From assembly GCA_963733095.1 (NCBI GenBank), contig CAVTBV010000002.1, forward strand, positions 78,664 through 142,663: a DNA stretch of 64,000 nt. The letters run 5' to 3'. Shown here piece after piece: positions 1-64,000 of this stretch. This DNA comes from Candidatus Bathyarchaeota archaeon (GTDB lineage Archaea; Thermoproteota; Bathyarchaeia; Bathyarchaeales; Bathycorpusculaceae). The notes beneath the pieces are model-generated. The model saw only the letters and a program-made list of their open reading frames with translations, was not told the origin of the DNA and made no database searches. The translations under genes and the position numbers were made by a program. Numbering within the stretch: position 1 is the stretch's first letter; the number at the start of each line of letters is the position of its first letter.

Positions 1-2555
1 ATGGAGACACTGAAATGAAAATCCGCCGAAAACAAGCACTAAAACCGCCTCAAATCCTCGTCACCACACCAGAGACTTTGCAGGCGATTTTGCCCGGTTC
101 ACAGATGCGCCGACACCTCAGCAACATGCAATGCGTAATAATCGATGAGGTGCATGATTTGGCAGAGAGCAAACGGGGTGCACAACTGACTATTGCACTT
201 GAACGTATGGTTGAGGCAACTGGGAAAGATTTTCAGAGGATTGGCTTATCTGCTACTGTTGGCAATCCCGAGGAAGTTGGACGTTTCATTGTTGGTGCAA
301 GCCGAGAAATCAGCGTTGTGCAGGCGGTTTTGGCTAAGAATTACCGTTACCGTGTTGAGTTTTTAATGCCCTCTGAGAAGGATTATGAGTTGGCGGCTAA
401 ACTGGAAACTTCGCCTGAAGCGTCGGCGAGAATTCGTCGATTGTCTGAATTGATTGATTCGCACAAATCGACTTTGGTTTTCGTGAATAGCCGTACTATC
501 GCTGAACTTTTGGGACACCGCTTTGACCAACTTAACCTGACAGATATAGCGGTGCATCATGGTTCGTTATCTCGCGAAGAACGTGTGCTGACCGAGGATG
601 CTTTCAAAGCAGGAACCCTGAAAGCAATTATTTGCACCAGTACGCTAGAGTTGGGCATAGACATAGGCAATGTGGACTTGGTTATTCAGTATATGTCTCC
701 GCGGCAAGTAAGCAGCCTCATTCAAAGGGTAGGTCGAAGCGGCCACAGTTTGGAGAGGCTTTCAGAAGGCATTATCGTTACGGCTTTCCCAGATGACACT
801 TTGGAATCCATGGCGGCAGTCGCAAACGCCAAAGCCAACAAGATTGAACCAGTAATCTTCCATAAGAACGCCTTAGATGTTTTGGCGCATCAAATCGCAG
901 GTATCCTCATGGATAAAGAAAGTATCACCCAACAAGAACTCTTAACGCTGATTCAAAGGGCTTACCCATACAGCACGCTAACTGAAGAAAAACTTCGGGA
1001 TGTAGTGCAGTTTTTGGAAAGCCTCCGCAAACTAAGAACCGAACAAGAGGGGAAAGTTTTGAAGAAAACTGGACGAACACGTGAATACTACTACAGCAAC
1101 CTGTCTATGATTCCCGACGAGAAACGTTATCCCGTCATAAACATAATCAGCGACCGAAAAATCGGCACCTTAGGCGACGAATTCATGACCCTGCATGCAC
1201 GCGTGGGTCTGCATTTTGTTATGCGTGGAAAGGTTTGGCGCATCGTCCAAATTGAGGATGAAACGGGAACCGTGCATGTTTTGCCTGCGGAAGACCCTTC
1301 AGCGGCTATTCCAGGGTGGGATGGCGAGATTTTGCCTGTGCCATTTGATCTTGCACAGCAGACTGGCGTAATGCGTGAAAAAGTTGCGAATTTACTCAAA
1401 GAGGGCAAAAAGCCTGAGGTAGCGGCTGAAGAGTTAGCGTTGGAGATGAAGACTGACAAGGGAACGCTCGTTGATACGGCTTTGGAGATTGCTGAGCAAC
1501 TTAAAGAGGGAGCTCCGTTGCCTACGCAGAACCGCATAGTCATAGAGGTTTTAGACCGCTACATCGTCGTTCACGCGTGTTTTGGCGAGTTGGTCAACCG
1601 TACATTCGGTGGAATCTTTGATTCGGTTCTCTCAGAACGTGAAGCAATTACTGGTTGGTGGACAGATGGCTACAGAATCCTAATCGAGACCAGCCATAAA
1701 CCATCAATGCAAGAAGTTGGCGGCTTGGCGAAAGAGCTTTTTGATTTATCGGATGAGAGGGTAGCTGAGGCTTTCTTGAATCATGTGAACTCAAAATTCC
1801 CGTTCGTTAGCCGAATGAAGGCTATTGCGGAACGCTTTGGAGCTTTGCCACGGGGAAAAACCTTAGCTCACTCCGACCGCGCCGAAAAGCTCAAAGCCGC
1901 CTTCGAAGGCACACCCATTTACGATGAAACTCTGCGGGAAGTCATGATGGATAAAGTCGACTTGCCCCAAGTTAGAAGAATAATTCACGACATAAAAGAA
2001 GGAAAAATCACGGTCAACACCGTTACCCGCGAAAAACCGTCGCCACTGGCTTACCACATCCTGATGCAGTATGCAGACACCGCCGAACTCATGGCTCCCG
2101 AACGCCTGCTCTTAACCAACATCGACCGCATGAAACACTCCATCGAGGCCCGAGTCGCCAAACTGCTCTGCATGAATTGCGGCGCTTGGACCAAACAAAT
2201 CCGAATAAAAGACTTAGCTCAGGAACCTGAATGCGAAAACTGCTACTCTCATCTCATAACGCTGCTGTACTTCAGCCAAGATGCGGATAAGCTGGTAGAG
2301 GATTTGCAGAAGCGTCGGGAAGGCAAAGAACTAACGCCCGAAGAACTCAAAGAACTCAGCAACGCCAGACGCAAGGCTGATTTGATTTTGAGTTATGGAA
2401 AACAGGCGGTTCGTGCCTTGCAGGTGAAGGGTGTTGGTCCAGAGACAGCTTCAAGGATTCTGGGCAGGATGCATCCTGACGAAGACACATTCTATATGGA
2501 TTTGCTTAAAGCCAAGGTTCAGTATTTGCGCACAAGAGAATTCTGGGACAAGTAA
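1..2555 (+). CDS. lhr: Lhr-family ATP-dependent helicase (5' end outside window)
   Basis: TTPETL, DEVH, GLSAT, HHGSLS and QRVGRSGH motifs; C-terminal CxxC..CxxC; frame is open to the window edge (..GDTEM), so Walker A lies upstream. Confidence 0.93.
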   Translation, partial: GDTEMKIRRKQALKPPQILVTTPETLQAILPGSQMRRHLSNMQCVIIDEVHDLAESKRGAQLTIALERMVEATGKDFQRIGLSATVGNPEEVGRFIVGASREISVVQAVLAKNYRYRVEFLMPSEKDYELAAKLETSPEASARIRRLSELIDSHKSTLVFVNSRTIAELLGHRFDQLNLTDIAVHHGSLSREERVLTEDAFKAGTLKAIICTSTLELGIDIGNVDLVIQYMSPRQVSSLIQRVGRSGHSLERLSEGIIVTAFPDDTLESMAAVANAKANKIEPVIFHKNALDVLAHQIAGILMDKESITQQELLTLIQRAYPYSTLTEEKLRDVVQFLESLRKLRTEQEGKVLKKTGRTREYYYSNLSMIPDEKRYPVINIISDRKIGTLGDEFMTLHARVGLHFVMRGKVWRIVQIEDETGTVHVLPAEDPSAAIPGWDGEILPVPFDLAQQTGVMREKVANLLKEGKKPEVAAEELALEMKTDKGTLVDTALEIAEQLKEGAPLPTQNRIVIEVLDRYIVVHACFGELVNRTFGGIFDSVLSEREAITGWWTDGYRILIETSHKPSMQEVGGLAKELFDLSDERVAEAFLNHVNSKFPFVSRMKAIAERFGALPRGKTLAHSDRAEKLKAAFEGTPIYDETLREVMMDKVDLPQVRRIIHDIKEGKITVNTVTREKPSPLAYHILMQYADTAELMAPERLLLTNIDRMKHSIEARVAKLLCMNCGAWTKQIRIKDLAQEPECENCYSHLITLLYFSQDADKLVEDLQKRREGKELTPEELKELSNARRKADLILSYGKQAVRALQVKGVGPETASRILGRMHPDEDTFYMDLLKAKVQYLRTREFWDK

Positions 2556-2614
2556 CAACTTGTGGATTGATCGACATTTCATAATGAAAATATAAAAATT
2601 TTTAAAATTTTTGT

Positions 2615-3395
2615 TTAAAACACGTTTGTTTTAGGCAACTTACGGTTGAGCTTTATCGCTACAAATGTTGAGGCTACTAAAGTAATGAGCACCAAAAAGA
2701 CTGTGGGGTATTATTGAACGGTGCTGTAAACGTTTGATTCCGCAAGTGCTACGTTAATTGATATGTCTGCGTTGACTTGGTCTGATCGAGTTACCATCGT
2801 ATAAGACATTTCTAACAGGGAACCAGTCTGTTGATCCCAGTATGTGTTTTGCGTGTTGGGTTGTTGTAGAGGACCAGTTATCCCCAAACCTGCGAGTTCA
2901 TCCTGAGTTACCTCGTAGTACATTGTGATGATTTCATGGTTAACCTGTCTGTCCCCCGATGGGCAGGTTCTGGTTATTGTTTCGTTGATTACTTCGTTAC
3001 CTTTTCCTTGGTAGATTTGGTCGTTTGGGTTAAGGTTAGCGGCAATGAGAAACATGGTGAGGTTGCCTTGTCCCGTTAATACGTCGGTTATGCCTGTGTC
3101 TAATTGTTGGGTGACGTTCTTGAATAAGGTTAGCATTTGTGCTGTCACTTCGGTTCCGGAGACTTGAGTGATTGTTTCTTGAACCCAATCGATGGGTGTA
3201 GCTTGGTTAATTAAGGGTTGAAGAAAGTCTGGAAGAGTAATGGGCATCCGTCGTGTTAATGTCGAGTGTGTATGTGTATTTGAAGCTGTTGCCTACTTCG
3301 ACTCCGGGTACACGGGTTTGAGCGAGTGCTTTGCTTGAAATTACGCTAAGCATGATTGCGATTACAAGGATTCCGATGATTTTCAGATTTTTCAT
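2615..3395 (-). pseudogene. Disrupted secreted protein with PEF-CTERM-like anchor
   Basis: Signal-peptide ORF 3207-3395 joins ORF 2711-3247 by a frameshift near 3248; after TAA 2711-2713 the frame continues YPTVFLVLITLVASTFVAIKLNRK (TM helix plus basic tail). Confidence 0.7.
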
Positions 3396-3625
3396 TTACG
3401 TAACTTGTGACATACTACAGGATATCGCTTAGTATTTATTTCCTCTTAATCGCTGAAAAGTAAAATTAGAAGAAATTAAGGGACTGGACAAATTTAGAAG
3501 CTTAAATCCTGTTCAAGATGCGTTTTCTGATCGAGGAAAACATTTGAAATGCTCCAAACATAATTGGTGCTTACAAGCTTTTAATAAGCAATTCAATTGA
3601 ATCTTTCAATCAACAGTGACAACCA

Positions 3626-4915
3626 ATGGAAAAGAAAGAACCCCAAAGACTGAAACGTTCGATTGGTTTATGGAGTGCCGTAGCCATCAATGTTGGCGCA
3701 ATCATAGGAGGCGGAATCTTCGTTGTCACCGGCATCGTGGCAGGCTACGCTGGCTCAGCACTAGTCATATCCATGGTTATCGCTGGGGTCATCGCTTTCT
3801 TCACTGCATTGAGCTTTGCAAAACTAACCGCTTGGCAACCTGTCGAAGGCAGCGTCTACGAGTACGGGCGCCAACTAGTTTCGCCTTATGCGGGGTTTTT
3901 GGCAGGTTGGATGTGGATTGTAGCGAACACGTTTACTGGAGCTGCGGTTTCATTGGGGTTTGCGTATTATTTGGCTGCGGCTTTTCCTGGTTTACCTGTA
4001 GGTTACGTTGCAGCTGCCCTCTGTTTGGCATTTACAGCCCTAAATCTAATCGGTGCAAGACAATCCGCAAGCGTAAACAATGTCCTTGTCACCATCAAAC
4101 TTGCAATTCTCGGATTCTTCGTTGCGTTCGGCGTTTTCCACGTGAACACAGGCAATTTCATACCCTTCATTCCCTTATCAAACGGGGTACTCTACGGTAC
4201 CTTCTTCATTTTCTTTGCTTATGGCGGGTTCGCACGTGTTGCGGTTGTTGCTGAGGAAATCAAAGATGCCAAACGAAATGTACCTCGCGCGATGCTTTTG
4301 TCGTTGGGGATTTCAATGGGGGTCTACGTTTTAGTTGGGCTGGTCGCCGTTGGTTTGCTGGGTCCCATTGGGCTTGCAGTTTCTCCTTCACCTTTAAGCA
4401 CCGCCATGGGCACCACAGGTAATTATCTGGCTGTCCAAATCATCGCGGTTGGAGGTTTGGTGGCAACGGCAAGTGTTTTGTTGACTTCGATTTTAGGGGT
4501 TTCCCGTATGGCATATTCGATGGCACGGCGCAACGACTTGCCCTTGCTGTTGTCTAGGTTACATAGCCGGTTTTTCACTCCATACTACGCGATTTTAGGC
4601 AGCGGTGTGTTGATGGCTGTTTTGGTACTGTTCGTAGATTTGAATCGTGTAGTTGCTATTAGCACCTTTGCCCTTCTGTTTAATTATTCAATCACAAACT
4701 TTGCAGCTTTCAAACTCAAGAACGGAGGCGGCTGGATGCGGTTTGTGCCTTTGATAGGGTTGGCTACCTGCTTTTTGTTGTTGGTGTTTATCCTTTTAGC
4801 TTCATTCGATGCATGGATTATTGGTGTTGTTTTCCTAATTGCAGGAACCTCCTTCTACACAGCGCGTAGAAAACTGAAAGGACAAGATGTGAAAAATTCT
4901 TTTAGGCTGCGATAA
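3626..4915 (+). CDS. APC-family amino acid permease
   Basis: LKRSIG..VGAIIGGGIF and FFAYGGF..AEE motifs; about 12 TM segments. Confidence 0.92.
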   Translation: MEKKEPQRLKRSIGLWSAVAINVGAIIGGGIFVVTGIVAGYAGSALVISMVIAGVIAFFTALSFAKLTAWQPVEGSVYEYGRQLVSPYAGFLAGWMWIVANTFTGAAVSLGFAYYLAAAFPGLPVGYVAAALCLAFTALNLIGARQSASVNNVLVTIKLAILGFFVAFGVFHVNTGNFIPFIPLSNGVLYGTFFIFFAYGGFARVAVVAEEIKDAKRNVPRAMLLSLGISMGVYVLVGLVAVGLLGPIGLAVSPSPLSTAMGTTGNYLAVQIIAVGGLVATASVLLTSILGVSRMAYSMARRNDLPLLLSRLHSRFFTPYYAILGSGVLMAVLVLFVDLNRVVAISTFALLFNYSITNFAAFKLKNGGGWMRFVPLIGLATCFLLLVFILLASFDAWIIGVVFLIAGTSFYTARRKLKGQDVKNSFRLR

Positions 4916-4951
4916 GAATTTTAAGCTTCAACAAACCTTAAAGTTAGGAAA

Positions 4952-5677
4952 ATGAAAATGCCCCTCAAAGCCGTCTTATTTGACATGTTCGATACCCTTA
5001 TGCTTATAGAAAAAAACCATGAATTCTACAGTCCATCCTTGCTGAGAATGTACGGGTACCTAAACAAAAACGGCATAGATGTCACATTCGAAAAATTCAA
5101 CACAGCATACATTGAAGCACGCGACTGCCTCTATGCCAAGGCAGATTTGAATTGGGAAGAACCACACTTCAACGTTCGCGTTTCTGAGGCTCTGAAAAGT
5201 TTAGGCTACAACTATGACGTTTCAAGCCCTCTCGTTGCAGATGCGACAAACGAGTTTTGTGAGGAGTTCATGAAGTACGTTCACATCGACAAGAACGCGG
5301 CGGCAATGCTGAAGGAGTTGCATGGAAAATACAAGTTAGGCGTTGTTTCCAACTTTGCCATTCCCGAATGTGTAGTTAAACTGCTCAGAGCAGACCATTT
5401 AGATGGTTTGTTTGATGTGGTTGTGGTTTCTGCTGCAATTAACAAACGTAAGCCCAGCCCAGAAATCTTCCAAAACGCCCTTAAAGCTCTGGGAGTTTTG
5501 GCATCTGAGGCTGTTTTCGTTGGTGATACCATAGATGCAGACATAGAAGGTCCCAAAGCTATTGGCATGAAAACCATCTACATCGAGCGTCGCGTGCAGA
5601 AAGCTTCTAAGTGGTTTTGTCCCGACCAAATTATAAAAAGCCTCAGTGAATTATCGCTGGCGCTTACGCGCTGCTGA
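4952..5677 (+). CDS. HAD-superfamily hydrolase
   Basis: FDMFDTL, VVSN, KPSPEIF, VGD..AD motifs. Confidence 0.92.
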   Translation: MKMPLKAVLFDMFDTLMLIEKNHEFYSPSLLRMYGYLNKNGIDVTFEKFNTAYIEARDCLYAKADLNWEEPHFNVRVSEALKSLGYNYDVSSPLVADATNEFCEEFMKYVHIDKNAAAMLKELHGKYKLGVVSNFAIPECVVKLLRADHLDGLFDVVVVSAAINKRKPSPEIFQNALKALGVLASEAVFVGDTIDADIEGPKAIGMKTIYIERRVQKASKWFCPDQIIKSLSELSLALTRC

Positions 5678-6004
5678 ATGGGTGTTAGAGCTTTTTAGAC
5701 TTGTCTGGAGACAAACGTTGGTTTTTTTGATGTTGCCATAATTTTTTAGCAACTGCAATAGTTCATTATGTTTTTGGAGAAAGTCTAAGCCTTGCGGTGT
5801 GACAACATAGCCTTCTCTGCCTTCTATGATTGTTTGGGTCATCAAGTTGTTGTTTAGCAAAAAATCTATGTAATTGTTTAGTTGTGTGAAGCTTAGGTTT
5901 GCTTTGTACATTATTTGGGTTTTGAGGGTGCCTTCTTTGGCTATTTCTATGATGTTTGCCGTTATGCTTAGTTTGTCTCTTCTGTTAGGTTTAGCGCTTG
6001 TTAT
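5651..6004 (-). CDS. Archaeal winged-helix regulator (HTH_45-like), start uncertain
   Basis: Frame extends upstream of the called ORF: RRDKLSITANIIEIAKEGTLKTQIMYKANLSFTQL..YVVTPQG; no ATG/GTG/TTG upstream of the conserved part, ATA at 6004. Confidence 0.8.
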   Translation of the reverse strand: MTSAKPNRRDKLSITANIIEIAKEGTLKTQIMYKANLSFTQLNNYIDFLLNNNLMTQTIIEGREGYVVTPQGLDFLQKHNELLQLLKNYGNIKKTNVCLQTSLKSSNTHSAARKRQR

Positions 6005-6188
6005 TGTTGTTCACTTCTGCTTTTCTCTTTAAAGCTGGTTTTCTTTTTAAGGTTTTAATTTTTGGTATGGTTGTTTTTCACGCGTTAAGGTTTTTGGAGT
6101 GCGGTGATTCAAATACTTAGTTTCGTATGAGACACTAAACACTAAACCTTTAATTCTATAGCTGAGAAAAAACAACGTGTGAGCAGAT

Positions 6189-6686
6189 ATGTTAATTGGT
6201 GCAATTTCAGATTCGCATGATAATTTGCCGCAAATAGAAAAAGCCGTAAAGATTCTAACTGAGCAAAAGGTGGGTTTGGTGATGCATGCTGGCGACTACG
6301 TCGCAGGTTTTGTAATCCCCAAATTCAAAGCATTAAACTGCCAACTCATCGGCGTATTTGGCAACAACGATGGCGACCACGAACTCTTAAAAAAACGATT
6401 CAACGAAACCACCAACTGCACCATCCATGACCGCTTCACCCAAATAACCGTTGAGGGCTACAGAATTGCCCTGCTCCATGGGCATGAAACTGAACTTTTG
6501 AGCGCCATAATCAACAGCGGATATTTTGATGCTGTAATCCATGGGCACTCCCACAACTTGGGTATTGAGCGCAAGGGCAAAACTTTGGTCATTAATCCGG
6601 GTGAGCTTTGTGGGTATCTGACTGGAAAGTCTACTTTGGCGTTGTTGGATACCTTGAAGCGTGAGGCAAAAATTGTAGAAGTTTAA
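6189..6686 (+). CDS. YfcE/MJ0936-family metallophosphoesterase
   Basis: SDSHD, HAGD, GNND, HGHSH, NPGE motifs. Confidence 0.92.
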   Translation: MLIGAISDSHDNLPQIEKAVKILTEQKVGLVMHAGDYVAGFVIPKFKALNCQLIGVFGNNDGDHELLKKRFNETTNCTIHDRFTQITVEGYRIALLHGHETELLSAIINSGYFDAVIHGHSHNLGIERKGKTLVINPGELCGYLTGKSTLALLDTLKREAKIVEV

Positions 6687-6806
6687 GCGCTTTAGTTTGA
6701 GCTGCGTTTTGTGTCTGTTTCAAAGGCTTAACAGTGTTATAGGAAATATTTTAACAAAGCTTTTAAACAAATAACGCCGTTATCGCTTTTTAATAACGTG
6801 ACTTGT

Positions 6807-7022
6807 ATGGAAAAACAAAAACAAAATAAAAAACAAACAATGCTAGACAAAATAGACCTAAAAGTCATGAACCTACTCCAAAAAGAACGAAACGAACTAA
6901 CCCTTCAGGAAATAGCCTGCAAAGTCGGCGAAACACCTCCAAAAATTGCAGTTTCACTACTAAGACTCTTCCTTCAAAACGAAAAATTGCAAAATGAAAG
7001 ACTGCTTCAAATTTCACTCTAA
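6807..7022 (+). CDS. Small HTH protein (AsnC-type HTH only)
   Basis: LDKIDLKVMNLL..LTLQEIA.KVG pattern. Confidence 0.55.
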   Translation: MEKQKQNKKQTMLDKIDLKVMNLLQKERNELTLQEIACKVGETPPKIAVSLLRLFLQNEKLQNERLLQISL

Positions 7023-7028
7023 AACATT

Positions 7029-7961
7029 TTACAGTTTGTTATATGGTTCTCTGAGTAAGTTGGCTTTCAGAAATAATTGTTTAAGTTCTTCGTCGTTTGC
7101 TCCTTCGCGGATAGGAGTAAGTATATCGGTTAGGTTGTCGTTTCTCATCAGGCAGGGTTTCAGTTTTCCATCGCTGGTAACACGCATCCTCGTACAGTGC
7201 ATGCAGAAGTCCGTGTTCTCTATGGGTTTAACAACTTCGACTGTTGCGTTTGGAAGATGGTAGATTAAGCGGTTATGCATGTAAGGCCTTTTTTCGACGG
7301 AGACGGCTTGTTCGCGGAGCATCTGTTCCTGTTCTTCTAAGCTACGGTGATGTTCAGTGTAATATTTGTCGCCAACGTTTACTGGGTCCAACTCGATTAG
7401 CTGCAAAACAAGGTTGTTTCGTCCTGCGTAGGCTATCAGGTCGGGCACATCGCCAACGTTTACATCTTTTAGTACTACCGTGTTAAGTTTAACTGGGCAA
7501 AAATCTGCTTCAATCGCCGCCTTGATCCCTTCCAATGAAGCCTCCAGTTTTCCACCCGTCAATTCATGGTATGTTTTGGGGTTAAGGGAAGGCAAACTAA
7601 TATTCACTCGTTTAAGACCGCAGTTACGCAGTTTTTTTGCCATACTCCCGCCAAGCAAAAGCCCGTTGGTGGTTAACGATAAATCCCTCAAGCCAGGCAC
7701 TCTGGCAATGCCTGAAACGATTTCAGGCAGGTCCTCGCGCATCAACGGTTCGCCGCCAGTCAACTTTATCCGCACAATTCCCAAACTGACGGCTATTTTT
7801 GCGATCCGAACAATTTCTTCAACAGTCATGAACTCTGAGGAGCGATTAGCACGTTGCACTTCGCCTTCTTTGTGGCAGTAGGCACAGCGATAGTTGCACC
7901 GCTGGGTAATCGAAATCCTTAGGTTAAGTAGGGGTCTGCCGCAGTTGTCTGTTAAACTCAT
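7029..7961 (-). CDS. moaA: GTP 3',8-cyclase
   Basis: LRISITQRCNYRCAYC, TGGEP, C-terminal CxxC..R.TSDG.LKPCL. Confidence 0.95.
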   Translation of the reverse strand: MSLTDNCGRPLLNLRISITQRCNYRCAYCHKEGEVQRANRSSEFMTVEEIVRIAKIAVSLGIVRIKLTGGEPLMREDLPEIVSGIARVPGLRDLSLTTNGLLLGGSMAKKLRNCGLKRVNISLPSLNPKTYHELTGGKLEASLEGIKAAIEADFCPVKLNTVVLKDVNVGDVPDLIAYAGRNNLVLQLIELDPVNVGDKYYTEHHRSLEEQEQMLREQAVSVEKRPYMHNRLIYHLPNATVEVVKPIENTDFCMHCTRMRVTSDGKLKPCLMRNDNLTDILTPIREGANDEELKQLFLKANLLREPYNKL

Positions 7962-7963
7962 CG

Positions 7964-8497
7964 TTATTCACGTGCGTGCTTAACGATGTGAGGAGCCTCG
8001 GGCAAAATAAGCATTTCGAGCGCAGTTTTCACAGCGTCAGGGGAACCTGGAATGCAAAAGATAGCCTTACCCTTCGCTACTCCAGCAACAGCACGCGACA
8101 AAACCGCCGCGGAACCTACACGGTCAAAGCTAATTCTGCGGAAAAACTCGCCAAACCCCGGCAAGACTTTATCGAGGAAAGGTAAAACCGTCTCAATCGT
8201 AATATCCGAGGGCGTAATTCCTGTTCCACCTGAGAAAATTGCAACATCCAAAGCTGACAAACCCATAACATACATTACGGCGTCTTGAATCATCGTTTCG
8301 TCGTCGGCAACGATTTTTTTGAAGAGAACTTTCTGGCCAGCTTTCTCGAGCAGGTTCACTATTGTTTCACCGCCGGTGTCGCCGACTTCTTTTTCGCCCG
8401 CCTCGATTTGTTCGTAGCGTGAGGTACTGCAGATGTAGACCCCAAAATTCAGGGTTTTGGGTGCTTTTGATTTGTGTACTTTGGAGGTTTCACTCAT
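7964..8497 (-). CDS. moaB: Molybdopterin adenylyltransferase MoaB/MogA
   Basis: GGTGIT..D.T.E, SRA.AG, IPGSP motifs. Confidence 0.92.
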   Translation of the reverse strand: MSETSKVHKSKAPKTLNFGVYICSTSRYEQIEAGEKEVGDTGGETIVNLLEKAGQKVLFKKIVADDETMIQDAVMYVMGLSALDVAIFSGGTGITPSDITIETVLPFLDKVLPGFGEFFRRISFDRVGSAAVLSRAVAGVAKGKAIFCIPGSPDAVKTALEMLILPEAPHIVKHARE

Positions 8498-8499
8498 AA

Positions 8500-8937
8500 T
8501 TATGCCTGCTTAAATTTTTTGACTACATGAATGTTCTCGATTGCTGTAGAAGGGTATTGCCCTGCGGAGTCTTTTTCGTACTGTTTGGTCATGTCCCAAA
8601 CCGTTAACAGTGCCACGGAGACAGCGGTTAGAGCTTCCATTTCCACGCCCGTCTGTGCTCTGGTTTTCACAGTAGCGGTTGCGGATACTATTCCTTGGAC
8701 TGAGACTTTCACATCCACCTCTACGTTGGTTAACGGCAGAGGATGGCAAAGCGGGATTAGATCGCTTGTTCGTTTAGCTGCCAAAACGCCAGCAATCTTG
8801 GCGGTGTAGAGGGGGTCGCCTTTCGCGATTTTTCCGCTGTTAATCAAATCGATTGTTTGCGTCTTGAGCTTTATCGTTCCTGTCGCGGTTGCTTCCCTAA
8901 AAATCTCTGCTTTATCCGAAACATCAACCATAGCCAA
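8500..8937 (-). CDS. moaC: Cyclic pyranopterin monophosphate synthase
   Basis: MVDVSDK, LIPLCHP, TGVEMEAL, WDM.K. Confidence 0.96.
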   Translation of the reverse strand: MAMVDVSDKAEIFREATATGTIKLKTQTIDLINSGKIAKGDPLYTAKIAGVLAAKRTSDLIPLCHPLPLTNVEVDVKVSVQGIVSATATVKTRAQTGVEMEALTAVSVALLTVWDMTKQYEKDSAGQYPSTAIENIHVVKKFKQA

Positions 8938-9302
8938 ATTTTTTCCTTCCTCAGTGCTTGGTATAGTTTGTTTACCTTCTTTTATTTATTGATGCAAGTT
9001 GCTCTTCGGCAACACTATTGGGCTTATTTGGGTCTTAATCTTCAACCCTTGCACTGCACCTATAGACAGGTAGGTGGCACCAACCATTTGATCTTGTTAG
9101 AAACTCTACGCAAAAACCAATATTGGGTTGGCAGTTCACTAAGGGTAAATCCGTCCTTGAGGGCTGAAAAACAGGCGCGTTAGCAAGTTGAAATCAGCAC
9201 GATCCCAGTCAAAAAGACGGGTAAACCAAAAATGCATAAACCCTTTAAAACAGCAATCTACTAATCAACGCAGAAAAAGGGGAACATCTGGGGCTTACCA
9301 GT

Positions 9303-10505
9303 TTGAAGGCGTTTAGCTTTGTCCACGCAGCGGATTTGCATTTGGGGTATTCGCAGTATGGTTTAGAAGCAAGAAGGCAAGACTTTGATGATGCTTTCAA
9401 GGAACTGGTAGACAAGACAATCGAGTTGAGACCTAATTTTATGATTATTGCAGGTGATGTCTTTCATCAGGCAAGGCCATCCAACCACACGTTAGAGAAC
9501 ACCATCAGAAGTTTTAAGAGGCTCAAGGACGCCGGCATCCCTGTCTTAACAGTTGATGGTTCACACGACTCTGCCCCAAACACGATAACCAGCACCATCC
9601 TCTACCCTCTCGACAGCGCAGGGCTCATCATTCATCTGCCAAGGCACCAAGGTGCATGCTGGAGCAAACCAGATTGCTGCTACGTCTACGGTATTCCAAC
9701 CTACCATAACCGCCATAAAACTCAAGAAGCATTGCCAAAATTCATGGAAGATAACCCACCAACACCCAAAGCCGATGTAGCCAACATTTTTGTTTTCCAT
9801 GGTGCACTGGATTTGGCGGAGGTTAAAGGACCTTTTGAAGCAGAAATCTTGCCCGACGAGTTGCCAGCGGGCTTTTGTTATTATGCGGCTGGGCACTTGC
9901 ATCAACGGTTTGTGGGAAAATTTAAAGAAGGCATTTTAGTTTACAGCGGTTGCACGGAAACGGTGAGTTATGATGAAGGCAAATTCACAAAAGGCTTCTA
10001 CCACGTCAAAGTTAACGCGGCAGGACAGGTTAAACCGGAACTAATCGAGTTAACGACCCCGCGCAGGTTTGTTGTAGTGGAACAAGATTTCTCGGGTATG
10101 CAATCTGCCAAAATCACAGAGTTAGCTACTCAAATGGTGAGGGATGCCGATTCTGAAGGTGCATTAGTGATTCCCGTGTTGAAAGGAACGTTGCCGTCGG
10201 AAGCAAGCCGCACAGAAATCGATATAGCAAAAATTCGCTCTGCAGGGGAAAGAGCACTGCTTGTCCACCCTATAGTATTGCTTAAAGAAACCGTGGTTTC
10301 AGACGAAATCGTGCGTTCCATATTTGAGGGCGGCTTCAAGGACTTGAAAACCAAAGCCTTCGAGTACTTCCTCCAAATCTTCTCAGACCGCTATGGCAAA
10401 GAAGAAGCCGAAAAAATCGCAAGAGGTGCAATCAGCTTAATAGAACCCTTAACCCGAAAACAAGACGAAAAAGTCAAGCAAATTATCGAGGGACTCGCCA
10501 AATGA
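9303..10505 (+). CDS. mre11: Mre11/SbcD-family nuclease
   Basis: ADLHLG, AGDVFH, GSHD, GHLH, YSG motifs; ATGA overlap with the Rad50 gene. Confidence 0.88.
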   Translation: MKAFSFVHAADLHLGYSQYGLEARRQDFDDAFKELVDKTIELRPNFMIIAGDVFHQARPSNHTLENTIRSFKRLKDAGIPVLTVDGSHDSAPNTITSTILYPLDSAGLIIHLPRHQGACWSKPDCCYVYGIPTYHNRHKTQEALPKFMEDNPPTPKADVANIFVFHGALDLAEVKGPFEAEILPDELPAGFCYYAAGHLHQRFVGKFKEGILVYSGCTETVSYDEGKFTKGFYHVKVNAAGQVKPELIELTTPRRFVVVEQDFSGMQSAKITELATQMVRDADSEGALVIPVLKGTLPSEASRTEIDIAKIRSAGERALLVHPIVLLKETVVSDEIVRSIFEGGFKDLKTKAFEYFLQIFSDRYGKEEAEKIARGAISLIEPLTRKQDEKVKQIIEGLAK

Positions 10506-12592
10506 AGCTTGAAATTGTCCAGTTGGAAAACATCCGCAGCCACACCAAATCTACGGTACCTTTCACCCGCGGATTTAACTGTTTAGTTGGCGGCGTAGGT
10601 CGCGGTAAATCCAGCGTCTTATACGCAGTGGATTTTGTGTTGTTCGGTGACACGATTGGCAGTCGAAGTTTTGAGTATTTGATGCGGGAAGACGCTGACT
10701 GGTGCAGGGTTACACTGCAGTTTACGCATAATGGCAAAACCTACAAGCTAACACGGGGATTGAGGCGGAAAGGCAAAAACATCAACCAAGATTTTGAGCA
10801 GCTCAAGCTGTATGAAGATGAAAAGCTTATTGCCAGCATGAAAACCGATGCCATCACTGAACAATTAAAGGCAGTCACAGGTTTAGACAGGGATCTTTAC
10901 CGTGAAATCGTCTGGTTTAGGCAAGAACACCTCAAGGAGCTTTTGGATGCTAAACCACGCGATAGACAAACACGCTTAGACGGGCTGTTTGGTTTGTCAG
11001 ATTATGAAGTTGCATGGAGCAACATTGCACAGTACCAACGCGACTATGACACAGAGAAACGAATTTTCGAAAAAGATCCCGATGTTATAGGTTTAGAGAA
11101 ACTCAGCAACGAGTACAACAGGGCAAGCGAAGAATTCACCTTCTTGGAGATGGATTTAGAAACCTTAACTCAGAAACTGTCCGTTGCTAAGCGAGTGCTG
11201 GATGAAGCAAACGCAGAACTCAATCGACTCGAAGAGAAAAAATTGGCTGTAGAAGAGCTCAAGCTCAAAGAAACCCGAATAAACACTAACATAGCCAACA
11301 TGACCAACACATTGGCGTCACTCACCCAACGTATAGAAGATAAAAAAACAGTAATTAACAATTTGAGGCTACGCCAGAGCTCTCTTGACGCTCAAACCAA
11401 AATTTGTTTGGGCAAACTTGATCAAGCAGGATTACCCACCAACCAGTCCATGGACCAGTTGGGTTCTTGTTTGGCAGGGTTTGACGACAAAATCAGTAGT
11501 TTGAAAGCGGAACAGGAATCTACTTCGAGAAGCATGCAAACCGACAAGAAAAGAGCAGGCGAATTGGCTGAAGAAAGCAAGTGTCCGCTTTGTGTTCAAC
11601 CTTTAACTGGCGAATACAAGACTGGTTTGATACAGAGGATTCAGCAAGAGAATATTGAACGGGAAAAAACAATTAACCAGCTTAGACTTGAAGTGGTGAC
11701 TCTGCAAAAAACCAAAGCGGTCGCCCAAGAAGCATATTCTAACCTGCAAACCTGCATTACTCGCAATGCCGATTTGAATGCGCGAATTCTTGAAGAAGAA
11801 AACAACCTCACTCGCCTTACATCCGAACTGGGCGAGAAACAAAAGATGGAGACCGATTTGCTGGCTCAATTAGAGGTGGTGGTGTTAGAAATTGCCAAAT
11901 TCAACCTCTTAGACGTAGAAGAAGCCCGTGCTCAACGGGAACGCGCTTTCAAGCAATATTATGTTGTAGAATCAGATTTACGCACTAAAGAGAACCGCAA
12001 AAAGGACCTCGCCCAACGCTTAGATGACGCTAAAGACCGCATCAACCTTGCACAGGAAAAACTAGAGCGAATAGAGAAAATTCGCAAGACTATCGAAGTT
12101 CTCGGTGCTATCCGAGATGCTTATCGCAGTATTCAGCCTAAACTGAGAAGCGAGTTTGTGAAAGTTCTACGTAACTTTGTCCAGCAGGTTCTCGACGGGT
12201 TAGTTGGAGGAGAGACACCGATGCTTAATGTTGTCATCGATGAGACTTATACACCGTATGTGAAGAGTGAGACAGGAGTGGACCGGGAAGTCAGTAACCT
12301 CTCAGGCGGTGAACGCACGCTTTTGGCGTTTGCTTACCGTTTAGGTTTGGGACAGTTGATTATGCAATCACGGACGGGGCATGGCTTGGGCATGCTGATG
12401 CTTGATGAACCCACGGAGAACTTGGGAAGCGAAGATGGCAGTATCGAGCGGTTAGCTGAAGCCATCAGCAGATTTAAAGCCATAGAACAAATAATCGCTG
12501 TTACTCATAGTGAAGCGTTTGCGGCAAAAGCCGACCACGTAATTATCCTTGAGAAAGAGGCTGGAATTAGCAAAATCTCCATCGAACGCTAA
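10502..12592 (+). CDS. rad50: Rad50/SbcC-family ATPase
   Basis: Walker A GGVGRGKSS, coiled coil, CPLC zinc hook, LSGGE, LDEPT, VTH. Confidence 0.88.
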   Translation: MKLEIVQLENIRSHTKSTVPFTRGFNCLVGGVGRGKSSVLYAVDFVLFGDTIGSRSFEYLMREDADWCRVTLQFTHNGKTYKLTRGLRRKGKNINQDFEQLKLYEDEKLIASMKTDAITEQLKAVTGLDRDLYREIVWFRQEHLKELLDAKPRDRQTRLDGLFGLSDYEVAWSNIAQYQRDYDTEKRIFEKDPDVIGLEKLSNEYNRASEEFTFLEMDLETLTQKLSVAKRVLDEANAELNRLEEKKLAVEELKLKETRINTNIANMTNTLASLTQRIEDKKTVINNLRLRQSSLDAQTKICLGKLDQAGLPTNQSMDQLGSCLAGFDDKISSLKAEQESTSRSMQTDKKRAGELAEESKCPLCVQPLTGEYKTGLIQRIQQENIEREKTINQLRLEVVTLQKTKAVAQEAYSNLQTCITRNADLNARILEEENNLTRLTSELGEKQKMETDLLAQLEVVVLEIAKFNLLDVEEARAQRERAFKQYYVVESDLRTKENRKKDLAQRLDDAKDRINLAQEKLERIEKIRKTIEVLGAIRDAYRSIQPKLRSEFVKVLRNFVQQVLDGLVGGETPMLNVVIDETYTPYVKSETGVDREVSNLSGGERTLLAFAYRLGLGQLIMQSRTGHGLGMLMLDEPTENLGSEDGSIERLAEAISRFKAIEQIIAVTHSEAFAAKADHVIILEKEAGISKISIER

Positions 12593-12783
12593 AACGCACA
12601 ATTAAGAATAGTCCTTCTTTTATTTCTTTTTCATGATAATTGTCTATTTCTCAAAGCTACTTTCCAATTCTATTTGTTAAGTCAATTTAAAAACTTGAAA
12701 TTTTATCGATTTCTAAAATAGACCTGATCATCTCTTGGAAAAGCTTATATCTTTTTTAATATTATGAGGTATTTGGTAATTCA

Positions 12784-13542
12784 ATGAAGACATCAAATAA
12801 CTTTAAGTTTTTAGCTCTGTTTTTGATCTCGTCAATAATTCTGGTAACTGCAGCAAGTACCACTACGTCTGTGAATGCGCAATCCCAAGCTTCCGTTTAT
12901 GTCTACAACTCTCAAGGTGGAAACGTAAGTGCTAATGGAACACAACTAACGCCAGCCACTACCTCCGATTATGCCGACGGTGACACTGTCGTTTACACAG
13001 CAACTCCTGGGGCTGGGTTTGCTTTCTTATGTTGGAATTGGATCAGCAGTTCAGCTCCAACGACTTCCATTGAAAGCACACTTACAGAGACACTCTCGGC
13101 ATCAGACGCCTGCGCTATACAGGCATTATTCGTCCCAATCACAAACGCAACTCAAATGCCATCAGGATCCGGATCAGCAACTGTCGTCATGCTACTTCCA
13201 GCAGGCGGAACCACAAGTCCTGAATCAGGGACTGCGACAGAATCTTCAAGCTCATACACAAACTACACTATTGGAGAAGCTTCTACTTTTACAGCTACCC
13301 CAAGCACTGACTTTAAATTCTTATATTGGCTAGTCGTCAGCTCAGAAGGCAGTTCCTACTTTACTGATAGTACAATCTCCTTGTACGTCCCTGCCAGCGA
13401 AGTTGCAATGCAAGCGTTCTTTGTTCCAAGCAGCAGCACCGTCGTAATAGATGAGTACTCAAACGTTGCAATAGCCATCCTCGCCGTAGTATTAGCTATA
13501 AGCGCATTCGGCGTCTTTGCGTTCAAAAGAAGAGCTAAATAA
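12784..13542 (+). CDS. Ser/Thr-rich surface protein with two InlB-B-repeat-like units
   Basis: Signal peptide; twice GG..S..TATP..F.FL.W..A.F; C-terminal DEY + TM + KRRAK. Confidence 0.7.
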   Translation: MKTSNNFKFLALFLISSIILVTAASTTTSVNAQSQASVYVYNSQGGNVSANGTQLTPATTSDYADGDTVVYTATPGAGFAFLCWNWISSSAPTTSIESTLTETLSASDACAIQALFVPITNATQMPSGSGSATVVMLLPAGGTTSPESGTATESSSSYTNYTIGEASTFTATPSTDFKFLYWLVVSSEGSSYFTDSTISLYVPASEVAMQAFFVPSSSTVVIDEYSNVAIAILAVVLAISAFGVFAFKRRAK

Positions 13543-13567
13543 TAATTTAAATTCTCTTTTTCTTTTT

Positions 13568-14410
13568 TTATTTTTCTTCGACCATTTGTGCATCTTTTAC
13601 TTCATAGGTTACTTCAGCGCTAGTTTTCATGTTAATTTGGTCTATTTCCTGTATCATTCGGTTCACCATTCTGCCAACTACCAGAACGAACACATTTAAG
13701 CCTCTTGAAGCAGCGATGGCAGCTGAACGGCTAATTCCGAATTCGATGTCTGCTTTAAGCTCCAGTTTGTTGAGGGCAGCTCTGCCCACTGCGCCCATGA
13801 CGCCGATTCGGTCGGGTTTGAATTCGTCATAGAAACCTTTGACTTTTGCCAAGTCTGCAGCGCGTGAGCCGCCTTTGCGTATACTGGGTAGTCTAACGAT
13901 GAGAATTTTTCCCTTTTTCACTTTGACCTTGCCATGCAAATCTCTCAACCCCAAGTCTTCACCCACCTTGGCATCAACGAGTGCTGTGCCCTTCGCTTCT
14001 GTTAGTTCGCTGTCTGGGCGAACGGTGTACATGACTCCTTCTTTCATAATCAAGCCGATTTCTTGTCCTGCTTTGATGGGTTGGGTAGCGATGGCTGGCC
14101 ATGCGTGTTCGATTTTTATGTCGTGTTTTAATTCGGTGACATAGTTTTCGAGGTTTCGTATGTCTTCCCGTAGTTTAGTTACAGCTTTTGGGGTTAGGTG
14201 GTAGTCGGCTCTTTCGGACCCAGCTTCTATTAGACCTTCTTTTGCTAGTTTTTTGAAGTATTTAGATATGGCTTGGATAGTTATGCCTAGTTTGTTGCTT
14301 ATGTCTTTTTGTTTGATGTGGGGTTGATTCCGCATGATTTCGAGGAGGATTTGGAATTTGGTGAATTCACCTTTGTCACGTAAAAGGATGGTTTGCTGTT
14401 TTTTGTACAC
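13568..14410 (-). CDS. Archaeal wHTH transcriptional regulator (COG1497-like)
   Basis: TKFQILLEI..KQKDISNKLGITIQAISKY HTH; WPAIA..I.AG.EIGL.M..G domain; AA.RGL. Confidence 0.85.
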   Translation of the reverse strand: MYKKQQTILLRDKGEFTKFQILLEIMRNQPHIKQKDISNKLGITIQAISKYFKKLAKEGLIEAGSERADYHLTPKAVTKLREDIRNLENYVTELKHDIKIEHAWPAIATQPIKAGQEIGLIMKEGVMYTVRPDSELTEAKGTALVDAKVGEDLGLRDLHGKVKVKKGKILIVRLPSIRKGGSRAADLAKVKGFYDEFKPDRIGVMGAVGRAALNKLELKADIEFGISRSAAIAASRGLNVFVLVVGRMVNRMIQEIDQINMKTSAEVTYEVKDAQMVEEK

Positions 14411-14427
14411 AGTTAATTCAACCTGAC

Positions 14428-14443
14428 TTTAACTTTAGTTAAA
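14428..14443. promoter_or_regulatory. Candidate operator TTTAACT-TT-AGTTAAA
   Basis: Perfect 7-2-7 inverted repeat in the 83-bp gap between the regulator and cbiM. Confidence 0.5.
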
Positions 14444-14493
14444 CAAATGTTAATAAGTATTCGGATGGGTAAGCCAACACAAGAGGGGTAGAA

Positions 14494-15141
14494 ATGCACA
14501 TCTCAGACGGAATACTCACACCACAATGGTGCATAGCTTGGTACATTTTAGCAGCAATTTTCGTAGCAGTAGGAGCAAGAGAAATTTCCAAAAGACGCAA
14601 AATCAACCCAGCATTCATGTCTATGGTTGGTCTTATGGGCGCAGCAGTCTTTGTAATTTCAGTATGGCACATCCCCGTACCAGTCACAGGGTCATGTTCA
14701 CACCCAGCAGGAACAGCTATGGCCGCAATGATAATTGGTCCATTCCCAACAGTAGTAATCTCCGCAATCGCTTTGTTCTTCCAAACATTCATTGGCCATG
14801 GCGGAATAACCACCATCGGCGCAAATACGATATCCATGGGAATCGTTGGAACCTTCACAGGGTACTTCACCTTCCGAGGCATGAAAAAGGCCGGTGCCTC
14901 AATTTGGCTCTCAGCAGGCTTAGGTGGATTAGTCGGCGATTTAATGACTTATGTAACGGCAGCTTTTGAACTTGCAATTTCAATACATCCCTCAAACCTA
15001 TTTACGTGGTGGGGGGTATTCACGCTGGGATATTTACCAACTCAAATTCCCCTCGCAATCTTGGAGTTCGGGTTCACAGCGGCAGCAGTACAATACATTG
15101 CAAATCATAGACCCGAACTGTTGAAATGGTGGTTGAAATAA
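14494..15141 (+). CDS. cbiM: Cobalt ECF transporter S component
   Basis: Diagnostic MHISDGIL N-terminus; GSCSHPAG, HGGITT.GAN. Confidence 0.95.
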   Translation: MHISDGILTPQWCIAWYILAAIFVAVGAREISKRRKINPAFMSMVGLMGAAVFVISVWHIPVPVTGSCSHPAGTAMAAMIIGPFPTVVISAIALFFQTFIGHGGITTIGANTISMGIVGTFTGYFTFRGMKKAGASIWLSAGLGGLVGDLMTYVTAAFELAISIHPSNLFTWWGVFTLGYLPTQIPLAILEFGFTAAAVQYIANHRPELLKWWLK

Positions 15142-15429
15142 ATGGATAAGTTCACAAAATACGCTTTATTGACTATGGTCTTGATTGTAGCAATCATGAC
15201 TGTCAGCGCCTACATTGGTTTCATAGTAGGCGGAAATGCAGCAACTGATGACAAAGTAAATAACATGGCAGGAGGAGGCACAGCCTATTCGCCATTAGAC
15301 ATTTCTAAATTGGGTTTAACAGGAGAATACGCTGGCTTCTTTACAGCGGCTGCCGTCGGCGGGTTAATAGTAGGCTACCTCTTTCCTTCGGTATTTAGTA
15401 ATAATGTCGTTTCAAGGAGGGAAAACTAA
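15142..15429 (+). CDS. cbiN: CbiN-like small membrane component
   Basis: Two TM segments with ATDD loop and E...F...A..GGL.VGY; position after cbiM. Confidence 0.75.
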   Translation: MDKFTKYALLTMVLIVAIMTVSAYIGFIVGGNAATDDKVNNMAGGGTAYSPLDISKLGLTGEYAGFFTAAAVGGLIVGYLFPSVFSNNVVSRREN

Positions 15430-15545
15430 TGCTGGAATGGCTATCAGGAGACCCTTTAGTTGGAATATTGATCACAATAGGTTTCTTTACTTTCCTCATT
15501 ATCGGAAGAAGCATGAAACTTAGAAAAATGAATCGAAAAAGATGA
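15429..15545 (+). CDS. 38-aa single-TM microprotein (not in ORF track)
   Basis: MLEWLSGDPLVGILITIGFFTFLIIGRSMKLRKMNRKR; AGGAGG upstream; TAATG and ATGA overlaps with both neighbours. Confidence 0.75.
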   Translation: MLEWLSGDPLVGILITIGFFTFLIIGRSMKLRKMNRKR

Positions 15546-16333
15546 ATGTAATGTATCACGTAAATCTTGAAGAATACACCGAAGGAAGCTCTGCACTGCA
15601 CAGATTGGATGCTAGAATTAAGGTCATATGTGCAGTGACCACGGTTTTCTGTATAGTATTTTTAGCTCATTGGTATGTTCCATTGCTTTTCTTTGCAACT
15701 TGTTTTGGACTAGTTCTTTACTCAAGAGCGTCGTTGAAAGTTTATTACCGAAGGCTTCTCATGCCAATTTCCCTCGTTGCATTCGTCGCTGTAATTATGC
15801 CCTTCACTTACGGGTCAATAGTGATTGCCAGAGTTCCAGGGCTAATGATTCCTATCTATTCAGACGGCATCTACTTTGGCGTCCTTGTGTTTATGCGTTG
15901 TATTGCAGCCGTTTCTGTTCTGAATTTGCTTATTCTTGTCACGCCCATCACAACGGTTATGGATTCACTAGCATGGTTCCGTGTTCCATCAGTAATTATA
16001 GATACGATGATGTTGATGTTTAGGTACATTGGCATTCTTTCCGAGGAGAGCACAAGAATGTATAGAGCGCAGCAGTCACGATGTGGGCATTCACGCTCCG
16101 TAAGTTACCTAAAAAAAGTAGCTAATTACGGCAACATCGCAGGCGCACTTCTTTTAAGATCATTTGACAGAGCTATAAAAGTTGGCAACGCAATGACTTC
16201 AAGAGCATACACTGGAAAATATACGCTGTTTACCTATGAGAAAAAGAAGCTTCCTAAGTGGGACATTCTTGTAGGTTCATTAGTCGTAATTGCTAGTGTA
16301 AGCGTAGTTCTCATTGATGCGTTTATTCTGTAA
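15542..16333 (+). CDS. cbiQ: Cobalt ECF transporter T component
   Basis: S.LHRLDARIK, M.RYI, AQ.SR, AM.SR.Y. Confidence 0.93.
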   Translation: MNVMYHVNLEEYTEGSSALHRLDARIKVICAVTTVFCIVFLAHWYVPLLFFATCFGLVLYSRASLKVYYRRLLMPISLVAFVAVIMPFTYGSIVIARVPGLMIPIYSDGIYFGVLVFMRCIAAVSVLNLLILVTPITTVMDSLAWFRVPSVIIDTMMLMFRYIGILSEESTRMYRAQQSRCGHSRSVSYLKKVANYGNIAGALLLRSFDRAIKVGNAMTSRAYTGKYTLFTYEKKKLPKWDILVGSLVVIASVSVVLIDAFIL

Positions 16334-17223
16334 TGGAGCAAAGAATCTTGAAAGCAATTGAAACAATCGATTTAACCTACACATATCACGATGGAACAAA
16401 AGCCTTGAACAACATAAACTTCATGGTTGAAAAAGGCGAAAACATGGCCATTCTTGGACCAAATGGCGCTGGCAAATCAACGTTACTTCACCACTTTAAC
16501 GGACTACTGATGCCTACCTCGGGAAAAGTCCTTGTTCTAGAAAAACAAGTTGCCACTTCAGACCTTGACTGGGTAAGACAAAAAGTCGGTTTAGTGTTTC
16601 AAGACCCAGATGACCAATTATTCGCTCGTACTGTGGGCTTAGATGTTGCCTTTGGACCAGTAAACTTGGGTTTTCCACCTGCAGAGGTAAAGGCTCGAGT
16701 GAAATGGGCTCTGGAAGCCACCGAAATAGCGGATTTAGAAAATAAATCCCCTCAAAATTTGAGCACTGGACAGAAGAAGCGTGCGGCGATAGCTGGTGTG
16801 TTAGCTATGAAACCTGAGATAATAGTTTTAGATGAACCGATGGCTAACCTTGACCCTCGTACTGCGAGCAAAATTCTCAAGTTGCTTCTTCAGCTTAATC
16901 AGGAGTTAGGCTTAACATTGATTATAGCCACCCACGACGTTGATTTGGTTCCGCTCTTCGCAAACAAGATATGCATCTTAAACAAGGGACAAATCGTTCT
17001 CCAAGGCCCCCCTCAAGCGGTCTTCTCTCAAGCGGACGTTTTAAGAAGCATGGATTTGCGCCTTCCAAGAATAACTCACCTCTTTGAGATATTAGGCAAG
17101 AGGAATAGCTTATTTACCAGCAATAATTACCCGCTTACTATCGGAGAAGCACGAAGAGAAATAATGGAGCGCATAAAACCAAAAATGGATACAGCATCCC
17201 CTGACAACACGAATACAGTGTAG
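16333..17223 (+). CDS. cbiO: Cobalt ECF transporter ATPase
   Basis: [30 protein letters not shown]. Confidence 0.94.
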
Positions 17224-17234
17224 GATAGTTAATT

Positions 17235-18047
17235 ATGACCCATCACTGGGGCTATGTCGGAGCAATCGCGTCTGCCCTCCTTTTCGGGAAAAGTACCACT
17301 TTAAACAAGATAGCCTCAACCAATGTTAATCCATCAATCGTGGCAGGGTTAATCTACCTTTTCGCTGGCCTCTTATTAGCAGCAATTCGTTTATCGCCGC
17401 TTCGCGGTCAAGTTATGCGGTTAATTAAGACTCTGACAAAAACTGAGCCAAAGTTATGAAGAAAAGAAGGCGTTTTTTGGGAGTTAGTGGTGCTTTCAGG
17501 CTCAATTATAGCGCCTTTAATGTACTGTTTACTGTTTTAAATGCGCTCGTTTTCTTAAGAGAACACTGCAAACCCGAAAGAATGAATAGGCATAACCTTG
17601 TTAATAGCAGGCGCTATTTTCTTGGCAACTAACGCACAATTCACCAGTCATTTTAGGCGCATGCTTGTTTTGGGGCACAGACAACAACCTCAGTAAGTTT
17701 CTTTGTAATAAGAAGGATTTAATTTTGGTGACAGCTTTAAAATGCTTGATTGGCGGCGGATGCCTTTTACTTCTGGCTTTTGTGCTTGGCTTGAGTTTTT
17801 ATGTTCCGCTTTAAGCTTTTCCCTACATCATTTCGGTTGGCGCATTTAGCAATAGTTTTTCGATTCTGTTCTTAATTGTGGGTTTGAAAGAAATTGGCTC
17901 CATAAGAACGGGAACCATCTATTCTACTTCAGCACTGTTTGGAGTTGTCTTCGCCTTGAAAGTCCTCAAGGAAACCATATCGGTTGTGCCGGCACTTGCT
18001 GGTTTAGTTATGGTTTAGGAATTTGCGTTCTTTACAAGAAGAAATGA
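17235..18047 (+). pseudogene. Decayed EamA/DMT-family transporter
   Basis: GYVGAIASALLFG start, then frame-broken pieces (FWG.DNNLSK, GLKEIGS.RTGTIYSTSALFG..FA..VLKE) with several stops. Confidence 0.8.
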
Positions 18048-18211
18048 ATCTATCTCCGTCGCGTTTATTTCTTTTTGTTAGGTAGTTTTGGTGAAGTGGT
18101 TCCTTAGGCACAACAAAAACCAGCTGGCAGGGAAGACTTTACCTTTTCTGTTTTGGAGTTTGGTTTGGGCTGCTTTCTGATTGTCCACGCTACAAGCAGA
18201 AGCGAAAAGAA

Positions 18212-18943
18212 TTAATTAGAAAGGTCGTAGCCTCGGGCAGTAACCATTTTATCGTTGATCACCTTGGTTGCCAAGTTGCCGACGACGATTGTTGTTACCA
18301 TGTCAATTTCGCAGTTAAGCATATCTTTGAGCGTTGTTATAACGGCGCTCTCCCCCTCTCTACCTGCCTGCCTAACGATGCCAACGGGCGTATCAGGCCT
18401 AATGTGCTTTAGCATTATTTCATAAGCCTTCGCCAACGGCTCAATTCTTCCCTGGCTCCGAGGGTTGTAGAGAACAATTGAGAAATCTGCAGATGCTGCG
18501 GCATCGATCCGGCGTTCAATTTTTTCCCAAGGAGTCAACAAATCGCTAAGACTGATTACCACAAAATCGCTGACTAACGGTGCTCCAAGGATTGCGGATG
18601 CAGCGGTGGCGGCAGTGACTCCTGGAACAATCTCAACTTTCACGGGAGTTTTGTTTTTTGCGGCAACTTCTAAAACTACACCTGCCATGCCATAGACGCC
18701 GGGGTCTCCGCTACTGACAATTACAACGAGTTTGTCCTCTTTCGCTTTGTCCACTGCAATTTGGGCGCGTTCAACTTCTTTACCCATTGTGCCAGAAACA
18801 ACTTCAGCTTTCTTTTTCACAATGGATTGGATAAGTTTGATGTATGTTCCATAACCTACAACTACGTCGGCATTCTCAATTTCTCTTCGAGCTTTAGGGG
18901 TTAAATGTTCAAGGCTCCCGGGTCCAATGCCGACAACGCTTAT
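18212..18943 (-). CDS. cbiH: Cobalt-factor III/precorrin-3B C17-methyltransferase (start uncertain)
   Basis: VVGIGPG, SSGDPGVYGMA, ISLSDLLTPW, LYNPRS, RGY. Confidence 0.93.
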   Translation of the reverse strand: MSVVGIGPGSLEHLTPKARREIENADVVVGYGTYIKLIQSIVKKKAEVVSGTMGKEVERAQIAVDKAKEDKLVVIVSSGDPGVYGMAGVVLEVAAKNKTPVKVEIVPGVTAATAASAILGAPLVSDFVVISLSDLLTPWEKIERRIDAAASADFSIVLYNPRSQGRIEPLAKAYEIMLKHIRPDTPVGIVRQAGREGESAVITTLKDMLNCEIDMVTTIVVGNLATKVINDKMVTARGYDLSN

Positions 18944-20025
18944 TCGCCCTCGGCCACTGCCACCGTTACCCCGTTTAACTTGGTTTTTTTGAGTAGTAGT
19001 TTTGAGTTTTTTCCCGCTATCAGTAGTGCTGCTCGTTCGCATACTCCTCCAACACCGATTTTTTCCTGAACCATCGCTGAGTCAGGCGAAAGATCCTGGT
19101 GATTTAAAGAACGAAGTGCATCGACACTTAAAAACTCAAGCGGCGCCCCCAACCGCTTTACAGCTTCCACCATGGGCTTTGAGGTTTTTTTGATGTCGAC
19201 GGTGGCAAAAGCGTTAACCCGCTCCAAGGGAATGCGGATTCGCTCTAACACTGTGTCGACTGCTTCGACTATGCTGTCGGTGGTAGAATCTTTGCGTGCA
19301 CCCAACCCAACAACGATAGATTTGGTTTTGAGTATAGTGAATGGTTTGACGAACTTTACAATCGACAAGGGCTTGTCGGTAATTATTATACCCGCATCGT
19401 AGTCGTTAATGATTTCCAGCGCTTGAACGCCATTCTCGGCTTTTTTGATATCATAGCAGCTGAGTTGGTTTGTTGGGATTTTGACGTCATCAGTTAACAC
19501 GACAATCAATCGGTCGCCGTTCACTATGGCAGCGTTAACTGCGATGAGGCTTTCGGGGTTTTCGATGGTTAGATGCAGGTTTTTTGCGATTTCGTCAGTG
19601 CTCGTTTTGCCTGTGACCTCGGAGGCGGTGGTGATTACGGGTGTTGCTCCTATGCCTTTGGCGATTGTTCGCGATAGTTCGTTTGCGCCGCCGTAATGTC
19701 CTGACAGCAGGCTTATGACGAATTTTCCTGTAGCGTCTACACCGACTACTGCGGGGTCAGTTAGTTTGCTTTCCAGAAGGGGTGCAACTGCCCTAATAGT
19801 TATGCCGGTTGCCATCACAGAAACAAATGCATCCACGGAACTGTAATTGTCTTTAACAAATTCACCGAATTTTTTTTCTAAAATTACAACACCGTTTTGG
19901 CTGTATTTCTTTGGGGCATATACCCTCGCATTCAAACCAGAGGCATCCAACGCTTCCCTAATCTTTAGCGCAGTATCTACGCCGCGTCTTGTAATTGCAA
20001 CAACAGCAATCCCTTTGGCATACAT
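18940..20025 (-). CDS. cbiG: Cobalt-precorrin-5A hydrolase
   Basis: DPAVV, ISLLSGHYGGAN, VITTA, GVCERAAL. Confidence 0.94.
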   Translation of the reverse strand: MYAKGIAVVAITRRGVDTALKIREALDASGLNARVYAPKKYSQNGVVILEKKFGEFVKDNYSSVDAFVSVMATGITIRAVAPLLESKLTDPAVVGVDATGKFVISLLSGHYGGANELSRTIAKGIGATPVITTASEVTGKTSTDEIAKNLHLTIENPESLIAVNAAIVNGDRLIVVLTDDVKIPTNQLSCYDIKKAENGVQALEIINDYDAGIIITDKPLSIVKFVKPFTILKTKSIVVGLGARKDSTTDSIVEAVDTVLERIRIPLERVNAFATVDIKKTSKPMVEAVKRLGAPLEFLSVDALRSLNHQDLSPDSAMVQEKIGVGGVCERAALLIAGKNSKLLLKKTKLNGVTVAVAEGE

Positions 20026-20790
20026 CTATGCTTCGCCTTTACGGAACCCCGTCGTAAACTTGGGGTCATAGAGCTTAGATAAATCATACGCTTGCGGATC
20101 AAGCACTTTGCCGACAAAAATCAGCGCGGTCTCCGTGATGCCTTCGGCTTTAACTTTGCTAACTATATCGGCGAGGGTGCCTTTAACAACTTTCTGCTCT
20201 GGCCAAGTCGCCTTGTAGACGACTTGGCAGGGCGTGTCTTTGGGGTAGCCGCCCTTCTGCAGTTCCTCGATGACGCGGGCGATGTGGGGTGTACCTAAGA
20301 AGATGACCATGGTGGCTTGGTGGACTGCGAGTTTTTGGATGCTTTCAGCTTCGGGAACGGAAGTTCTTCCTGCCGGTCGGGTAATGATAACTGTTTGGCT
20401 GATATTTGGCAGGGTTAATTCACGGTTAAGTGCTGCTGCGCCGCCGAGCAAGCAACTGATTCCGGGAATGCGGAAGTACTCTATGCCTTCCTTGTCGAGA
20501 GCGGTCATTACCTCTTGGATTGCACCATAAAAGCTCGGGTCCCCATCATGGAGGCGCACGACAAGTTTGCCTGCTTTGACACTTGCAATCATGACTTTGA
20601 GCATTTCGGGAAGACCCATTTTAGCGCTGTCATGGAGCTCCACATCTTTCTTGCAGTACTTGAGGTATTCGGGGTTAAGCAGGCTGCCCGCGTAAACAAC
20701 GACGTCGGCTTGCTCTAGCCATCGTTTGCCTTTAAGCGTGATGAGTTCGGGGTCTCCTGGTCCAGCGCCTATGAAAACAACTTTATTCAT
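20026..20790 (-). CDS. cbiF: Cobalt-precorrin-4 C11-methyltransferase
   Basis: GAGPGDPELIT, YAGSL, RLHDGDPS.YGA, ATWPE, SKLY. Confidence 0.95.
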   Translation of the reverse strand: MNKVVFIGAGPGDPELITLKGKRWLEQADVVVYAGSLLNPEYLKYCKKDVELHDSAKMGLPEMLKVMIASVKAGKLVVRLHDGDPSFYGAIQEVMTALDKEGIEYFRIPGISCLLGGAAALNRELTLPNISQTVIITRPAGRTSVPEAESIQKLAVHQATMVIFLGTPHIARVIEELQKGGYPKDTPCQVVYKATWPEQKVVKGTLADIVSKVKAEGITETALIFVGKVLDPQAYDLSKLYDPKFTTGFRKGEA

Positions 20791-21568
20791 GTTTCCCACC
20801 CTTACCGTTGCCGTTTCCATTCTGTTTCCAATGAATAGGAACCTGACTTTTCTTCACAATGGCCACCGAGAAATAATCCTCAGTTATATCCCAACTATCC
20901 ACATCGCCAAGTTTGCCTACCAGAACTTTCTCTTCAGGCAACGTACACCTTTTCACCAGTGCAATGGTGGAGTTTTTGGTGAAACCTGACTTTAAGAGAA
21001 TTGGAATGAACTCTTTAATGTGGAAGGCACACTTCATGAATACCAGGTTGTCGGCGTGTTTAGCAGCGTCTTCCAGATGGGCAGGGTTGAGATCTGAGGG
21101 AACAATCGTCACGACTTCTTCTTTCTCCGCCAAAGGCAATCTGCTGCTTGCGGCGGCGGCTGTCACGGAAGTTACGCCTGGGATAATTTCAAGTTCTATT
21201 TCTGGATAGGTCTCTTTAATGCATTCGTAAAGATAAAGAAAAGTACTATAGAGCATTGGGTCGCCCAAAGTGATGAAAGCGACGTCACATTCCTTGGCTT
21301 TCGCAGCTACTATTGCCGCGTTTTCTACCCAAAGTTTTCTGTTATTGAGTTCATCTTTTGTCATGGGAAAAACTAATTCAAGAATCTGGGCAGGTTTTTT
21401 GCGTTCAGCCAAAATTTGTTTAACCATGCGAAGCGCCATACTGGGTTTTTTCGCGTGAGATTTCGGAACGCAGATAATGTCTACCGTTTTGAGGGCTTTT
21501 GCAGCTTTTAACGTAATGAGTTCTGGGTCGCCGGGACCAACGCCGATGCCTATGAATGTTCCTGCCAA
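20783..21568 (-). CDS. cbiL: Cobalt-factor II C20-methyltransferase
   Basis: GVGPGDPELITLKA, FPM, TLGDP.LYSTF. Confidence 0.94.
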   Translation of the reverse strand: MAGTFIGIGVGPGDPELITLKAAKALKTVDIICVPKSHAKKPSMALRMVKQILAERKKPAQILELVFPMTKDELNNRKLWVENAAIVAAKAKECDVAFITLGDPMLYSTFLYLYECIKETYPEIELEIIPGVTSVTAAAASSRLPLAEKEEVVTIVPSDLNPAHLEDAAKHADNLVFMKCAFHIKEFIPILLKSGFTKNSTIALVKRCTLPEEKVLVGKLGDVDSWDITEDYFSVAIVKKSQVPIHWKQNGNGNGKGGKHE

Positions 21569-21579
21569 ATCGTTTTCAC

Positions 21580-22185
21580 CTAAGGTTTTGTCGCTGAGAC
21601 TATTGTTATTGGATTTCTTGCCATCATCATTGTTCCGCTGTTTATTTGTTTTCCCTTCGCGACCGAAATATATGCAATATCGATATCTTTGAAGCCCAGA
21701 GATTTCATTTCGGAAATTGCCAGGGTTGCGGTTTCTAAAAGTATAGCGTTTACGACTATTCTTCCATTGATGTTGAGCTTGGCGCTGGCAATTTGAAGGA
21801 TTGCTCTAAGGGAAACTCCACCTCCACCAATAAGGATGGCATCCGCGTTTGGAAGGGTTAGCAGTGCTTGAGGTGCTTTACCGCTGCAGACGGAGACATT
21901 GCCTTTAACCCCGAATTTTTCTGCATTACTATTTGTTAGCTTGATTGCGGCTTGGTCCTCATCGATTGCGTAAACTTTGCCCTTCGGCGCAATCTGCAAT
22001 GCAGCTTCAACTGTCAAACCTCCCGTTCCGCAGCCCACATCTATAACAACGTCGCCTTCACATAGGCGTGCTTTGGATATCGTTATAACTCTGATTTCTT
22101 CTTTGGTTGGACCGGGAACCTCGTCGCTTTGATTAAATGCCTCGTCAGGTATTCCTGGCGTCTTGTACACCCATTCTTTAGCCAT
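21580..22185 (-). CDS. cbiT: Cobalt-precorrin-6B C15-methyltransferase (decarboxylating)
   Basis: GIPDE.F, TKEEIR, DVGCGTG, ARNP. Confidence 0.95.
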   Translation of the reverse strand: MAKEWVYKTPGIPDEAFNQSDEVPGPTKEEIRVITISKARLCEGDVVIDVGCGTGGLTVEAALQIAPKGKVYAIDEDQAAIKLTNSNAEKFGVKGNVSVCSGKAPQALLTLPNADAILIGGGGVSLRAILQIASAKLNINGRIVVNAILLETATLAISEMKSLGFKDIDIAYISVAKGKQINSGTMMMARNPITIVSATKP

Positions 22186-22202
22186 TCGAATTCAACTTAA
22201 TG

Positions 22203-22868
22203 TTAGTTAACGGTTTGCTTGATAACCATTACGCATAGCGCCCCAAAGGTCTGCCCACAAACTTTCTCTAACGTGCTTGAGGTAATGTTCTCGTTTTCTA
22301 AGGTTACGTTCTCGCATATGAAAACGGGTGTTTTCTTGTCTGACCCTGATTTGATTAGTAAACTTGCTATGTCTTTGGGTGCGAAGGCTCGGGAGTCTGG
22401 CAGGAGTAGAATATTGCAACCCCTCTTAACCGCTGCCGCCAATTCCTGTTTTTCTTCTTCAGGAACCTTGCCATCATGGAAAGTAAACAGACGTGCGGTA
22501 TCCCAACTAATGTTTAAACGTGCAGCACAAGCCTGAATTGAACTTACTCCTGCAACAACATTAATGTCTTCAGCTTTGAATAACTCGCTTTCCAAAACTG
22601 TGTGCAACAGCCCCGAAAAACCAGGGTCACCAGTTGAGAGCAAAACAACACTTTTTCCGCTATTAACAGATTCCGCTGCCAGTTTGAGGGTGTCTTTGAG
22701 GTTTTTTGCGATTAAAACTATCCGTTCCCCTCTTCCTTCAGCTGGAAAGAGGTTTAGGCTTCTTTGCGCGCCAATAACAATGTCTGCTTGTGCCACAGTT
22801 CTTTTTGCAGCTGGGGTAACGTAGTCTGGGTTGCCCGGTCCAACGCCGACTATGTTAATTCTAGCCAA
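22203..22868 (-). CDS. cbiE: Cobalt-precorrin-7 C5-methyltransferase
   Basis: GVGPG..DY.T, STGDPGFSG, GVSSIQ.CAARL..W, CEN. Confidence 0.93.
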   Translation of the reverse strand: MARINIVGVGPGNPDYVTPAAKRTVAQADIVIGAQRSLNLFPAEGRGERIVLIAKNLKDTLKLAAESVNSGKSVVLLSTGDPGFSGLLHTVLESELFKAEDINVVAGVSSIQACAARLNISWDTARLFTFHDGKVPEEEKQELAAAVKRGCNILLLPDSRAFAPKDIASLLIKSGSDKKTPVFICENVTLENENITSSTLEKVCGQTFGALCVMVIKQTVN

Positions 22869-23950
22869 GGCTGGTTGCACCTAGCGTTCTCATCCATTCC
22901 AAGAACTTTGCCATCCATGGCAACGATTACGACGCTTATCTTTATCTTATTTTCCACTCGGTCACTAACACGTTGGTTGACTCGAGCAGCAATTTTGTTG
23001 TATGTGGCTTCTAAGAGGTTGGCTTGTTTTAGAATTTCTGTGGCTTCATCTGTGGTGTTTGCTGTTAACAATTCGTTGATGGTTTTTGTGTTTGCTCCAA
23101 CTGCTCCTGCATACGAAGCGATGACTTCGTTGCGTGCATCTCCAACCTTGTGGTGAGTATTGAAGATGTTAGCTGCCAATTTTACCAATTTCCCTGAGTG
23201 ACCAAGAACGATAATTTCTCTGATTCCTTTTTCAACGGCTTTGTCGAGCATGTAGCCAACGAAGTCGCCTGTTTGGATGATCGCGTCTTCGGGGACTCCA
23301 AACTGCTGTTTTGCGATTCGTTCGCCAATGTTGCCTGGAACAAATAGGATGCGTTTGTATCCTCTTGCGATTGCGACGTCGATTTGGGGAACTAACGAGC
23401 GGCGGCATGCTTCAAGAGACAAGGGCTTGACTACTCCTGTGGTGCCCAATATTGAAACGCCTCCAGTGATGCCTAATTTGGCGTTCATGGTTTTCTTAGC
23501 AATATTTGCCCCCTCAGGGGCGCTGATCAGGATTTCAACGCCTTTGCCTTCGGGCAGTGCTTCTTTGACGGCTTCCGTAATCATGCTCTTAGGCACAGGG
23601 TTGATTGCGCCTTCGCCGATGGGAACTTGCAAGCCGGGTTTTGTAACTTTGCCGATGCCTATGCCGCTTTTTATGGTGATTTTGCCGTCGTCGGTTAGTT
23701 TTATGGTGGCGGTGATTTCCATTTTGTCTGTTACGTCGATGTCTTGTCCTGCGTCCTTAACTGTGACTGCTTCGGCGGCGTCTTTGGCGAGTTTTCTACT
23801 GGATTTAATCGGCACTTCAAAACGTAGACCGATAGGAGTTGGGATAACTACTCGGTCAACGGGTTCTTTAAGCGCTGCGATTACAGCGGCTTTGGCTGCC
23901 GCTGCGGCGGTTGCGCCTGTTGTTATACCGTATTTCAAAAACCGAGCCAT
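22850..23950 (-). CDS. cbiD: Cobalt-precorrin-5B C1-methyltransferase
   Basis: G.TTGA.AAAA, KDAG.D.DVT, AINPVP, SILGTTG, F.TH. Confidence 0.96.
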   Translation of the reverse strand: MARFLKYGITTGATAAAAAKAAVIAALKEPVDRVVIPTPIGLRFEVPIKSSRKLAKDAAEAVTVKDAGQDIDVTDKMEITATIKLTDDGKITIKSGIGIGKVTKPGLQVPIGEGAINPVPKSMITEAVKEALPEGKGVEILISAPEGANIAKKTMNAKLGITGGVSILGTTGVVKPLSLEACRRSLVPQIDVAIARGYKRILFVPGNIGERIAKQQFGVPEDAIIQTGDFVGYMLDKAVEKGIREIIVLGHSGKLVKLAANIFNTHHKVGDARNEVIASYAGAVGANTKTINELLTANTTDEATEILKQANLLEATYNKIAARVNQRVSDRVENKIKISVVIVAMDGKVLGMDENARCNQPWLELT

Positions 23951-23962
23951 TTAGCTATCACT

Positions 23963-25039
23963 TTAACCGTAACGTTTGCCTTCAGCCATAGACAGTAACG
24001 CGTTGAAAACGGCAACTGCAATCGTGCTGCCGCCTTTGCGTCCTCTCGTAATCACGTAAGGAACTGGAAGCTTGGCGACAACCTCTTTGGATTCCGCGGC
24101 ACCCACAAACCCAACGGGAACCGCTACGATTAGGGCTGGCTTAACTTTTCCCATCTTTATCTGGTCTGCCAACTCGAATGCGGCCGTAGGAGCGTTGCCG
24201 ATGAGAACGATGGCTCCGTCTAAACCGTCTTTGATAGCTAAGCGCATGGCAGCGGCTGACCGCGTCAAGGATTCTTTCTTGGCGAGGTCCATTGTTCGTT
24301 CATCGTTCATGTAGGTGGAGATTTTGCTGCCAAATTTTTTGAGTCTAGCATCGTTGATGCCTGCCCTAATCATCTTGACGTCTGATACTACCTTGGCGCC
24401 TGCCTTAATCGCCTTTACCCCTGCCTCCACGGCATCGTCGCTGATGATAAGAATTTTGGCAAATTCAGGGTCGGCAGTGGTATGGACAACTCGCTCGACG
24501 ATAGGAACCTTATCTTTTGGCAATTTCGCCAAGTCGTCGCCGATGGCCTCACGGATAAGCATCATGCTTTTGTCAACGATTTTTCCTGCCTCAGCAACAG
24601 AGTAAGCGTCAACAACTTCGCTGTCTTTCTTAACCTCCTGCCCCAGCGCTTTTAGGGCTTTTTCCTCGAGGATATCGGCTATGCGTTCGTCGCTGCCTAT
24701 TGGTTCGCCATAAACCAATTCGATACCGAGCGTTTTAAGGTTAGGCTGTTTTTCTTTAACTCCGATTAACTCAGGAATCTCTTGAGTCGTGTGGACGCCT
24801 GGAGCAAGGAAAGCCGGAACCAAAACAATCTTTGACAAATCCTTCTTTGCCATCGCGTCGATTGCCTCGGCGATGGTGGGGGTGTCGCGTATCATAAAAG
24901 CGATTTCTACAGTTTTGAATTTGCTGCGACTACGGAGAATATCTGCTAGTTTTTCGAGGTTTTCTCGGTTATGGGGTAGTTTGCTTCCATGCCCAATTAA
25001 AATTAAACCTGCCTTATCTAAGGCTACTGCTTCTGCCAA
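23963..25039 (-). CDS. cbiC: CbiX cobaltochelatase fused to CbiC methylmutase
   Basis: N-terminal IGHGS..P.FLAPG.H...IP; C-terminal RVVH.TAD, GNAPTA, PVGFVGAAESK, GRKGGS. Confidence 0.92.
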   Translation of the reverse strand: MAEAVALDKAGLILIGHGSKLPHNRENLEKLADILRSRSKFKTVEIAFMIRDTPTIAEAIDAMAKKDLSKIVLVPAFLAPGVHTTQEIPELIGVKEKQPNLKTLGIELVYGEPIGSDERIADILEEKALKALGQEVKKDSEVVDAYSVAEAGKIVDKSMMLIREAIGDDLAKLPKDKVPIVERVVHTTADPEFAKILIISDDAVEAGVKAIKAGAKVVSDVKMIRAGINDARLKKFGSKISTYMNDERTMDLAKKESLTRSAAAMRLAIKDGLDGAIVLIGNAPTAAFELADQIKMGKVKPALIVAVPVGFVGAAESKEVVAKLPVPYVITRGRKGGSTIAVAVFNALLSMAEGKRYG

Positions 25040-25040
25040 A

Positions 25041-26327
25041 TTATTTTTTCTCCCGTTTCTCAAACAGTTTAACCGCTACTTCAATGACTTCCGTGTCATC
25101 GTTCTTTGCGGCTAAACGCAAATTCTCAACAATAGGAATAAAGGTTTGCTTGAGTAAAATGGAAGTTAAATCTTCCAGTATGTGTTTTTGTTTCTCGTCA
25201 AGATTGCCTAGCATGTTGAGTGCGGTGGCGAGTTCTTTTTGGCGTATTTCTTCTGCTTGAGAAAGAAGTGAAGAAATAATCAATCGAACTGAGAGGCTTT
25301 TCATGTCGTCGTTTAAGATTATGAGTTCTTCTTCTAAGATTTTGACGGCTTTTTCTATGCTTTTTTCGCGTTGTTGCTTGTTCTTGTCGGCAATTAGCTG
25401 TAAGTCATCTATGTTGTATAGTTTTGTTGAGGCTACCTCCGCCACTGCTTTTTCGACGTTGCGTGGGTTCGAAATGTCTATGATTATTAGGTTACCATTG
25501 TTTACGCGTTGGTTCATCAGGCGGGAAACAATTTCTTTGGTTAGTAGGTAGTGGGGTGCTGCAGTTGAGCAAATCACGACGTCTGCGTTGACGAGGACTT
25601 CTTCAAACTGGTTAAACTTTACGGCTTCCCCCGAGAGGTCTTCTGCCAACTTTACCGCACGGTCATAGGTTCGATTGGCGATGAAAATCGGGCTTAGGCA
25701 TCGTCTGGCTAAGGCTTTTGCAACAAGGGTTCCTATTTCTCCAGCACCCATGACTAAGATTTTCTTGTCTTCTAAGCTGCCCAACAGATTCACAGCCAAC
25801 TCGACAGCTGCGGAACCGATGGAAACGGCGCCCTTGTTTATTCCAGTTTCATTTCTTACTCGCCTACCCACAATCATTGCGCGGTTAAACAGATGCTTTA
25901 GGATTGGTCCCAAAGTTTTGGCGTTGTCCGCCACCAGATAAGCGTCCCAAACCTGATTAAGAACTTGGTCTTCACCTATAACCATGGATTCTAAGCCTGA
26001 GGTGACTCTTAAAAGATGATTAAAGGTGTCATGGTCGATTGAGACTTCTATGGCTTTGGCGGCTTCCTCAGCATTTGCCCCTGCCCTTTTAGCTAAAAAA
26101 TCCTTAGCTATCTCAGCTGTCTTTTCAGCTTCTTCTGATACAATGAAAATTTCGATGCGGTTGCATGTCTGCAGAATTAGGCATTCTTCAATGTTTTCAA
26201 AGGAGCGTAACTCGGCAACCGCTTTTTCCTTCTCCTTAAACGATACCGCCTCCATTAACGGCACCCGGGCTGTTTTATGCGTTATTCTGACGTTTATGAC
26301 ATGGTCTGTCTTTGCCGAGGAAAGCAT
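25041..26327 (-). CDS. hemA: Glutamyl-tRNA reductase
   Basis: QTCNRIE, GLESMVIGEDQVL.Q, GAGEIG, DI.NPRN. Confidence 0.96.
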   Translation of the reverse strand: MLSSAKTDHVINVRITHKTARVPLMEAVSFKEKEKAVAELRSFENIEECLILQTCNRIEIFIVSEEAEKTAEIAKDFLAKRAGANAEEAAKAIEVSIDHDTFNHLLRVTSGLESMVIGEDQVLNQVWDAYLVADNAKTLGPILKHLFNRAMIVGRRVRNETGINKGAVSIGSAAVELAVNLLGSLEDKKILVMGAGEIGTLVAKALARRCLSPIFIANRTYDRAVKLAEDLSGEAVKFNQFEEVLVNADVVICSTAAPHYLLTKEIVSRLMNQRVNNGNLIIIDISNPRNVEKAVAEVASTKLYNIDDLQLIADKNKQQREKSIEKAVKILEEELIILNDDMKSLSVRLIISSLLSQAEEIRQKELATALNMLGNLDEKQKHILEDLTSILLKQTFIPIVENLRLAAKNDDTEVIEVAVKLFEKREKK

Positions 26328-26346
26328 GGATGGATAAACCATGCGG

Positions 26347-26358
26347 CTTAAATATAAG
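26347..26358. promoter_or_regulatory. Candidate bidirectional TATA element CTTAAATATAAG
   Basis: AT block reading as TATA-like on both strands in the 64-bp gap between the two divergent operons. Confidence 0.5.
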
Positions 26359-26391
26359 GTTTACCGTAAAATAGCGTCGGGGCTCTTTGGG

Positions 26392-27957
26392 ATGCAATTA
26401 CGTCACAGAATCGGTTTAGTTTATCTTCCAGGGGCTCTGCCATGCTTTGAAGACTTCGGGAACCTTCCAACCGACCTGGTTTGTGCCGACGGGCTTGTGG
26501 ATGGCAAGCCAGCTTCCGAAATCTTAGACATGTTAATCATTCCGGGCGGCAGTCTCGTCGAATCCCAAAGCGTCAATGAAACGGTTACCCGAGAAATAAT
26601 AAAAATGGCGGAATCAGGCAAGTTTGTCCTCGGCGTCTGTTCCGGTTTCCAAGTTCTCGCTAAAGAAACCGACGTTGGACGCCTATCATCTATTCCCATA
26701 ACCCGCGAAGGCTTGGGATTATTGGATGCGGAGTTCAAGCCGCTGATATGCACTGATCGAGTGACCGCTACAGTGGTTGACAAAAGCTTCATAACCCAAG
26801 AAGTCGGCAAAGAAGTTTCAGGCTTCCACTGCCATACCTACGGCAAGATTGTCCTCAACAAAGAAGCCAAACCCATCATAATCACCCACGCCAAGCGGGT
26901 CAACTACAAAAAAGACCCCCAAGACCTGATTTCAGGAGTCGCTAACAAACAAGGCAACGTGGTTGGCGTTTTTATTCATGGTCTACTGGACCAGAACCCA
27001 ACAATTCTAAAGAGCATCACTCAATCGTTGGACATAAACCAGATAGAACTTGACGCAATACGGCAGGCAAACGCGAAACTTTTAATTCAAATCAAATGTG
27101 AAGTCGGAATCGCAACCAACATACACCAGCAAACAACTGCAGAACAGAAAGAGCCACGGTTGCTTTTAGTGACGGCGACCGGGAGTGGTTCAGGAAAAAC
27201 ATTCGTAGTGACAGGCATCGCTGGTGCCTTAAAGAAAAGAGGCTTCAAAGTCGGAGTCATAAAAATCGGTGGAGACATACGGGACGCTGTACCAGCCCTC
27301 TACCTGATTAAAGAGCCTATAAAGCCATATTCGTCTATAAGAATTGGGGAAAGCGGCTGGAAACCCCTCGAGCAAGCTGTACAGGAAGCTATCCAAAACC
27401 ACGATTTTCTCTTAGTTGAAGGCGCCATGAGCACTTTCACAGGTTTACTAAACGACAACTATAAGCGACCGATGTCCACAGCAGAAGTCGCCGCAGCCTT
27501 AGGTGCGTCAACTGTTCTTGTGGTCGGTTGCGATAAAGAAGGAATCGAAGGCGCCCTAATCAGCACCCTAAACTACGTAAACATCCTAAAACGCCTCGGC
27601 GTAAATGTCACTGGCGTAATCCTAAACAAACTACGCGTCAGCTACATAACCGACGAAATACGCCAAACAATGAAAACCGCTTTCCAAAATGTCGGTATTG
27701 AGCTGTTGGGGATGCTTCCACGACTGGATTTGGAAGCCAGAGGCATGATACCTGAAATCGAAATCCGGTACGATGATTTTGGCGCTCAAGCCATCGATGC
27801 CGCGGAAAAATATGTTGATTTGGATTTGTTGGCTAAGGTTGCCCTGCCACCTATGCAAGTTGATGTTGATTACAGGGCTTTTATGGAAAAGTTCAAGAAT
27901 TTACTAACCCATTATAGCCTTAATGCTTCGGAAGGTGGCAAACCAAAAAATTGCTAG
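26392..27957 (+). CDS. Domain-swapped CbiA/CobQ-type corrinoid amidase (GATase first)
   Basis: N-terminal LIIPGGS, GVCSGFQ, G.FIHG; C-terminal TATGSGSGKT, VEG...F.G, STAEVA, GVILNK. Confidence 0.8.
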   Translation: MQLRHRIGLVYLPGALPCFEDFGNLPTDLVCADGLVDGKPASEILDMLIIPGGSLVESQSVNETVTREIIKMAESGKFVLGVCSGFQVLAKETDVGRLSSIPITREGLGLLDAEFKPLICTDRVTATVVDKSFITQEVGKEVSGFHCHTYGKIVLNKEAKPIIITHAKRVNYKKDPQDLISGVANKQGNVVGVFIHGLLDQNPTILKSITQSLDINQIELDAIRQANAKLLIQIKCEVGIATNIHQQTTAEQKEPRLLLVTATGSGSGKTFVVTGIAGALKKRGFKVGVIKIGGDIRDAVPALYLIKEPIKPYSSIRIGESGWKPLEQAVQEAIQNHDFLLVEGAMSTFTGLLNDNYKRPMSTAEVAAALGASTVLVVGCDKEGIEGALISTLNYVNILKRLGVNVTGVILNKLRVSYITDEIRQTMKTAFQNVGIELLGMLPRLDLEARGMIPEIEIRYDDFGAQAIDAAEKYVDLDLLAKVALPPMQVDVDYRAFMEKFKNLLTHYSLNASEGGKPKNC

Positions 27958-28601
27958 TAGACCTCAAACTTGACGGAAAAACCGTTATGGTAGTCGGCGG
28001 AGGTGCAGAAAGCTACCGCAAAACACAGAGCTTCCTGGATTCTGGCGCAACGATTTGGGTGGTAAGCAAGGGTTTCTTAGAAGGTATTCAGAAACTTGGT
28101 GATGAAAAGAAAGTTGCTCTACTTAAAACAGAGGTTAAGGATGCTAAATCTTTTATTGACAGTCTGAGTCCCAAGCCAGACGTGTTCTTAGCGGTGACGA
28201 ATGATGCTACACTGAACTTTGAGTTGGTGAATGCCGCAAAAGCTTTTGGATGCATGGTTTATGCGGTTGATAACCCCGCGCTGAGCGATTTTATTTTGCC
28301 AGCAATCGCGAAAGTTGGCGACGTTAAAGTTGCGGTTTCCACGGGAGGCAAAAGCCCCGCCATGGCACACGTGCTCCGAGAGAGAATAGAGAAGATAGTT
28401 ACGCCTCAAGACTTGCTGGAGATTGAATTGCAAGCTAACATGCGGGGCATAATCAAAGAAAGCATCGCTGATGCTAAAGAACGCAGCAAATTGTTATACG
28501 AGATACTTAATAACGATAACATCAAAGAGGCTCTAAATGAAGGTAAACTTCAAGAGGCTCAAGAACTAGCCATGAAACTCATGGAAAAAAGGGAGAAATG
28601 A
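27951..28601 (+). CDS. sirC: Precorrin-2 dehydrogenase (SirC/CysG N-terminal type)
   Basis: VVGGG, VDNP..DF..PA, AVSTGGKSP. Confidence 0.9.
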   Translation: MLVDLKLDGKTVMVVGGGAESYRKTQSFLDSGATIWVVSKGFLEGIQKLGDEKKVALLKTEVKDAKSFIDSLSPKPDVFLAVTNDATLNFELVNAAKAFGCMVYAVDNPALSDFILPAIAKVGDVKVAVSTGGKSPAMAHVLRERIEKIVTPQDLLEIELQANMRGIIKESIADAKERSKLLYEILNNDNIKEALNEGKLQEAQELAMKLMEKREK

Positions 28602-28604
28602 CAA

Positions 28605-29585
28605 GTGAGTTTTCCAACCGTGCGAATGAGAAGGTTGCGCAGAACCGCAGCGTTACGCGAAATGTTAAACCAAGTGTGTTTACAACCAAGTAACCTAATT
28701 TACCCGATTTTTGTTGAAGAAGGCGTCAAAAAACCTGTTCCCATAGCATCCATGCCTGGATACAGCAGATTACCAATAACGGAAGTTGTAAATGAGGGCA
28801 AAAAGGCACTTGCACAAGGCGTTAAAAGCGTTCTGCTCTTCGGTATCCCAGCCAAAAAAGATGAAGCAGGTACAAGTGCATTCGCAAAAGACGGTATCGT
28901 ACAAAAAGCAATCCGCGAACTCAAAGAAGCGTTCGTTGAAGAACTCGTTATTATCGGAGATGTTTGCCTCTGCGAATATATGAGCCATGGTCACTGCGGC
29001 ATAATCAACGATGCGGAAGTCCAGAACGATGCAACTCTTGAGTTACTTGGAAAGATAGCTGTTAGTTATGCTGAAGCTGGCGTGGACATTGTTGCACCCT
29101 CTGCCATGATGGACGGTCAAGTCGGCACGATCCGAGAAGCGTTGGATGATGCAGGATTTGAGCAGGTTCCAATTATGGTATACTCGGCAAAGTATGCGTC
29201 GGGCTTTTATGGTCCATTCAGAGAAGCGGCTGAGTCTACTCCGAAGTTTGGGAACCGCCGTAGCTATCAGATGAGCCAAGGCAGACAGCAAGAAGCAATG
29301 CGCGAAATCGAACTTGACATCGCCGAAGGCGCAGACATGATAATTGTAAAGCCCGCCTTAGCTTACTTAGACATAATCGCATTGGCGAAAGCCAACTTTA
29401 ACGTGCCCATAGTCGCCTACAACGTCAGCGGCGAATATAGCATGGTTAAAGCTGCTGCCCAAAAGGGCTGGATAGACGAAAAAACTGTAACCCGAGAAAT
29501 CCTGACCGGCATCAAACGAGCAGGCGCCGACCTAATAATAACTTACCACGCTAAAGATGCACAAGAATGGTTGAACCAACCTTGA
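28605..29585 (+). CDS. hemB: Porphobilinogen synthase
   Basis: DVCLCEY..HGHCG, PSAMMDG, FYGPFR, VKPA..YLD. Confidence 0.97.
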   Translation: MSFPTVRMRRLRRTAALREMLNQVCLQPSNLIYPIFVEEGVKKPVPIASMPGYSRLPITEVVNEGKKALAQGVKSVLLFGIPAKKDEAGTSAFAKDGIVQKAIRELKEAFVEELVIIGDVCLCEYMSHGHCGIINDAEVQNDATLELLGKIAVSYAEAGVDIVAPSAMMDGQVGTIREALDDAGFEQVPIMVYSAKYASGFYGPFREAAESTPKFGNRRSYQMSQGRQQEAMREIELDIAEGADMIIVKPALAYLDIIALAKANFNVPIVAYNVSGEYSMVKAAAQKGWIDEKTVTREILTGIKRAGADLIITYHAKDAQEWLNQP

Positions 29586-30880
29586 ACAGCAAATCAGAAA
29601 AACTCTTTGAGAGAGCAAAAAAAATCCTACCCGGCGGCGTGAACAGCCCCGTCCGAGCGTTCGAGCCATACCCCTTTTTCGTGGAATACGCTCAGGGCTC
29701 AAAAATGCATGATGCCGACGGCAAATCTTATGTTGATTACTGTATGGCTTATGGCGCGTTGCTTTTGGGGCATGCAAACGCCGAAATCCTCGATGCAGTT
29801 AAAAAGCAGTTTACTCTGGGAACACTTTACGGTGCTCCAACCGAGCGTGAAGTGGAATTTGCCGAACTTATCTCTAAAGCTTCACCCTGTATGGAGATGA
29901 TGCGTCTAGTAAACAGCGGCACCGAAGCCACAATGCATGCTATCCGCACAGCAAGAGGCTACACGGGGCGGAAGAAAATCATCAAATTCGAAGGGTGCTT
30001 CCATGGCTCCCACGATAGTGTGCTTGTCAAGGCAGGGTCAGGAGCCGCAACTTTCGGAGCGCCAAACTCATTGGGGGTACCAGAGGAAACCACACAGAAC
30101 ACGATTGTTCTGCCCTACAACAGCGCTGAAGCACTGGAAGCTACATTTAAGAGTGTGGGCAACCAAATCGCCGCAGTTATCGTTGAGCCCGTTTTGGCTA
30201 ATGTTGGCTTGATTTTACCCACAAAAGATTACCTGAGTTATCTGAGAAAAATAACCAGCCAGCACGGGGCGGTTTTGATTTTTGACGAAATCATCACTGG
30301 TTTTCGCTTAGCTTTGGGCGGCGCACAGGAATACTTTGGCGTTACCCCTGACATGGCGACGCTTGGCAAGGTGCTTGGCGGCGGCTTCCCGTTGGCAGCA
30401 TTTGGCGGCAAAAAAGAAATCATGCAGAATATTTCTCCAGTCGGCAGAGTCTACCAAGCGGGAACCTTTAGCGGCAACCCTGTCTCAGCAACAGCTGGTT
30501 TCACAATTCTTAACATCCTAAGACAAAAGAAAAACCAAATTTACCCACAACTCGAAAAGAACGCCGCAGAGCTCGCAAAAGCCCTAACCGACCAAGCCCA
30601 AGCCTACAAGTTGCCCGCTCAAGTCTATAACATCGCATCTATGTACCAGATATTCTTCACCAAAGACCAAGTTCTCGATTACACCTGCGCTAAACACTCA
30701 GATACAGCCATGTTCGCAGCTTACTTCAGGGAACTGCTACGTCAAGGAGTGTTTATTCCTCCCTCCCAGTTTGAAACGTGCTTTATTTCAGCCGCCCACA
30801 CCGAGGAAGACTTTAGATTCACTGCCAACGCATTTGAAAAAGCTCTTGCAGCGGCAGCGAAAACGAGGAATCCTCAATGA
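29567..30880 (+). CDS. hemL: Glutamate-1-semialdehyde aminomutase
   Basis: PGGVNSPVRAF, NSGTEA, GK.LGGGFP, PPSQFE. Confidence 0.97.
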   Translation: MVEPTLNSKSEKLFERAKKILPGGVNSPVRAFEPYPFFVEYAQGSKMHDADGKSYVDYCMAYGALLLGHANAEILDAVKKQFTLGTLYGAPTEREVEFAELISKASPCMEMMRLVNSGTEATMHAIRTARGYTGRKKIIKFEGCFHGSHDSVLVKAGSGAATFGAPNSLGVPEETTQNTIVLPYNSAEALEATFKSVGNQIAAVIVEPVLANVGLILPTKDYLSYLRKITSQHGAVLIFDEIITGFRLALGGAQEYFGVTPDMATLGKVLGGGFPLAAFGGKKEIMQNISPVGRVYQAGTFSGNPVSATAGFTILNILRQKKNQIYPQLEKNAAELAKALTDQAQAYKLPAQVYNIASMYQIFFTKDQVLDYTCAKHSDTAMFAAYFRELLRQGVFIPPSQFETCFISAAHTEEDFRFTANAFEKALAAAAKTRNPQ

Positions 30881-31812
30881 AACTTGTCGTCGGCACAAGA
30901 GGCAGCAAACTCGCCCTCGCCCAAACCAACCGCACCCTAAACCAAATTAAACAAAAATGTCCCGACATAAATTTTGAGTTGAAAATCATCAAGACCACAG
31001 GCGACAAAGAACATGGCAAACCCCTCTTTTCGATAGATTGCAAGGGCATCTTTGAGAAGGAAATTGATCAGGAAGTTGTCAGCGGCAAAGTTGATTTGGC
31101 TGTACACAGCTTGAAAGACGTGCCTATTGTTGAACAGCAGACTGGTACGGTTTTGGCTTCAATTCCGAAGAGAGATTCGCCATGCGATGTTTTCATTTCT
31201 AAGGATAAAATTCACCTCAGCGCGCTGCCGAAAGGTGCAGTCGTTGGAACTGGTAGCCTGAGACGACTAGCCGAAATCAAATTCATTCGCCCAGATTTAG
31301 ATGTTGAACCCATCAGGGGAAATGTGGACACAAGAATCGGCAAAGTCAAAAAAGGAGAATTGGCAGGCATAATCATTGCGGAAGCCGGTTTAGAGAGAAT
31401 GGATCTAACAAGTGAAATCACTGAGCGCCTCCTACTTGACCAATTTCCATCCGCAGCTGGACAAGGGGCAATAGCAATCGTGGCAAAAGAAGGCAGCACC
31501 GCCGTCATAGACGTTTTACATTCAGTGGAGGACAAAGCTACCCGCGCCGAAATAACAGCAGAACGTCGTTTGGTGCTTGAATTGGAAGGTGGATGCCGCG
31601 TACCTATAGGCGCTGTCGGACAGGCAAAAGGTAACAACCTTTCGTTGTTTGGCTGCATTTTCTCGTTAACAGAGCAAAAGAAAATCAGTGCGTCCGCTAA
31701 AGGAACATTAGCCCAAGCCGATGAATTAGGCAAAAAAGTGGGCGAAGACCTAATCAAGATGGGTGCTAAAGACTTGGAGAAGGAATGGAGAGAAAAATAT
31801 GGTGTATGGTAA
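30877..31812 (+). CDS. hemC: Hydroxymethylbilane synthase
   Basis: GTRGSKLA, AVHSLKDVP, IRGNVDTR, LEGGC. Confidence 0.97.
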   Translation: MKLVVGTRGSKLALAQTNRTLNQIKQKCPDINFELKIIKTTGDKEHGKPLFSIDCKGIFEKEIDQEVVSGKVDLAVHSLKDVPIVEQQTGTVLASIPKRDSPCDVFISKDKIHLSALPKGAVVGTGSLRRLAEIKFIRPDLDVEPIRGNVDTRIGKVKKGELAGIIIAEAGLERMDLTSEITERLLLDQFPSAAGQGAIAIVAKEGSTAVIDVLHSVEDKATRAEITAERRLVLELEGGCRVPIGAVGQAKGNNLSLFGCIFSLTEQKKISASAKGTLAQADELGKKVGEDLIKMGAKDLEKEWREKYGVW

Positions 31813-32554
31813 AGTTTACCTTGTTGGTGCCGGTCCAGGCGACCCCCAACTGCTCACGATTAAAGCGGTTAAGGTGCTAAAAGAAGCAGATGTAGTTATC
31901 TACGATAGGCTCGTTGGAGAAGAAATACTCTGCTTAGCACCTGAAGGCGCCGAGATGATCTATGTTGGTAAGCGCACAGGTAAACATGAGGTACCCCAAG
32001 ACAAGATTACTGAGTTAATAGTTGAGAAAGCGCAGAGCGGCGGCAAGATTGTTCGACTCAAAGGTGGCGACCCGTTTATTTTTGGGAGAGGCGGTGAAGA
32101 AGCCGAAGCGTTGGTTGAGAAAGGCATCGCGTTTGAAGTTGTTCCTGGTGTGAGCTCATCTGTGGCAGCTCCAATGTACGCAGGAATACCCTTGACCCAC
32201 CGAGACTATGCAGCATCAGTCGCGATAATTACCGGTCACCGAGCAGGCGATGCAGAGAAACCCATCGATTGGGTAAGAATCGCTAATGCTGTCGACACTA
32301 TGGTCATTCTTATGGGCGTAGAATCCCTTGAAGGCATAGTCGGCAAGCTACTGGAAGGTGGTATAAGCGTAGACAAACCAGTCGCCATGGTCGAATCCGG
32401 AACCTACCCAAAACAGAGAGCCCTTATCAGTACTTTGGGCAAAATCATCAAAGACGCCAAAAGCAAACAAATCAAGCCACCATCCGTTATAGTTATCGGA
32501 GAAGTCGCAACTTTAGGCAGGAAACTCGCATGGTTCAAAAAACCCCTAACTTAG
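31799..32554 (+). CDS. cobA: Uroporphyrinogen-III C-methyltransferase
   Basis: GAGPGDP, YDRLV, RLKGGDP.IFGRGGEE, GIPLTHR. Confidence 0.96.
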   Translation: MVYGKVYLVGAGPGDPQLLTIKAVKVLKEADVVIYDRLVGEEILCLAPEGAEMIYVGKRTGKHEVPQDKITELIVEKAQSGGKIVRLKGGDPFIFGRGGEEAEALVEKGIAFEVVPGVSSSVAAPMYAGIPLTHRDYAASVAIITGHRAGDAEKPIDWVRIANAVDTMVILMGVESLEGIVGKLLEGGISVDKPVAMVESGTYPKQRALISTLGKIIKDAKSKQIKPPSVIVIGEVATLGRKLAWFKKPLT

Positions 32555-33354
32555 TCGGCAAAACCATAGCTATCACACGCCCTGCGGGACAAGCCGAAGA
32601 AGCAGGCGCAATCATCAAGCAGAAGGGCGGCATACCCTACTATATTCCCGCAATAGAAATCAAGGCTCTAAGCAACCCAGTTGCTCTAAAAAAGTTTATT
32701 CGGGAACTTCACGAGCGTCAAGTGGACTATGTCATTTTTATGAGTACCAATGGAGTTAAGTATCTTTTTAGTGCAGCTCAAAATTTTAACCTGCAAATGT
32801 TGCTCTATGAAGGTCTTAAATGTACGTTTGTAATCGCGGTCGGTCCAAAGACAGCTGAAGCCATGGAGGAATGCAATGTTCGCGTGGATATAGTTCCCGA
32901 AAAATATAGTTCTGAAGGCTTACTAAAGGCGTTGGAAGGCAAAGATTTGGCGGGCAAAAAAATCCGCATCCCTCGAACCAGCAATGCCACTCCCACCTTA
33001 ACCAATAAACTCAGGGAAATGGGTGCAGACGTAGAGGAAATCTACGTTTACGAGTCAGGGTTGCCAGTAGACCAAAAACTAAAAACAAAGTTCTATGAAG
33101 ACTTAACCAGCGGAAAGATTGACGCTATAGTTTTCGGCAGCGGCTTGAGTGCCAAGAACATTTTTAAGATGCTCACTGAAAAAGCTCCCATGGAAACTCT
33201 AAGAAATTTTGTAAACTCCAAAGTGACAACAGTGGCTATTGGTCCCACTACTGCCGAAGCTCTAACGGAAATGGATATAAAAGTTAACGTCGTCCCCAAG
33301 GACTACTTGTTCGAAGAAGCGTTAACTGCTTTAGAGGCGTTCTGGAAACACTAA
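32530..33354 (+). CDS. hemD: Uroporphyrinogen-III synthase
   Basis: ITRP, S.NGV, AVGPKTA, AIGPTTA. Confidence 0.93.
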   Translation: MVQKTPNLVGKTIAITRPAGQAEEAGAIIKQKGGIPYYIPAIEIKALSNPVALKKFIRELHERQVDYVIFMSTNGVKYLFSAAQNFNLQMLLYEGLKCTFVIAVGPKTAEAMEECNVRVDIVPEKYSSEGLLKALEGKDLAGKKIRIPRTSNATPTLTNKLREMGADVEEIYVYESGLPVDQKLKTKFYEDLTSGKIDAIVFGSGLSAKNIFKMLTEKAPMETLRNFVNSKVTTVAIGPTTAEALTEMDIKVNVVPKDYLFEEALTALEAFWKH

Positions 33355-33474
33355 GTAAAAAATTAATGTAGTAGTGCAGGCACAGCCACTTACCTTTAAA
33401 ACACCCCTGATTTACCTTATTAACAGAGTAACCGCCTGTTTTTCGGTTAGATTTTGTGTTGGAGGTGAAATTTT

Positions 33475-33678
33475 ATGGAAGCAACAGACAAGAGTGGTAA
33501 AGTAAAGTTTACTTTTGAAATGGAATTAAACCAGCCCATAATGGACCTCGTTAGGCAAGACATCGATGTGATGATGGATCTTGCTTCTCAAGGTGCAGAC
33601 ATTTGGAGAAAGAATGTGGGTGAAAGAAGAAAGATGGGCCACGGTATGGGCATGATGATGCACCATGGCCAAGAATAA
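33475..33678 (+). CDS. Small protein with Met/His-rich tail
   Basis: GGAGGTGA SD; ends MGHGMGMMMHHGQE. Confidence 0.7.
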   Translation: MEATDKSGKVKFTFEMELNQPIMDLVRQDIDVMMDLASQGADIWRKNVGERRKMGHGMGMMMHHGQE

Positions 33679-33688
33679 AACTTTAGCC

Positions 33689-34465
33689 TTAAAGAAAGTC
33701 TGGGCTAAATTGTGGTTCATTAGCAACCGAAGCAATAATCTGCTCGGCAAATTCCTCTTGTTCTTTTTCGCCGGTGACGGCAATCCAGCATGCGCCTTCT
33801 GCGCCGCAAACGCCGCCGGCAGCGATTAACTCCACCTCGGCGGCTGTTAGCACCCTTAACGCATCCAATTCAGTGAAGACTTCTCCTGGGACGGGCAACA
33901 AACGGTATCCGCCTGCACCTGGAGCATTTAACTTCTCGGCTAAGGCGTTCAAGTTACCGTCTATACGTTTCTCTAAACCTACCGGAATTATAAGTCTCAC
34001 CCGACGACCCACAACAGCGGGCAAAGCCAAACCTATCGTTCCGGCTTTGGGGTGGCCAATCAAAATAGCTGCTTGCCTGTGGGTTAAATCTAACGCGTTG
34101 GCTCCTTTCAAAATGACATCACCCTCCGTGAGGTTGTCAATTACGTCAGCGATTGTTTTTCCTTCTTGCCAAACACCATTAGTTATTACCAAATCCCCCG
34201 GAAACTTACTCTCATCCGTCAGTCTGCCTTCGGCAGTTACATTCTTATCTGGAGGAATGGTTATGCCGCGGAAGAAATGTTTTCTTGAGAAATCATTTGC
34301 TATTTTGTGGGTTTTTAGGATTTCTTCAGCTACATAACCGTTGGTGGTTCCCGCAATAATTACAAGTGTTCCATTTTTTAGTGCTTTGCGTATGGCTGGG
34401 TGATTTGCGATGGTTTTGGCGATTAAACGTTTACCTGTTTGAGGTGTGATCAGGAACTGTTTCAT
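33689..34465 (-). CDS. Conserved hypothetical alpha/beta protein
   Basis: 258-aa ORF with GTTN.YV.EE, KGANA, PVGLEK and AAGG..GAEG motifs; function not assignable. Confidence 0.75.
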
Positions 34466-34606
34466 ATGGCATCTCTTTGCTTCATTAATCGTTAAGTGTA
34501 ATAAATGTTTTAATCGTCAGCTTATCCATCATAAGGCCATAAAATTTTCCTAAGGGTCTGAATAGCACAGCTTTAAAAGCAAGCACGCCTATGAATGGGA
34601 GGTTTA

Positions 34607-34888
34607 ATGGTGAGTATTTTGGCTCAAAAAGTTCGTGGAAGAATAACTAATTACCGCACAGGACCCAAAGAACAAACATCAAACGAGTGCTTAATTGAAT
34701 TTGAAAATGTTGCATCTGCAGGCTCAGCAAGCAAACTAATTGGGCAAAAGGTTACTTGGAAAAACGGAAAAACAAAGCTTACTGGAAAAATCAGGGGCGC
34801 GCACGGCAAGAATGGAATGGTTCGAGCAAGGTTTAAGCGTGGAGTTCCTGGCCAAGCAATCGGTTCAGTTGTTGAACTGATAAGCTAA
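34607..34888 (+). CDS. rpl35ae: 50S ribosomal protein L35Ae
   Basis: NYR.G...Q, GKI...HG.NG.VRARF..G.PGQA.G. Confidence 0.95.
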   Translation: MVSILAQKVRGRITNYRTGPKEQTSNECLIEFENVASAGSASKLIGQKVTWKNGKTKLTGKIRGAHGKNGMVRARFKRGVPGQAIGSVVELIS

Positions 34889-34931
34889 TTATCTTCTAAA
34901 AATATTTATAATTTTTCAAAAAAAAACTGTT

Positions 34932-35102
34932 TTATAATTCGCCCACATCAGGACCTTCGTAGACGTATTCAATTATTTCGGTATTTCCGTCTTTAACAAT
35001 TACTTGGTAATCTGCTTCGCATATTGGACAGGCGACTATTTCGCCGTCTTTTAAGCCGTCTCGTTTGAAGGTGTTCCCGCATTCAGTACATTTAAGAATA
35101 AT
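34932..35102 (-). CDS. LysW-like zinc-ribbon protein, 56 aa (not in ORF track, no canonical start)
   Basis: IILKCTECGNTFKRDGLKDGEIVACPICEADYQVIVKDGNTEIIEYVYEGPDVGEL; GGAGG then ATT. Confidence 0.8.
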   Translation of the reverse strand: MILKCTECGNTFKRDGLKDGEIVACPICEADYQVIVKDGNTEIIEYVYEGPDVGEL

Positions 35103-35114
35103 AGCTTTAGCCTC

Positions 35115-35423
35115 CTACTCCATTTTGAGGTAGTTGTGGCTTCGGAGCCAGTCGGATTGGTTTTTGCGGTACCGCCAGAATATGTCCCCATGTGTGTCGG
35201 ATTGGAAATCCCATGGCGATACCAATACGATATCGCCTTCTCTGATCCAAACTCGCCTTTTCAGTTTGCCGCGGACTCGGCACATTCGTTCTTTCCCATC
35301 TTGGCATTTAACCGTGATTCTTTCGGCGCCAAGCATCTTAACCGCTACACCCAATACGTCGTTTGAGGAAGGTAAGACCATGCTATCGAGGCTACCCTCG
35401 TTTGTTATTTTTCGTTTACCCAT
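35115..35423 (-). CDS. eif1a: Translation initiation factor aIF-1A
   Basis: MLG..R..V.C.DG..R.CR..GKL..RVWIREGD.VLV.PWDFQ..GDI.WRY. Confidence 0.96.
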   Translation of the reverse strand: MGKRKITNEGSLDSMVLPSSNDVLGVAVKMLGAERITVKCQDGKERMCRVRGKLKRRVWIREGDIVLVSPWDFQSDTHGDIFWRYRKNQSDWLRSHNYLKME

Positions 35424-35910
35424 TTTTTACACCTTTGGCTTACGCCAATTTTATATCAGAATAGTTTTGAGAAAAAGCGGATAAGTGGTCTAACTCTTCC
35501 TCTAAATAATTCTAACTACATCAATAAGGAACGCAACAGGTATATTAGTTTAGCTTAGTTTGTAAGGTTTTTTTTCATGGTTTTTAGATATTTTCTAATA
35601 ATAATTTTTCTAATGACTTGTTTTGCAGAAAACGGCTCGGAAATTACTCCTTTTTTCAAAAACATTTCTTCATCATTCCCTTCTCTTTATGGTGGGAAGC
35701 TCTTTCACGTTGAAGATTTTTTATTCTTCTTAGAATAATCTGATTTAAACATGTGTGTTAAAAACGTGGACTTTTTGCTTATAAACAACCTGATGCGTTT
35801 GTGGAGTAATTTTAAATAAAAACCCGGAATATTGGGGATTTTCGTTTTCAAAAGATAATAAAAAATAAAAAAGAAAATTGTTAAAGATTTTATGATGCTT
35901 AGCTAAATGC

Positions 35911-36051
35911 TTAGTATCTTCGTGGTGGTCTACGTTTTGAGTAGCACTCTCGGCAGTAAACTGGCCTTGTACCGTCTGGCTTGAAAGGAACTTCACATTC
36001 TTTTCCGCAGTCAGCGCAAGTTGCCTTGTGCATCTCTTTGTTATTATACAT
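35911..36051 (-). CDS. CxxC-x17-CxxC protein, 46 aa (not in ORF track)
   Basis: MYNNKEMHKATCADCGKECEVPFKPDGTRPVYCRECYSKRRPPRRY; AGGAG SD. Confidence 0.92.
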   Translation of the reverse strand: MYNNKEMHKATCADCGKECEVPFKPDGTRPVYCRECYSKRRPPRRY

Positions 36052-36391
36052 TCGCTATTTCAACTCCTACTACTTTGGCTATGCAAAAGTCTCTTTCGCA
36101 CAGTACCATCTAACTATTCGTCGATGCTTATAAATTGAGTGCTTGTGCATTCCTGATTAACCATCTGTCCCCTAGTGAGCAACCAGTCTCAATGAGGTTT
36201 TCCACAATCATCAGATAACCCCTTTTACTCAATAGCCAAAGCTGAAAATGACCAACTAATTTTTATCGTCAACCTAATATAGTTAACATTATATTATTAA
36301 GTAAATATTCGGGGTAAATGAGAAAAAGTGTGAAATAGCATCTCTGCAGTTGCTTTTTCTCGTACTTTGACCATAATTTGAGAGGGGTAAT

Positions 36392-37048
36392 TTGAGACAG
36401 AAAAAATCAACATTAGGCGAACATCTTGCGCTTCTTTCGGTAAAATATAACATTTACCCAAACGAAGTTTTCCAAGCATTAATCTCAGCAAGGAACAATG
36501 AGAAAGCTGTCTGCGGCAACCTTACAGTGGAATACCGCGGCAAAGTAAAGGGTGAAACAATTTTCCTAATAACAAAAGACAGCAGCGTTGTTGCTCAGTT
36601 CCGTGTTGGTGAAGAGTTCCTCCTAAGAAAAGATAACCCCTTCGAGAGTTGGATGAGCACAGATAAGATTCGCAAGAAAATCGCTAAACAAAACACCGAA
36701 TCAATCTACACATCCATCCACGATTTGAGAGCAGGCATGAAACGAGTCAACTTGAAAGCCGAAGTCATAGAGATTCCTAAACCCGCCCAAGTTCACACAC
36801 AATTCGGCAACACAGTCATGGTAGTCAATGCGTTGGTTGGGGATGACACTGGAAAAACCAAACTCTGTCTCTGGGAAGGACAAATCGGCTGTATTGCTGT
36901 GGGAAACAACATCGAGCTGAAGAATGCACAGGTCTGTGTTTTTAGGGGCGAGAGGCAGCTGCGGCTAGGGAAGAACGGTGTTCTTAACGTGTTGTCAAAC
37001 TCTACTGATGATGCAAAGCAACAGCTGGCAACAGCTGCAGTTAGATAA
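36392..37048 (+). CDS. Unknown N-terminal domain plus SSB/RPA-like OB fold
   Basis: I.DLR.GM..VNL...V, VGDDTG...L.LW, I.L.NA....FRG..QL.LG..G. Confidence 0.82.
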   Translation: MRQKKSTLGEHLALLSVKYNIYPNEVFQALISARNNEKAVCGNLTVEYRGKVKGETIFLITKDSSVVAQFRVGEEFLLRKDNPFESWMSTDKIRKKIAKQNTESIYTSIHDLRAGMKRVNLKAEVIEIPKPAQVHTQFGNTVMVVNALVGDDTGKTKLCLWEGQIGCIAVGNNIELKNAQVCVFRGERQLRLGKNGVLNVLSNSTDDAKQQLATAAVR

Positions 37049-37092
37049 AAATATTTTTTTTTTAAAAAAAAGTAAAATAATTATTTTTTTAG

Positions 37093-37308
37093 TTATTTCC
37101 AGTTGGTTCTTCGTCTGGACCAAGCTTGTTCTTTGTTAGAATCAGAGCTTGACGCTTTATGTTCGGTACTTCCATGAGTACTGTGTTTGGCTAAGCATTC
37201 TCTACAGTAAACGGGTTTACCTGCTGTTGGTTTAAAGGGAACAGTTGCGGATTTGCCGCAGTCACTGCATTTAATTTCGGTTACATTTACATTTGATCTT
37301 TGAGACAT
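37093..37308 (-). CDS. CxxC-x17-CxxC protein
   Basis: CSDCGKSATVPFKPTAGKPVYCREC. Confidence 0.9.
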   Translation of the reverse strand: MSQRSNVNVTEIKCSDCGKSATVPFKPTAGKPVYCRECLAKHSTHGSTEHKASSSDSNKEQAWSRRRTNWK

Positions 37309-37396
37309 TAAATTACTCCATATTATGTGAAAATTGGGGAAAAAGTTCCTTATTTTTCGAATATTTAAGGGTGGAACGTTGACTTAAACGTTTCCA

Positions 37397-37609
37397 TCAC
37401 TTCAAACGCTGAATCAGGCTAATTGTCTTTGTTTTCACTGTTTTTAAATTGGTTTTTTTCTTCGATGCAGCGTTTCCCTTATCAAACTTATCTCTTTCGC
37501 GTAATCCATAAAAAGCCATCCGCACAGCTCCACTCTCACTCGCCTCAAAACGTATTGACAGCTTCATTAGGATTTCCATCTGCTCCTTACTCAATATAAC
37601 TTTTACCAC
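37397..37609 (-). pseudogene. Ribbon-helix-helix-like protein, probably frameshifted
   Basis: VKVILSKEQMEIL..SESGAVRMAF; removing one T from the T5 run near 37512 gives MDYAKEISLIRE. Confidence 0.45.
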
Positions 37610-37848
37610 ATATTTCCTAATTTTTTCATTATCCCTTAAACGCCCTCACGATGGTCTTAGATTATTCGTCGCATGGTCTAATTGCTGTGCAATTCGACTT
37701 TTCATTTTGGGCTGTATATTAGCTGGGTGTTGGTCGTGTGAGGGATAGAAAGAATGTCAAGCAAAACAATCATAAAACGGAGGAAAAACAAACCCGGCAA
37801 AAGAGCATGTTTTTGGCTCGGGTTTTTAAGGCAGCACATGCTAGATGA

Positions 37849-38304
37849 TTGTTGGGTACTATCTTGGAATCAAGCGAAGAACTTAATGCGTCAACTTTTC
37901 AGACCTACATGTACCTTGTGAAGGTTGGGAAGCCTGTGGGGCCCAGAGATGTTATGCGTGGAGCCAACTTGAGCAGCCCAAGCGTGGCATACAGAAACCT
38001 CCAGAAGCTCATAGACTTAGGCTTAGTGGTAAAAGACGAATACAACAATTATGTGGTCAAGGAAAAAGTAAGCAAGAAAGGCTACGTTTGGATTGGAAAA
38101 ACTCTCATGCCCAGCTTTGTCATCGTCGGCTTCATTTTTCTAGGAATCTTGATCGGTGAGATAGCTGTCTTGATTCCCCACTTGGTCCGAGGTGCTCCAA
38201 TTCAGGAGTCGTTTTGGTTCTGGATTCTAACAACCACCGTTGCCGCCTTGATTTTCTTGGTTGAAGCAATCCGATTCAGGATGAAACCTAAGCACTCAAC
38301 ATAG
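37849..38304 (+). CDS. Membrane-anchored wHTH regulator
   Basis: Y.YL...GKPVGPRDV.R...LSSPSVAY..L.KL followed by two TM helices. Confidence 0.85.
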   Translation: MLGTILESSEELNASTFQTYMYLVKVGKPVGPRDVMRGANLSSPSVAYRNLQKLIDLGLVVKDEYNNYVVKEKVSKKGYVWIGKTLMPSFVIVGFIFLGILIGEIAVLIPHLVRGAPIQESFWFWILTTTVAALIFLVEAIRFRMKPKHST

Positions 38305-38387
38305 AAAAAAACGTCTGCTTCAAGAAAAGATGCAAACTGTTAAAAGCCATTTTCAATGAATAATGACATGCCAAAGGAAGAGACGCC

Positions 38388-39614
38388 TTGAAGAATTCAT
38401 TGGTAGTTGTGTTTGCTGCAATTTTGTTTTCATCAATTGTTATTTCAGGAGTTTGTTCTGCACAGCAGGGTTCTGGTGATTGGCCGATGTTCCGCGGAAA
38501 CCTCTCCCATACAGGTGTAGGCTCGGGAAGCCCAGTGTTAAACGCTAGTTTGCTCTGGAACTTTAGCACGGGCGGCCAAATTTATTCGTCTCCATCAGTC
38601 GTGGACGGCGTAGTTTTCGTGGGCTCTTTAGATGGGAACATTTTTGCGTTAAAAGCGGACAGTGGGACACGACTATGGAATTACAGTACTGGCAGTCAAG
38701 TTTATTCTTGTCCCGCAGTCGTCGAAGGCGTTGTCTACGTTGGTTCGGTCGATGGGAAAGTTTACGCTCTAAGCGCTACGAGCGGTGACAAACTTTGGAG
38801 TTTAAACACGGGCGGCGAGGTTGATTCTTCACCCGCTATCTCAAACGGCGTTGTCTATGTGGGTTCATACGACAACAATGTTTATGCCTTAAACGCCAGT
38901 GACGGCGCAAAACTATGGGTTTTCAGTACCCTTGCTCCAATCTGGTCCTCTCCCGCCGTGGTTGCAGGAGCTCTTTACATAGGCTCAACAGATGGCTACA
39001 CTTATGCATTGGATGCCTCAAGCGGTGGCGAACTGTGGAATTTCACTAATGGCTACCCGACAGAGTCCTCACCAACAATCATAGGCGATCAGGTTTATAC
39101 TGCGTATGATAATGGAAGCGTTTACGCTTTAAACATACTTGACGGCACCCAAGTCTGGAGCTACGCAACGGGCAACATCATCAAATCTTCTCCTGCCGTT
39201 GTGGGCGGGGTCGTCTATATTGGTTCCTTGGATGACAACTTTTATGCATTAAACGCATCTGATGGGGCAAAACTTTGGAGTTTCACTACTGGCGGCACGG
39301 TTTATTCAGCTCCTTCAATCGTTGACGGCGTTGTCTATGTGGGTTCAGCGGATTCAAACATATATGCATTGAACGCGTCAAGCGGTTCTAAGCTTTGGAG
39401 CTACCCCACCGGCGGGTTTGTTGAATCGTCCCCTGTAGTCGTCAACGGAGTGGTCTACGTTGGCTCCTTGGACGGCAATATCTATGCGTTAACTAATAGT
39501 GCTCCGATAACCAGCGAGTTTCCAGTCTCTTTTTTTGCTGTAGCTATAGGAATTATTTTTTCAACAATAGTCGCTTTCATACTTGTAAAGAAAGGAAACA
39601 AAACTCGTTCTTAA
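38388..39614 (+). CDS. Secreted PQQ-like/BamB-repeat beta-propeller
   Basis: Signal peptide, DWPMFRG, eight 40-aa repeats SSP.V..G.VYVGS.D..YAL.A..G..W; SEFP + TM + KK. Confidence 0.92.
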   Translation: MKNSLVVVFAAILFSSIVISGVCSAQQGSGDWPMFRGNLSHTGVGSGSPVLNASLLWNFSTGGQIYSSPSVVDGVVFVGSLDGNIFALKADSGTRLWNYSTGSQVYSCPAVVEGVVYVGSVDGKVYALSATSGDKLWSLNTGGEVDSSPAISNGVVYVGSYDNNVYALNASDGAKLWVFSTLAPIWSSPAVVAGALYIGSTDGYTYALDASSGGELWNFTNGYPTESSPTIIGDQVYTAYDNGSVYALNILDGTQVWSYATGNIIKSSPAVVGGVVYIGSLDDNFYALNASDGAKLWSFTTGGTVYSAPSIVDGVVYVGSADSNIYALNASSGSKLWSYPTGGFVESSPVVVNGVVYVGSLDGNIYALTNSAPITSEFPVSFFAVAIGIIFSTIVAFILVKKGNKTRS

Positions 39615-39621
39615 TGCCAAT

Positions 39622-39658
39622 GTTCCAGTTTTGGAACGCTATGTTCCATGCGTAGAAC
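39622..39658. promoter_or_regulatory. Tandem palindromes GTTCCA-N4-T(G/A)GAAC
   Basis: GTTCCAgtttTGGAAC (39622-39637) and GTTCCAtgcgTAGAAC (39643-39658), 21 bp apart. Confidence 0.6.
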
Positions 39659-39698
39659 TAAGAGCTACTTCTTGCCTTTTAGATTGTAGGTGTGATGG

Positions 39699-40472
39699 AT
39701 GCAGAAAAACCAATTACCCGAGCCCACAAGGGGCAAAATCAAACTCGTTTTATTGGTAACCATAGTCACCGTCGCCGTCGGCATTTTCATGTACTACTTT
39801 ACCTTCACCTCTTACGGCTACAGTAACTGGACATTTGTCATAATGAATATCATTCTCTTCAGCGTCTTCTTCTTGCTCTCGGGCTTTAGAAAGAAACTCA
39901 ACCGCCTCCCAAACAGCGTCTATGTAGCCTTCATCGTGGCATTGTTCGCAGAAATGTATGGCATACCCCTAACCATGTACTTTTTCGCTGGGTTCTTCGG
40001 CTATAACCACATATTCAGCTTAGAGTTCCTTTTAACCCAAGTATTCGGGCAGCAACCCTTCTACATCGTCTACCACTACTGGGTCTTTCCCGCCTCAAAA
40101 ATCATAATCGGCGCAGGCTTACTTCTTGTCATATTTGGCTGGTACCAAATCTTCAAAGCCAAAGGCAAACTCGTAACTACAGGCCTCTACAAATATACAC
40201 GCAACCCACAATACATCGGGTTTCTGATGATAACAGGCGGCTTAAACGTCCAATGGCTAACAATCATCACCACGGCAATATGGCCTGTCCTGGCGCTTCT
40301 GTACTGGCGGCTGGCAAAAATTGAGGAGCGCGAAGCCTTAGCAAAATACGGAGAAGAATTCCTAAAATACAAAGACTCTACACCCCGTTTCATTCCCCGC
40401 CTAAGAAGACACCAAATCAAAGCAGCGCAAAATCTTCAAATTACTGTGGAGACAAAGCCTAACCCCTTATAG
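39699..40472 (+). CDS. ICMT/PEMT-family membrane methyltransferase
   Basis: AFIVALFAEMYG.PLT, LVTTGLY...RNPQY.G, EE..A..KYGEE. Confidence 0.9.
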   Translation: MQKNQLPEPTRGKIKLVLLVTIVTVAVGIFMYYFTFTSYGYSNWTFVIMNIILFSVFFLLSGFRKKLNRLPNSVYVAFIVALFAEMYGIPLTMYFFAGFFGYNHIFSLEFLLTQVFGQQPFYIVYHYWVFPASKIIIGAGLLLVIFGWYQIFKAKGKLVTTGLYKYTRNPQYIGFLMITGGLNVQWLTIITTAIWPVLALLYWRLAKIEEREALAKYGEEFLKYKDSTPRFIPRLRRHQIKAAQNLQITVETKPNPL

Positions 40473-40761
40473 CAACCTTAATTTCTTCCAAATCCTTTTT
40501 TATGGTTAGCGATTTTACAATTGTTTGTATCAATGTTCTTAATTGCACTAAAGTTAAAGCATCAAAAGAGCTCTGCTTAACTCAGGGGCGTTTTTCCAAT
40601 CAATTATTACAGTCGATTTTTTTAGGGGAAAACTCGCGGTTGCCGATGCTGCTTCAGCCCAAAAAATTTGGTTTCCCACTTTGTTTGTTTCGTTTTAGGA
40701 AGACAGTTTTTATATCTGTATGAAGTATTGGGTTGGATAAGAGAAGAGAGGATAGCGTTAA

Positions 40762-41418
40762 TTGACTCTTATAGTGGATGACGCGGGCAGCGGCGATTTG
40801 CTGTTCGGCGTTGTAGTCGGCGCCTACCATGAACCAACAGGCGAATTCAAATACGACTTAATCGATGTCCGATTCTATCAGGATATCTTTAAAGAGAAAG
40901 AGTACCTGCAGGAATCCAGTCGCGTCGTCTCCAAACTTGTCTCAAAATTTAACCTCTCACCTGAAGAAGAAATTCACATCTGCCAAGGCTGCATCTTCGA
41001 CGTTGCCGCAGAAGAACTCCAAAAAGTCTACGGCGAAGACCGCGTCAAACGCATTCGCGTAGTCGGAGAAACGCAACGGCTCGTAGAAATCGCCTACTTA
41101 GATGAAATTCGCAACTTAGGCTACGAACCACTGGAAGAGAGGGAAGAGAAACGGGGCAAGAGCTTTTTCCACATGATGCGGTGGCTAAAAGACAACCCGG
41201 AGATGCTGCGCTACGCCAAAACAGGTTGGCCGCGCCTAAAGAACTATCAGATGTTCAGGCCGTTCCATGCCCAACAAGCCTTCAATGCTGTCTGTAGCGA
41301 ATGCGGAACCGAATGTGAAGTTCCCTTCAAACCCAAAGCTGAAAAACCTGTCTACTGTCGCAAATGTTGGTCAAACCATAAACCTTCTCACAGAAAAGGA
41401 AAAGCAGTAAAACACTAA
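40762..41418 (+). CDS. RNase HII-like-fold protein with C-terminal CxxC-x17-CxxC domain
   Basis: IVDDAGSGD..FGVVVG resembles the DEAG.G motif; ends CSECG.ECEVPFKP...KPVYCRKC. Confidence 0.7.
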   Translation: MTLIVDDAGSGDLLFGVVVGAYHEPTGEFKYDLIDVRFYQDIFKEKEYLQESSRVVSKLVSKFNLSPEEEIHICQGCIFDVAAEELQKVYGEDRVKRIRVVGETQRLVEIAYLDEIRNLGYEPLEEREEKRGKSFFHMMRWLKDNPEMLRYAKTGWPRLKNYQMFRPFHAQQAFNAVCSECGTECEVPFKPKAEKPVYCRKCWSNHKPSHRKGKAVKH

Positions 41419-41434
41419 AACTTTGGTAACAAAC

Positions 41435-41767
41435 ATGAATGTATTTTTAGATTATAACTCAAATTGGTACGTACTCCTGTTCGCATTCTTAGCGGCGTGG
41501 GCAATTCTTTTCGCTGTCCGCCGCAAATGGGTAGCAAAACAGGAGATTAAACAACAAGTCTTCCTTGCTTTCGGCGGCATGTGTTCATTAGCACTTATGG
41601 AGTTCTTTGCAGTCTCCACTGGCCTTTGGAACTATACCCCGGGCAATTGGCCGGTGATTCTGTGGCCCACCTACTTTGCAGCCATACTCTTCGGGTACCA
41701 ACTTCTCCGTTCAATCGAAAGCTTATTCCCCCACAGACCCCACGCTGATTTAAGCTTGAAGACTTAA
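41435..41767 (+). CDS. Small 3-TM membrane protein
   Basis: Hydrophobic helices; E.FAV..GLW.Y motif. Confidence 0.7.
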   Translation: MNVFLDYNSNWYVLLFAFLAAWAILFAVRRKWVAKQEIKQQVFLAFGGMCSLALMEFFAVSTGLWNYTPGNWPVILWPTYFAAILFGYQLLRSIESLFPHRPHADLSLKT

Positions 41768-41807
41768 ATACCGACTTCACCACTTTTTTTCTAGTGGTCT
41801 TCTTAGT

Positions 41808-42323
41808 TTGACTTCCAACGGTAAACCAGTTTCCCACAGCGACGTTGTTTGGCTGGGTAAGCCCTGGATTGTTCCAGCCTCCATCATCCGAATCATCACC
41901 TTCTTTGTAGTCGCGGTTGTTTTTCTTTGGCTCGAACTCTTTTCTGGTGTGGCCTCCGACGATTTGTTAGGTTTACCTGTTTGGATATGGACTTTTCTTG
42001 TGATTGCAATAATTTGGCTTATCAGTATGCTTGAGCTTCTGATTTTTCGAGCCTCCCACACCTACATCCTGCGGCGGGACGGCTTAGAGATTAAACGCGG
42101 CATCCTCGGGCTGCACTCGTTTGTCGTTACACCCTCAGGCTTTGGCGACTTGCTGGTCTACCAGTCGGTTGGGGGCAGAATCTTTGGTTACGGTGACTTT
42201 ACGGTTAACTCGCAGGGTGAACGGGAAACTAAATTGCTCCTTGTTCGCCACCCCTTCCAAGTAGCCGACACCCTGCGCGATATTATGGGTAACCCCATCG
42301 TTCGCGTTGAGAGCCACATTTAG
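41808..42323 (+). CDS. bPH_2 (bacterial PH) domain membrane protein
   Basis: Two TM segments, then Y.L....L.I.RGI, V.QS..GRIFGYGD..V. Confidence 0.82.
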   Translation: MTSNGKPVSHSDVVWLGKPWIVPASIIRIITFFVVAVVFLWLELFSGVASDDLLGLPVWIWTFLVIAIIWLISMLELLIFRASHTYILRRDGLEIKRGILGLHSFVVTPSGFGDLLVYQSVGGRIFGYGDFTVNSQGERETKLLLVRHPFQVADTLRDIMGNPIVRVESHI

Positions 42324-42628
42324 AACATGCCGTTTTTGCTAGCCGCCTGCAATGGAGCGGGCTGCATCACACATCAATGCTCCACGAGTTTGTCGTCTCT
42401 ACTCGGAAAATGTCGATGATCGCTCTCCCCAATCGAAGGAGTTTGGTTTTAAGAAACTGTACGGCGACAAGGTCGCCTTCTGCTACTATGCGTTTGAATT
42501 CGAGACACAGGTTGAGGTTGGCGTTTAGGTATCCTTGATGTAGGCAACGATCCCGCTTGGTCGTCGGTGGAGTTGGGGTTGTGTTATCGGTAGTTGGCTT
42601 CGCGTTTGTTTTGGGACAGGTTGTTCAT
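42320..42628 (-). pseudogene. SnoaL/NTF2-like gene remnant
   Basis: Frame-broken pieces QHNP, FKRIVAEGDLVAV, AIIDIFRV, KLVEH, VMQP..SKNGMF. Confidence 0.7.
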
Positions 42629-43216
42629 TTGTGCTTGCGTAGGTTTTGTCTCCATCTTTTACGTTTGCGGGTGGCGAGATGAGGGTGTGTAGCTGCGAGG
42701 TGTTGACAACGATGGATGAGGCTGTTCCGCTGCATGTTTAATTGCTTAGTTTTCTGTTGTAAATCTATGCGTTTATTCGCTTGGCACATTTATTGGTTGA
42801 TTTTTGCTTATGTTTTATTAAATATTGTGAACATTTCTTAAAACCCTTTAAATCTCCAGATGCCCGATCAGATGTTCAGAGCAAAACAAAACATGGTGGA
42901 AATGGTATGTTGGATTTAGTAACCCAAGACATGGCATATATGGGCTTACCCGCCTTACCCTTCCAATTAACAGGGTACGTTCGGTTCCACGTTCGCCAAG
43001 CCCTCAAAGCAGTAAACAAGGAGGAGTAAGCATGTACAGCACCATAATCCTTGATTGCCAAACCAAAACAACCACCCCCTGCTCCCACGACTGCATCACC
43101 TACAAAACCTGTCACGCACCCACAAAAAAACCTAACTGCGTATACACAAGCATGTTACATATCCTTATAAGCCAAAATCACTGATGAACAATGCCCCAGT
43201 AGGAGGCGAAAAAAAA

Positions 43217-43342
43217 GTGTTGAGTAGAGACTGCGACGGATGCACCCTTCTGCATATGTGCAGTGAAAGGTACAGAAAAGTCGGCAAAGACGAGAAAGTC
43301 TACTGTCCAGACGGAACCGCACACCTAGTAGACCAAAACTAA
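43217..43342 (+). CDS. 41-aa Cys/His microprotein (not in ORF track)
   Basis: MLSRDCDGCTLLHMCSERYRKVGKDEKVYCPDGTAHLVDQN; AGGAGG SD, upstream CTTATAA, downstream T-run. Confidence 0.75.
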   Translation: MLSRDCDGCTLLHMCSERYRKVGKDEKVYCPDGTAHLVDQN

Positions 43343-43546
43343 CCCCCTCCCCAATTTTTTGTTGACTTGCCTATTATGAAGAGTTATTAGTTCGGGGTTT
43401 TCTGTATAGTTTCCAGAGGGTCTTTATGGCAGGCAAACTTGAATCCGAAAAGAAATCGGAAGCTTCAAAAGTCAATTCTAAGCAAAAGAAATGGGGGCAA
43501 GAACACTTTTATAGATTCAGGGGAAGCCGCGTTCGGTGAGTAATTA

Positions 43547-44077
43547 ATGAATAAAGCCGATTTTCTCCTCTGGAGCCGCAAGTACGATAAGGCGTTTGGT
43601 TGGCAAGCGCAGCGGGAGCGGGAACTCGGCGCAAAATTCCGCAAGAACAAGGCTTTGACCTGCAAGGATTTGGCGTCGATTGTTGAATGGAAATTTAAAG
43701 ATGACACTGAGCGGCAAGTGCGCAGTTTAGCGTTGGTGGCTCGAAATGACGAAGCAACCGTCAATAGGCTCACAAGCCAAGCCCTAAGCATACCTGGCAG
43801 CGAAGACGGTTACCGCATGAACTGTCTAACATTGCTTGAAGGCGTAAGCCCCATTCTTGCCAGCATCATTCTTTCATTCTTTGACCCCAAAGTCTACTGC
43901 ATCCTCGACGCCCACACCTGGAAAGCGCTCCTCGGCAACGTTCCCCCAAACATGCAAACAACGCAGAACTACCTCAAACTCCTTGCCGTCATCAGAAAAA
44001 CCGCTGCCAAACAAAACCTCGACGTACGAGTCATCGACAAAGCATTCTACAAAAAAGGCGTCGACCAAACCAGCTAA
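43547..44077 (+). CDS. HhH DNA-glycosylase-like protein
   Basis: I.EWKF, L..L.GV.P.LAS.IL...DP..Y.ILD, VR.IDKA. Confidence 0.6.
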   Translation: MNKADFLLWSRKYDKAFGWQAQRERELGAKFRKNKALTCKDLASIVEWKFKDDTERQVRSLALVARNDEATVNRLTSQALSIPGSEDGYRMNCLTLLEGVSPILASIILSFFDPKVYCILDAHTWKALLGNVPPNMQTTQNYLKLLAVIRKTAAKQNLDVRVIDKAFYKKGVDQTS

Positions 44078-44142
44078 ACCAAATTTTGACAGAAACAGAT
44101 GTACCTAAAAAAAAACAATTACCGATGTGTTTTGTTTGTGTC

Positions 44143-44594
44143 ATGGCAAATTTTAGATGAAAACACCCTAAACAAGATAAAACAACAAAAGAATTTTGAA
44201 GATCAAACCGCCAAAAAACTCGCCCCCCTCTACGAAGCCGCAAAAAACCCTATAATCAAACTCCGTTCACCGCATCATCCTAGACACCCAAAAACACTGC
44301 GATACCTACCAAATCCTACTTGAAATGAACAACCGAGCTATGATGGGTCCAGAAAGCAAGGCACTGGGTGAGGCAGAAATCAAAAGTCACATAGCCGAAG
44401 AAGCCAAAATGCTAAAGTTAACCACAGAAATCAGCCAAACCCTCAAAGACAAAAAAACAAAACAAATCATCGACAGCATCGTAGAAGACGAAAAACGACA
44501 CCACCGTGACCTACTCAAACTCTTAGAACTCCTCAAAAAAGAAGCCCGAGAATGGGACACCTACCTCTACGACCTCATAACAGGCTTCCCCTAA
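44143..44594 (+). pseudogene. Frameshifted ferritin-like protein
   Basis: QILDE..KNPIIKL switches frame near 44263 to VHRIILDTQKH..Y..MNN..I.EDEKRHH; the ATG at 44143 is also out of frame. Confidence 0.7.
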
Positions 44595-44622
44595 AACCAC
44601 TTGCCCAAACTAGACCCAGCTG

Positions 44623-46236
44623 CTAAAGGGGTAGTTTAATCAGAAATTTTGTGCCCTTCCCAGCCTTGCTCTCAAAGCCTATGCTGCCGCCCTCAGCCTC
44701 CACCAAACGCTTAACCACTGCTAACCCTAAACCTTGACCTTTAGCTTTAGTGGTAAACATAGGTGTGAAAACTTTAGCTTTAACTTCCTCAGATATGCCC
44801 ACGCCGGTGTCTGCGATGGATAGGTTGATGCTGTCTTCTTGTCGGTAGCCCTCGATTGTGAGTTGGCCGCCGTCTGGCATGGCTTGGAGGGCGTTGTTGA
44901 TTAGGTTAGTGAGTGCCCGTCTGGTAAAGGTGGGGTCGAGACGTACAGGTGGGAGAGGCTTAATGTTGATTGAGAGTTTTATGTTGCTGGGGACGGCGAT
45001 TGTTTTGAATACATCATCGATTAGATTCGCCAAATCATCCTGCTTATATTCGGGGGTTAGCTGTCTTGAATAATCCTGCAGGTCCGCAACTATTTTGTTA
45101 ATGTAGCCTATGCCCTGCTCTATATCATCTAGACTTTCGTTGATGCCCTGTTTTGCTTTAGTCTGCGGCATGTTGGCTACTTCCGTTTTTATTAGGTAGA
45201 CATCACTTGTCAGCGCCTGCAGTGGATTACGTATGTCATGGCCGACCATTCCCGCGGTTTGACCGATAGCTGCAAGACGCTCGTAAGCAACCAACTGCTT
45301 AGTGCGTTCTTTCACTAGTTCTTCGAGGTGCTTGCTGTATTGCTCTATTTTTTCTTGGTCCTGTTTCCGCTGGGTGATGTCGCGGATGCCGCCGATAAAC
45401 AACATCGTTTTGCCACTGCTGTCTTTTATTGCTTTCGCGGTGTCTTTAACGATGATGTAGCCGCCGTTTTTATGCCGTAAGCGGTATTCGATCGAGTATC
45501 TGTCAATCTTTGGGTTGTTTCTTACCTCATCCCATTTAGCCAGCACATACGAGACATCATCGGGATGCATACGACTCAAAGCCCAATCGATCGTGCGGTC
45601 CTCCCCCTCCTCTGGCTTAAACCCCACCAGCTCCTCCTCGCCCCTAACAATGTGAACCTTTCCCGTCACAAGATCAGACTCATAAACCAACACGTTAGCA
45701 GCTTCAGCCACCGCCCGAAAACGCTCCTCACTACGCCTTAGCGCCTCCTCAGCTAGTTTCTGCTCCGTCACATCTTGATCCACACCCACGACAACTCTGG
45801 CTTTGCCGTCACCTGTAACCTCTCTTACTTGACGCTGAGAATGAAGAATCCGAACCGAACCATCACGCCTGATAATTCGGTAATCAAAGTTCTCCCTATG
45901 GTTCAAACTAGCGTTCAGCATAGTCTCCATGTTTTTGGCTGCCATAGCCAAGTCATCTGGATGAATGAAGCTCGTGTACTCTTCCCAAGTGAGACCTTCG
46001 ATTTTGGGTTCTATCCCAAAAATATGAAACATCTCCTCGGACCAAATAGCTCTTGACTGGGATGTATTGAATTCCCAGCTGCCAAAATGAGCTAGCTGCT
46101 CAGCTAGGGCAAGCAGTTTAGTGTTTTGGTCCGATATTTTGCATGGTGCCTTCTGCTTTTTTGTTGAAAGTAATTGAGAATCAGACGTAGAGGCAGACAA
46201 GACATTTGCCCCATAAATAACTAAACCCGAAAACAA
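44623..46236 (-). CDS. PAS-domain sensor histidine kinase
   Basis: Two PAS_3/PAC units; GMVGHDIRNPLQ, NA.QAM, DTG.GI, G.GLGL. Confidence 0.93.
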   Translation of the reverse strand: MFSGLVIYGANVLSASTSDSQLLSTKKQKAPCKISDQNTKLLALAEQLAHFGSWEFNTSQSRAIWSEEMFHIFGIEPKIEGLTWEEYTSFIHPDDLAMAAKNMETMLNASLNHRENFDYRIIRRDGSVRILHSQRQVREVTGDGKARVVVGVDQDVTEQKLAEEALRRSEERFRAVAEAANVLVYESDLVTGKVHIVRGEEELVGFKPEEGEDRTIDWALSRMHPDDVSYVLAKWDEVRNNPKIDRYSIEYRLRHKNGGYIIVKDTAKAIKDSSGKTMLFIGGIRDITQRKQDQEKIEQYSKHLEELVKERTKQLVAYERLAAIGQTAGMVGHDIRNPLQALTSDVYLIKTEVANMPQTKAKQGINESLDDIEQGIGYINKIVADLQDYSRQLTPEYKQDDLANLIDDVFKTIAVPSNIKLSINIKPLPPVRLDPTFTRRALTNLINNALQAMPDGGQLTIEGYRQEDSINLSIADTGVGISEEVKAKVFTPMFTTKAKGQGLGLAVVKRLVEAEGGSIGFESKAGKGTKFLIKLPL

Positions 46237-46340
46237 CTAATAAGACTTTTCAACCAATCAGAAAAATTAGAAAGCTAAACCAACACGAGAAAGACCACAA
46301 AAGAAGAGAAAGAAACCCTGTAGTAGTCGTAGCAGTAGCC

Positions 46341-46455
46341 ATGAAGTCAATAAAGGATATAACCACCACCATCGAAGATCTAAAACCACAACTCAGAGAA
46401 CTTTTTAAAGTGAAAACCATCGGTTTATTCGGCTCTTAAGTTCACGGCGAAACTT
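46341..46455 (+). pseudogene. MNT nucleotidyltransferase antitoxin remnant
   Basis: MKSIKDI..LKPQLRELFKVKTIGLFGS*VHGE; stop at the GSY position, rest of gene missing. Confidence 0.7.
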
Positions 46456-46806
46456 TTAATCAAGGTTTACCTCTAAAATCTCTTCAAGTTTGATTTTTTG
46501 ACTTTTTGGAATCTTCTTAGCTATGCATGCATCGATGTGCCCGTGAAGAGCTGGGGCGTCTTCGTTGGCGTGTTGGGTGTGAAGCGTGAGCATGTGATTT
46601 TGGCTCAGATTGCTTTTTGCTACAGTGATGGGCTCTTTTACATTGATTATACGGCGGTGCCGTCGCCTTGGGCGACAAGTGCAACATTGTTCGAGGAGGG
46701 ACATGTTGATACCGAGCAAGCTAAATGTGGGTTGCTTGACCTTTTGATAAGTTTTATATGATTCTGTATGCCTATTTTATTGTTTCAAGGGAGTTAGTAC
46801 CCAATA

Positions 46807-49305
46807 ATGGATGAGTTTTCCCGTAAGCATTCCATGAACGCTACGTCTAACGCTAATTGCACGAATGCTGAAGAGAAACTCAATGCAAGCGAAGAACGTT
46901 ACCACTCCCTGTTCTCGAACATGATAGATGGCTTTGCTTTCTGCCAGATGATCTTTGATGAAGAAAACAAGCCAATCGACTTTGTTTACTTAGAAATTAA
47001 TGACGCTTTTGAGCGGATAACTGGGATGAAAAGGGCACTAGTCATCGGAAAGAAAGTGACGCAAGTTATTCCTGGAATCAAAGAAGCAAACCCAGAATTA
47101 TTCGAAATCTACGGCAGAGTTGCCTTATTTTGCAAAGAAGAAAAGTTTGAAACATTCTTTAAGCCCCTAAGTTTGTGGCTGTCCATATCCGTTTATTGTC
47201 CACAAAAAGGTTACTTTGCCGCCATATTCGAAGACATTACAAAACGCAAACAAGCCCAGGAGGCATTGGTGGAAAACGAGAAACGCCTCAACCGAAGCCA
47301 AGAAATTGCGCATCTGGGAAGCTGGGAACTTGACCTAACTAATAATCAGCTTACGTGGTCTGATGAAGTTTACCGAATCTTCGGGTTGAAACCCCGAGAA
47401 TTCGGTGCCACCTATGAAGCTTTTCTTAGCGCGGTACACCCTGACGATAGGGCAGCAGTTGACGCAGTATACTCACGTTCGTTGCTTGAGGGAAGAGATT
47501 CATATGAGATTGAGCATCGGGTTGTAAGAAAAAACACAGGCGAAATACGGGTGGTTTACGAGAAATGCGAGCATTTTCGAGATGAATCTGGCAAGATTAT
47601 CCGCTCAGTCGGTATGGTTCATGATATAACAGAACAAAAGAAAGCTGAGCAGGAGCTTTGGAGGGCAAAGCAAGATTGGGAACGCACATTTGACAGCGTC
47701 CCAGATTTAATAGCGGTTTTGGATAATGATTTTAGGATTCTTCGGGCTAATCGCGCTATGGCGCAGCAGTTGGGGGTATCTAAGGAGGCTGCGGTTGGGT
47801 TGTTCTGTTATGAATGCGTGCATGGATTGGAAGGTCCGCCTGATTTTTGTCCTCACGCCCAAACCGTGAATGATGGCAAAGAGCACAGGGCTGAAGTACA
47901 TGAGCCTCGTTTGGGAGGTGACTTCTTGGTTAGTACAACGCCGCTTAGAGATGACCAAGGAAACCTTGTGGGCACCGTTCATGTTGCCAGGAACATCACT
48001 GAACGCAAAAAATCTGAGAAAGCATTAAGCAACCTCAACCGTCACTTAAGAGCCATCAGCAACAGCAACCAAGCCCTTATACATGCAACTGATCAGAATG
48101 ACTTAACCCAAGAAGTATGCAACATAATTATCCACGATTGTGGCTACCCTCTTGTTTGGGTGGGAATGGCGGAACATGACAAAAACAAAACGGTGCGCCC
48201 AGTAGCCTATGCTGGATTTGACAAAGAATACATCGACCAGTTGAAAATAACTTGGGCAGACAAACCGCGCGGACGCGGACCCACAGGAAAAGTAATCCGA
48301 ACAGGAAAACCCTACGTTTGCAAGAGCTTAAAAACGGATCCTAACTTTGCGCCATGGCGTGAACTTGCAATGAAAAGAAAATACACCGCAACCCTTGTCC
48401 TACCTTTAAATTCGTTTGAGGGTAAAACCTTCGGTGCCCTAAACATCTACAGCCAAGGGCCAGATCCATTCCCTGAAGAAGAAATCAAACTCTTAACTGA
48501 ACTTGCAAACGACTTTGCTTATGGGATTGAGCTTTTGAGGCTTCGCAAAGAACGAGAACAATCGACTTCTCAACTAGAAAAATACGCTAACCAAATGGAA
48601 GAGCTTGCTAATGAAAGAGCAAAACAACTCAAAGAAAACATGCGGCTTGTGGTCATCGGGCAAACAGCTGGCATGGTTGGGCATGATATCCGTAATCCGC
48701 TGCAAGCCATAGTTGGAGAACTTTATCTTGCAAGGGACGAAGTGGCTTCAATGCCCAGTGGCGATGCAAAACGGAACCTTCAAGAAAACATTTCGGCTAT
48801 CGAGGAAAACCTGTTCTACATCGACAAAATAGTTGCAGACCTACAAGATTACACCAAACCACTCAAACCCAACAAAGAAAAAATCGCCGTCGAAAAAGCC
48901 ATCGAAGAAGCATTACTCATAGTTGCTATCCCAAGTAACCTCCAGGTAAACATAGAAATTGAAAAGAACTATCCAAACCTCACCGCCGATCTTGCAATGC
49001 TAAAGCGGGCACTAATGAACTTAATCCAAAACGCTGTACAAGCGATGCCAAACGGTGGATTATTAAAGATAAATGCAAAGTACACCGCAAATTACGCTTA
49101 CATCATTGTTGAAGATACAGGCGAAGGCATCCCCCAAGAAGTAAAAGACAAACTTTTCACCCCCCTGTTTACCACAAAATCAAAAGGTCAAGGTTTTGGA
49201 TTAGCAGTCGTGAAACGCTTAATTGAAGCTCAAGATGGTTCAATAACTTTTGAGAGCCAACTGGGCAATGGTACAACCTTCACCATAAAGTTGCCCTTAA
49301 CCTAA
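46807..49305 (+). CDS. PAS/PAS/PAS/GAF sensor histidine kinase
   Basis: Three PAS-PAC units, GAF, HDIRNPLQ, HATPase boxes. Confidence 0.94.
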   Translation: MDEFSRKHSMNATSNANCTNAEEKLNASEERYHSLFSNMIDGFAFCQMIFDEENKPIDFVYLEINDAFERITGMKRALVIGKKVTQVIPGIKEANPELFEIYGRVALFCKEEKFETFFKPLSLWLSISVYCPQKGYFAAIFEDITKRKQAQEALVENEKRLNRSQEIAHLGSWELDLTNNQLTWSDEVYRIFGLKPREFGATYEAFLSAVHPDDRAAVDAVYSRSLLEGRDSYEIEHRVVRKNTGEIRVVYEKCEHFRDESGKIIRSVGMVHDITEQKKAEQELWRAKQDWERTFDSVPDLIAVLDNDFRILRANRAMAQQLGVSKEAAVGLFCYECVHGLEGPPDFCPHAQTVNDGKEHRAEVHEPRLGGDFLVSTTPLRDDQGNLVGTVHVARNITERKKSEKALSNLNRHLRAISNSNQALIHATDQNDLTQEVCNIIIHDCGYPLVWVGMAEHDKNKTVRPVAYAGFDKEYIDQLKITWADKPRGRGPTGKVIRTGKPYVCKSLKTDPNFAPWRELAMKRKYTATLVLPLNSFEGKTFGALNIYSQGPDPFPEEEIKLLTELANDFAYGIELLRLRKEREQSTSQLEKYANQMEELANERAKQLKENMRLVVIGQTAGMVGHDIRNPLQAIVGELYLARDEVASMPSGDAKRNLQENISAIEENLFYIDKIVADLQDYTKPLKPNKEKIAVEKAIEEALLIVAIPSNLQVNIEIEKNYPNLTADLAMLKRALMNLIQNAVQAMPNGGLLKINAKYTANYAYIIVEDTGEGIPQEVKDKLFTPLFTTKSKGQGFGLAVVKRLIEAQDGSITFESQLGNGTTFTIKLPLT

Positions 49306-49327
49306 CTTTTTCTAAATAAAACAAGTA

Positions 49328-49644
49328 GCGGTGGACCACTGCGGTTTGACGCCCAGACTCCGTCTGAAGCCTCCAAACCCTACACTCTTACCCGCACCCC
49401 CTTGAGCGCATAACGTCCAAACTTAGGTTGCTCTCTCCCGAGCCTAGCCGGGTTCGCCTGCTAAACGACGAAGTAACTTCCCTACGGAAGCCACCCATCG
49501 ACCGCCAGCCCCAAAGGACGGATAGTCACTGGTTCGGAAATGGAAGTCCAAGCGGCCTTTGACGCCTCATCCGCAGATGTCAGCCCGTCATGTAGAGGAT
49601 TTACGGTACAATGGACCCCTAACCCACCGCTTAAGATCCACCGC
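49328..49644 (-). ncRNA. ffs: Archaeal SRP (7S) RNA
   Basis: Helix 8 AACCCGGCUAGGCUC-GGGA-GAGAGCAACC; ends pair (GCGGUGGAUC/GGUCCACCGC); about 317 nt; TTTATA upstream. Confidence 0.93.
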
Positions 49645-49706
49645 CGCACATAGATGGATTAATCCAACTATAAAACTTTCCCACATGTGACCAGTGCAGT
49701 TACAGG

Positions 49707-50513
49707 TCACTTCACGGTTCTTGCTGCTGATTTGAGTAATTGTGCTGTTGTCTGGAGCTGTTTTAGCATGGTGGGACTTTTTTGTTGAATGATGTTAATG
49801 AAGGCGCTACCAACGATTGCTGCATCTGCGCCCGCGGTAACTACCTTCTGGACGTGTTCGGGTTTTGAAATGCCAAATCCAACCGCCAAGGGAATTTTAC
49901 CTGCTGTAAACGGCAAAACACGCTTTATTAGTTGGACAGTAGAGTTTTCAACCGTTGTTTTTGTACCCGTAACTCCATAATGCGAAACCAAATACAGAAA
50001 ACCGCTACTGCACGCAACAATTTTGCCCAAACGCTCGTTGGATGTAGACGGCGCAGCAAGAAAAACCGTGTCCAAACCAAACTCTTTGGCGACTTCTTTG
50101 TAATCAGCTGCTTCTTCAACGGGCAAGTCGGGAACTATGAATCCATCAACCATGCACTCTTTAGCAGAACTGAGGAATTTTTCAAGTCCAATTCTGAAAA
50201 CGGGGTTATAGTACGTCATAACCACGATGGGTATGTCATGTTGGCTTTTGATTTGCTTAGCGATTTTCAGCACTTTTGCTGGCGTTGTGCCGGCGTTCAA
50301 AGCGCGTAAACCTGCGGCTTGAATCGTTGGTCCATCAGCGATGGGGTCAGAAAATGGCAATCCCAACTCAAGAATGTCTACACCTCCTTTGATGAGGGCA
50401 TCGGCGATTTTGGGTGTCTGCTCTGGAGTTGGGTCTCCAGCCATGATGTAACCGATTAAGGCTCCACTGCTCTGTTCCTTCGCTTTTTGAAATGCTTTAG
50501 TTATTTTGCTCAT
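49707..50513 (-). CDS. trpA: Tryptophan synthase alpha
   Basis: [33 protein letters not shown]. Confidence 0.97.
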
Positions 50514-51706
50514 ATTTTCGCCCCGATGTAATCTGCGATCGTTTCTACGTCTTTGTCTCCTCGTCCCGAGAGAGTAATCACGATTGACTGGTTTTTCTTC
50601 ATCTTCGGCGCCAACTTCATAGCGTAGGCAACGGCATGCGACGATTCCAAAGCTGGCAAAATCCCTTCTTGTTTAGATAATTCTAAAAAAGCATCGACAG
50701 CTTCTTTGTCTTTTATAGAAGCGTATTCGGCACGTTGGGAAATTTTCAGGAAGGAATGCTCTGGTCCAACGCCTGGGTAGTCTAAGCCTGCTGAGACGCT
50801 GCTGGTGTTCTGAATTTGTCCGTTGCTGTCTTGGAGAACGTAGGTTAGCATGCCGTGGAAGACGCCTTCTTCGCCAGCTCCAAGCGATGCGGCATGTTTG
50901 CCTGTTTCTATGCCCTCGCCTGCAGCTTCAACACCGTAGAGCGCCACTTCCTTGTCATCCTCAAATGGGTAGAATGTACCCATAGCGTTGCTTCCACCTC
51001 CTACACAAGCCACCAACGCATCTGGCAGTTTGCCTTCTTTTTTCTGGAATTGCACTTTGATTTCGTTGCCGATGACGCTTTGGAAATCGCGGACAATCAT
51101 GGGGTACGGATGCGGACCCACAACTGACCCAATCAAGTAGTATGTGGTTTCGAGGTTGGTTACCCAGTCGCGGAAGGCTTCGTTAATGGAGTCTTTGAGG
51201 GTTTTGGAGCCCGTTTCCACAGGATGAACCTGTGCATTTAGCAGTTTCATTCGGAAAACGTTGAGGCGTTGGCGTTCGCAGTCTTCGGTTCCCATGTAAA
51301 TCTCTGCTTTCAAACCTAATGCGGCACATGCAATCGCAGTTGCTACGCCATGTTGTCCAGCGCCGGTCTCGGCGATGATGCGGGTCTTTCCCATCCGTTT
51401 GGCGAGCAGGGCTTGCCCGAGGGTGTTGTTTATTTTATGTGCTCCACCATGAGCAAGGTCTTCGCGTTTAAGGTAGATTTTTGCTCCGCCCAATTTACGA
51501 GTCAAGTTTTCGGCAAGGTAGAGCGGTGTTGGTCTTCCAACGAACTCTGTGAGGTAATAATCGAGTTCTTTTTGAAAATCAGCATCTTTTCTTGCCTTCT
51601 CATAAGCCTGTTCAAGTTCCACGATGGCTTCCATCAAAACTTCAGGAACAAATCGCCCACCAAACTTGCCATATTTACCATCAACCGGGTAATTGGTCAA
51701 CTTCAT
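50510..51706 (-). CDS. trpB: Tryptophan synthase beta (TrpB1 type)
   Basis: [41 protein letters not shown]. Confidence 0.97.
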
Positions 51707-52479
51707 GCTTTAACAAACTCCCTGACTTTTTGCTCGATGTTTTCAGTTAACATAATGCTTGACCCGATGAGGAAAGCCTTTGCACCACAACTTCGCAGGA
51801 ACTGCAGCTCTTCGACCGTTTTGATTCCGCTTTCACATACAACCACTTTGCCACGAGGACTATTTCTTTTAAGGATCTCTTTTGTGGTGTTTAAGTCGAT
51901 TTTTAGGGTTGCTAGGTTTCGGTTGTTGATTCCAACAAGGTCAGCGTTGGTTTCAACTGCAGAGCGGAATTCTTCTTCGCTGTGAGTTTCAAGCAAAACC
52001 TCAAGTCCCTTAGCGTGAGCAAACGCAATGGTCTTTTCCACGGTCATTTCGCAACAACCCTTATCAAAAAGTGCCTGAATCAAGAGTACAGCGTCTGCGC
52101 CTATTTGAGCGGCAACTTCTATTTGGTCTGCAACCAGAATTATATCTTTCATTAGAAGCGGCAGTTTTACTGCTTCTCTTGCTTGGATGAGTGTGGATAG
52201 GGAACCGTTGAAGTGAATTGGCTCGGTTAAAACAGAAATGCCGACAGCACCGCCTTTTTCCATGGCTTGAGCAACTTCTTTTGGGTTCAGTTGGTTTCTG
52301 ATTGTCCCGAGGGATGGTGAAGCGGCTTTAATCTCGGTTATCACGGGGTTGGCAGTGCACTCTAAGATTGCATTCTTCAGGCTAATCTTTGGTTGTTTTG
52401 CGCGTTCTGAGGTTTGGTAGTATCCGCTGTCGATTGTTCTCGTAGCATCCATTGCCAATGTATCTAGAAAATCATTCAT
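51703..52479 (-). CDS. trpC: Indole-3-glycerol-phosphate synthase
   Basis: EIK.ASPS.G, SVLTEP..F.GS, GINNRNL, ESGI. Confidence 0.96.
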
Positions 52480-53530
52480 ATTTTCCTTCCAACTCCTCAA
52501 GCTTCTGTAGACTGCCGCCTGACACTTTAATTAGTTCTTTCAGTTTTGCGTATGCGGCTCCGCTGGAAATTGATTTTGTGGCGATTTCCATGGCGTCAAC
52601 AAAGTTTTCAGCTTTGCCGCCCACGATGATCCCCGCGGCGCTGTTGACGAGAACAATATCATTCTTTGCTTCGTTGGTGATTTTCCCTTTTAGGATTTTG
52701 AAGAGGATTTCTGCGTTTTCCTCTATCGTTGACGACTGTAAATCAGATATTTTTGCTGTTTTTACCCCAAAATTGCTTGGAACAAACTCCAATTTAGTCA
52801 CATTACCTTTCTTTAAGTGGGCGATGACTGTTTTTCCAATAGTTGAAATCTCATCCAACCCATCAAGCCCATGAACAACCATTGCTTCCTCACAACCTAA
52901 CTTCCCAAGCGCATAAGCCATTGGAACAACCAGTTTTGAGTCATAGACTCCAAGCAACTGAGCGTTTGCACATGCTGGGTTTGTTAAGGGTCCAAGGATG
53001 TTGAAGATTGTTCGGATGCCGATTTCCTGTCGGGTTTCTGCGGCATATTTCATGGCTGGATGAAATGCAGGCGCATACATGAAACCCACTCCCACTGTTT
53101 CAATAAAACCTTGGACTTTGAGAGGTTCAACGTTGAGGTTAAGTCCCATATTCTCCAAGACATCTGCACTGCCGCTTTTGCTGGTAACCGCTCGGTTTCC
53201 ATGCTTAGCTACCGAGACCCCGGCGCCAGCTATAACAAATGCCGCCGCGGTGCTGACGTTGAAAGTTTTTATCTTGTCGCCGCCCGTCCCGCAAGTGTCA
53301 ACTAAACGACCGTGAACGCGGGGTTGAATTTGACAGCAACTCTCTCGCATAACCGAAGCAAAAGCAATTAGTTCCTCAACCGCTTCCCCCTTCATTCGCA
53401 ATGCAGTCAGGAATGCAGCTGTTTGAGCGTTTGTTGCTTTGCCAGAAATGACTTCTCGCATTATTTCGCCAGATTCCTCAAAAGTCAAGTTTTTGCCTTC
53501 GATGAGTATCCGAATGCCTTCCCGAATCAA
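52472..53530 (-). CDS. trpD: Anthranilate phosphoribosyltransferase
   Basis: DTCGTGGD, NVST, KHGNR..SKSGSAD, GPLTNP, GLDEI. Confidence 0.97.
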   Translation of the reverse strand: MIREGIRILIEGKNLTFEESGEIMREVISGKATNAQTAAFLTALRMKGEAVEELIAFASVMRESCCQIQPRVHGRLVDTCGTGGDKIKTFNVSTAAAFVIAGAGVSVAKHGNRAVTSKSGSADVLENMGLNLNVEPLKVQGFIETVGVGFMYAPAFHPAMKYAAETRQEIGIRTIFNILGPLTNPACANAQLLGVYDSKLVVPMAYALGKLGCEEAMVVHGLDGLDEISTIGKTVIAHLKKGNVTKLEFVPSNFGVKTAKISDLQSSTIEENAEILFKILKGKITNEAKNDIVLVNSAAGIIVGGKAENFVDAMEIATKSISSGAAYAKLKELIKVSGGSLQKLEELEGKYE

Positions 53531-54111
53531 CGTTTCTCCTCCAAGAAATTTTTAATGATTAGTTTACCATCTTCGCAAAGGATGGATTCTGGGTGGAATT
53601 GGACACCGTATATTGGATATTCAACGTGGCGTACGGCCATAATTTCTCCGTCCTCTACGGATTCAGCTGTTATTTGTAGGCATGCTGGAATGGAGCGTCG
53701 CTCGCCAGCAAGAGAGTGGTATCTTGTGGCGCTGAAGGGGTTGCGAACACCTTTGAAGATGCCTTTTTGGTCATGTTTTATAGTGGAAGTTTTGCCGTGC
53801 ATGAGTTTTTTTGCATGGATAACTTTTCCGCCAAACGCGTAGATTATGCCTTGGTGACCTAAACAGACGCCCAATGTGGGTGTTTTCGGGCTTAGGTTTC
53901 GGAGGATTGCGGAGCAGACTCCGAAGTTTTTTTCGTCTTCCGGTGTGCCTGGACCTGGCGATATTACGATTCGGTCAGGTTTTTGCTTGATTATCTCTTC
54001 GAGACTGGTTTGGTCGTTTCTGTAAACGATTACTTCTGCTCCAAGCTCACCTATGTACTGGACAAGGTTATAGACGAATGAATCATAATTGTCAATTACG
54101 ACTACTTTCAT
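53527..54111 (-). CDS. trpG: Anthranilate synthase component II
   Basis: IDNYDSF, SPGPG, GVCLGHQ, QFHPES. Confidence 0.96.
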   Translation of the reverse strand: MKVVVIDNYDSFVYNLVQYIGELGAEVIVYRNDQTSLEEIIKQKPDRIVISPGPGTPEDEKNFGVCSAILRNLSPKTPTLGVCLGHQGIIYAFGGKVIHAKKLMHGKTSTIKHDQKGIFKGVRNPFSATRYHSLAGERRSIPACLQITAESVEDGEIMAVRHVEYPIYGVQFHPESILCEDGKLIIKNFLEEKR

Positions 54112-55490
54112 GGGTGTTTGCCTCCTGCGGCATGTTCGAGAGCTTTCATGAGTGCTTTGGCTTTGTGGTCGGTTTCAAACCATTCTTTTTCAGGAATTGA
54201 ATCCGCTACGATGCCTGCGCCCACTTGAATGTAGGCTCGGTTGCCGTCTGAGAATAGGGTTCGTATGGTTATAGCAAAGTCAGAGTTGCCGTTACAGCTG
54301 AAATACCCTACTGCGCCAGCGTAAGGTCCACGGCGGGAGGGTTCCAGTTCCTCGATTATTTCCATAGCGCGAACTTTGGGTGCCCCCGAAACTGTTCCCG
54401 CAGGAAACACCGCCTTTAACGCGTCAAAACTTTCTAAGCCTTCCTCCAATTCACCCGTAACCTGAGATACGATGTGTTGGACGTGGCTGAACTGGTGAAC
54501 CTGCATAAACTCGGGAACAGAGATAGATCCATACTTGCTGATTCTGCCTACATCATTCCTTGCCAAATCAACCAGCATCACGTGCTCGGCACATTCTTTT
54601 TGGTCTTTTAAAAGTTCTTTGCCAAGGCGCAAGTTTTCTTGTTGGTCCGCTGTGATTGGGGTTGTGCCTGCTATGGGGAAGGTTACTATTTTTCGGTTGT
54701 CGACGCGAACAAGCATTTCTGGGCTGGCGCCTACGATTTGGCGTTTGTCGGATTTGTAGTAGAACATGTATGGTGATGGGTTGATTTGGCGTAGGCTTTT
54801 GTAGAATGTTAAGAGGCTTCCGGTGTATTCGAATTGGAAGCGTTTGGATAGGACAACTTGAAAGATGTCTCCTGCAGTGATGTATTGTTTGGCTTTTTCG
54901 ACGGCTTGCTCGAAATTTTCTTTCGACGTGTTAATTGTAGGCTGAGTATATGTAAAGAGATCTTCAGGTGGGGCAGGCTCGTTTAGCAGTTCAGTTATTT
55001 CCGCAAGCCGATTTTCGCCCCTGAAATAATAATAAGCCTGGTTGATCATGTGGTTAAAAACAATTCCATCCTCAAAAATCCCCATCTCTACATCCGGGAA
55101 CTGGAGGTCGTCTGGTTTTTGGCTGGGTAGTTTTTCGAAGTATCTTACAGCGTCATAAGATATGTATCCTAAGGCTCCGCCGATAAAACGGAAATCCACT
55201 ACTTGATTTTCATAGGGTTGGAGTTGTTCTTGGATGAGTTTGAAGGGGTCGTTTGATTGTTGGATTAGGGTTTGGGTTGTGGTTGTTTTGAGGTTTTTTG
55301 TGGTGACTGAGCCGTTTTTGGCGGTTATGTTGATTTTGGGGTCAAACCCTAAGAATGAGTATTGGGCGAGTTTTTGGGGTCCTTCGATGGATTCTAGGAG
55401 GTAGGCGGTTTTGTATTTTTGGTGGAGTTTTGAGAATATTTCTATGGGTTGGTTTGTGTAGTTGAATTTAACGTAGTTTAGTGGGTTCAT
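54108..55490 (-). CDS. trpE: Anthranilate synthase component I
   Basis: LLES, NPSPY, EHVMLVDLARND, FPAGTVSGAPK. Confidence 0.96.
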   Translation of the reverse strand: MNPLNYVKFNYTNQPIEIFSKLHQKYKTAYLLESIEGPQKLAQYSFLGFDPKINITAKNGSVTTKNLKTTTTQTLIQQSNDPFKLIQEQLQPYENQVVDFRFIGGALGYISYDAVRYFEKLPSQKPDDLQFPDVEMGIFEDGIVFNHMINQAYYYFRGENRLAEITELLNEPAPPEDLFTYTQPTINTSKENFEQAVEKAKQYITAGDIFQVVLSKRFQFEYTGSLLTFYKSLRQINPSPYMFYYKSDKRQIVGASPEMLVRVDNRKIVTFPIAGTTPITADQQENLRLGKELLKDQKECAEHVMLVDLARNDVGRISKYGSISVPEFMQVHQFSHVQHIVSQVTGELEEGLESFDALKAVFPAGTVSGAPKVRAMEIIEELEPSRRGPYAGAVGYFSCNGNSDFAITIRTLFSDGNRAYIQVGAGIVADSIPEKEWFETDHKAKALMKALEHAAGGKHP

Positions 55491-55588
55491 TGTGGTTTGT
55501 GTTGGCGTTGTGCCAAAGGCGATTCCCCATTTTGCAATACTTCCGTATAGTTCAGAAGTATACTGAAATGTTTTATTTAAGGCTTACC

Positions 55589-55604
55589 AGTACAAAAATG
55601 TACG
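55589..55604. promoter_or_regulatory. TRP-box-like pair AGTACA-N4-TGTACG
   Basis: Inverted repeat just upstream of the minus-strand TATA (TTAAATAA, 55573-55580) of trpE. Confidence 0.55.
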
Positions 55605-55711
55605 TGATGTATGTTCGAGCTCAATGCCTTCTGGTTCAAATACTTAAAACCAACCAACTTGGCCGTTTTGGCTTGACCTAGCTCACTTGATGGCTATGCA
55701 AGACTCCAAAA

Positions 55712-55903
55712 GGAGTGATTTCAGCACTCTACTATTTCGAAGGCGACATTAGCCAGAATTTGGGAAACCTTGTGAATAATTATCCTGATGCGTCGTTGGA
55801 GGCAGGCAAAATCCATATGTGTAGGGATTGGGTTTTGCCGTTAAACAAAGTTCGATCTTTGGATAAAATGAAGACTGATTAAGTTAAGAAAAAACCACAA
55901 TAA
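55712..55903 (+). repeat. Diverged direct repeat copy 1 (3' gene remnant)
   Basis: Encodes GVISALYYFEGDISQNLGNLVNNYPDASLEAGKIHMCRDWVLPL..; aligns with 56828-57020. Confidence 0.85.
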
Positions 55904-56033
55904 CAAGATGGAACTTGACCATTTTATTGACTTCCTTTAATTTTCTTCGTTCCCAATAATTGCATATGCAATTCGCGATAAGCAAATATTTCTTAATAAT
56001 ATACCAAGCAATTCTGCACACCCCTAAAGTTTT

Positions 56034-56579
56034 TTACGGTTTGCTCACAGTAACCAGTTTGGCGTTGTTGATTAGGAACATGTTGTTGCTGTAGTTGATA
56101 CGGCAATCAAACAGGTAAGTCTGGTTTAACATGATTCCGTTGAAGAGAGTTCCGTTGTTGGCGATGTAGAGAGTTCGCCCATTAGCAAGATTAATCGAGT
56201 AATCTACATTTGATAGATCTGTAACTTTAGATTTCGAAACTACCACACCACCTTGAGGATTAACATCTTCAATTATGATCATTTTGTTGTTGTAATCAAT
56301 TCGACAGGTAAAGGTGTACTTTTGATTCACATCCACTAGTATGCTGTCATAAAGAGCAGAGTTATTTTGAATATACAATACTCGACCATCATTGAGATTA
56401 ACAGCATAAGTGGCGGCTGGCGATCTATCTGTTAAACGGACTTTGGAGACTACAAACCCACTTTCTGCGTCAGGAATAGTTGCAGTACGTATGGAATCCT
56501 CAACAACAACCACGATGACCGCCAACGTTGCCAACGAAACGACCACAACTAAGACCACGGTTAGTTTGAATGCGTCCAT
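56034..56579 (-). CDS. Membrane-anchored protein with two tandem beta-rich repeats
   Basis: N-terminal TM; twice G.VVSK...TD..Y..NL..GR.LYI.NN..L...I..NQ.Y.F.CRI.Y.N. Confidence 0.8.
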   Translation of the reverse strand: MDAFKLTVVLVVVVSLATLAVIVVVVEDSIRTATIPDAESGFVVSKVRLTDRSPAATYAVNLNDGRVLYIQNNSALYDSILVDVNQKYTFTCRIDYNNKMIIIEDVNPQGGVVVSKSKVTDLSNVDYSINLANGRTLYIANNGTLFNGIMLNQTYLFDCRINYSNNMFLINNAKLVTVSKP

Positions 56580-56671
56580 GACTATTTTCCTTCTTTCTGA
56601 ATGATTATTGAGGGAGTTGAACTAATAAAAAAATCGATAAACAATACTCATTAGCAATTACCCTCGCAAGG

Positions 56672-57020
56672 TTGCATATGCTATACCAATACCTGGTCTT
56701 AGCGGATAAGAATTTGAAGATCGGTGTAGGAATCACACAAACAACATTCACCTTCACCAACGCCATCACATACAACACTGGAGCAATAGGTATTGGCGCA
56801 AGATCAACAGGACTCACTCCCTACGACGGAGTAATCTCAGCACTCTACTATTTCGAAGGCGACATCAGCGCAAATTTAAGAAACCTTGTAAATTATTATC
56901 CGAATGCTTCGTTGGAGACAGGAAAAATCCATACCCTCAGGGATTGGGTTTTACCGCTGGATAAGGTTCAATCTTTGGACAAATTGAAAGTTGATTAAGT
57001 AAAGGAAAAGTCCACAATAA
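56672..57020 (+). repeat. Direct repeat copy 2, within a 108-aa ORF (probable fragment)
   Basis: GVISALYYFEGDISANLRNLVNYYPNASLETGKIHTLRDWVLPL; shared 3' tail CCACAATAA. Confidence 0.75.
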
Positions 57021-57170
57021 TTTTTAAAAATGTTTTAGCGTAATACTGCAAAGTTATTTAAATAAGAAGTTGACATAAAGGGAATTTGGCAAGAAGTTTC
57101 TTTCAATACTTTTTAACCTAAATTAAGGAACGGAACTTCTTGACCATAATGAAAGGAAAAGAAAAACAAA

Positions 57171-59753
57171 ATGCAAAAACTAAAAAATAAAACTATGGCT
57201 ATTTTGATTGCAACAATCTTGACAATTTCTATCGGAGCTTCAACAACGTTATTACCCGATGTTAGCGCCCATACTCCAGCATTATCAATTAAAACGTACT
57301 CATTCATCAACATTGCACCTGCTCCTATCGGTGTAGGGCAACAAGTTAACGTAAACTTCTGGCTTAATTCGCCTCCACCAACCGCAGCTGGCGCCTACGG
57401 TGACAGATGGACAAACATGACGGTAGTAGTCACACATCCAGACGGAACCACCGAAACACTAGGGCCATTCACTTCCGATGACACAGGAGGATCACACACA
57501 GTCTATACACCCACAGTCGTAGGCAACTACACTTTCCAGATGTCCTTTGCTGGAGAAACACTATCAGGACTAAACACACCTAACGGATTACCCTCAACTA
57601 ACCCATTTGTCGGCGACTATTATGAACCTAGCAAAAGCAACGTTTTTCATCTATCCGTACAACAGGAACAAATAAGCTACGCACCTGTAATTCCGCTTCC
57701 AACCGAATACTGGACACGTCCGATCTATGCTCAGAACAATGATCTATGGTACGCAATAGGCGGCAACTGGCTGGGTCTTGGAGTATCAACATTCGCAAAC
57801 ACTGGGCAATACGATTCTCACGGAGACTATGCACCCTACACTACTGCACCAAACAGTCCGCACATAATGTGGACTAAACCTGTGGCTTTCGGCGGCACAA
57901 TGGGCGGAGAATTCGGCAACTCTCAACAAAGCAACTACTGGTCAACTTCGCAATACCAGCCCAAGTTCGCACCTATAATCATTCAAGATATACTGTATTA
58001 TAATATGTATCCTGGTTCAACTGCTAATCCGGCAGGCTGGGCAGCAGTAAACTTACACACCGGCGAAACAATATGGACACAGGACTACACGACGATTCTA
58101 AAATGCGGTCAAATAATGGATTACTTATCACCTAACGAATACGGCGGCAGAGCATATTTGTGGGCTACTGGATCTGTTGACGGTGTTGTTTCGACTGGAA
58201 CAACATACAGCATGTATGATGCTATGACTGGAAAATATATCCTTAGCATTGTCAACGGTACTGGCTTGTCAAAGATACTACTAGATAACCATGGCGGCTT
58301 AATTGGCTACTACACCAATAGCAGTAGAGGTCAAACTTCGCTTACTGTTTGGAATTCTACTAGAACAATCCTAAGAGGGACAAATGGCAATAGTGATCTC
58401 AATAATGCTTGGCAATGGAGACCTACGCAAGACGGAGTATATGCTTTCCAAAACGGAATCGAATGGTCAGTGCCTATAAGCACAACCATTAATGGCGAAC
58501 CTATATCTCTGAGCCTCACTGGAGTTTCCGACGATGTGGTACTTATGACAGATCAAAGTGGTGATTCCGGCTCGTTCAATTTAGGCTGGACCATTGCAGC
58601 AGGCTACAGTGCAGTCGATGGACATTTGATTTGGGGACCAGTTAATCACACCGAAGTCGTAAATTCAAGGCTTCTTCTGGGTGCTGAAACTATGGGTAAC
58701 GGCGTTTGGGTAGAGCTTGATTCCTCCACTTTATCAGCTAGTGGCTACAGTCTCACCACTGGAAACAAGGTATGGGGACCAGAACCCTTGCCAAATGTTA
58801 ATCCTTTCAGTTCACTTGGTATGCGATACTGTCCTGCTAACGGTACACTCTTTGTCTGGACTTATGGAGGAGACGCTTATTCTATCGATATGGCAACTGG
58901 CACTTTCAACTGGGATTATCATTCGCCATCAAGCGGTTATGAGTCTCCTTATGGTACGTGGCCATTTTGGACTTTTAGCGTGGGAACAGTTGCGGACGGT
59001 AAATTATTTATTCCTATAGGACACATGTACAGTCCACCTCTATTCCATCATGCACAGCAAATGGTTTTGAACATCACTGATGGCTCGGTAGTATGGAGTA
59101 TAACTGCTTTTGATGTAACTAGCGCACCCGCTATCTCAGATGGCATCGCGGTTACACTGAACGCTTATGACAATCAGCTATACGCTTGGGGCAAAGGACC
59201 AACCAAGCTTACTGTTTCAGCACCCGCTGTCGGCGTTACAACAGCTACACCAATAGTCATTAGCGGTACAATCACCGATATTTCAGCAGGCGCTTCCCAA
59301 GAAGTGTCAGCAGCACGCTTCCCTAATGGTCTGCCATGTGTCTCTGAAGCAAGCCAACAGACTTGGATGGAGTACGTTTATATGCAACAGCCACGCCCGA
59401 CAAACGCGACAGGCGTCCCGGTTATCTTAAGTGTCGTTGACTCTAACGGCAACTATAGGGATATCGGCACTACCACAAGCAATGTCTATGGTGCCTACAG
59501 TTTCACTTGGACACCTGACATTTTAGGCGACTACACTGTCATCGCCAACTTTGCAGGTTCAGAATCTTACTATCCAGCATCAGCTTCAACGGCTTTCTAC
59601 GCCGGTGAACCAGCAGCAACAGTTACTCCAACGGTAGTTACAACGTCATCTATGGCTGATCAATACTTTATTCCCGCAATCGCAGGCCTATTTGTTCTAA
59701 TCGTAATAGTCCTCATTATAGTAGTGCTGTCGATGCTTAGAAAGCGACCTTAA
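57171..59753 (+). CDS. Large surface protein with PQQ-like propeller between Ig-like domains
   Basis: Signal peptide, P.P.GVGQ, PLPTEYWTRPI, G...W repeats, C-terminal TM + RKRP. Confidence 0.88.
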   Translation: MQKLKNKTMAILIATILTISIGASTTLLPDVSAHTPALSIKTYSFINIAPAPIGVGQQVNVNFWLNSPPPTAAGAYGDRWTNMTVVVTHPDGTTETLGPFTSDDTGGSHTVYTPTVVGNYTFQMSFAGETLSGLNTPNGLPSTNPFVGDYYEPSKSNVFHLSVQQEQISYAPVIPLPTEYWTRPIYAQNNDLWYAIGGNWLGLGVSTFANTGQYDSHGDYAPYTTAPNSPHIMWTKPVAFGGTMGGEFGNSQQSNYWSTSQYQPKFAPIIIQDILYYNMYPGSTANPAGWAAVNLHTGETIWTQDYTTILKCGQIMDYLSPNEYGGRAYLWATGSVDGVVSTGTTYSMYDAMTGKYILSIVNGTGLSKILLDNHGGLIGYYTNSSRGQTSLTVWNSTRTILRGTNGNSDLNNAWQWRPTQDGVYAFQNGIEWSVPISTTINGEPISLSLTGVSDDVVLMTDQSGDSGSFNLGWTIAAGYSAVDGHLIWGPVNHTEVVNSRLLLGAETMGNGVWVELDSSTLSASGYSLTTGNKVWGPEPLPNVNPFSSLGMRYCPANGTLFVWTYGGDAYSIDMATGTFNWDYHSPSSGYESPYGTWPFWTFSVGTVADGKLFIPIGHMYSPPLFHHAQQMVLNITDGSVVWSITAFDVTSAPAISDGIAVTLNAYDNQLYAWGKGPTKLTVSAPAVGVTTATPIVISGTITDISAGASQEVSAARFPNGLPCVSEASQQTWMEYVYMQQPRPTNATGVPVILSVVDSNGNYRDIGTTTSNVYGAYSFTWTPDILGDYTVIANFAGSESYYPASASTAFYAGEPAATVTPTVVTTSSMADQYFIPAIAGLFVLIVIVLIIVVLSMLRKRP

Positions 59754-59808
59754 GAATGTCTATAAAATAAAAACTATCTTTCCCCTTTTTTAGTCCTTTA
59801 AAAATGTG

Positions 59809-59855
59809 TTGGAGAACTGACGGGGGCTGAGCCTCAGCAAACCCCGGTTCTCCAA
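59809..59855. other. GC-rich hairpin with two opposed 3-nt bulges
   Basis: TTGGAGAAC-tga-CGGGG-GCTGA-gcc-TCAGC-aaa-CCCCG-GTTCTCCAA. Confidence 0.7.
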
Positions 59856-59871
59856 AGAAAATTTTTTTCTT

Positions 59872-60039
59872 CTAAAGTATTGGGGTAAGAACGATTGGTA
59901 TTTTACGTTTCATTTCTTCTAGCATATCCATGGAATCTTGTAGTCTCTTAGATTGATTAGGTAAAGGAAAGCCCAAAATGACACGGAACGCATGGACGGA
60001 AAAATCCATCAGAGGTAATAGTGAAGGATAACTGTCCAT
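59872..60039 (-). CDS. Possible 55-aa protein (not in ORF track)
   Basis: MDSYPSLLPLMDFSVHAFRVILGFPLPNQSKRLQDSMDMLEEMKRKIPIVLTPIL; TATA-like CTTATC upstream. Confidence 0.4.
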   Translation of the reverse strand: MDSYPSLLPLMDFSVHAFRVILGFPLPNQSKRLQDSMDMLEEMKRKIPIVLTPIL

Positions 60040-60170
60040 TGCCCTAACTCTTTTCTCTTAATTCTGTTCTGCCTGAACACCCGTCCAGCATCGAGGGGAT
60101 AAGAGTTTTTTTAGAAAAACGTTAAATAGTCTATAGCCCAAAATGCTCACTTCCTTGGGGGGACGTACAC

Positions 60171-60389
60171 TTGAATAGGGAAGAAGCGGTAGCGGTTCTA
60201 AAAGAACTTGTCTCCTTACATTTAGTTGAAGCTTCCTGGGTTGCCATTGGAAAGAGGAAAAAAACCCAGTATCAACTTGAGATAAAATGTGATTACCAAA
60301 ATCAAACTATGCAAGAATTTCTAATTAAGAATAATTTGGCGATGGAAGAGGATAAAGCAAGAGGAATCTGTTTTATCTATAAGCCTTGA
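60171..60389 (+). CDS. Small hypothetical protein
   Basis: TTG start after a G-rich SD; upstream TTAAATA. Confidence 0.65.
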   Translation: MNREEAVAVLKELVSLHLVEASWVAIGKRKKTQYQLEIKCDYQNQTMQEFLIKNNLAMEEDKARGICFIYKP

Positions 60390-60590
60390 TTATTGTTTTG
60401 GATTTCTTATCTGACATTTTTTTGTTGGGACTTTTCTTTTTTTGGGTTATTATCGTGTTTGGGCTAATAAGGTATTAGTGCTTTTTTCTTGCAAGGTTTT
60501 CTTTGGTGAGGTTATAGCTTAGCAGCTGAACCTATTGATGATGCGGGGAATGTTATGCATAGTTGTTTCAATATTCAAGAAGACAAAGTA

Positions 60591-60917
60591 TCATTTGAGC
60601 ACTTTATCCATCCAATCTAAATAGGCCTTTGAGCCCTCAACGATTGGAAACGCCAAAACCTCAGGGACCTCATAACTATGCAACCCCCTCACACACTCCT
60701 CCAATTCCCCAAACAAATCCAAACGCGACTTCATAACCACCAAACATTCCTCACACACATCCACTTTGTCCGACCAATTGAAAAGAGAAGTCACTGGATT
60801 GACTATGTTTGCACATGCAATTAACTTTTCTTTCAGAAGAGCCTGTGAGATTTTTTCTGCCTCCGCTTTGTTAGCGGTTGTCACAAAGACAATTATATAA
60901 TTGGTTTTAGAGCTCAT
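60591..60917 (-). CDS. cutA: CutA divalent-cation tolerance protein
   Basis: LIACAN, S.F.W, HSYEVPE, YLDW. Confidence 0.95.
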   Translation of the reverse strand: MSSKTNYIIVFVTTANKAEAEKISQALLKEKLIACANIVNPVTSLFNWSDKVDVCEECLVVMKSRLDLFGELEECVRGLHSYEVPEVLAFPIVEGSKAYLDWMDKVLK

Positions 60918-61013
60918 GAACTTCGCCACATATGTTTTATTTGACAAATAAAAAAACCTGTTGTCTCAAAGAATTGACACATTTAAATTTCTCCGCGACA
61001 AGTATAAAGTGTA

Positions 61014-61529
61014 TTGAGGCGAAGTTTCTTGAAGCAGGAACAAATCAAAATTCTAAAAACTATGAACGAAGCCACCAACCGCATGGACCTAACCATGTTT
61101 GCGCAAGCTGTAAACCTAACCGCAAACCAAGCTATCGCAGAAGTCCAAGAACTTGCCAGAGAAGGGTTTTTGCGCAAGGTAAGCGGCGGATTTGGATTAA
61201 CAGAAAAAGGCAAAAACGCACTAAAAGCCTATGTCTCCGTTTCAGCAGACATGGGTTTCAACTTTTATGGTGAAGTAGATACGCCGCTGGGTTTCTCCGC
61301 TCAATCATTGGCGGATTTTTACCGCGCAATCAAACAGGTGGTTTCTGGCTCTTTGGAATTTCATCTGTATCGGGGCGACTTTGAGAAGTGGCTAAGAGAT
61401 GTTTGTAAGGATGAGGAGCTGGCTGAAGCCTTTGGAACCGTTAAGGCTGAAGTGTTGAAGGGTGAGGGACTTCGAAAAGCGCTCTTAAAAGCCATAGACG
61501 CCAAATACGGCATTGGAGAATTATTGTAA
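61014..61529 (+). CDS. wHTH plus DUF5752-like domain protein
   Basis: N-terminal wHTH (LTEKGK); F.FY, A.SL..F, SLEFH.YRGDFE.W. Confidence 0.78.
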   Translation: MRRSFLKQEQIKILKTMNEATNRMDLTMFAQAVNLTANQAIAEVQELAREGFLRKVSGGFGLTEKGKNALKAYVSVSADMGFNFYGEVDTPLGFSAQSLADFYRAIKQVVSGSLEFHLYRGDFEKWLRDVCKDEELAEAFGTVKAEVLKGEGLRKALLKAIDAKYGIGELL

Positions 61530-61531
61530 GT

Positions 61532-62005
61532 TTATGGTTTTTCATTGTTGAGTTTTTTCCACCAATAAGGAACCCGTATATTTTCCGCCATATCCCAAAA
61601 GTCATAAGGCTTAACGTCTAAAACGGGAGTGCCATCGTATGCATCTAATCCCCGCACAGTCAAGACGTTGCCGTCAACTTTGACCAATTCCACCAGAGTT
61701 AACCCAATCGGGTTTGGTCGCAGCATAGTTCTTGCGGCGAAAATGCCTGTTAGGGGCATGTCTTGTCTTCCTCTTGGATGAACCTTCAAAGTTTTTCGAT
61801 GCTCATCGGTGATTTGGTTTAGGTAGAACAGAATAAACAAATGTGAAAACCCCGAAATGCCGTTTAAGCCTTCAGCCAGCTCTTCGCGAAGGACAACCTG
61901 AGAAATTGTGGATTTATCTCTAACTCTTTCATTCTCGGCTTTAGTTTTGACATAGCCAATGGGGTTTAAAACAATCTTTTCGTTAGAACGCATCTTATTC
62001 CTCAT
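61532..62005 (-). CDS. tsaA: tRNA m6t6A37 methyltransferase TrmO/TsaA family
   Basis: PIGYV, G.FA.R...RPNPIGL, GLDA.DGTPVLD.KPY. Confidence 0.93.
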   Translation of the reverse strand: MRNKMRSNEKIVLNPIGYVKTKAENERVRDKSTISQVVLREELAEGLNGISGFSHLFILFYLNQITDEHRKTLKVHPRGRQDMPLTGIFAARTMLRPNPIGLTLVELVKVDGNVLTVRGLDAYDGTPVLDVKPYDFWDMAENIRVPYWWKKLNNEKP

Positions 62006-62214
62006 CGAATCTTGGCGTCGAAAATATTTAAGCATTAAACTGCCATCATAAGATTGCACTTACTACTCTTACGTGTTAATGGCTTAGAAAACCGCCAATA
62101 CAGCCTTTACCCTCTATAGGTAAACTGTAATGATCGAAACTTAGAAGCCAAATAGTTGTTTCGTTAAACTTGGTTTCAGCAAGATATTATTCTTGGATTA
62201 ACAGAGTCTGTATT

Positions 62215-62886
62215 ATGTTGCGTGTTGGTCACCGTGGCGCGAGGGCTTACGCGCCCGAGAATACGTTGGCAAGTTTTAAGAAAGCCCTAGAAATCGGCGT
62301 AGATGGGGTAGAGTTGGATGTCAGAAAAACCAAAGACGACAAAATAGTCGTTATTCATGATGCTGATGTTAAACGGACAACCGACGGCGAAGGCTTAGTC
62401 AGCGAGCTTACTCTAATGCAAATCAAGGGTTTTTCTTCCCAAGGAGAAAAGATTCCGACTCTGGAGGAAACGCTAGATTTTTTGGATAAGAAAGTGAAAG
62501 TGCTAATTGAACTAAAGGAAGCGGGCGTTGAAGAACAAGTTCTCTCCATAGTTAATGCGAAAGGGCTTGAGAAAAACGTTGTAATAATCTCTTTCCTAGA
62601 AGAAGCCCTCAAAAAAGTCAAAGAACTCAACAAGAACATCGAAACAGGATTAATCTACGCAAAACACAGCAACCCCATAAAAGCAGCTCTGGAGCTTAAA
62701 GCAAACTACCTTGTTGCATTATACAGGTTCACTCACACAGCCACAGTTCAAAAAGCACATGAAAACGGCTTAAAAATCATCGTTTGGACCATAAACACCA
62801 AAAAAGAAGCCCAAGAATACGCCAAGAAAGGCGTGGACGGCATAGCCAGCGACAAACCAGACATACTATCCGACATTAATGCTTAG
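62215..62886 (+). CDS. Glycerophosphodiester phosphodiesterase
   Basis: GHRGA...PENT, ELDV, HD..V.RTT, IELK, WT.N. Confidence 0.94.
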   Translation: MLRVGHRGARAYAPENTLASFKKALEIGVDGVELDVRKTKDDKIVVIHDADVKRTTDGEGLVSELTLMQIKGFSSQGEKIPTLEETLDFLDKKVKVLIELKEAGVEEQVLSIVNAKGLEKNVVIISFLEEALKKVKELNKNIETGLIYAKHSNPIKAALELKANYLVALYRFTHTATVQKAHENGLKIIVWTINTKKEAQEYAKKGVDGIASDKPDILSDINA

Positions 62887-63802
62887 CTACCTGTGCCTTG
62901 AGAACTCGCTCTATCCTGTCTACATCAGCTTGGCTTTCACTGTTTAGTGGTGTCAACTTGATTTCATCGGGCGATTTAACTCCAAAACCCAACTCAGCCG
63001 CCCTCTTCAACTGGTCCTGCTCAAAAATTTCCGCTTCACCCACCTTGCCCTTGGCACCATATATTTTTAGAATCGCCACTCCCACCGCATCGATCGCCAC
63101 GCGGTCGCGGCTTGCCAACAAAAGCCCCGGCTCAACCTCCCTGCCCTTTTCAGGCCCGCCCGTAACGAATGCTTTAATCCCATCCATCAAGACAAAGTCG
63201 AGGTTGTAGTGGCTGTTTATTTCGGCAATCATCTGTCGTTGAAACGGCGAACCATGCAGTTCCCACATGTAATCGTATATGCCTCCTGGAACTTTCTTGG
63301 CGACTAAACCAACAGAATTCTTTAGCGACAGCGTAAAGTGGCCGCCGAAGCGGTGGGTTTTGAGGCAGCAGGTCTGAACGATTTTGTCAGCGTCGTGGAA
63401 AACCCTTGCCATGTAGAAGCCGTTTAGCCAATGAGTTTTGTCGTGGTCAAGTTTTACCCAGCCATCCTTTTCAACATCGTCTAAAACAACTGTTTTAAAA
63501 CCAATTTCCTTTGATAATCTTATAACGCCCATTTGTTCAAGCACTTCTCCAGTGTTGCCCATCCCGCTTCGTTCAGCCAAAGTTATCCCCCCTGCACCAG
63601 CCGCCTTTAGAGTTCCCACGATGGCACGCAACGTGTCCAGATGGGTTGAAGCGGGAAATGTGTCTGCACTATTAAAATTAGCTTTAAGTGCAACTTGTTT
63701 CTCAGAATAATCAGCTAACCCAAACTTTTTGAGGATTGCCGGAACACCTGTTGCGCGGTCGGTTGTTTTAAGTACAAAAACTTCGCCCAAAGAATCAGCC
63801 AT
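62876..63802 (-). CDS. DUF362-family protein
   Basis: LKAN, AERSG, LKTH, T.SLKN.VG, D.VAIDA. Confidence 0.85.
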   Translation of the reverse strand: MADSLGEVFVLKTTDRATGVPAILKKFGLADYSEKQVALKANFNSADTFPASTHLDTLRAIVGTLKAAGAGGITLAERSGMGNTGEVLEQMGVIRLSKEIGFKTVVLDDVEKDGWVKLDHDKTHWLNGFYMARVFHDADKIVQTCCLKTHRFGGHFTLSLKNSVGLVAKKVPGGIYDYMWELHGSPFQRQMIAEINSHYNLDFVLMDGIKAFVTGGPEKGREVEPGLLLASRDRVAIDAVGVAILKIYGAKGKVGEAEIFEQDQLKRAAELGFGVKSPDEIKLTPLNSESQADVDRIERVLKAQVAKH

Positions 63803-63923
63803 AAAAAATCACCATAAAAAACTAGAGTGCTGCTTTCTATTTAGTCTTCACTGCATCAAGCTGCAACAACAAAACCGCAAGCTCTATATTATTCAATGAA
63901 ACCTTTTTCAAAAGCGAAAGTGC

Positions 63924-63998
63924 GGGTCCGTAGCTCAGTCAGGCTAGAGCATCGGACTCTTAATCCGAGGGTCGCGGGTTCAACTCCCGTCGGACCCG
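63924..63998 (+). tRNA. tRNA-Lys(CTT), intronless
   Basis: GGGTCCG/CGGACCC acceptor stem, TCGGA-CTCTTAA-TCCGA anticodon arm, TTCAA T-loop; CC of CCA at window edge. Confidence 0.97.
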
Positions 63999-64000
63999 CC

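What the first reader, a model, noticed from the sequence alone, without database searches (positions are those of the whole stretch)
34607..41418. Candidate RNA-chaperone/translation-stress island built from zinc ribbons and OB folds
Seen within 7 kb: L35Ae, aIF-1A, a LysW-like ribbon, two stand-alone CxxC-x17-CxxC proteins, an OB-fold protein and a third CxxC-x17-CxxC fused to an RNase-H-like domain. Known: aIF-1A usually sits beside RIO1 kinase and a KH protein, both absent here, and CxxC-x17-CxxC function is unresolved. Inference: a cold-shock-like module with an extra aIF-1A paralog. This is my best candidate for an undescribed system.
Basis: partly seen in the sequence, partly recalled or inferred. 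Interest (0 to 1): 0.75.

Follow-up and report, generated by a model that had tools for sequence, protein, structure and literature searches.

The report
Second aIF-1A with zinc/OB partners
A soil archaeon keeps an extra copy of a translation start factor beside small zinc-binding and single-strand-binding proteins, a gene set that recurs across its whole class and elsewhere is led by an RNA helicase, so it looks like an undescribed RNA-handling helper of the ribosome.

Summary
The organism is a Bathyarchaeia archaeon. The aIF-1A here is a true extra paralog. The canonical copy sits beside RIO1 kinase and a KH protein on another contig. All three CxxC-x17-CxxC genes of the 2.84-Mb genome lie within 5.5 kb. 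The linkage is not chance. Across Bathyarchaeia the Ssb-like OB protein lies within 1.5 kb of a CxxC-x17-CxxC gene in 18 of 30 loci and of an aIF-1A paralog in 9 of 30. In 6 of these aIF-1A and the OB gene are 9-30 nt apart, like an operon. In other families a DEAD-box RNA helicase heads that operon, and in 8 of 30 loci the helicase carries the same zinc domain. I read this as an undescribed RNA-remodelling accessory module of the translation apparatus. A cold-shock role is untested. No binding, substrate or expression response was shown. L35Ae is the single housekeeping copy, linked only within the family. HTH-TM, PQQ and ICMT genes are an unrelated insertion. Interest 0.6; new variant of a known kind.

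The parts
34595..34888 (+). Ribosomal protein L35Ae (eL33), the single copy in the genome
   Evidence: PF01247 55.7 bits; NF003326 87.4 bits (cut-off 85). There is one match in the genome. By my reading, it lies within about 2.5 kb of a PF23477 gene in 13 of the 19 genus genomes where L35Ae was found. It is also near aIF1A-2 in genus g21 (L253).
34932..35102 (-). ZR56: a 56-aa LysW-like zinc ribbon, translationally coupled to aIF1A-2 (stop codon included in the coordinates)
   Evidence: An open frame directly follows the aIF1A-2 stop. It has no ATG/GTG/TTG. ATT stands where relatives have ATG, and GGAGG lies 8 nt upstream. PF21344 scores 25.2 bits (cut-off 27), and the ortholog in L253 scores 30.2. 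NF041070 scores 26.7 bits (cut-off 75). tblastn gave 43 hits in the loci held. Most lie just downstream of aIF1A-2.
35115..35423 (-). aIF1A-2: the second, non-RIO1-linked paralog of translation initiation factor aIF-1A
   Evidence: PF01176 79.1 bits; TIGR00523 112.7 bits (cut-off 102.9). It is 60% identical to the canonical copy at C7:16553-16744, which lies beside RIO1 and KH. It falls in a separate clade in the tree, support 96/84.
35911..36051 (-). Cx46: a 46-aa stand-alone CxxC-x17-CxxC (zf_Tbcl_2) protein
   Evidence: PF23477 72.1 bits; TIGR04272 72.4 bits. Orthologs are 56-98% identical in 11 loci from several families. An ortholog of at least 75% identity is present in 52 of 80 Fus218 loci.
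36392..37048 (+). OB218: an N-terminal domain of about 100 aa plus a Sulfolobus-SSB-type OB fold
   Evidence: PF21473 35 bits. Sequence match to PDB 1o7i, E 1.3e-11. AF2 model pLDDT 85. Foldseek match to 1o7i, E 7e-9, TM 0.78 on the target. In 30 class-level loci a Cx gene is adjacent in 18 and aIF1A in 9.
37093..37308 (-). Cx71: a 71-aa stand-alone CxxC-x17-CxxC protein with a basic tail
   Evidence: PF23477 59.2 bits; TIGR04272 61.2 bits. Cx71-like genes lie beside aIF1A-2 and/or L35Ae in other genus genomes, at places away from Fus218.
37849..40472 (+). Not part of the module: a lineage-specific insertion (HTH-TM 37849-38304, PQQ beta-propeller 38388-39614, ICMT/PEMT-like methyltransferase 39699-40472)
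   Evidence: Pfam hits are. In the closest loci that hold both genes, Cx71 and Fus218 starts lie about 0.5 kb apart. 1 of 80 loci (L045) holds all three insert genes and 1 more (L042) holds the ICMT-like gene.
40762..41418 (+). Fus218: an RNase-H-fold N-domain (residues 1-165) fused to a C-terminal CxxC-x17-CxxC domain (172-207)
   Evidence: PF23477 57 bits, and no Pfam family for the N-domain. AF2 pLDDT 89.3. Foldseek finds integrase cores at E about 1e-3, and RNase HIII at query TM 0.50. D6, D7, E69 and E109 are conserved. Relatives are 74-94% identical in 80 loci. The N-domain stands alone in other families.

Best explanation
The window carries one arrangement of a gene set that recurs across Bathyarchaeia. 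The set comprises:
- a second aIF-1A (aIF1A-2) with a coupled LysW-like zinc ribbon (ZR56);
- small CxxC-x17-CxxC zinc proteins (Cx46, Cx71);
- an SSB-type OB protein with a class-specific N-terminal domain (OB218);
- an RNase-H-fold protein that carries the same zinc domain (Fus218).

In other families aIF1A-2 and OB218 form an operon headed by a DEAD-box RNA helicase, and that helicase often bears the CxxC-x17-CxxC domain at its C-terminus.

I read the set as an RNA-remodelling accessory module of the translation apparatus, working as follows:
- the helicase (unlinked in this genome, at C15) opens RNA structure;
- OB218 holds the single strand;
- the CxxC-x17-CxxC domain is the shared RNA-docking or ribosome-docking adaptor, used free, on the helicase, or on the RNase-H-fold enzyme;
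- aIF1A-2 brings the activity to the A site of the small subunit.

Shown here: gene identities, paralogy, conserved adjacency, gene fusions and folds. Inferred: RNA as the substrate, the ribosome as the place of action, and any physical complex. L35Ae is the ordinary r-protein gene, which travels with the set only in this family.
For: (1) Paralogy. The genome has two aIF-1A genes, and the other one is in the aIF-1A/RIO1/KH arrangement. In a tree of 39 sequences the module-linked copies and the RIO1-linked copies form two clades, support 96/84. G157 and G098 hold both a RIO1/KH-linked copy and an OB218-linked copy.

(2) aIF1A-2 keeps the core motifs, including the Trp in RRVWIREGD, which is invariant in 15 paralog sequences. 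PMC6122471 (passages read) calls the matching W69 a ribosome-contact residue that is conserved in aIF1A. G140 (96% complete) shows only the operon copy, so that copy can probably serve as the initiation factor.

(3) Linkage within the genus. By my reading, 14 of 16 aIF1A-2 copies have a PF23477 gene within 2 kb, against 0 of 22 canonical copies. The arrangements differ in order and strand.

(4) Linkage across the class. In 30 loci centred on the best OB218-like gene of 30 genomes, a Cx gene lies within 1.5 kb in 18 and aIF1A in 9. In 6 of them aIF1A sits 9-30 nt upstream of OB218 on the same strand.

(5) Helicase link. The G109 protein is DEAD + Helicase_C + PF23477. It heads a helicase-aIF1A-OB218 run, and a 72%-identical helicase does the same in G029. 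Of 30 helicase loci, the Cx domain is fused in 8, a stand-alone Cx gene is adjacent in 4, OB218 in 6 and aIF1A in 4. DEAD-box proteins act on RNA (established knowledge).

(6) Domain fusions. The N-domain of Fus218 is fused to Cx in 14 of 30 loci. In 2 loci it stands alone beside a divergent Cx gene.

(7) Cx46 is under strong constraint. It is 82-98% identical in 8 of 11 aligned relatives and 56-65% in the other three.

(8) Homologous M. mazei CxxC-x17-CxxC proteins bind zinc (PMC12704099, passages read).

(9) Multi-copy relatives of the domain carry RGG-like linkers, for example P0013 and P0019. RGG linkers are typical of RNA binders (recalled knowledge).
Against: - No experiment or prediction here shows binding of any pair, RNA binding, or ribosome association.
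- In the window's own genome the helicase is unlinked (C15:15986-17095), and 16 of 30 helicase loci show no linked partner within 1.5 kb.
- 10 of 30 OB218 loci show neither Cx nor aIF1A, though two of these loci are short.
- Phyletic patterns do not match. G025, G026 and G038 have two aIF-1A genes but no PF23477 match, while G039 and G040 have PF23477 but one aIF-1A.
- A Pfam scan of 102 neighbour ORFs at 30 class-level Cx loci found no dominant partner. Ssb-like_OB and Helicase_C each appeared in 2.
- The closest solved relatives of OB218 are ssDNA binders, and sources annotate it as replication factor A1.
- The genomes are relatives, so the counts are not independent events.
- Most genes in the window are separate transcription units on both strands.
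Confidence: 0.55

Rival explanations
1. Cold-shock or low-temperature module. The set is induced in the cold and acts as helicase + OB RNA chaperone + IF1 homologue. This would mirror the bacterial CsdA/CspA/IF1 set. It is a special case of the best explanation, made specific to stress.
For: The operon composition in other families is a DEAD-box helicase, an aIF-1A paralog and an OB single-strand binder. No CspA-type CSD was found in this 95%-complete genome. That DEAD-box helicases and IF1 are cold-induced in bacteria and some archaea is recalled knowledge, not from a call.
Against: No expression data bear on temperature. The RNA-library contigs laid show presence only. The genome has three stand-alone TRAM proteins, a family reported as the archaeal Csp substitute (PMC5572242, abstract read). 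The helicase is widespread and single-copy-like in the class (94 of 151 genomes), as expected of a housekeeping enzyme.
Confidence: 0.15
2. RPA-like ssDNA module. OB218 (SSB-type OB), a zinc finger and a second OB protein (aIF1A-2, recruited away from translation) form a replication or repair single-strand DNA binder. Fus218 would act as an RNase-HII-like nuclease on RNA-DNA hybrids.
For: OB218's OB domain matches Sulfolobus SSB and human SSB1, and partly matches Pyrococcus Rpa1 AROD-OB-1. Sources name it replication factor A1. Euryarchaeal RPA combines several OB folds with a zinc finger (recalled knowledge). The Fus218 N-domain has an RNase-H-like fold and a DDAGxGD start that resembles the RNase HII motif (the resemblance itself is recalled).
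Against: The operon partner in several families is a DEAD-box helicase, an RNA enzyme. aIF1A-2 keeps the aIF-1A core and is the only aIF-1A found in G140. The genome has other, better-scoring Ssb-like OB genes for the DNA role: PF21473 gives 64.7, 53.1 and 49.2 bits against 36.3 here. No replication or repair genes recur beside the set.
Confidence: 0.12
3. There is no functional unit. Small, highly expressed housekeeping genes lie together by descent and chance, and the zinc domain is a promiscuous add-on.
For: The genes are on both strands with long spacers. L35Ae linkage is confined to the family. Many Cx genes across the class sit among unrelated metabolic genes. Phyletic profiles of aIF1A-2 and PF23477 do not match.
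Against: The same pairs recur in different orders and orientations and in different families (f1, f6, f26, f28, f30, f31, f35). There are tight operon spacings of 9-30 nt. The zinc domain is fused independently to two of the partners. All three PF23477 genes of the genome lie within 5.5 kb.
Confidence: 0.13

Closest known systems
Canonical archaeal aIF-1A in the aIF-1A/RIO1/KH(Dim2-like) gene arrangement
   Same: aIF1A-2 is a full-length aIF-1A. It passes the PF01176 and TIGR00523 cut-offs and is 60% identical to the canonical copy. It keeps the conserved Trp.
   Different: It is not beside RIO1/KH. Instead it is followed by a LysW-like ribbon and lies beside CxxC-x17-CxxC and OB218 genes. In other families it is in an operon with a DEAD-box helicase. 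It forms a separate clade.
Haloferax volcanii aIF1A-1/aIF1A-2 paralog pair
   Same: One archaeon holds two aIF-1A genes. PMC8576121 (passages read) reports two paralogs that cannot both be deleted, citing Gabel et al. 2013.
   Different: That paper calls two paralogs a contrast to other archaea. No helicase, OB or zinc partners are described there. I built no tree that includes the haloarchaeal genes, so their relatedness is untested.
Eukaryotic eIF1AD, the eIF1A paralog in late pre-40S particles
   Same: It is a paralog of the A-site factor that keeps the ribosome-binding surface (PMC6122471, passages read). It works in small-subunit maturation in contact with RIO1 (PMC8112863, passages citing Ameismeier 2020).
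   Different: No orthology is claimed or tested. Here it is the canonical copy, not the paralog, that lies beside RIO1.
Bacterial cold-shock set CsdA (DEAD-box helicase) / CspA (OB RNA chaperone) / IF1
   Same: The same three kinds of protein appear, here as neighbours or operon partners.
   Different: The OB protein is SSB-type, not a CSD, and no CSD was found in the genome. No cold induction is shown. The comparison rests on recalled knowledge of the bacterial set.
Methanosarcina mazei CxxC-x17-CxxC small proteins (A00184, A01980)
   Same: They share the domain family (TIGR04272/PF23477), are small stand-alone proteins and occur in several copies per genome. Zinc binding was shown by ICP-MS (PMC12704099, passages read).
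   Different: Their function is unknown there too, and the authors suggest transcription. No gene neighbourhood is reported in the passages I read. The supplements were not seen.
Sulfolobus SSB / human SSB1 (single-OB ssDNA binders)
   Same: The OB domain of OB218 superposes on 1o7i at rmsd 1.6 A over 99 columns with 30% identity.
   Different: OB218 has an extra N-terminal domain of about 100 aa. Among the 150 rows listed for a 201-genome phylum sample, that domain appears only in Bathyarchaeia. OB218 scores far below the NCBIfam SSB equivalog cut-offs, 75.4 against 176.

Membership tests
aIF-1A (PF01176 / TIGR00523) | Profile score over the curated cut-off | tested here: met
   PF01176 79.1 bits (cut-off 30.2); TIGR00523 112.7 bits (cut-off 102.9).
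aIF-1A (PF01176 / TIGR00523) | Conserved ribosome-contact Trp (W69 of human eIF1A) | tested here: met
   W59 in RRVWIREGD is invariant in 15 paralog sequences. Its role is taken from PMC6122471 (passages read).
aIF-1A (PF01176 / TIGR00523) | Binds the A site of the small subunit and acts in initiation | not testable with these tools
   This needs biochemistry or cryo-EM.
Ribosomal protein L35Ae (PF01247 / NF003326) | Profile score over the cut-off; single housekeeping copy | tested here: met
   PF01247 55.7 bits (cut-off 27); NF003326 87.4 bits (cut-off 85). There is one match in the genome.
CxxC-x17-CxxC domain (TIGR04272 / PF23477 zf_Tbcl_2) | Profile score over the cut-off, with four Cys spaced CxxC-x17-CxxC | tested here: met
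   Pfam scores are 72.1, 59.2 and 57.0 bits (cut-off 27). TIGR04272 scores are 72.4, 61.2 and 59.4 bits (cut-off 36). The motifs are printed.
CxxC-x17-CxxC domain (TIGR04272 / PF23477 zf_Tbcl_2) | Zinc binding | not testable with these tools
   Shown only for M. mazei homologs (PMC12704099).
LysW/ArgW amino-group carrier protein (TIGR01206 / NF041070 / PF21344) | Profile score over the cut-off | tested here: not met
   TIGR01206 18.3 bits (cut-off 53.2); NF041070 26.7 bits (cut-off 75); PF21344 25.2 bits (cut-off 27). Two better-scoring genes lie elsewhere in the genome, at 44.9 and 44.5 bits.
LysW/ArgW amino-group carrier protein (TIGR01206 / NF041070 / PF21344) | C-terminal Glu that carries the substrate (recalled feature) | tested here: not met
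   ZR56 ends in GEL, and relatives add further residues after GEL.
Ssb-like OB / archaeal SSB (PF21473; NCBIfam PRK06461 equivalogs) | OB-domain profile and fold | tested here: met
   PF21473 35 bits (cut-off 24). Foldseek match to 1o7i, E 7e-9.
Ssb-like OB / archaeal SSB (PF21473; NCBIfam PRK06461 equivalogs) | Equivalog-level membership, meaning the same function as the canonical SSB | tested here: not met
   The best NCBIfam score is 75.4 bits against a cut-off of 176. An extra N-domain is present, and it is the weakest of four PF21473 genes in the genome.
RNase H-like superfamily (Fus218 N-domain) | Mixed beta-sheet fold with a conserved acidic triad or tetrad | tested here: inconclusive
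   Foldseek E is 6.5e-4 to 3e-3, probability 0.96-1.0, TM 0.26-0.50. D6, D7, E69 and E109 are conserved, but their spatial arrangement was not checked. There is no Pfam family and no sequence hit in the PDB. The Atlas lead to RNase HII scores only 0.75.
DEAD-box RNA helicase (operon partner in other families) | DEAD + Helicase_C domains | tested here: met
   For the G109 protein, PF00270 gives 174.3 bits and PF00271 105.4 bits, plus PF23477 at 50.6 bits. The ortholog in the window's genome is at C15:15986-17095, not in the window.
Bacterial-type cold-shock domain proteins (PF00313) | A CSD present in the island or the genome | tested here: not met
   No match in the genome, which is 95% complete.

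The most novel reading that the evidence does not exclude
aIF1A-2, ZR56, OB218 and the CxxC-x17-CxxC proteins, together with the DEAD-box helicase, form a dedicated A-site-directed machine on the small ribosomal subunit of Bathyarchaeia. It could work in one of two ways. It could be a helicase-assisted alternative initiation pathway, an archaeal forerunner of the cooperation between eIF4A-type helicases and eIF1A. Or it could be an eIF1AD-like late 30S maturation and quality-control step, with Fus218 as its zinc-finger-guided RNase. Either way, CxxC-x17-CxxC would be a ribosome-docking or rRNA-docking domain. That would give a function to a family with thousands of members in archaea and CPR bacteria.
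Probability: 0.2. Interest if true: 0.85.

Novelty: new variant of a known kind. Interest (0 to 1): 0.6.

Why it matters
CxxC-x17-CxxC (PF23477/TIGR04272) is a large family. One search found 3357 representative proteins at E<=0.001, and one search found the domain in 110 of 151 Bathyarchaeia genomes. In print, only zinc binding is known. The conserved links found here give the first concrete, testable context for it. The links run to a DEAD-box RNA helicase (by fusion and adjacency), to an SSB-type OB protein and to a second aIF-1A.

The result also shows that a second aIF-1A, so far discussed for haloarchaea, is old and widespread in Bathyarchaeia and comes with its own partners. If those partners act on the ribosome, this would be a new accessory layer of archaeal translation in a TACK lineage, the group closest to the eukaryotic type of initiation.

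My searches of the held library found no description of this module. The searches were made, with these terms: CxxC-x17-CxxC/TIGR04272/PF23477; aIF1A+paralog+Bathyarchaeota; aIF1A+DEAD-box+archaea+cold; Bathyarchae+DEAD-box+initiation factor 1A.

Tried and rejected
- Complex prediction was run on aIF1A-2 + Cx46 + Zn + OB218, with OB218 as partner. The result was no verdict (score 0.00, mark 0.32, controls not run). It counts neither for nor against binding.
- The search for homologous proteins with Cx46, 'longer' lengths, listed only tandem-repeat forms of the domain and no fusions. The helicase fusion came later, from synteny work.
- The search for homologous proteins on OB218 residues 1-105 returned only close relatives, so it says nothing about range.
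- The profile search of the PDB with the Fus218 alignment gave no hit.
- The Rfam and tRNA scans found nothing inside the island.
- Sequencing runs all held small shares, 0.05-0.07 of the words. The laid contigs of four RNA libraries touch aIF1A-2, Cx46, OB218, Cx71 and Fus218, mostly at 85-95% likeness. They show that relatives' sequences occur in RNA libraries. They show nothing about level, strand, operon structure or habitat. Uncovered parts mean nothing.
- I first concluded that there was no separate LysW-like ribbon (note 1). This was wrong and I corrected it after one search showed the motif.
- I considered a TAG read-through fusion of aIF1A-2 with the ribbon, because the two are in frame here. 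I rejected it because in several relatives the ribbon is in another frame or has its own ATG.
- ORF 37397-37609(-), 70 aa, has no family. Mean blastn cover there is 1-4 of 80 loci, and tblastn found it in 2 of the 80 (L050, L094). I left it out of the module.
- Supplementary files of papers were not opened. Those of PMC12704099 may list loci of the M. mazei proteins.

Full report
WHAT IS THERE.

The window is contig C2:78664-142663 of a 2.84-Mb, 95%-complete genome. The record titles of 80 related loci name Bathyarchaeota/Bathyarchaeia MAGs, including Bathy-6 and Bathycorpusculum. Between 34.6 and 41.4 kb I find these genes:

- L35Ae, 34595-34888(+).
- ZR56, a 56-aa LysW-like zinc ribbon, 34932-35102(-).
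- aIF-1A, 35115-35423(-).
- Cx46, a 46-aa CxxC-x17-CxxC protein, 35911-36051(-).
- OB218, a 218-aa protein whose C-terminal half is an Ssb-like OB fold, 36392-37048(+).
- Cx71, a 71-aa CxxC-x17-CxxC protein, 37093-37308(-).
- An unsupported 70-aa ORF, 37397-37609(-).
- Three unrelated genes at 37849-40472: HTH plus membrane helices, a PQQ-type beta-propeller, and an ICMT/PEMT-like methyltransferase.
- Fus218, a 218-aa protein with a C-terminal CxxC-x17-CxxC domain, 40762-41418(+).

I missed the LysW-like ribbon at first because it has no ATG, GTG or TTG. It begins 12 nt after the aIF-1A stop. A GGAGG lies 8 nt upstream of an ATT that stands where relatives have ATG. It scores below all LysW cut-offs and ends in GEL rather than Glu. 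The genome has two better LysW-like genes elsewhere. ZR56 is LysW-like in fold only.

IS IT MORE THAN CHANCE?

The three PF23477 matches in the island are the only ones in the genome. By my own arithmetic, three random points fall within 5.5 kb of 2.84 Mb with a chance of about 1e-5. L35Ae is single-copy.

aIF-1A has two copies. The other one, at C7:16553-16744, is followed by a RIO1-type kinase and a KH protein. The two copies are 60% identical.

THE PARALOG IS OLD.

I built a tree of 39 aIF-1A sequences from the order, leaving out two frameshifted copies. The island-type copies group with second copies from other families. The RIO1-linked copies group separately, with support 96/84. The alignment has only 101 columns and the root is unknown, so I do not date the duplication.

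G157 (family f1) and G098 (family f35) each hold one RIO1/KH-linked copy and one OB218-linked copy. G140 (96% complete) shows only the OB218-linked copy. This suggests that this type can serve as the initiation factor.

The paralog keeps the aIF-1A core, including the Trp that contacts the ribosome in eIF1A (PMC6122471, passages read). PMC8576121 (passages read) treats two aIF-1A genes as a haloarchaeal peculiarity.

SYNTENY IN THE GENUS AND FAMILY.

I fetched 80 loci around Fus218 orthologs (74-94% identical). Within them I found:

| Gene (threshold) | Loci of 80 |
|---|---|
| Cx46 (at least 75% identity) | 52 |
| OB218 | 42 |
| aIF1A-2 | 15 |
| L35Ae | 16 |
| Cx71 (at least 75% identity) | 15 |

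In the closest loci that hold both genes, Cx71 and Fus218 starts lie about 0.5 kb apart. The HTH-TM/PQQ/ICMT block is therefore an insertion. It is shared in full by L045, and L042 holds the ICMT-like gene only.

In other genus genomes a second group travels together at a place away from Fus218: L35Ae, aIF1A-2 with ZR56, and a Cx71-like gene. Their order and strands vary (G003, G019, G024). G013 and G016 keep L35Ae and the Cx71-like gene without aIF1A-2.

By my reading of the tables, 14 of 16 aIF1A-2 copies have a PF23477 gene within 2 kb. The exceptions are G020, on a 9.3-kb contig, and G021, 0.55 kb from a contig end. None of 22 canonical copies does.

L35Ae lies within about 2.5 kb of a PF23477 gene in 13 of the 19 genus genomes where it was found. 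It lies near aIF1A-2 in genus g21 (L253). It is not linked in the other families sampled.

SYNTENY ACROSS THE CLASS.

PF23477 was found in 110 of 151 sampled Bathyarchaeia genomes, mostly as small ORFs (42 to about 150 aa among the rows listed), at 1-8 matches per genome.

The full-length OB218 architecture is widespread and often multi-copy in the class. In a 201-genome sample of the phylum, matches outside the class cover only the OB half, among the 150 rows listed.

I examined 30 loci of +-1.5 kb around the best OB218-like gene of 30 genomes:

- A CxxC-x17-CxxC gene is present in 18.
- An aIF-1A is present in 9.
- In 6 (L200, L203, L206, L210, L217, L218) aIF-1A ends 9-30 nt before OB218 on the same strand.
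- 10 loci show neither gene, and two of these are short.

Matching the coordinates by eye puts the Cx-OB218 pair in families f1, f6, f26, f28, f30, f31 and f35.

A blind Pfam scan of 102 neighbour ORFs at 30 other Cx loci found no dominant partner. Ssb-like_OB and Helicase_C each appeared in 2. Many Cx genes therefore stand among unrelated genes.

THE HELICASE.

Wider flanks showed a highly conserved gene directly upstream of aIF-1A in G109 (f35) and G029 (f6). The two are 72% identical. The G109 protein is DEAD + Helicase_C + a C-terminal PF23477 domain. Orthologs were found in 94 of 151 genomes.

In 30 helicase loci of +-1.5 kb:

| Feature | Loci of 30 |
|---|---|
| Zinc domain fused to the helicase | 8 |
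| Stand-alone Cx gene adjacent | 4 |
| OB218 adjacent | 6 |
| aIF-1A adjacent | 4 |
| L35Ae adjacent | 1 |
| None of these | 16 |

The 16 unlinked loci include the window's own genome, where the helicase is at C15:15986-17095.

This result tips the reading towards RNA. DEAD-box proteins are RNA-dependent ATPases (established knowledge). The same zinc domain is used free, on the helicase and on Fus218.

Fus218.

The AF2 model is confident (pLDDT 89.3). Foldseek places the N-domain in the RNase-H-like superfamily. It matches retroviral integrase cores at E about 1e-3, and RNase HIII with query TM 0.50. The scores are modest, and I could not obtain a second aligner's view.

D6, D7, E69 and E109 are conserved across 19 sequences. 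The N-domain has no Pfam family and no sequence match in the PDB. It occurs in 91 of 151 class genomes. In 30 loci it is:

- fused to the zinc domain in 14, all in family f1;
- beside a divergent stand-alone Cx gene in 2, both in genus g70;
- alone in the remaining 14.

A 31%-identical paralog lies at C6:14222-14683. Fus218 is therefore tied to the set mainly through the shared domain. Within the genus it is often 12-32 kb away or on another contig.

HOW IT MOST LIKELY WORKS.

The following are shown:

- who the genes are;
- that the aIF-1A is an old extra paralog;
- that aIF1A-2, OB218, the CxxC-x17-CxxC domain, ZR56 and a DEAD-box helicase recur as neighbours, operon partners and fusions.

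From these I infer an RNA-remodelling accessory module of the translation apparatus. The helicase opens structure. OB218 holds the single strand. The zinc domain docks the partners on RNA or on the ribosome. aIF1A-2 directs the activity to the A site of the small subunit.

The evidence leaves two sub-readings open. The other is late small-subunit maturation. The parallel for the second is eukaryotic eIF1AD, an eIF1A paralog found in late pre-40S particles in contact with RIO1 (PMC8112863, passages read).

Nothing here shows binding, substrate or regulation. The one complex prediction gave no verdict and is not evidence either way.

RIVALS.

An RPA-like ssDNA role fits the relatives of the OB domain and the RNase-H-like fold. 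It does not fit the helicase partner or the conserved aIF-1A core.

A pure-chance or descent reading fits the scattered strands, the mismatched phyletic profiles and the many unlinked loci. It does not fit the recurrence in different orders and families, the tight spacings and the two independent fusions.

The cold-specific reading has no data. The genome lacks a CSD but has three stand-alone TRAM proteins, a family reported as the archaeal Csp substitute (PMC5572242, abstract read).

NOVELTY.

The parts belong to known families, but the association is not in print as far as my four searches of the held library reach. For CxxC-x17-CxxC, the only relevant paper the first search found reports zinc binding and guesses at transcription (PMC12704099). 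I rate this a new variant of a known kind, namely RNA helicase/chaperone sets that serve the ribosome. Interest is 0.6.

Noticed in passing
window 34932-35102 (-): The LysW-like ribbon gene has no ATG/GTG/TTG. ATT stands where relatives have ATG, 8 nt after a GGAGG that overlaps the aIF1A-2 stop. It is in frame with aIF1A-2 here but not in several relatives. This looks like a near-cognate start or termination-reinitiation.
   Followed up: partly
window 49329-49643 (-) and 63924-64000 (+): Archaeal SRP RNA (152 bits) and tRNA-Lys(CTT). These are the only Rfam and ARAGORN hits in the window.
   Followed up: no
window 37849-40472 (+): Three genes are inserted between Cx71 and Fus218: an HTH protein with membrane helices, a PQQ-type beta-propeller with an N-terminal signal-like stretch and a C-terminal hydrophobic stretch, and an ICMT/PEMT-like methyltransferase. 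L045 shares all three, and L042 shares the ICMT-like gene.
   Followed up: partly
G000:C6:14222-14683 (L158 1459-2019): A second, 31%-identical paralog of the Fus218 N-domain, without the zinc domain and with DASGWSD in place of DDAGSGD. Many class genomes hold such a pair, and in G166 the two lie side by side.
   Followed up: partly
G007:C32 (L123) and G021:C9 (L127): The aIF1A-2 copies in these two genus genomes read as frameshifted. They may be assembly errors or decaying genes.
   Followed up: no
genus g1 genomes G004-G006, G009, G017, G018: L35Ae was not found in 6 of 24 genus genomes, three of them 92-97% complete. It was also not found in 5 of the 16 genomes from other families in the sample. 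L35Ae seems dispensable or patchy in this order.
   Followed up: no
G140:C32:24701-27886 (L286): This 96%-complete genome shows a single aIF-1A, the one inside the helicase-aIF1A-OB218 run, and no RIO1-linked copy.
   Followed up: partly
class-level OB218 matches, e.g. G119, G106, G089: The OB218 family reaches 5-7 matches per genome in some families. Several matches carry one in-frame TGA, TAG or TAA. These could be pseudogenes, over-extended matches or recoding. I did not examine them.
   Followed up: no
window 31763-33354 (+): By eye, the two ORFs upstream of the island look like uroporphyrinogen-III C-methyltransferase and uroporphyrinogen-III synthase. They are syntenic with the island in many relatives. 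No profile search was run on them.
   Followed up: no
window 33689-34465 (-), 41423-42323 (+), 43547-44077 (+): The flanking genes u258, TM114, TM171 and u176 are conserved next to the island in most relatives but have no Pfam family over the cut-off.
   Followed up: partly

Follow-up and report, generated by a model that had tools for sequence, protein, structure and literature searches.

Directly downstream of the initiation factor gene aIF-1A, the Bathyarchaeia genome analysed here carries a zinc-ribbon frame that is, in all likelihood, a separate small gene starting at an ATT codon, the first of two in a row (35102-35100). The stretch of DNA studied, hereafter the window, is 64,000 nucleotides long, and positions refer to it unless a contig (C) of the source genome (G000) is named. 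A sequence-only reading of the window had remarked that the ribbon has no ATG, GTG or TTG start, that it shares the aIF-1A frame and that GGAGG overlaps the aIF-1A stop codon; by ORF and sequence reading this holds exactly, the overlapping motif being the Shine-Dalgarno (SD)-like AGGAGG. Two explanations had been offered, an AUU-initiated gene or readthrough of the UAG into a fusion protein. The comparison with relatives strongly supports the separate AUU-initiated gene: ATG is the homologous codon of 22 of the 80 species, neither the frame nor the aIF-1A stop is constant, an SD core precedes the start, and the protein is under purifying selection. The features of the locus, in the direction of transcription, are the following.

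35449..35456, minus strand: TATA-like box ATATAAAA, about 26 nt 5' of the aIF-1A ATG; putative operon promoter, from sequence only.
35118..35423, minus strand: aIF-1A coding sequence, 102 aa, ATG start (PF01176, E 1.9e-22; NF003084, 127.6 bits against a cut-off of 91).
35115..35117, minus strand: aIF-1A stop codon TAG, read from the sequence, preceded by the codons ...AAA ATG GAG.
35111..35116, minus strand: SD-like AGGAGG, overlapping the G of TAG, 8 nt 5' of the first ATT.
35100..35102, minus strand: ATT, predicted start codon of the ribbon gene, from alignment with relatives.
34935..35102, minus strand: LysW-like zinc-ribbon coding sequence, 56 codons, CxxC-x16-CPxC, C-terminal G-E-L (alignment, LysW matches, dN/dS).
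34932..34934, minus strand: ribbon stop codon TAA, read from the sequence.
34918..34926, minus strand: T9 tract, 5 nt 3' of the ribbon stop; putative oligo-T terminator of the aIF-1A-ribbon operon.

Past the aIF-1A TAG, the same frame continues for 60 codons as GAG GCT AAA GCT ATT ATT CTT AAA TGT ... GGC GAA TTA TAA, the product of which would be EAKA-IILKCTECGNTFKRDGLKDGEIVACPICEADYQVIVKDGNTEIIEYVYEGPDVGEL; the translation of the ribbon frame in the window is EAKAIILKCTECGNTFKRDGLKDGEIVACPICEADYQVIVKDGNTEIIEYVYEGPDVGEL. Four codons (12 nt) separate the TAG from the ATT, none of them canonical as a start, and the sole ATG, GTG or TTG in the ribbon frame is a GTG four codons ahead of the stop. 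A public DNA contig of 1236 bases spans 34727-35600 with 0 differences from the window, and the same ATT was seen across many independent assemblies, indicating that it is not a sequencing error. Public RNA contigs, all from one run, span 35321-35495, which is the 5' part of aIF-1A only, with 2 differences. The T9 tract, which we take to be an archaeal oligo-T terminator from general knowledge of archaeal termination, is the probable end of an aIF-1A-ribbon operon, and ATATAAAA is its probable promoter. Two further genes flank this unit. On the same strand, 5' of aIF-1A, lies a gene for a 46-aa treble-clef zinc finger with the pattern CxxC-x17-CxxC (35911-36051, minus; PF23477, E 3e-20; TIGR04272), and an L35Ae gene on the plus strand (34595-34888) is convergent with the ribbon gene.

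The start codon was compared across 80 Bathyarchaeia species genomes that hold the ribbon; these are Bathyarchaeota or Bathyarchaeia MAGs, except for two records labelled otherwise, they overlap the genus sample described below, and they are kin, so that the counts are not independent. At the codon aligned to the first ATT we found ATT in 37 genomes, ATA in 8, ATC in 2, ATG in 22, TTG in 2, GTG in 1 and another codon in 8, five of which have an ATG or GTG one codon upstream. Among the 47 loci with ATT, ATA or ATC (ATH), an Ile codon, either ATT or ATC, invariably comes second. Most of them (32/47) lack any ATG, GTG or TTG both upstream in the open frame and in the 3 codons that follow; 11 have one further upstream, mostly 17-78 codons away and inside the aIF-1A coding region, and 4 have a TTG or GTG no more than 3 codons downstream of the ATH. 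In the related locus L012 a TAG stands directly before ATT ATT, and the frame therefore opens exactly there. Twenty of the 24 other genomes in the genus sample yielded the ribbon, and the remaining four are 56-97% complete; its start codon is ATT in 10 loci, ATA in 4, ATC in 1, ACG in 1 and ATG in 4; a 21st copy, which is broken, carries ATG. In the sister genera ATG predominates, and those loci have no SD. Their TATA-like box stands some 25-30 nt upstream, an arrangement suggestive of transcripts with a short leader or none.

How the gene is annotated follows its start codon. Where ATG is present, gene callers predict 56-aa proteins beginning MILKC, which are found in the protein collection; where it is absent, they give either nothing or spurious extensions of 73-89 aa that reach into aIF-1A in another frame. 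The sequence is nevertheless conserved as a protein. Among 13 ATH-start genus orthologs the median dN/dS was 0.14 (range 0.02-0.37; 52 of 78 pairs computable), and eight columns are invariant in 36 ribbon sequences (C5, C8, C25, P26, C28, G54, E55 and L56). This purifying selection, together with the invariant residues, argues that the ribbon gene is real and expressed as a protein. The ribbon thus has the three features by which we recognised a near-cognate start: no canonical start at or upstream of the conserved N-terminus, orthologs with a canonical codon at that place, and purifying selection. From the alignment we infer that the AUU itself is decoded as the start codon.

One could suppose that the frame is not translated from the first ATT at all, being either a decaying remnant or a gene that starts at a nearby non-canonical codon (the second ATT, say, or the CTT). 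That the codon after the first ATT is also ATT, and that four ATH loci offer the TTG or GTG just mentioned, would fit a displaced start. We regard this reading as very improbable: the dN/dS and the invariance of the four Cys, the Pro and the G-E-L tail exclude decay, it is the first ATT rather than the second to which the ATG of relatives aligns, and the Leu codon varies by species between CTT, CTA, TTA and TTG, so that no conserved start exists there.

The other explanation that had been offered was that UAG is read through, by pyrrolysine insertion or by a suppressor, to yield an aIF-1A-ribbon fusion. In the window the ribbon is indeed in frame with aIF-1A behind a TAG, and Pyl machinery occurs in some Bathyarchaeota (PMC9630628). 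The alignment of the junction in relatives, which the sequence-only reading had proposed as a check, keeps ATT at the aligned codon in 37 of 80 genomes and conserves neither the aIF-1A frame nor the TAG. Among 43 ATH loci lying 11-19 nt behind aIF-1A, the two genes are in the same frame in 21 and in different frames in 22; the in-frame share exceeds the one third expected by chance, yet half of the 18 close relatives (9) have a 12-nt spacer in common. In the same 43 loci the aIF-1A stop is TAG in 30, TAA in 10 and TGA in 3. The spacer between aIF-1A and the ribbon measures 11, 12, 13, 14 or 17 nt in the 18 close relatives (at least 86% identity), a second in-frame stop separates the two genes in the related locus L013, and the ribbon, which lies directly behind aIF-1A in 59 of 80 species, lies away from it in the other 21. 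In the source genome, a search for PylS (TIGR02367) reached 28.6 bits at best, the cut-off being 178.15. None of the 33 tRNAs found by ARAGORN, an incomplete set, has a CUA anticodon, and TAG is an ordinary stop, ending 358 of 1568 ORFs of at least 200 aa. With mixed frames, three different stops, no PylS and ordinary use of TAG, the fusion reading is refuted, and we leave it next to no chance. A pyrrolysine or UAG-readthrough gene was accordingly rejected as a class for this locus, since neither PylS nor, in the incomplete tRNA set, a CUA anticodon was found, and an in-frame TAG is not conserved in relatives.

How would an AUU be chosen? An SD core of 4-5 nt lies 7-11 nt upstream of the ribbon start in 18 of 20 genus loci with the GEL tail, and the remaining two (L006 and L007), both starting with ATG, have GGAG 14 nt upstream. 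In the source genome an SD 4-mer was present at -20 to -4 of 94 of 201 reliable ATG starts, compared with 10.7% of 2957 internal ATGs, indicating that SD-led initiation is normal in this organism and that the 8-nt spacer of the ribbon is typical. The 3' end of the 16S rRNA was not found in the assembly by a search with a short conserved motif. The 12-nt gap between the aIF-1A stop and the ATT also allows termination-reinitiation coupling; in Haloferax volcanii, according to a review, such coupling fades only beyond about 30 nt (PMC12548453).

In the mechanism that we propose, the ribbon would be co-transcribed with aIF-1A, and the AGGAGG would position ribosomes on the first ATT. Ribosomes that have just finished aIF-1A, 12 nt away, might also supply initiation events. 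We infer both roles, that of the SD and that of coupling, from the arrangement of the junction. The initiator tRNA would pair imperfectly with AUU, and the protein would begin with Met. Archaeal aIF1 reportedly destabilises initiation complexes on non-AUG codons (PMC6237735), and aIF1/SUI1 is encoded in the source genome (C11:16257-16475). Efficiency at the AUU could therefore be low, and the output of the ribbon gene would likely be below that of aIF-1A. The presence of aIF1/SUI1 also means that the near-cognate starts are not caused by loss of this fidelity factor.

By homology the ribbon appears to be a diverged paralog of LysW, the amino-group-carrier protein. Its matches to LysW models all fall below the curated cut-offs (PF21344, 24.9 bits against 27; NF041070, 26.6 against 75; TIGR01206, 18 against 53.2), and many ribbon orthologs carry a precomputed PF21344 match. 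A profile of 36 orthologs found LysW as the best full-length matches in the PDB (5k2m_E, E 7.8e-5; 3wwl_A, 3.1e-4), zinc-finger arrays outscoring it only via repeated 12-residue matches. The AlphaFold model of the ribbon had a pLDDT of 80.2, and its top six Foldseek matches were LysW chains (TM 0.59-0.72; E 1.2e-3 to 0.12, none at or below 1e-3). Like LysW/ArgW (PF21344, NF041070/TIGR01206; PDB 3wwl, 3vpb, 5k2m), the ribbon is a zinc ribbon of about 55 aa with the pattern CxxC...GE(I/V)VxCPxC and an acidic C-terminal tail.

The tail itself sets it apart. The C-terminus of LysW reads EDWGE, as in the true LysW loci compared here, and its terminal Glu is the attachment site. The ribbon ends instead in ...EGPDVGEL, with an invariant D-x-G-E-L in place of EDWGE, the G-E-L being invariant in the 36 sequences and followed in some by one to three further residues (L, LL, SK, TK or LK). 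No LysX/ArgX ATP-grasp gene lies beside the ribbon among ORFs of at least 90 aa in 13 loci of about 3 kb. The ribbon thus has neither the EDWGE tail nor the LysX/ArgX and LysZYJK neighbours of a LysW/ArgW carrier, its neighbours being aIF-1A, L35Ae, aIF-2alpha and unrelated genes. Elsewhere in the source genome are two LysW genes of the ordinary EDWGE kind, one of them beside an ATP-grasp gene; the RimK-family genes of this genome are on other contigs, one adjoining a true LysW. Some true LysW genes (EDWGE; L023, L024 and L028, from other families of the order) were themselves seen to have no ATG, GTG or TTG before the first Cys, with ATA, ATC or CTG as the sole near-cognate candidates.

Gene position ties the ribbon loosely to translation genes. 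In 3 of the 13 loci where it lies away from aIF-1A, it is near L35Ae (L010), near aIF-2alpha, two genes downstream (L012), or near aIF-1A on the other strand (L037); in the rest it lies among unrelated or unknown genes. Such company bears on the more ambitious part of the AUU proposal, namely that the codon is a selected regulatory device. AUU is the start codon of infC (IF3) and of pcnB in Escherichia coli, and a rare ATT start reportedly occurs in Enterococcus faecalis ebpA. By analogy with infC, the output of the ribbon would report the stringency set by aIF-1A and aIF1, and the ribbon would act in or on initiation. Several results fit this. All 37 ATT-start ribbon loci are directly behind aIF-1A, compared with 9 of the ATG-start loci (the other 13 being elsewhere), an ATH codon is kept in 47 of 80 species, the relocated copies lie near the translation genes just named, and aIF1 discriminates against non-AUG codons in archaea (PMC6237735).

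We nevertheless consider the infC-like reading unlikely. Near-cognate starts in the genus extend beyond initiation-linked genes (dnaG with ACG, rps11 with CTG; see below), ATG and ATH alternate at the ribbon start among close species, nine ribbon loci behind aIF-1A use ATG, and the genomes compared are kin. The adjacency of ATT and aIF-1A may merely reflect the tolerance for weak codons of an internal, SD-led cistron, given the ATG loci of the sister genera with their TATA-like box and no SD. Homology, moreover, places the ribbon with LysW and not among the known initiation factors. A complex prediction for aIF-1A and the ribbon gave scores of 0.00 and 0.00, which speak neither for nor against an interaction. 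The likeness to infC lies in a conserved AUU behind an SD that would start an intact, selected gene in a translation-initiation context. The differences are that the host is an archaeon with eukaryote-type aIF1, aIF1A and aIF2, that the AUU gene is a LysW-like ribbon downstream of aIF-1A rather than a fidelity factor, and that AUA, AUC and AUG alternate with AUU among species. In an arrangement of the infC type the factor that discriminates is the one started by AUU; here the product started by AUU is the ribbon, the discriminating factor aIF1 is encoded elsewhere, and aIF-1A starts with ATG.

The putative use of AUU is not peculiar to the ribbon gene, near-cognate codons standing also at the start positions of dnaG and rps11 in the genus. 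Stop-to-stop ORFs of the source genome were compared with 1.2 Mb (51%) of the genus genome G003, giving 713 ortholog pairs. In 179 of these G003 has ATG at the start of the alignment; at that place the source genome has ATG in 120 pairs, TTG in 9 and GTG in 5. Without any canonical alternative it has a near-cognate codon in 3 pairs (ACG in 2, ATT in 1) and some other codon in 4; in a further 4 a stop lies downstream of the aligned position, and the remaining 34 offer a canonical start nearby. Since this signal was small and noisy, dnaG and rps11 were followed across relatives; the further near-cognate candidates of the comparison were each seen once only.

The dnaG gene (archaeal primase-like; C7, about 31806-32290, minus; loci L076-L105) has ACG at the start position in 22 of 23 genus loci; one genus genome has ATG at the homologous codon, as do 3 of 7 loci from other families. 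Twenty of the 22 ACG loci have no canonical start upstream, the first canonical codon lying 18-126 codons inside the conserved protein; three loci of other families keep the ACG but have an ATG two codons upstream. For rps11 (C12, 222218-222625, minus; loci L231-L260) the source genome and 10 other genus genomes have GGAGG-N9-CTG AGC. At the start position 11 of the 24 genus loci have CTG and the other 13 TTG; the 6 loci of other families have ATG or TTG there. No canonical start precedes the CTG in 9 of the 11 loci that carry it, and L235 has a TAG two codons before the CTG. With such starts in dnaG and rps11, an infC-like sensor role for the ribbon is possible but unsupported.

Other genes that seemed to have no canonical start were set aside. 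For trpA, an ABC permease and others, the upstream similarity came from overlapping neighbour genes; one further case was an RNA gene that had been translated as if it coded for protein, and others came from apparent 1-nt indels in G003. The candidate in C12, an NAD-binding epimerase-like gene (reverse strand, 493748-494588), was explained by an apparent frameshift near its N-terminus; the G003 copy is intact (TTG ATC ACT GGC GCC AGT GGT...), and the gene in the source genome is either a pseudogene or an assembly error.

Three more observations were made in the same genomes. A small zinc-ribbon ORF, KTPKVEIHCPKCGSS...CSYCGEIFYF..., at C13 447786-447945 (plus) is conserved in G003; neither copy has an ATG, GTG or TTG, and both carry ACG as second codon behind the stop that lies upstream. 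A second aIF-1A paralog (LGKKKVLSEGAIGELVYP...; C7, reverse strand, 156809-157163) has an apparent TTG start and is conserved in G003. In the window, a short out-of-frame ORF, MGNRLWHNANTNHNEPTKLR followed by its stop, at 55530-55468 (minus) overlaps the start of trpE (ATG at 55490, stop ending at 54108). The first six codons of this ORF, which read MGNRLW and include one Trp, are conserved in G003, whose trpE has no canonical start for 148 codons; it is a candidate leader peptide or coupling ORF.

For starts of this kind the literature gave only hints. Ribosome profiling in H. volcanii placed about 30% of putative alternative initiation sites at near-cognate codons, which were set aside in that study (PMC7261190). 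The Bathyarchaeia cases resemble near-cognate initiation in eukaryotes and H. volcanii in that single-base variants of AUG would be used with a eukaryote-type apparatus. They differ from the alternative sites of H. volcanii in that the near-cognate codon, behind an SD, is the only start of conserved main genes in dozens of species. Among annotated starts, switches from AUG to AUU amounted to 1 in 61,358 (PMC5622118), annotation being biased against non-canonical starts. In the literature outside subscription journals and supplements, we found no account of AUU, AUA, ACG or CUG being conserved as start codons in Bathyarchaeia or in ammonia-oxidising archaea.

The practical meaning of the finding is that standard gene callers and annotation miss the ribbon gene, or extend it falsely, wherever ATG is absent, and the true N-termini of dnaG and rps11 in the genus are likewise mis-called. 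If SD-led near-cognate initiation is routine in Bathyarchaeia, and in Asgard archaea too, archaeal proteomes would be systematically mis-annotated, at about one gene in a hundred, and archaea with eukaryote-type factors would lend themselves to work on how start-codon stringency is set by aIF1, aIF1A and aIF2. The broadest proposal joins two claims. Start choice in Bathyarchaeia would be relaxed and guided by the SD, with AUU, AUA, AUC, ACG and CUG as sole starts of conserved, even essential genes; and the aIF-1A-ribbon operon would be a stringency sensor, in which acceptance of AUU would limit how much of the acidic-tailed, LysW-derived ribbon is made, and the ribbon would feed back on initiation with aIF-1A or aIF-2. 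This combination is a long shot. The ribbon itself appears to be an undescribed LysW-derived family, whose recurrent place next to initiation-factor genes is a testable lead.
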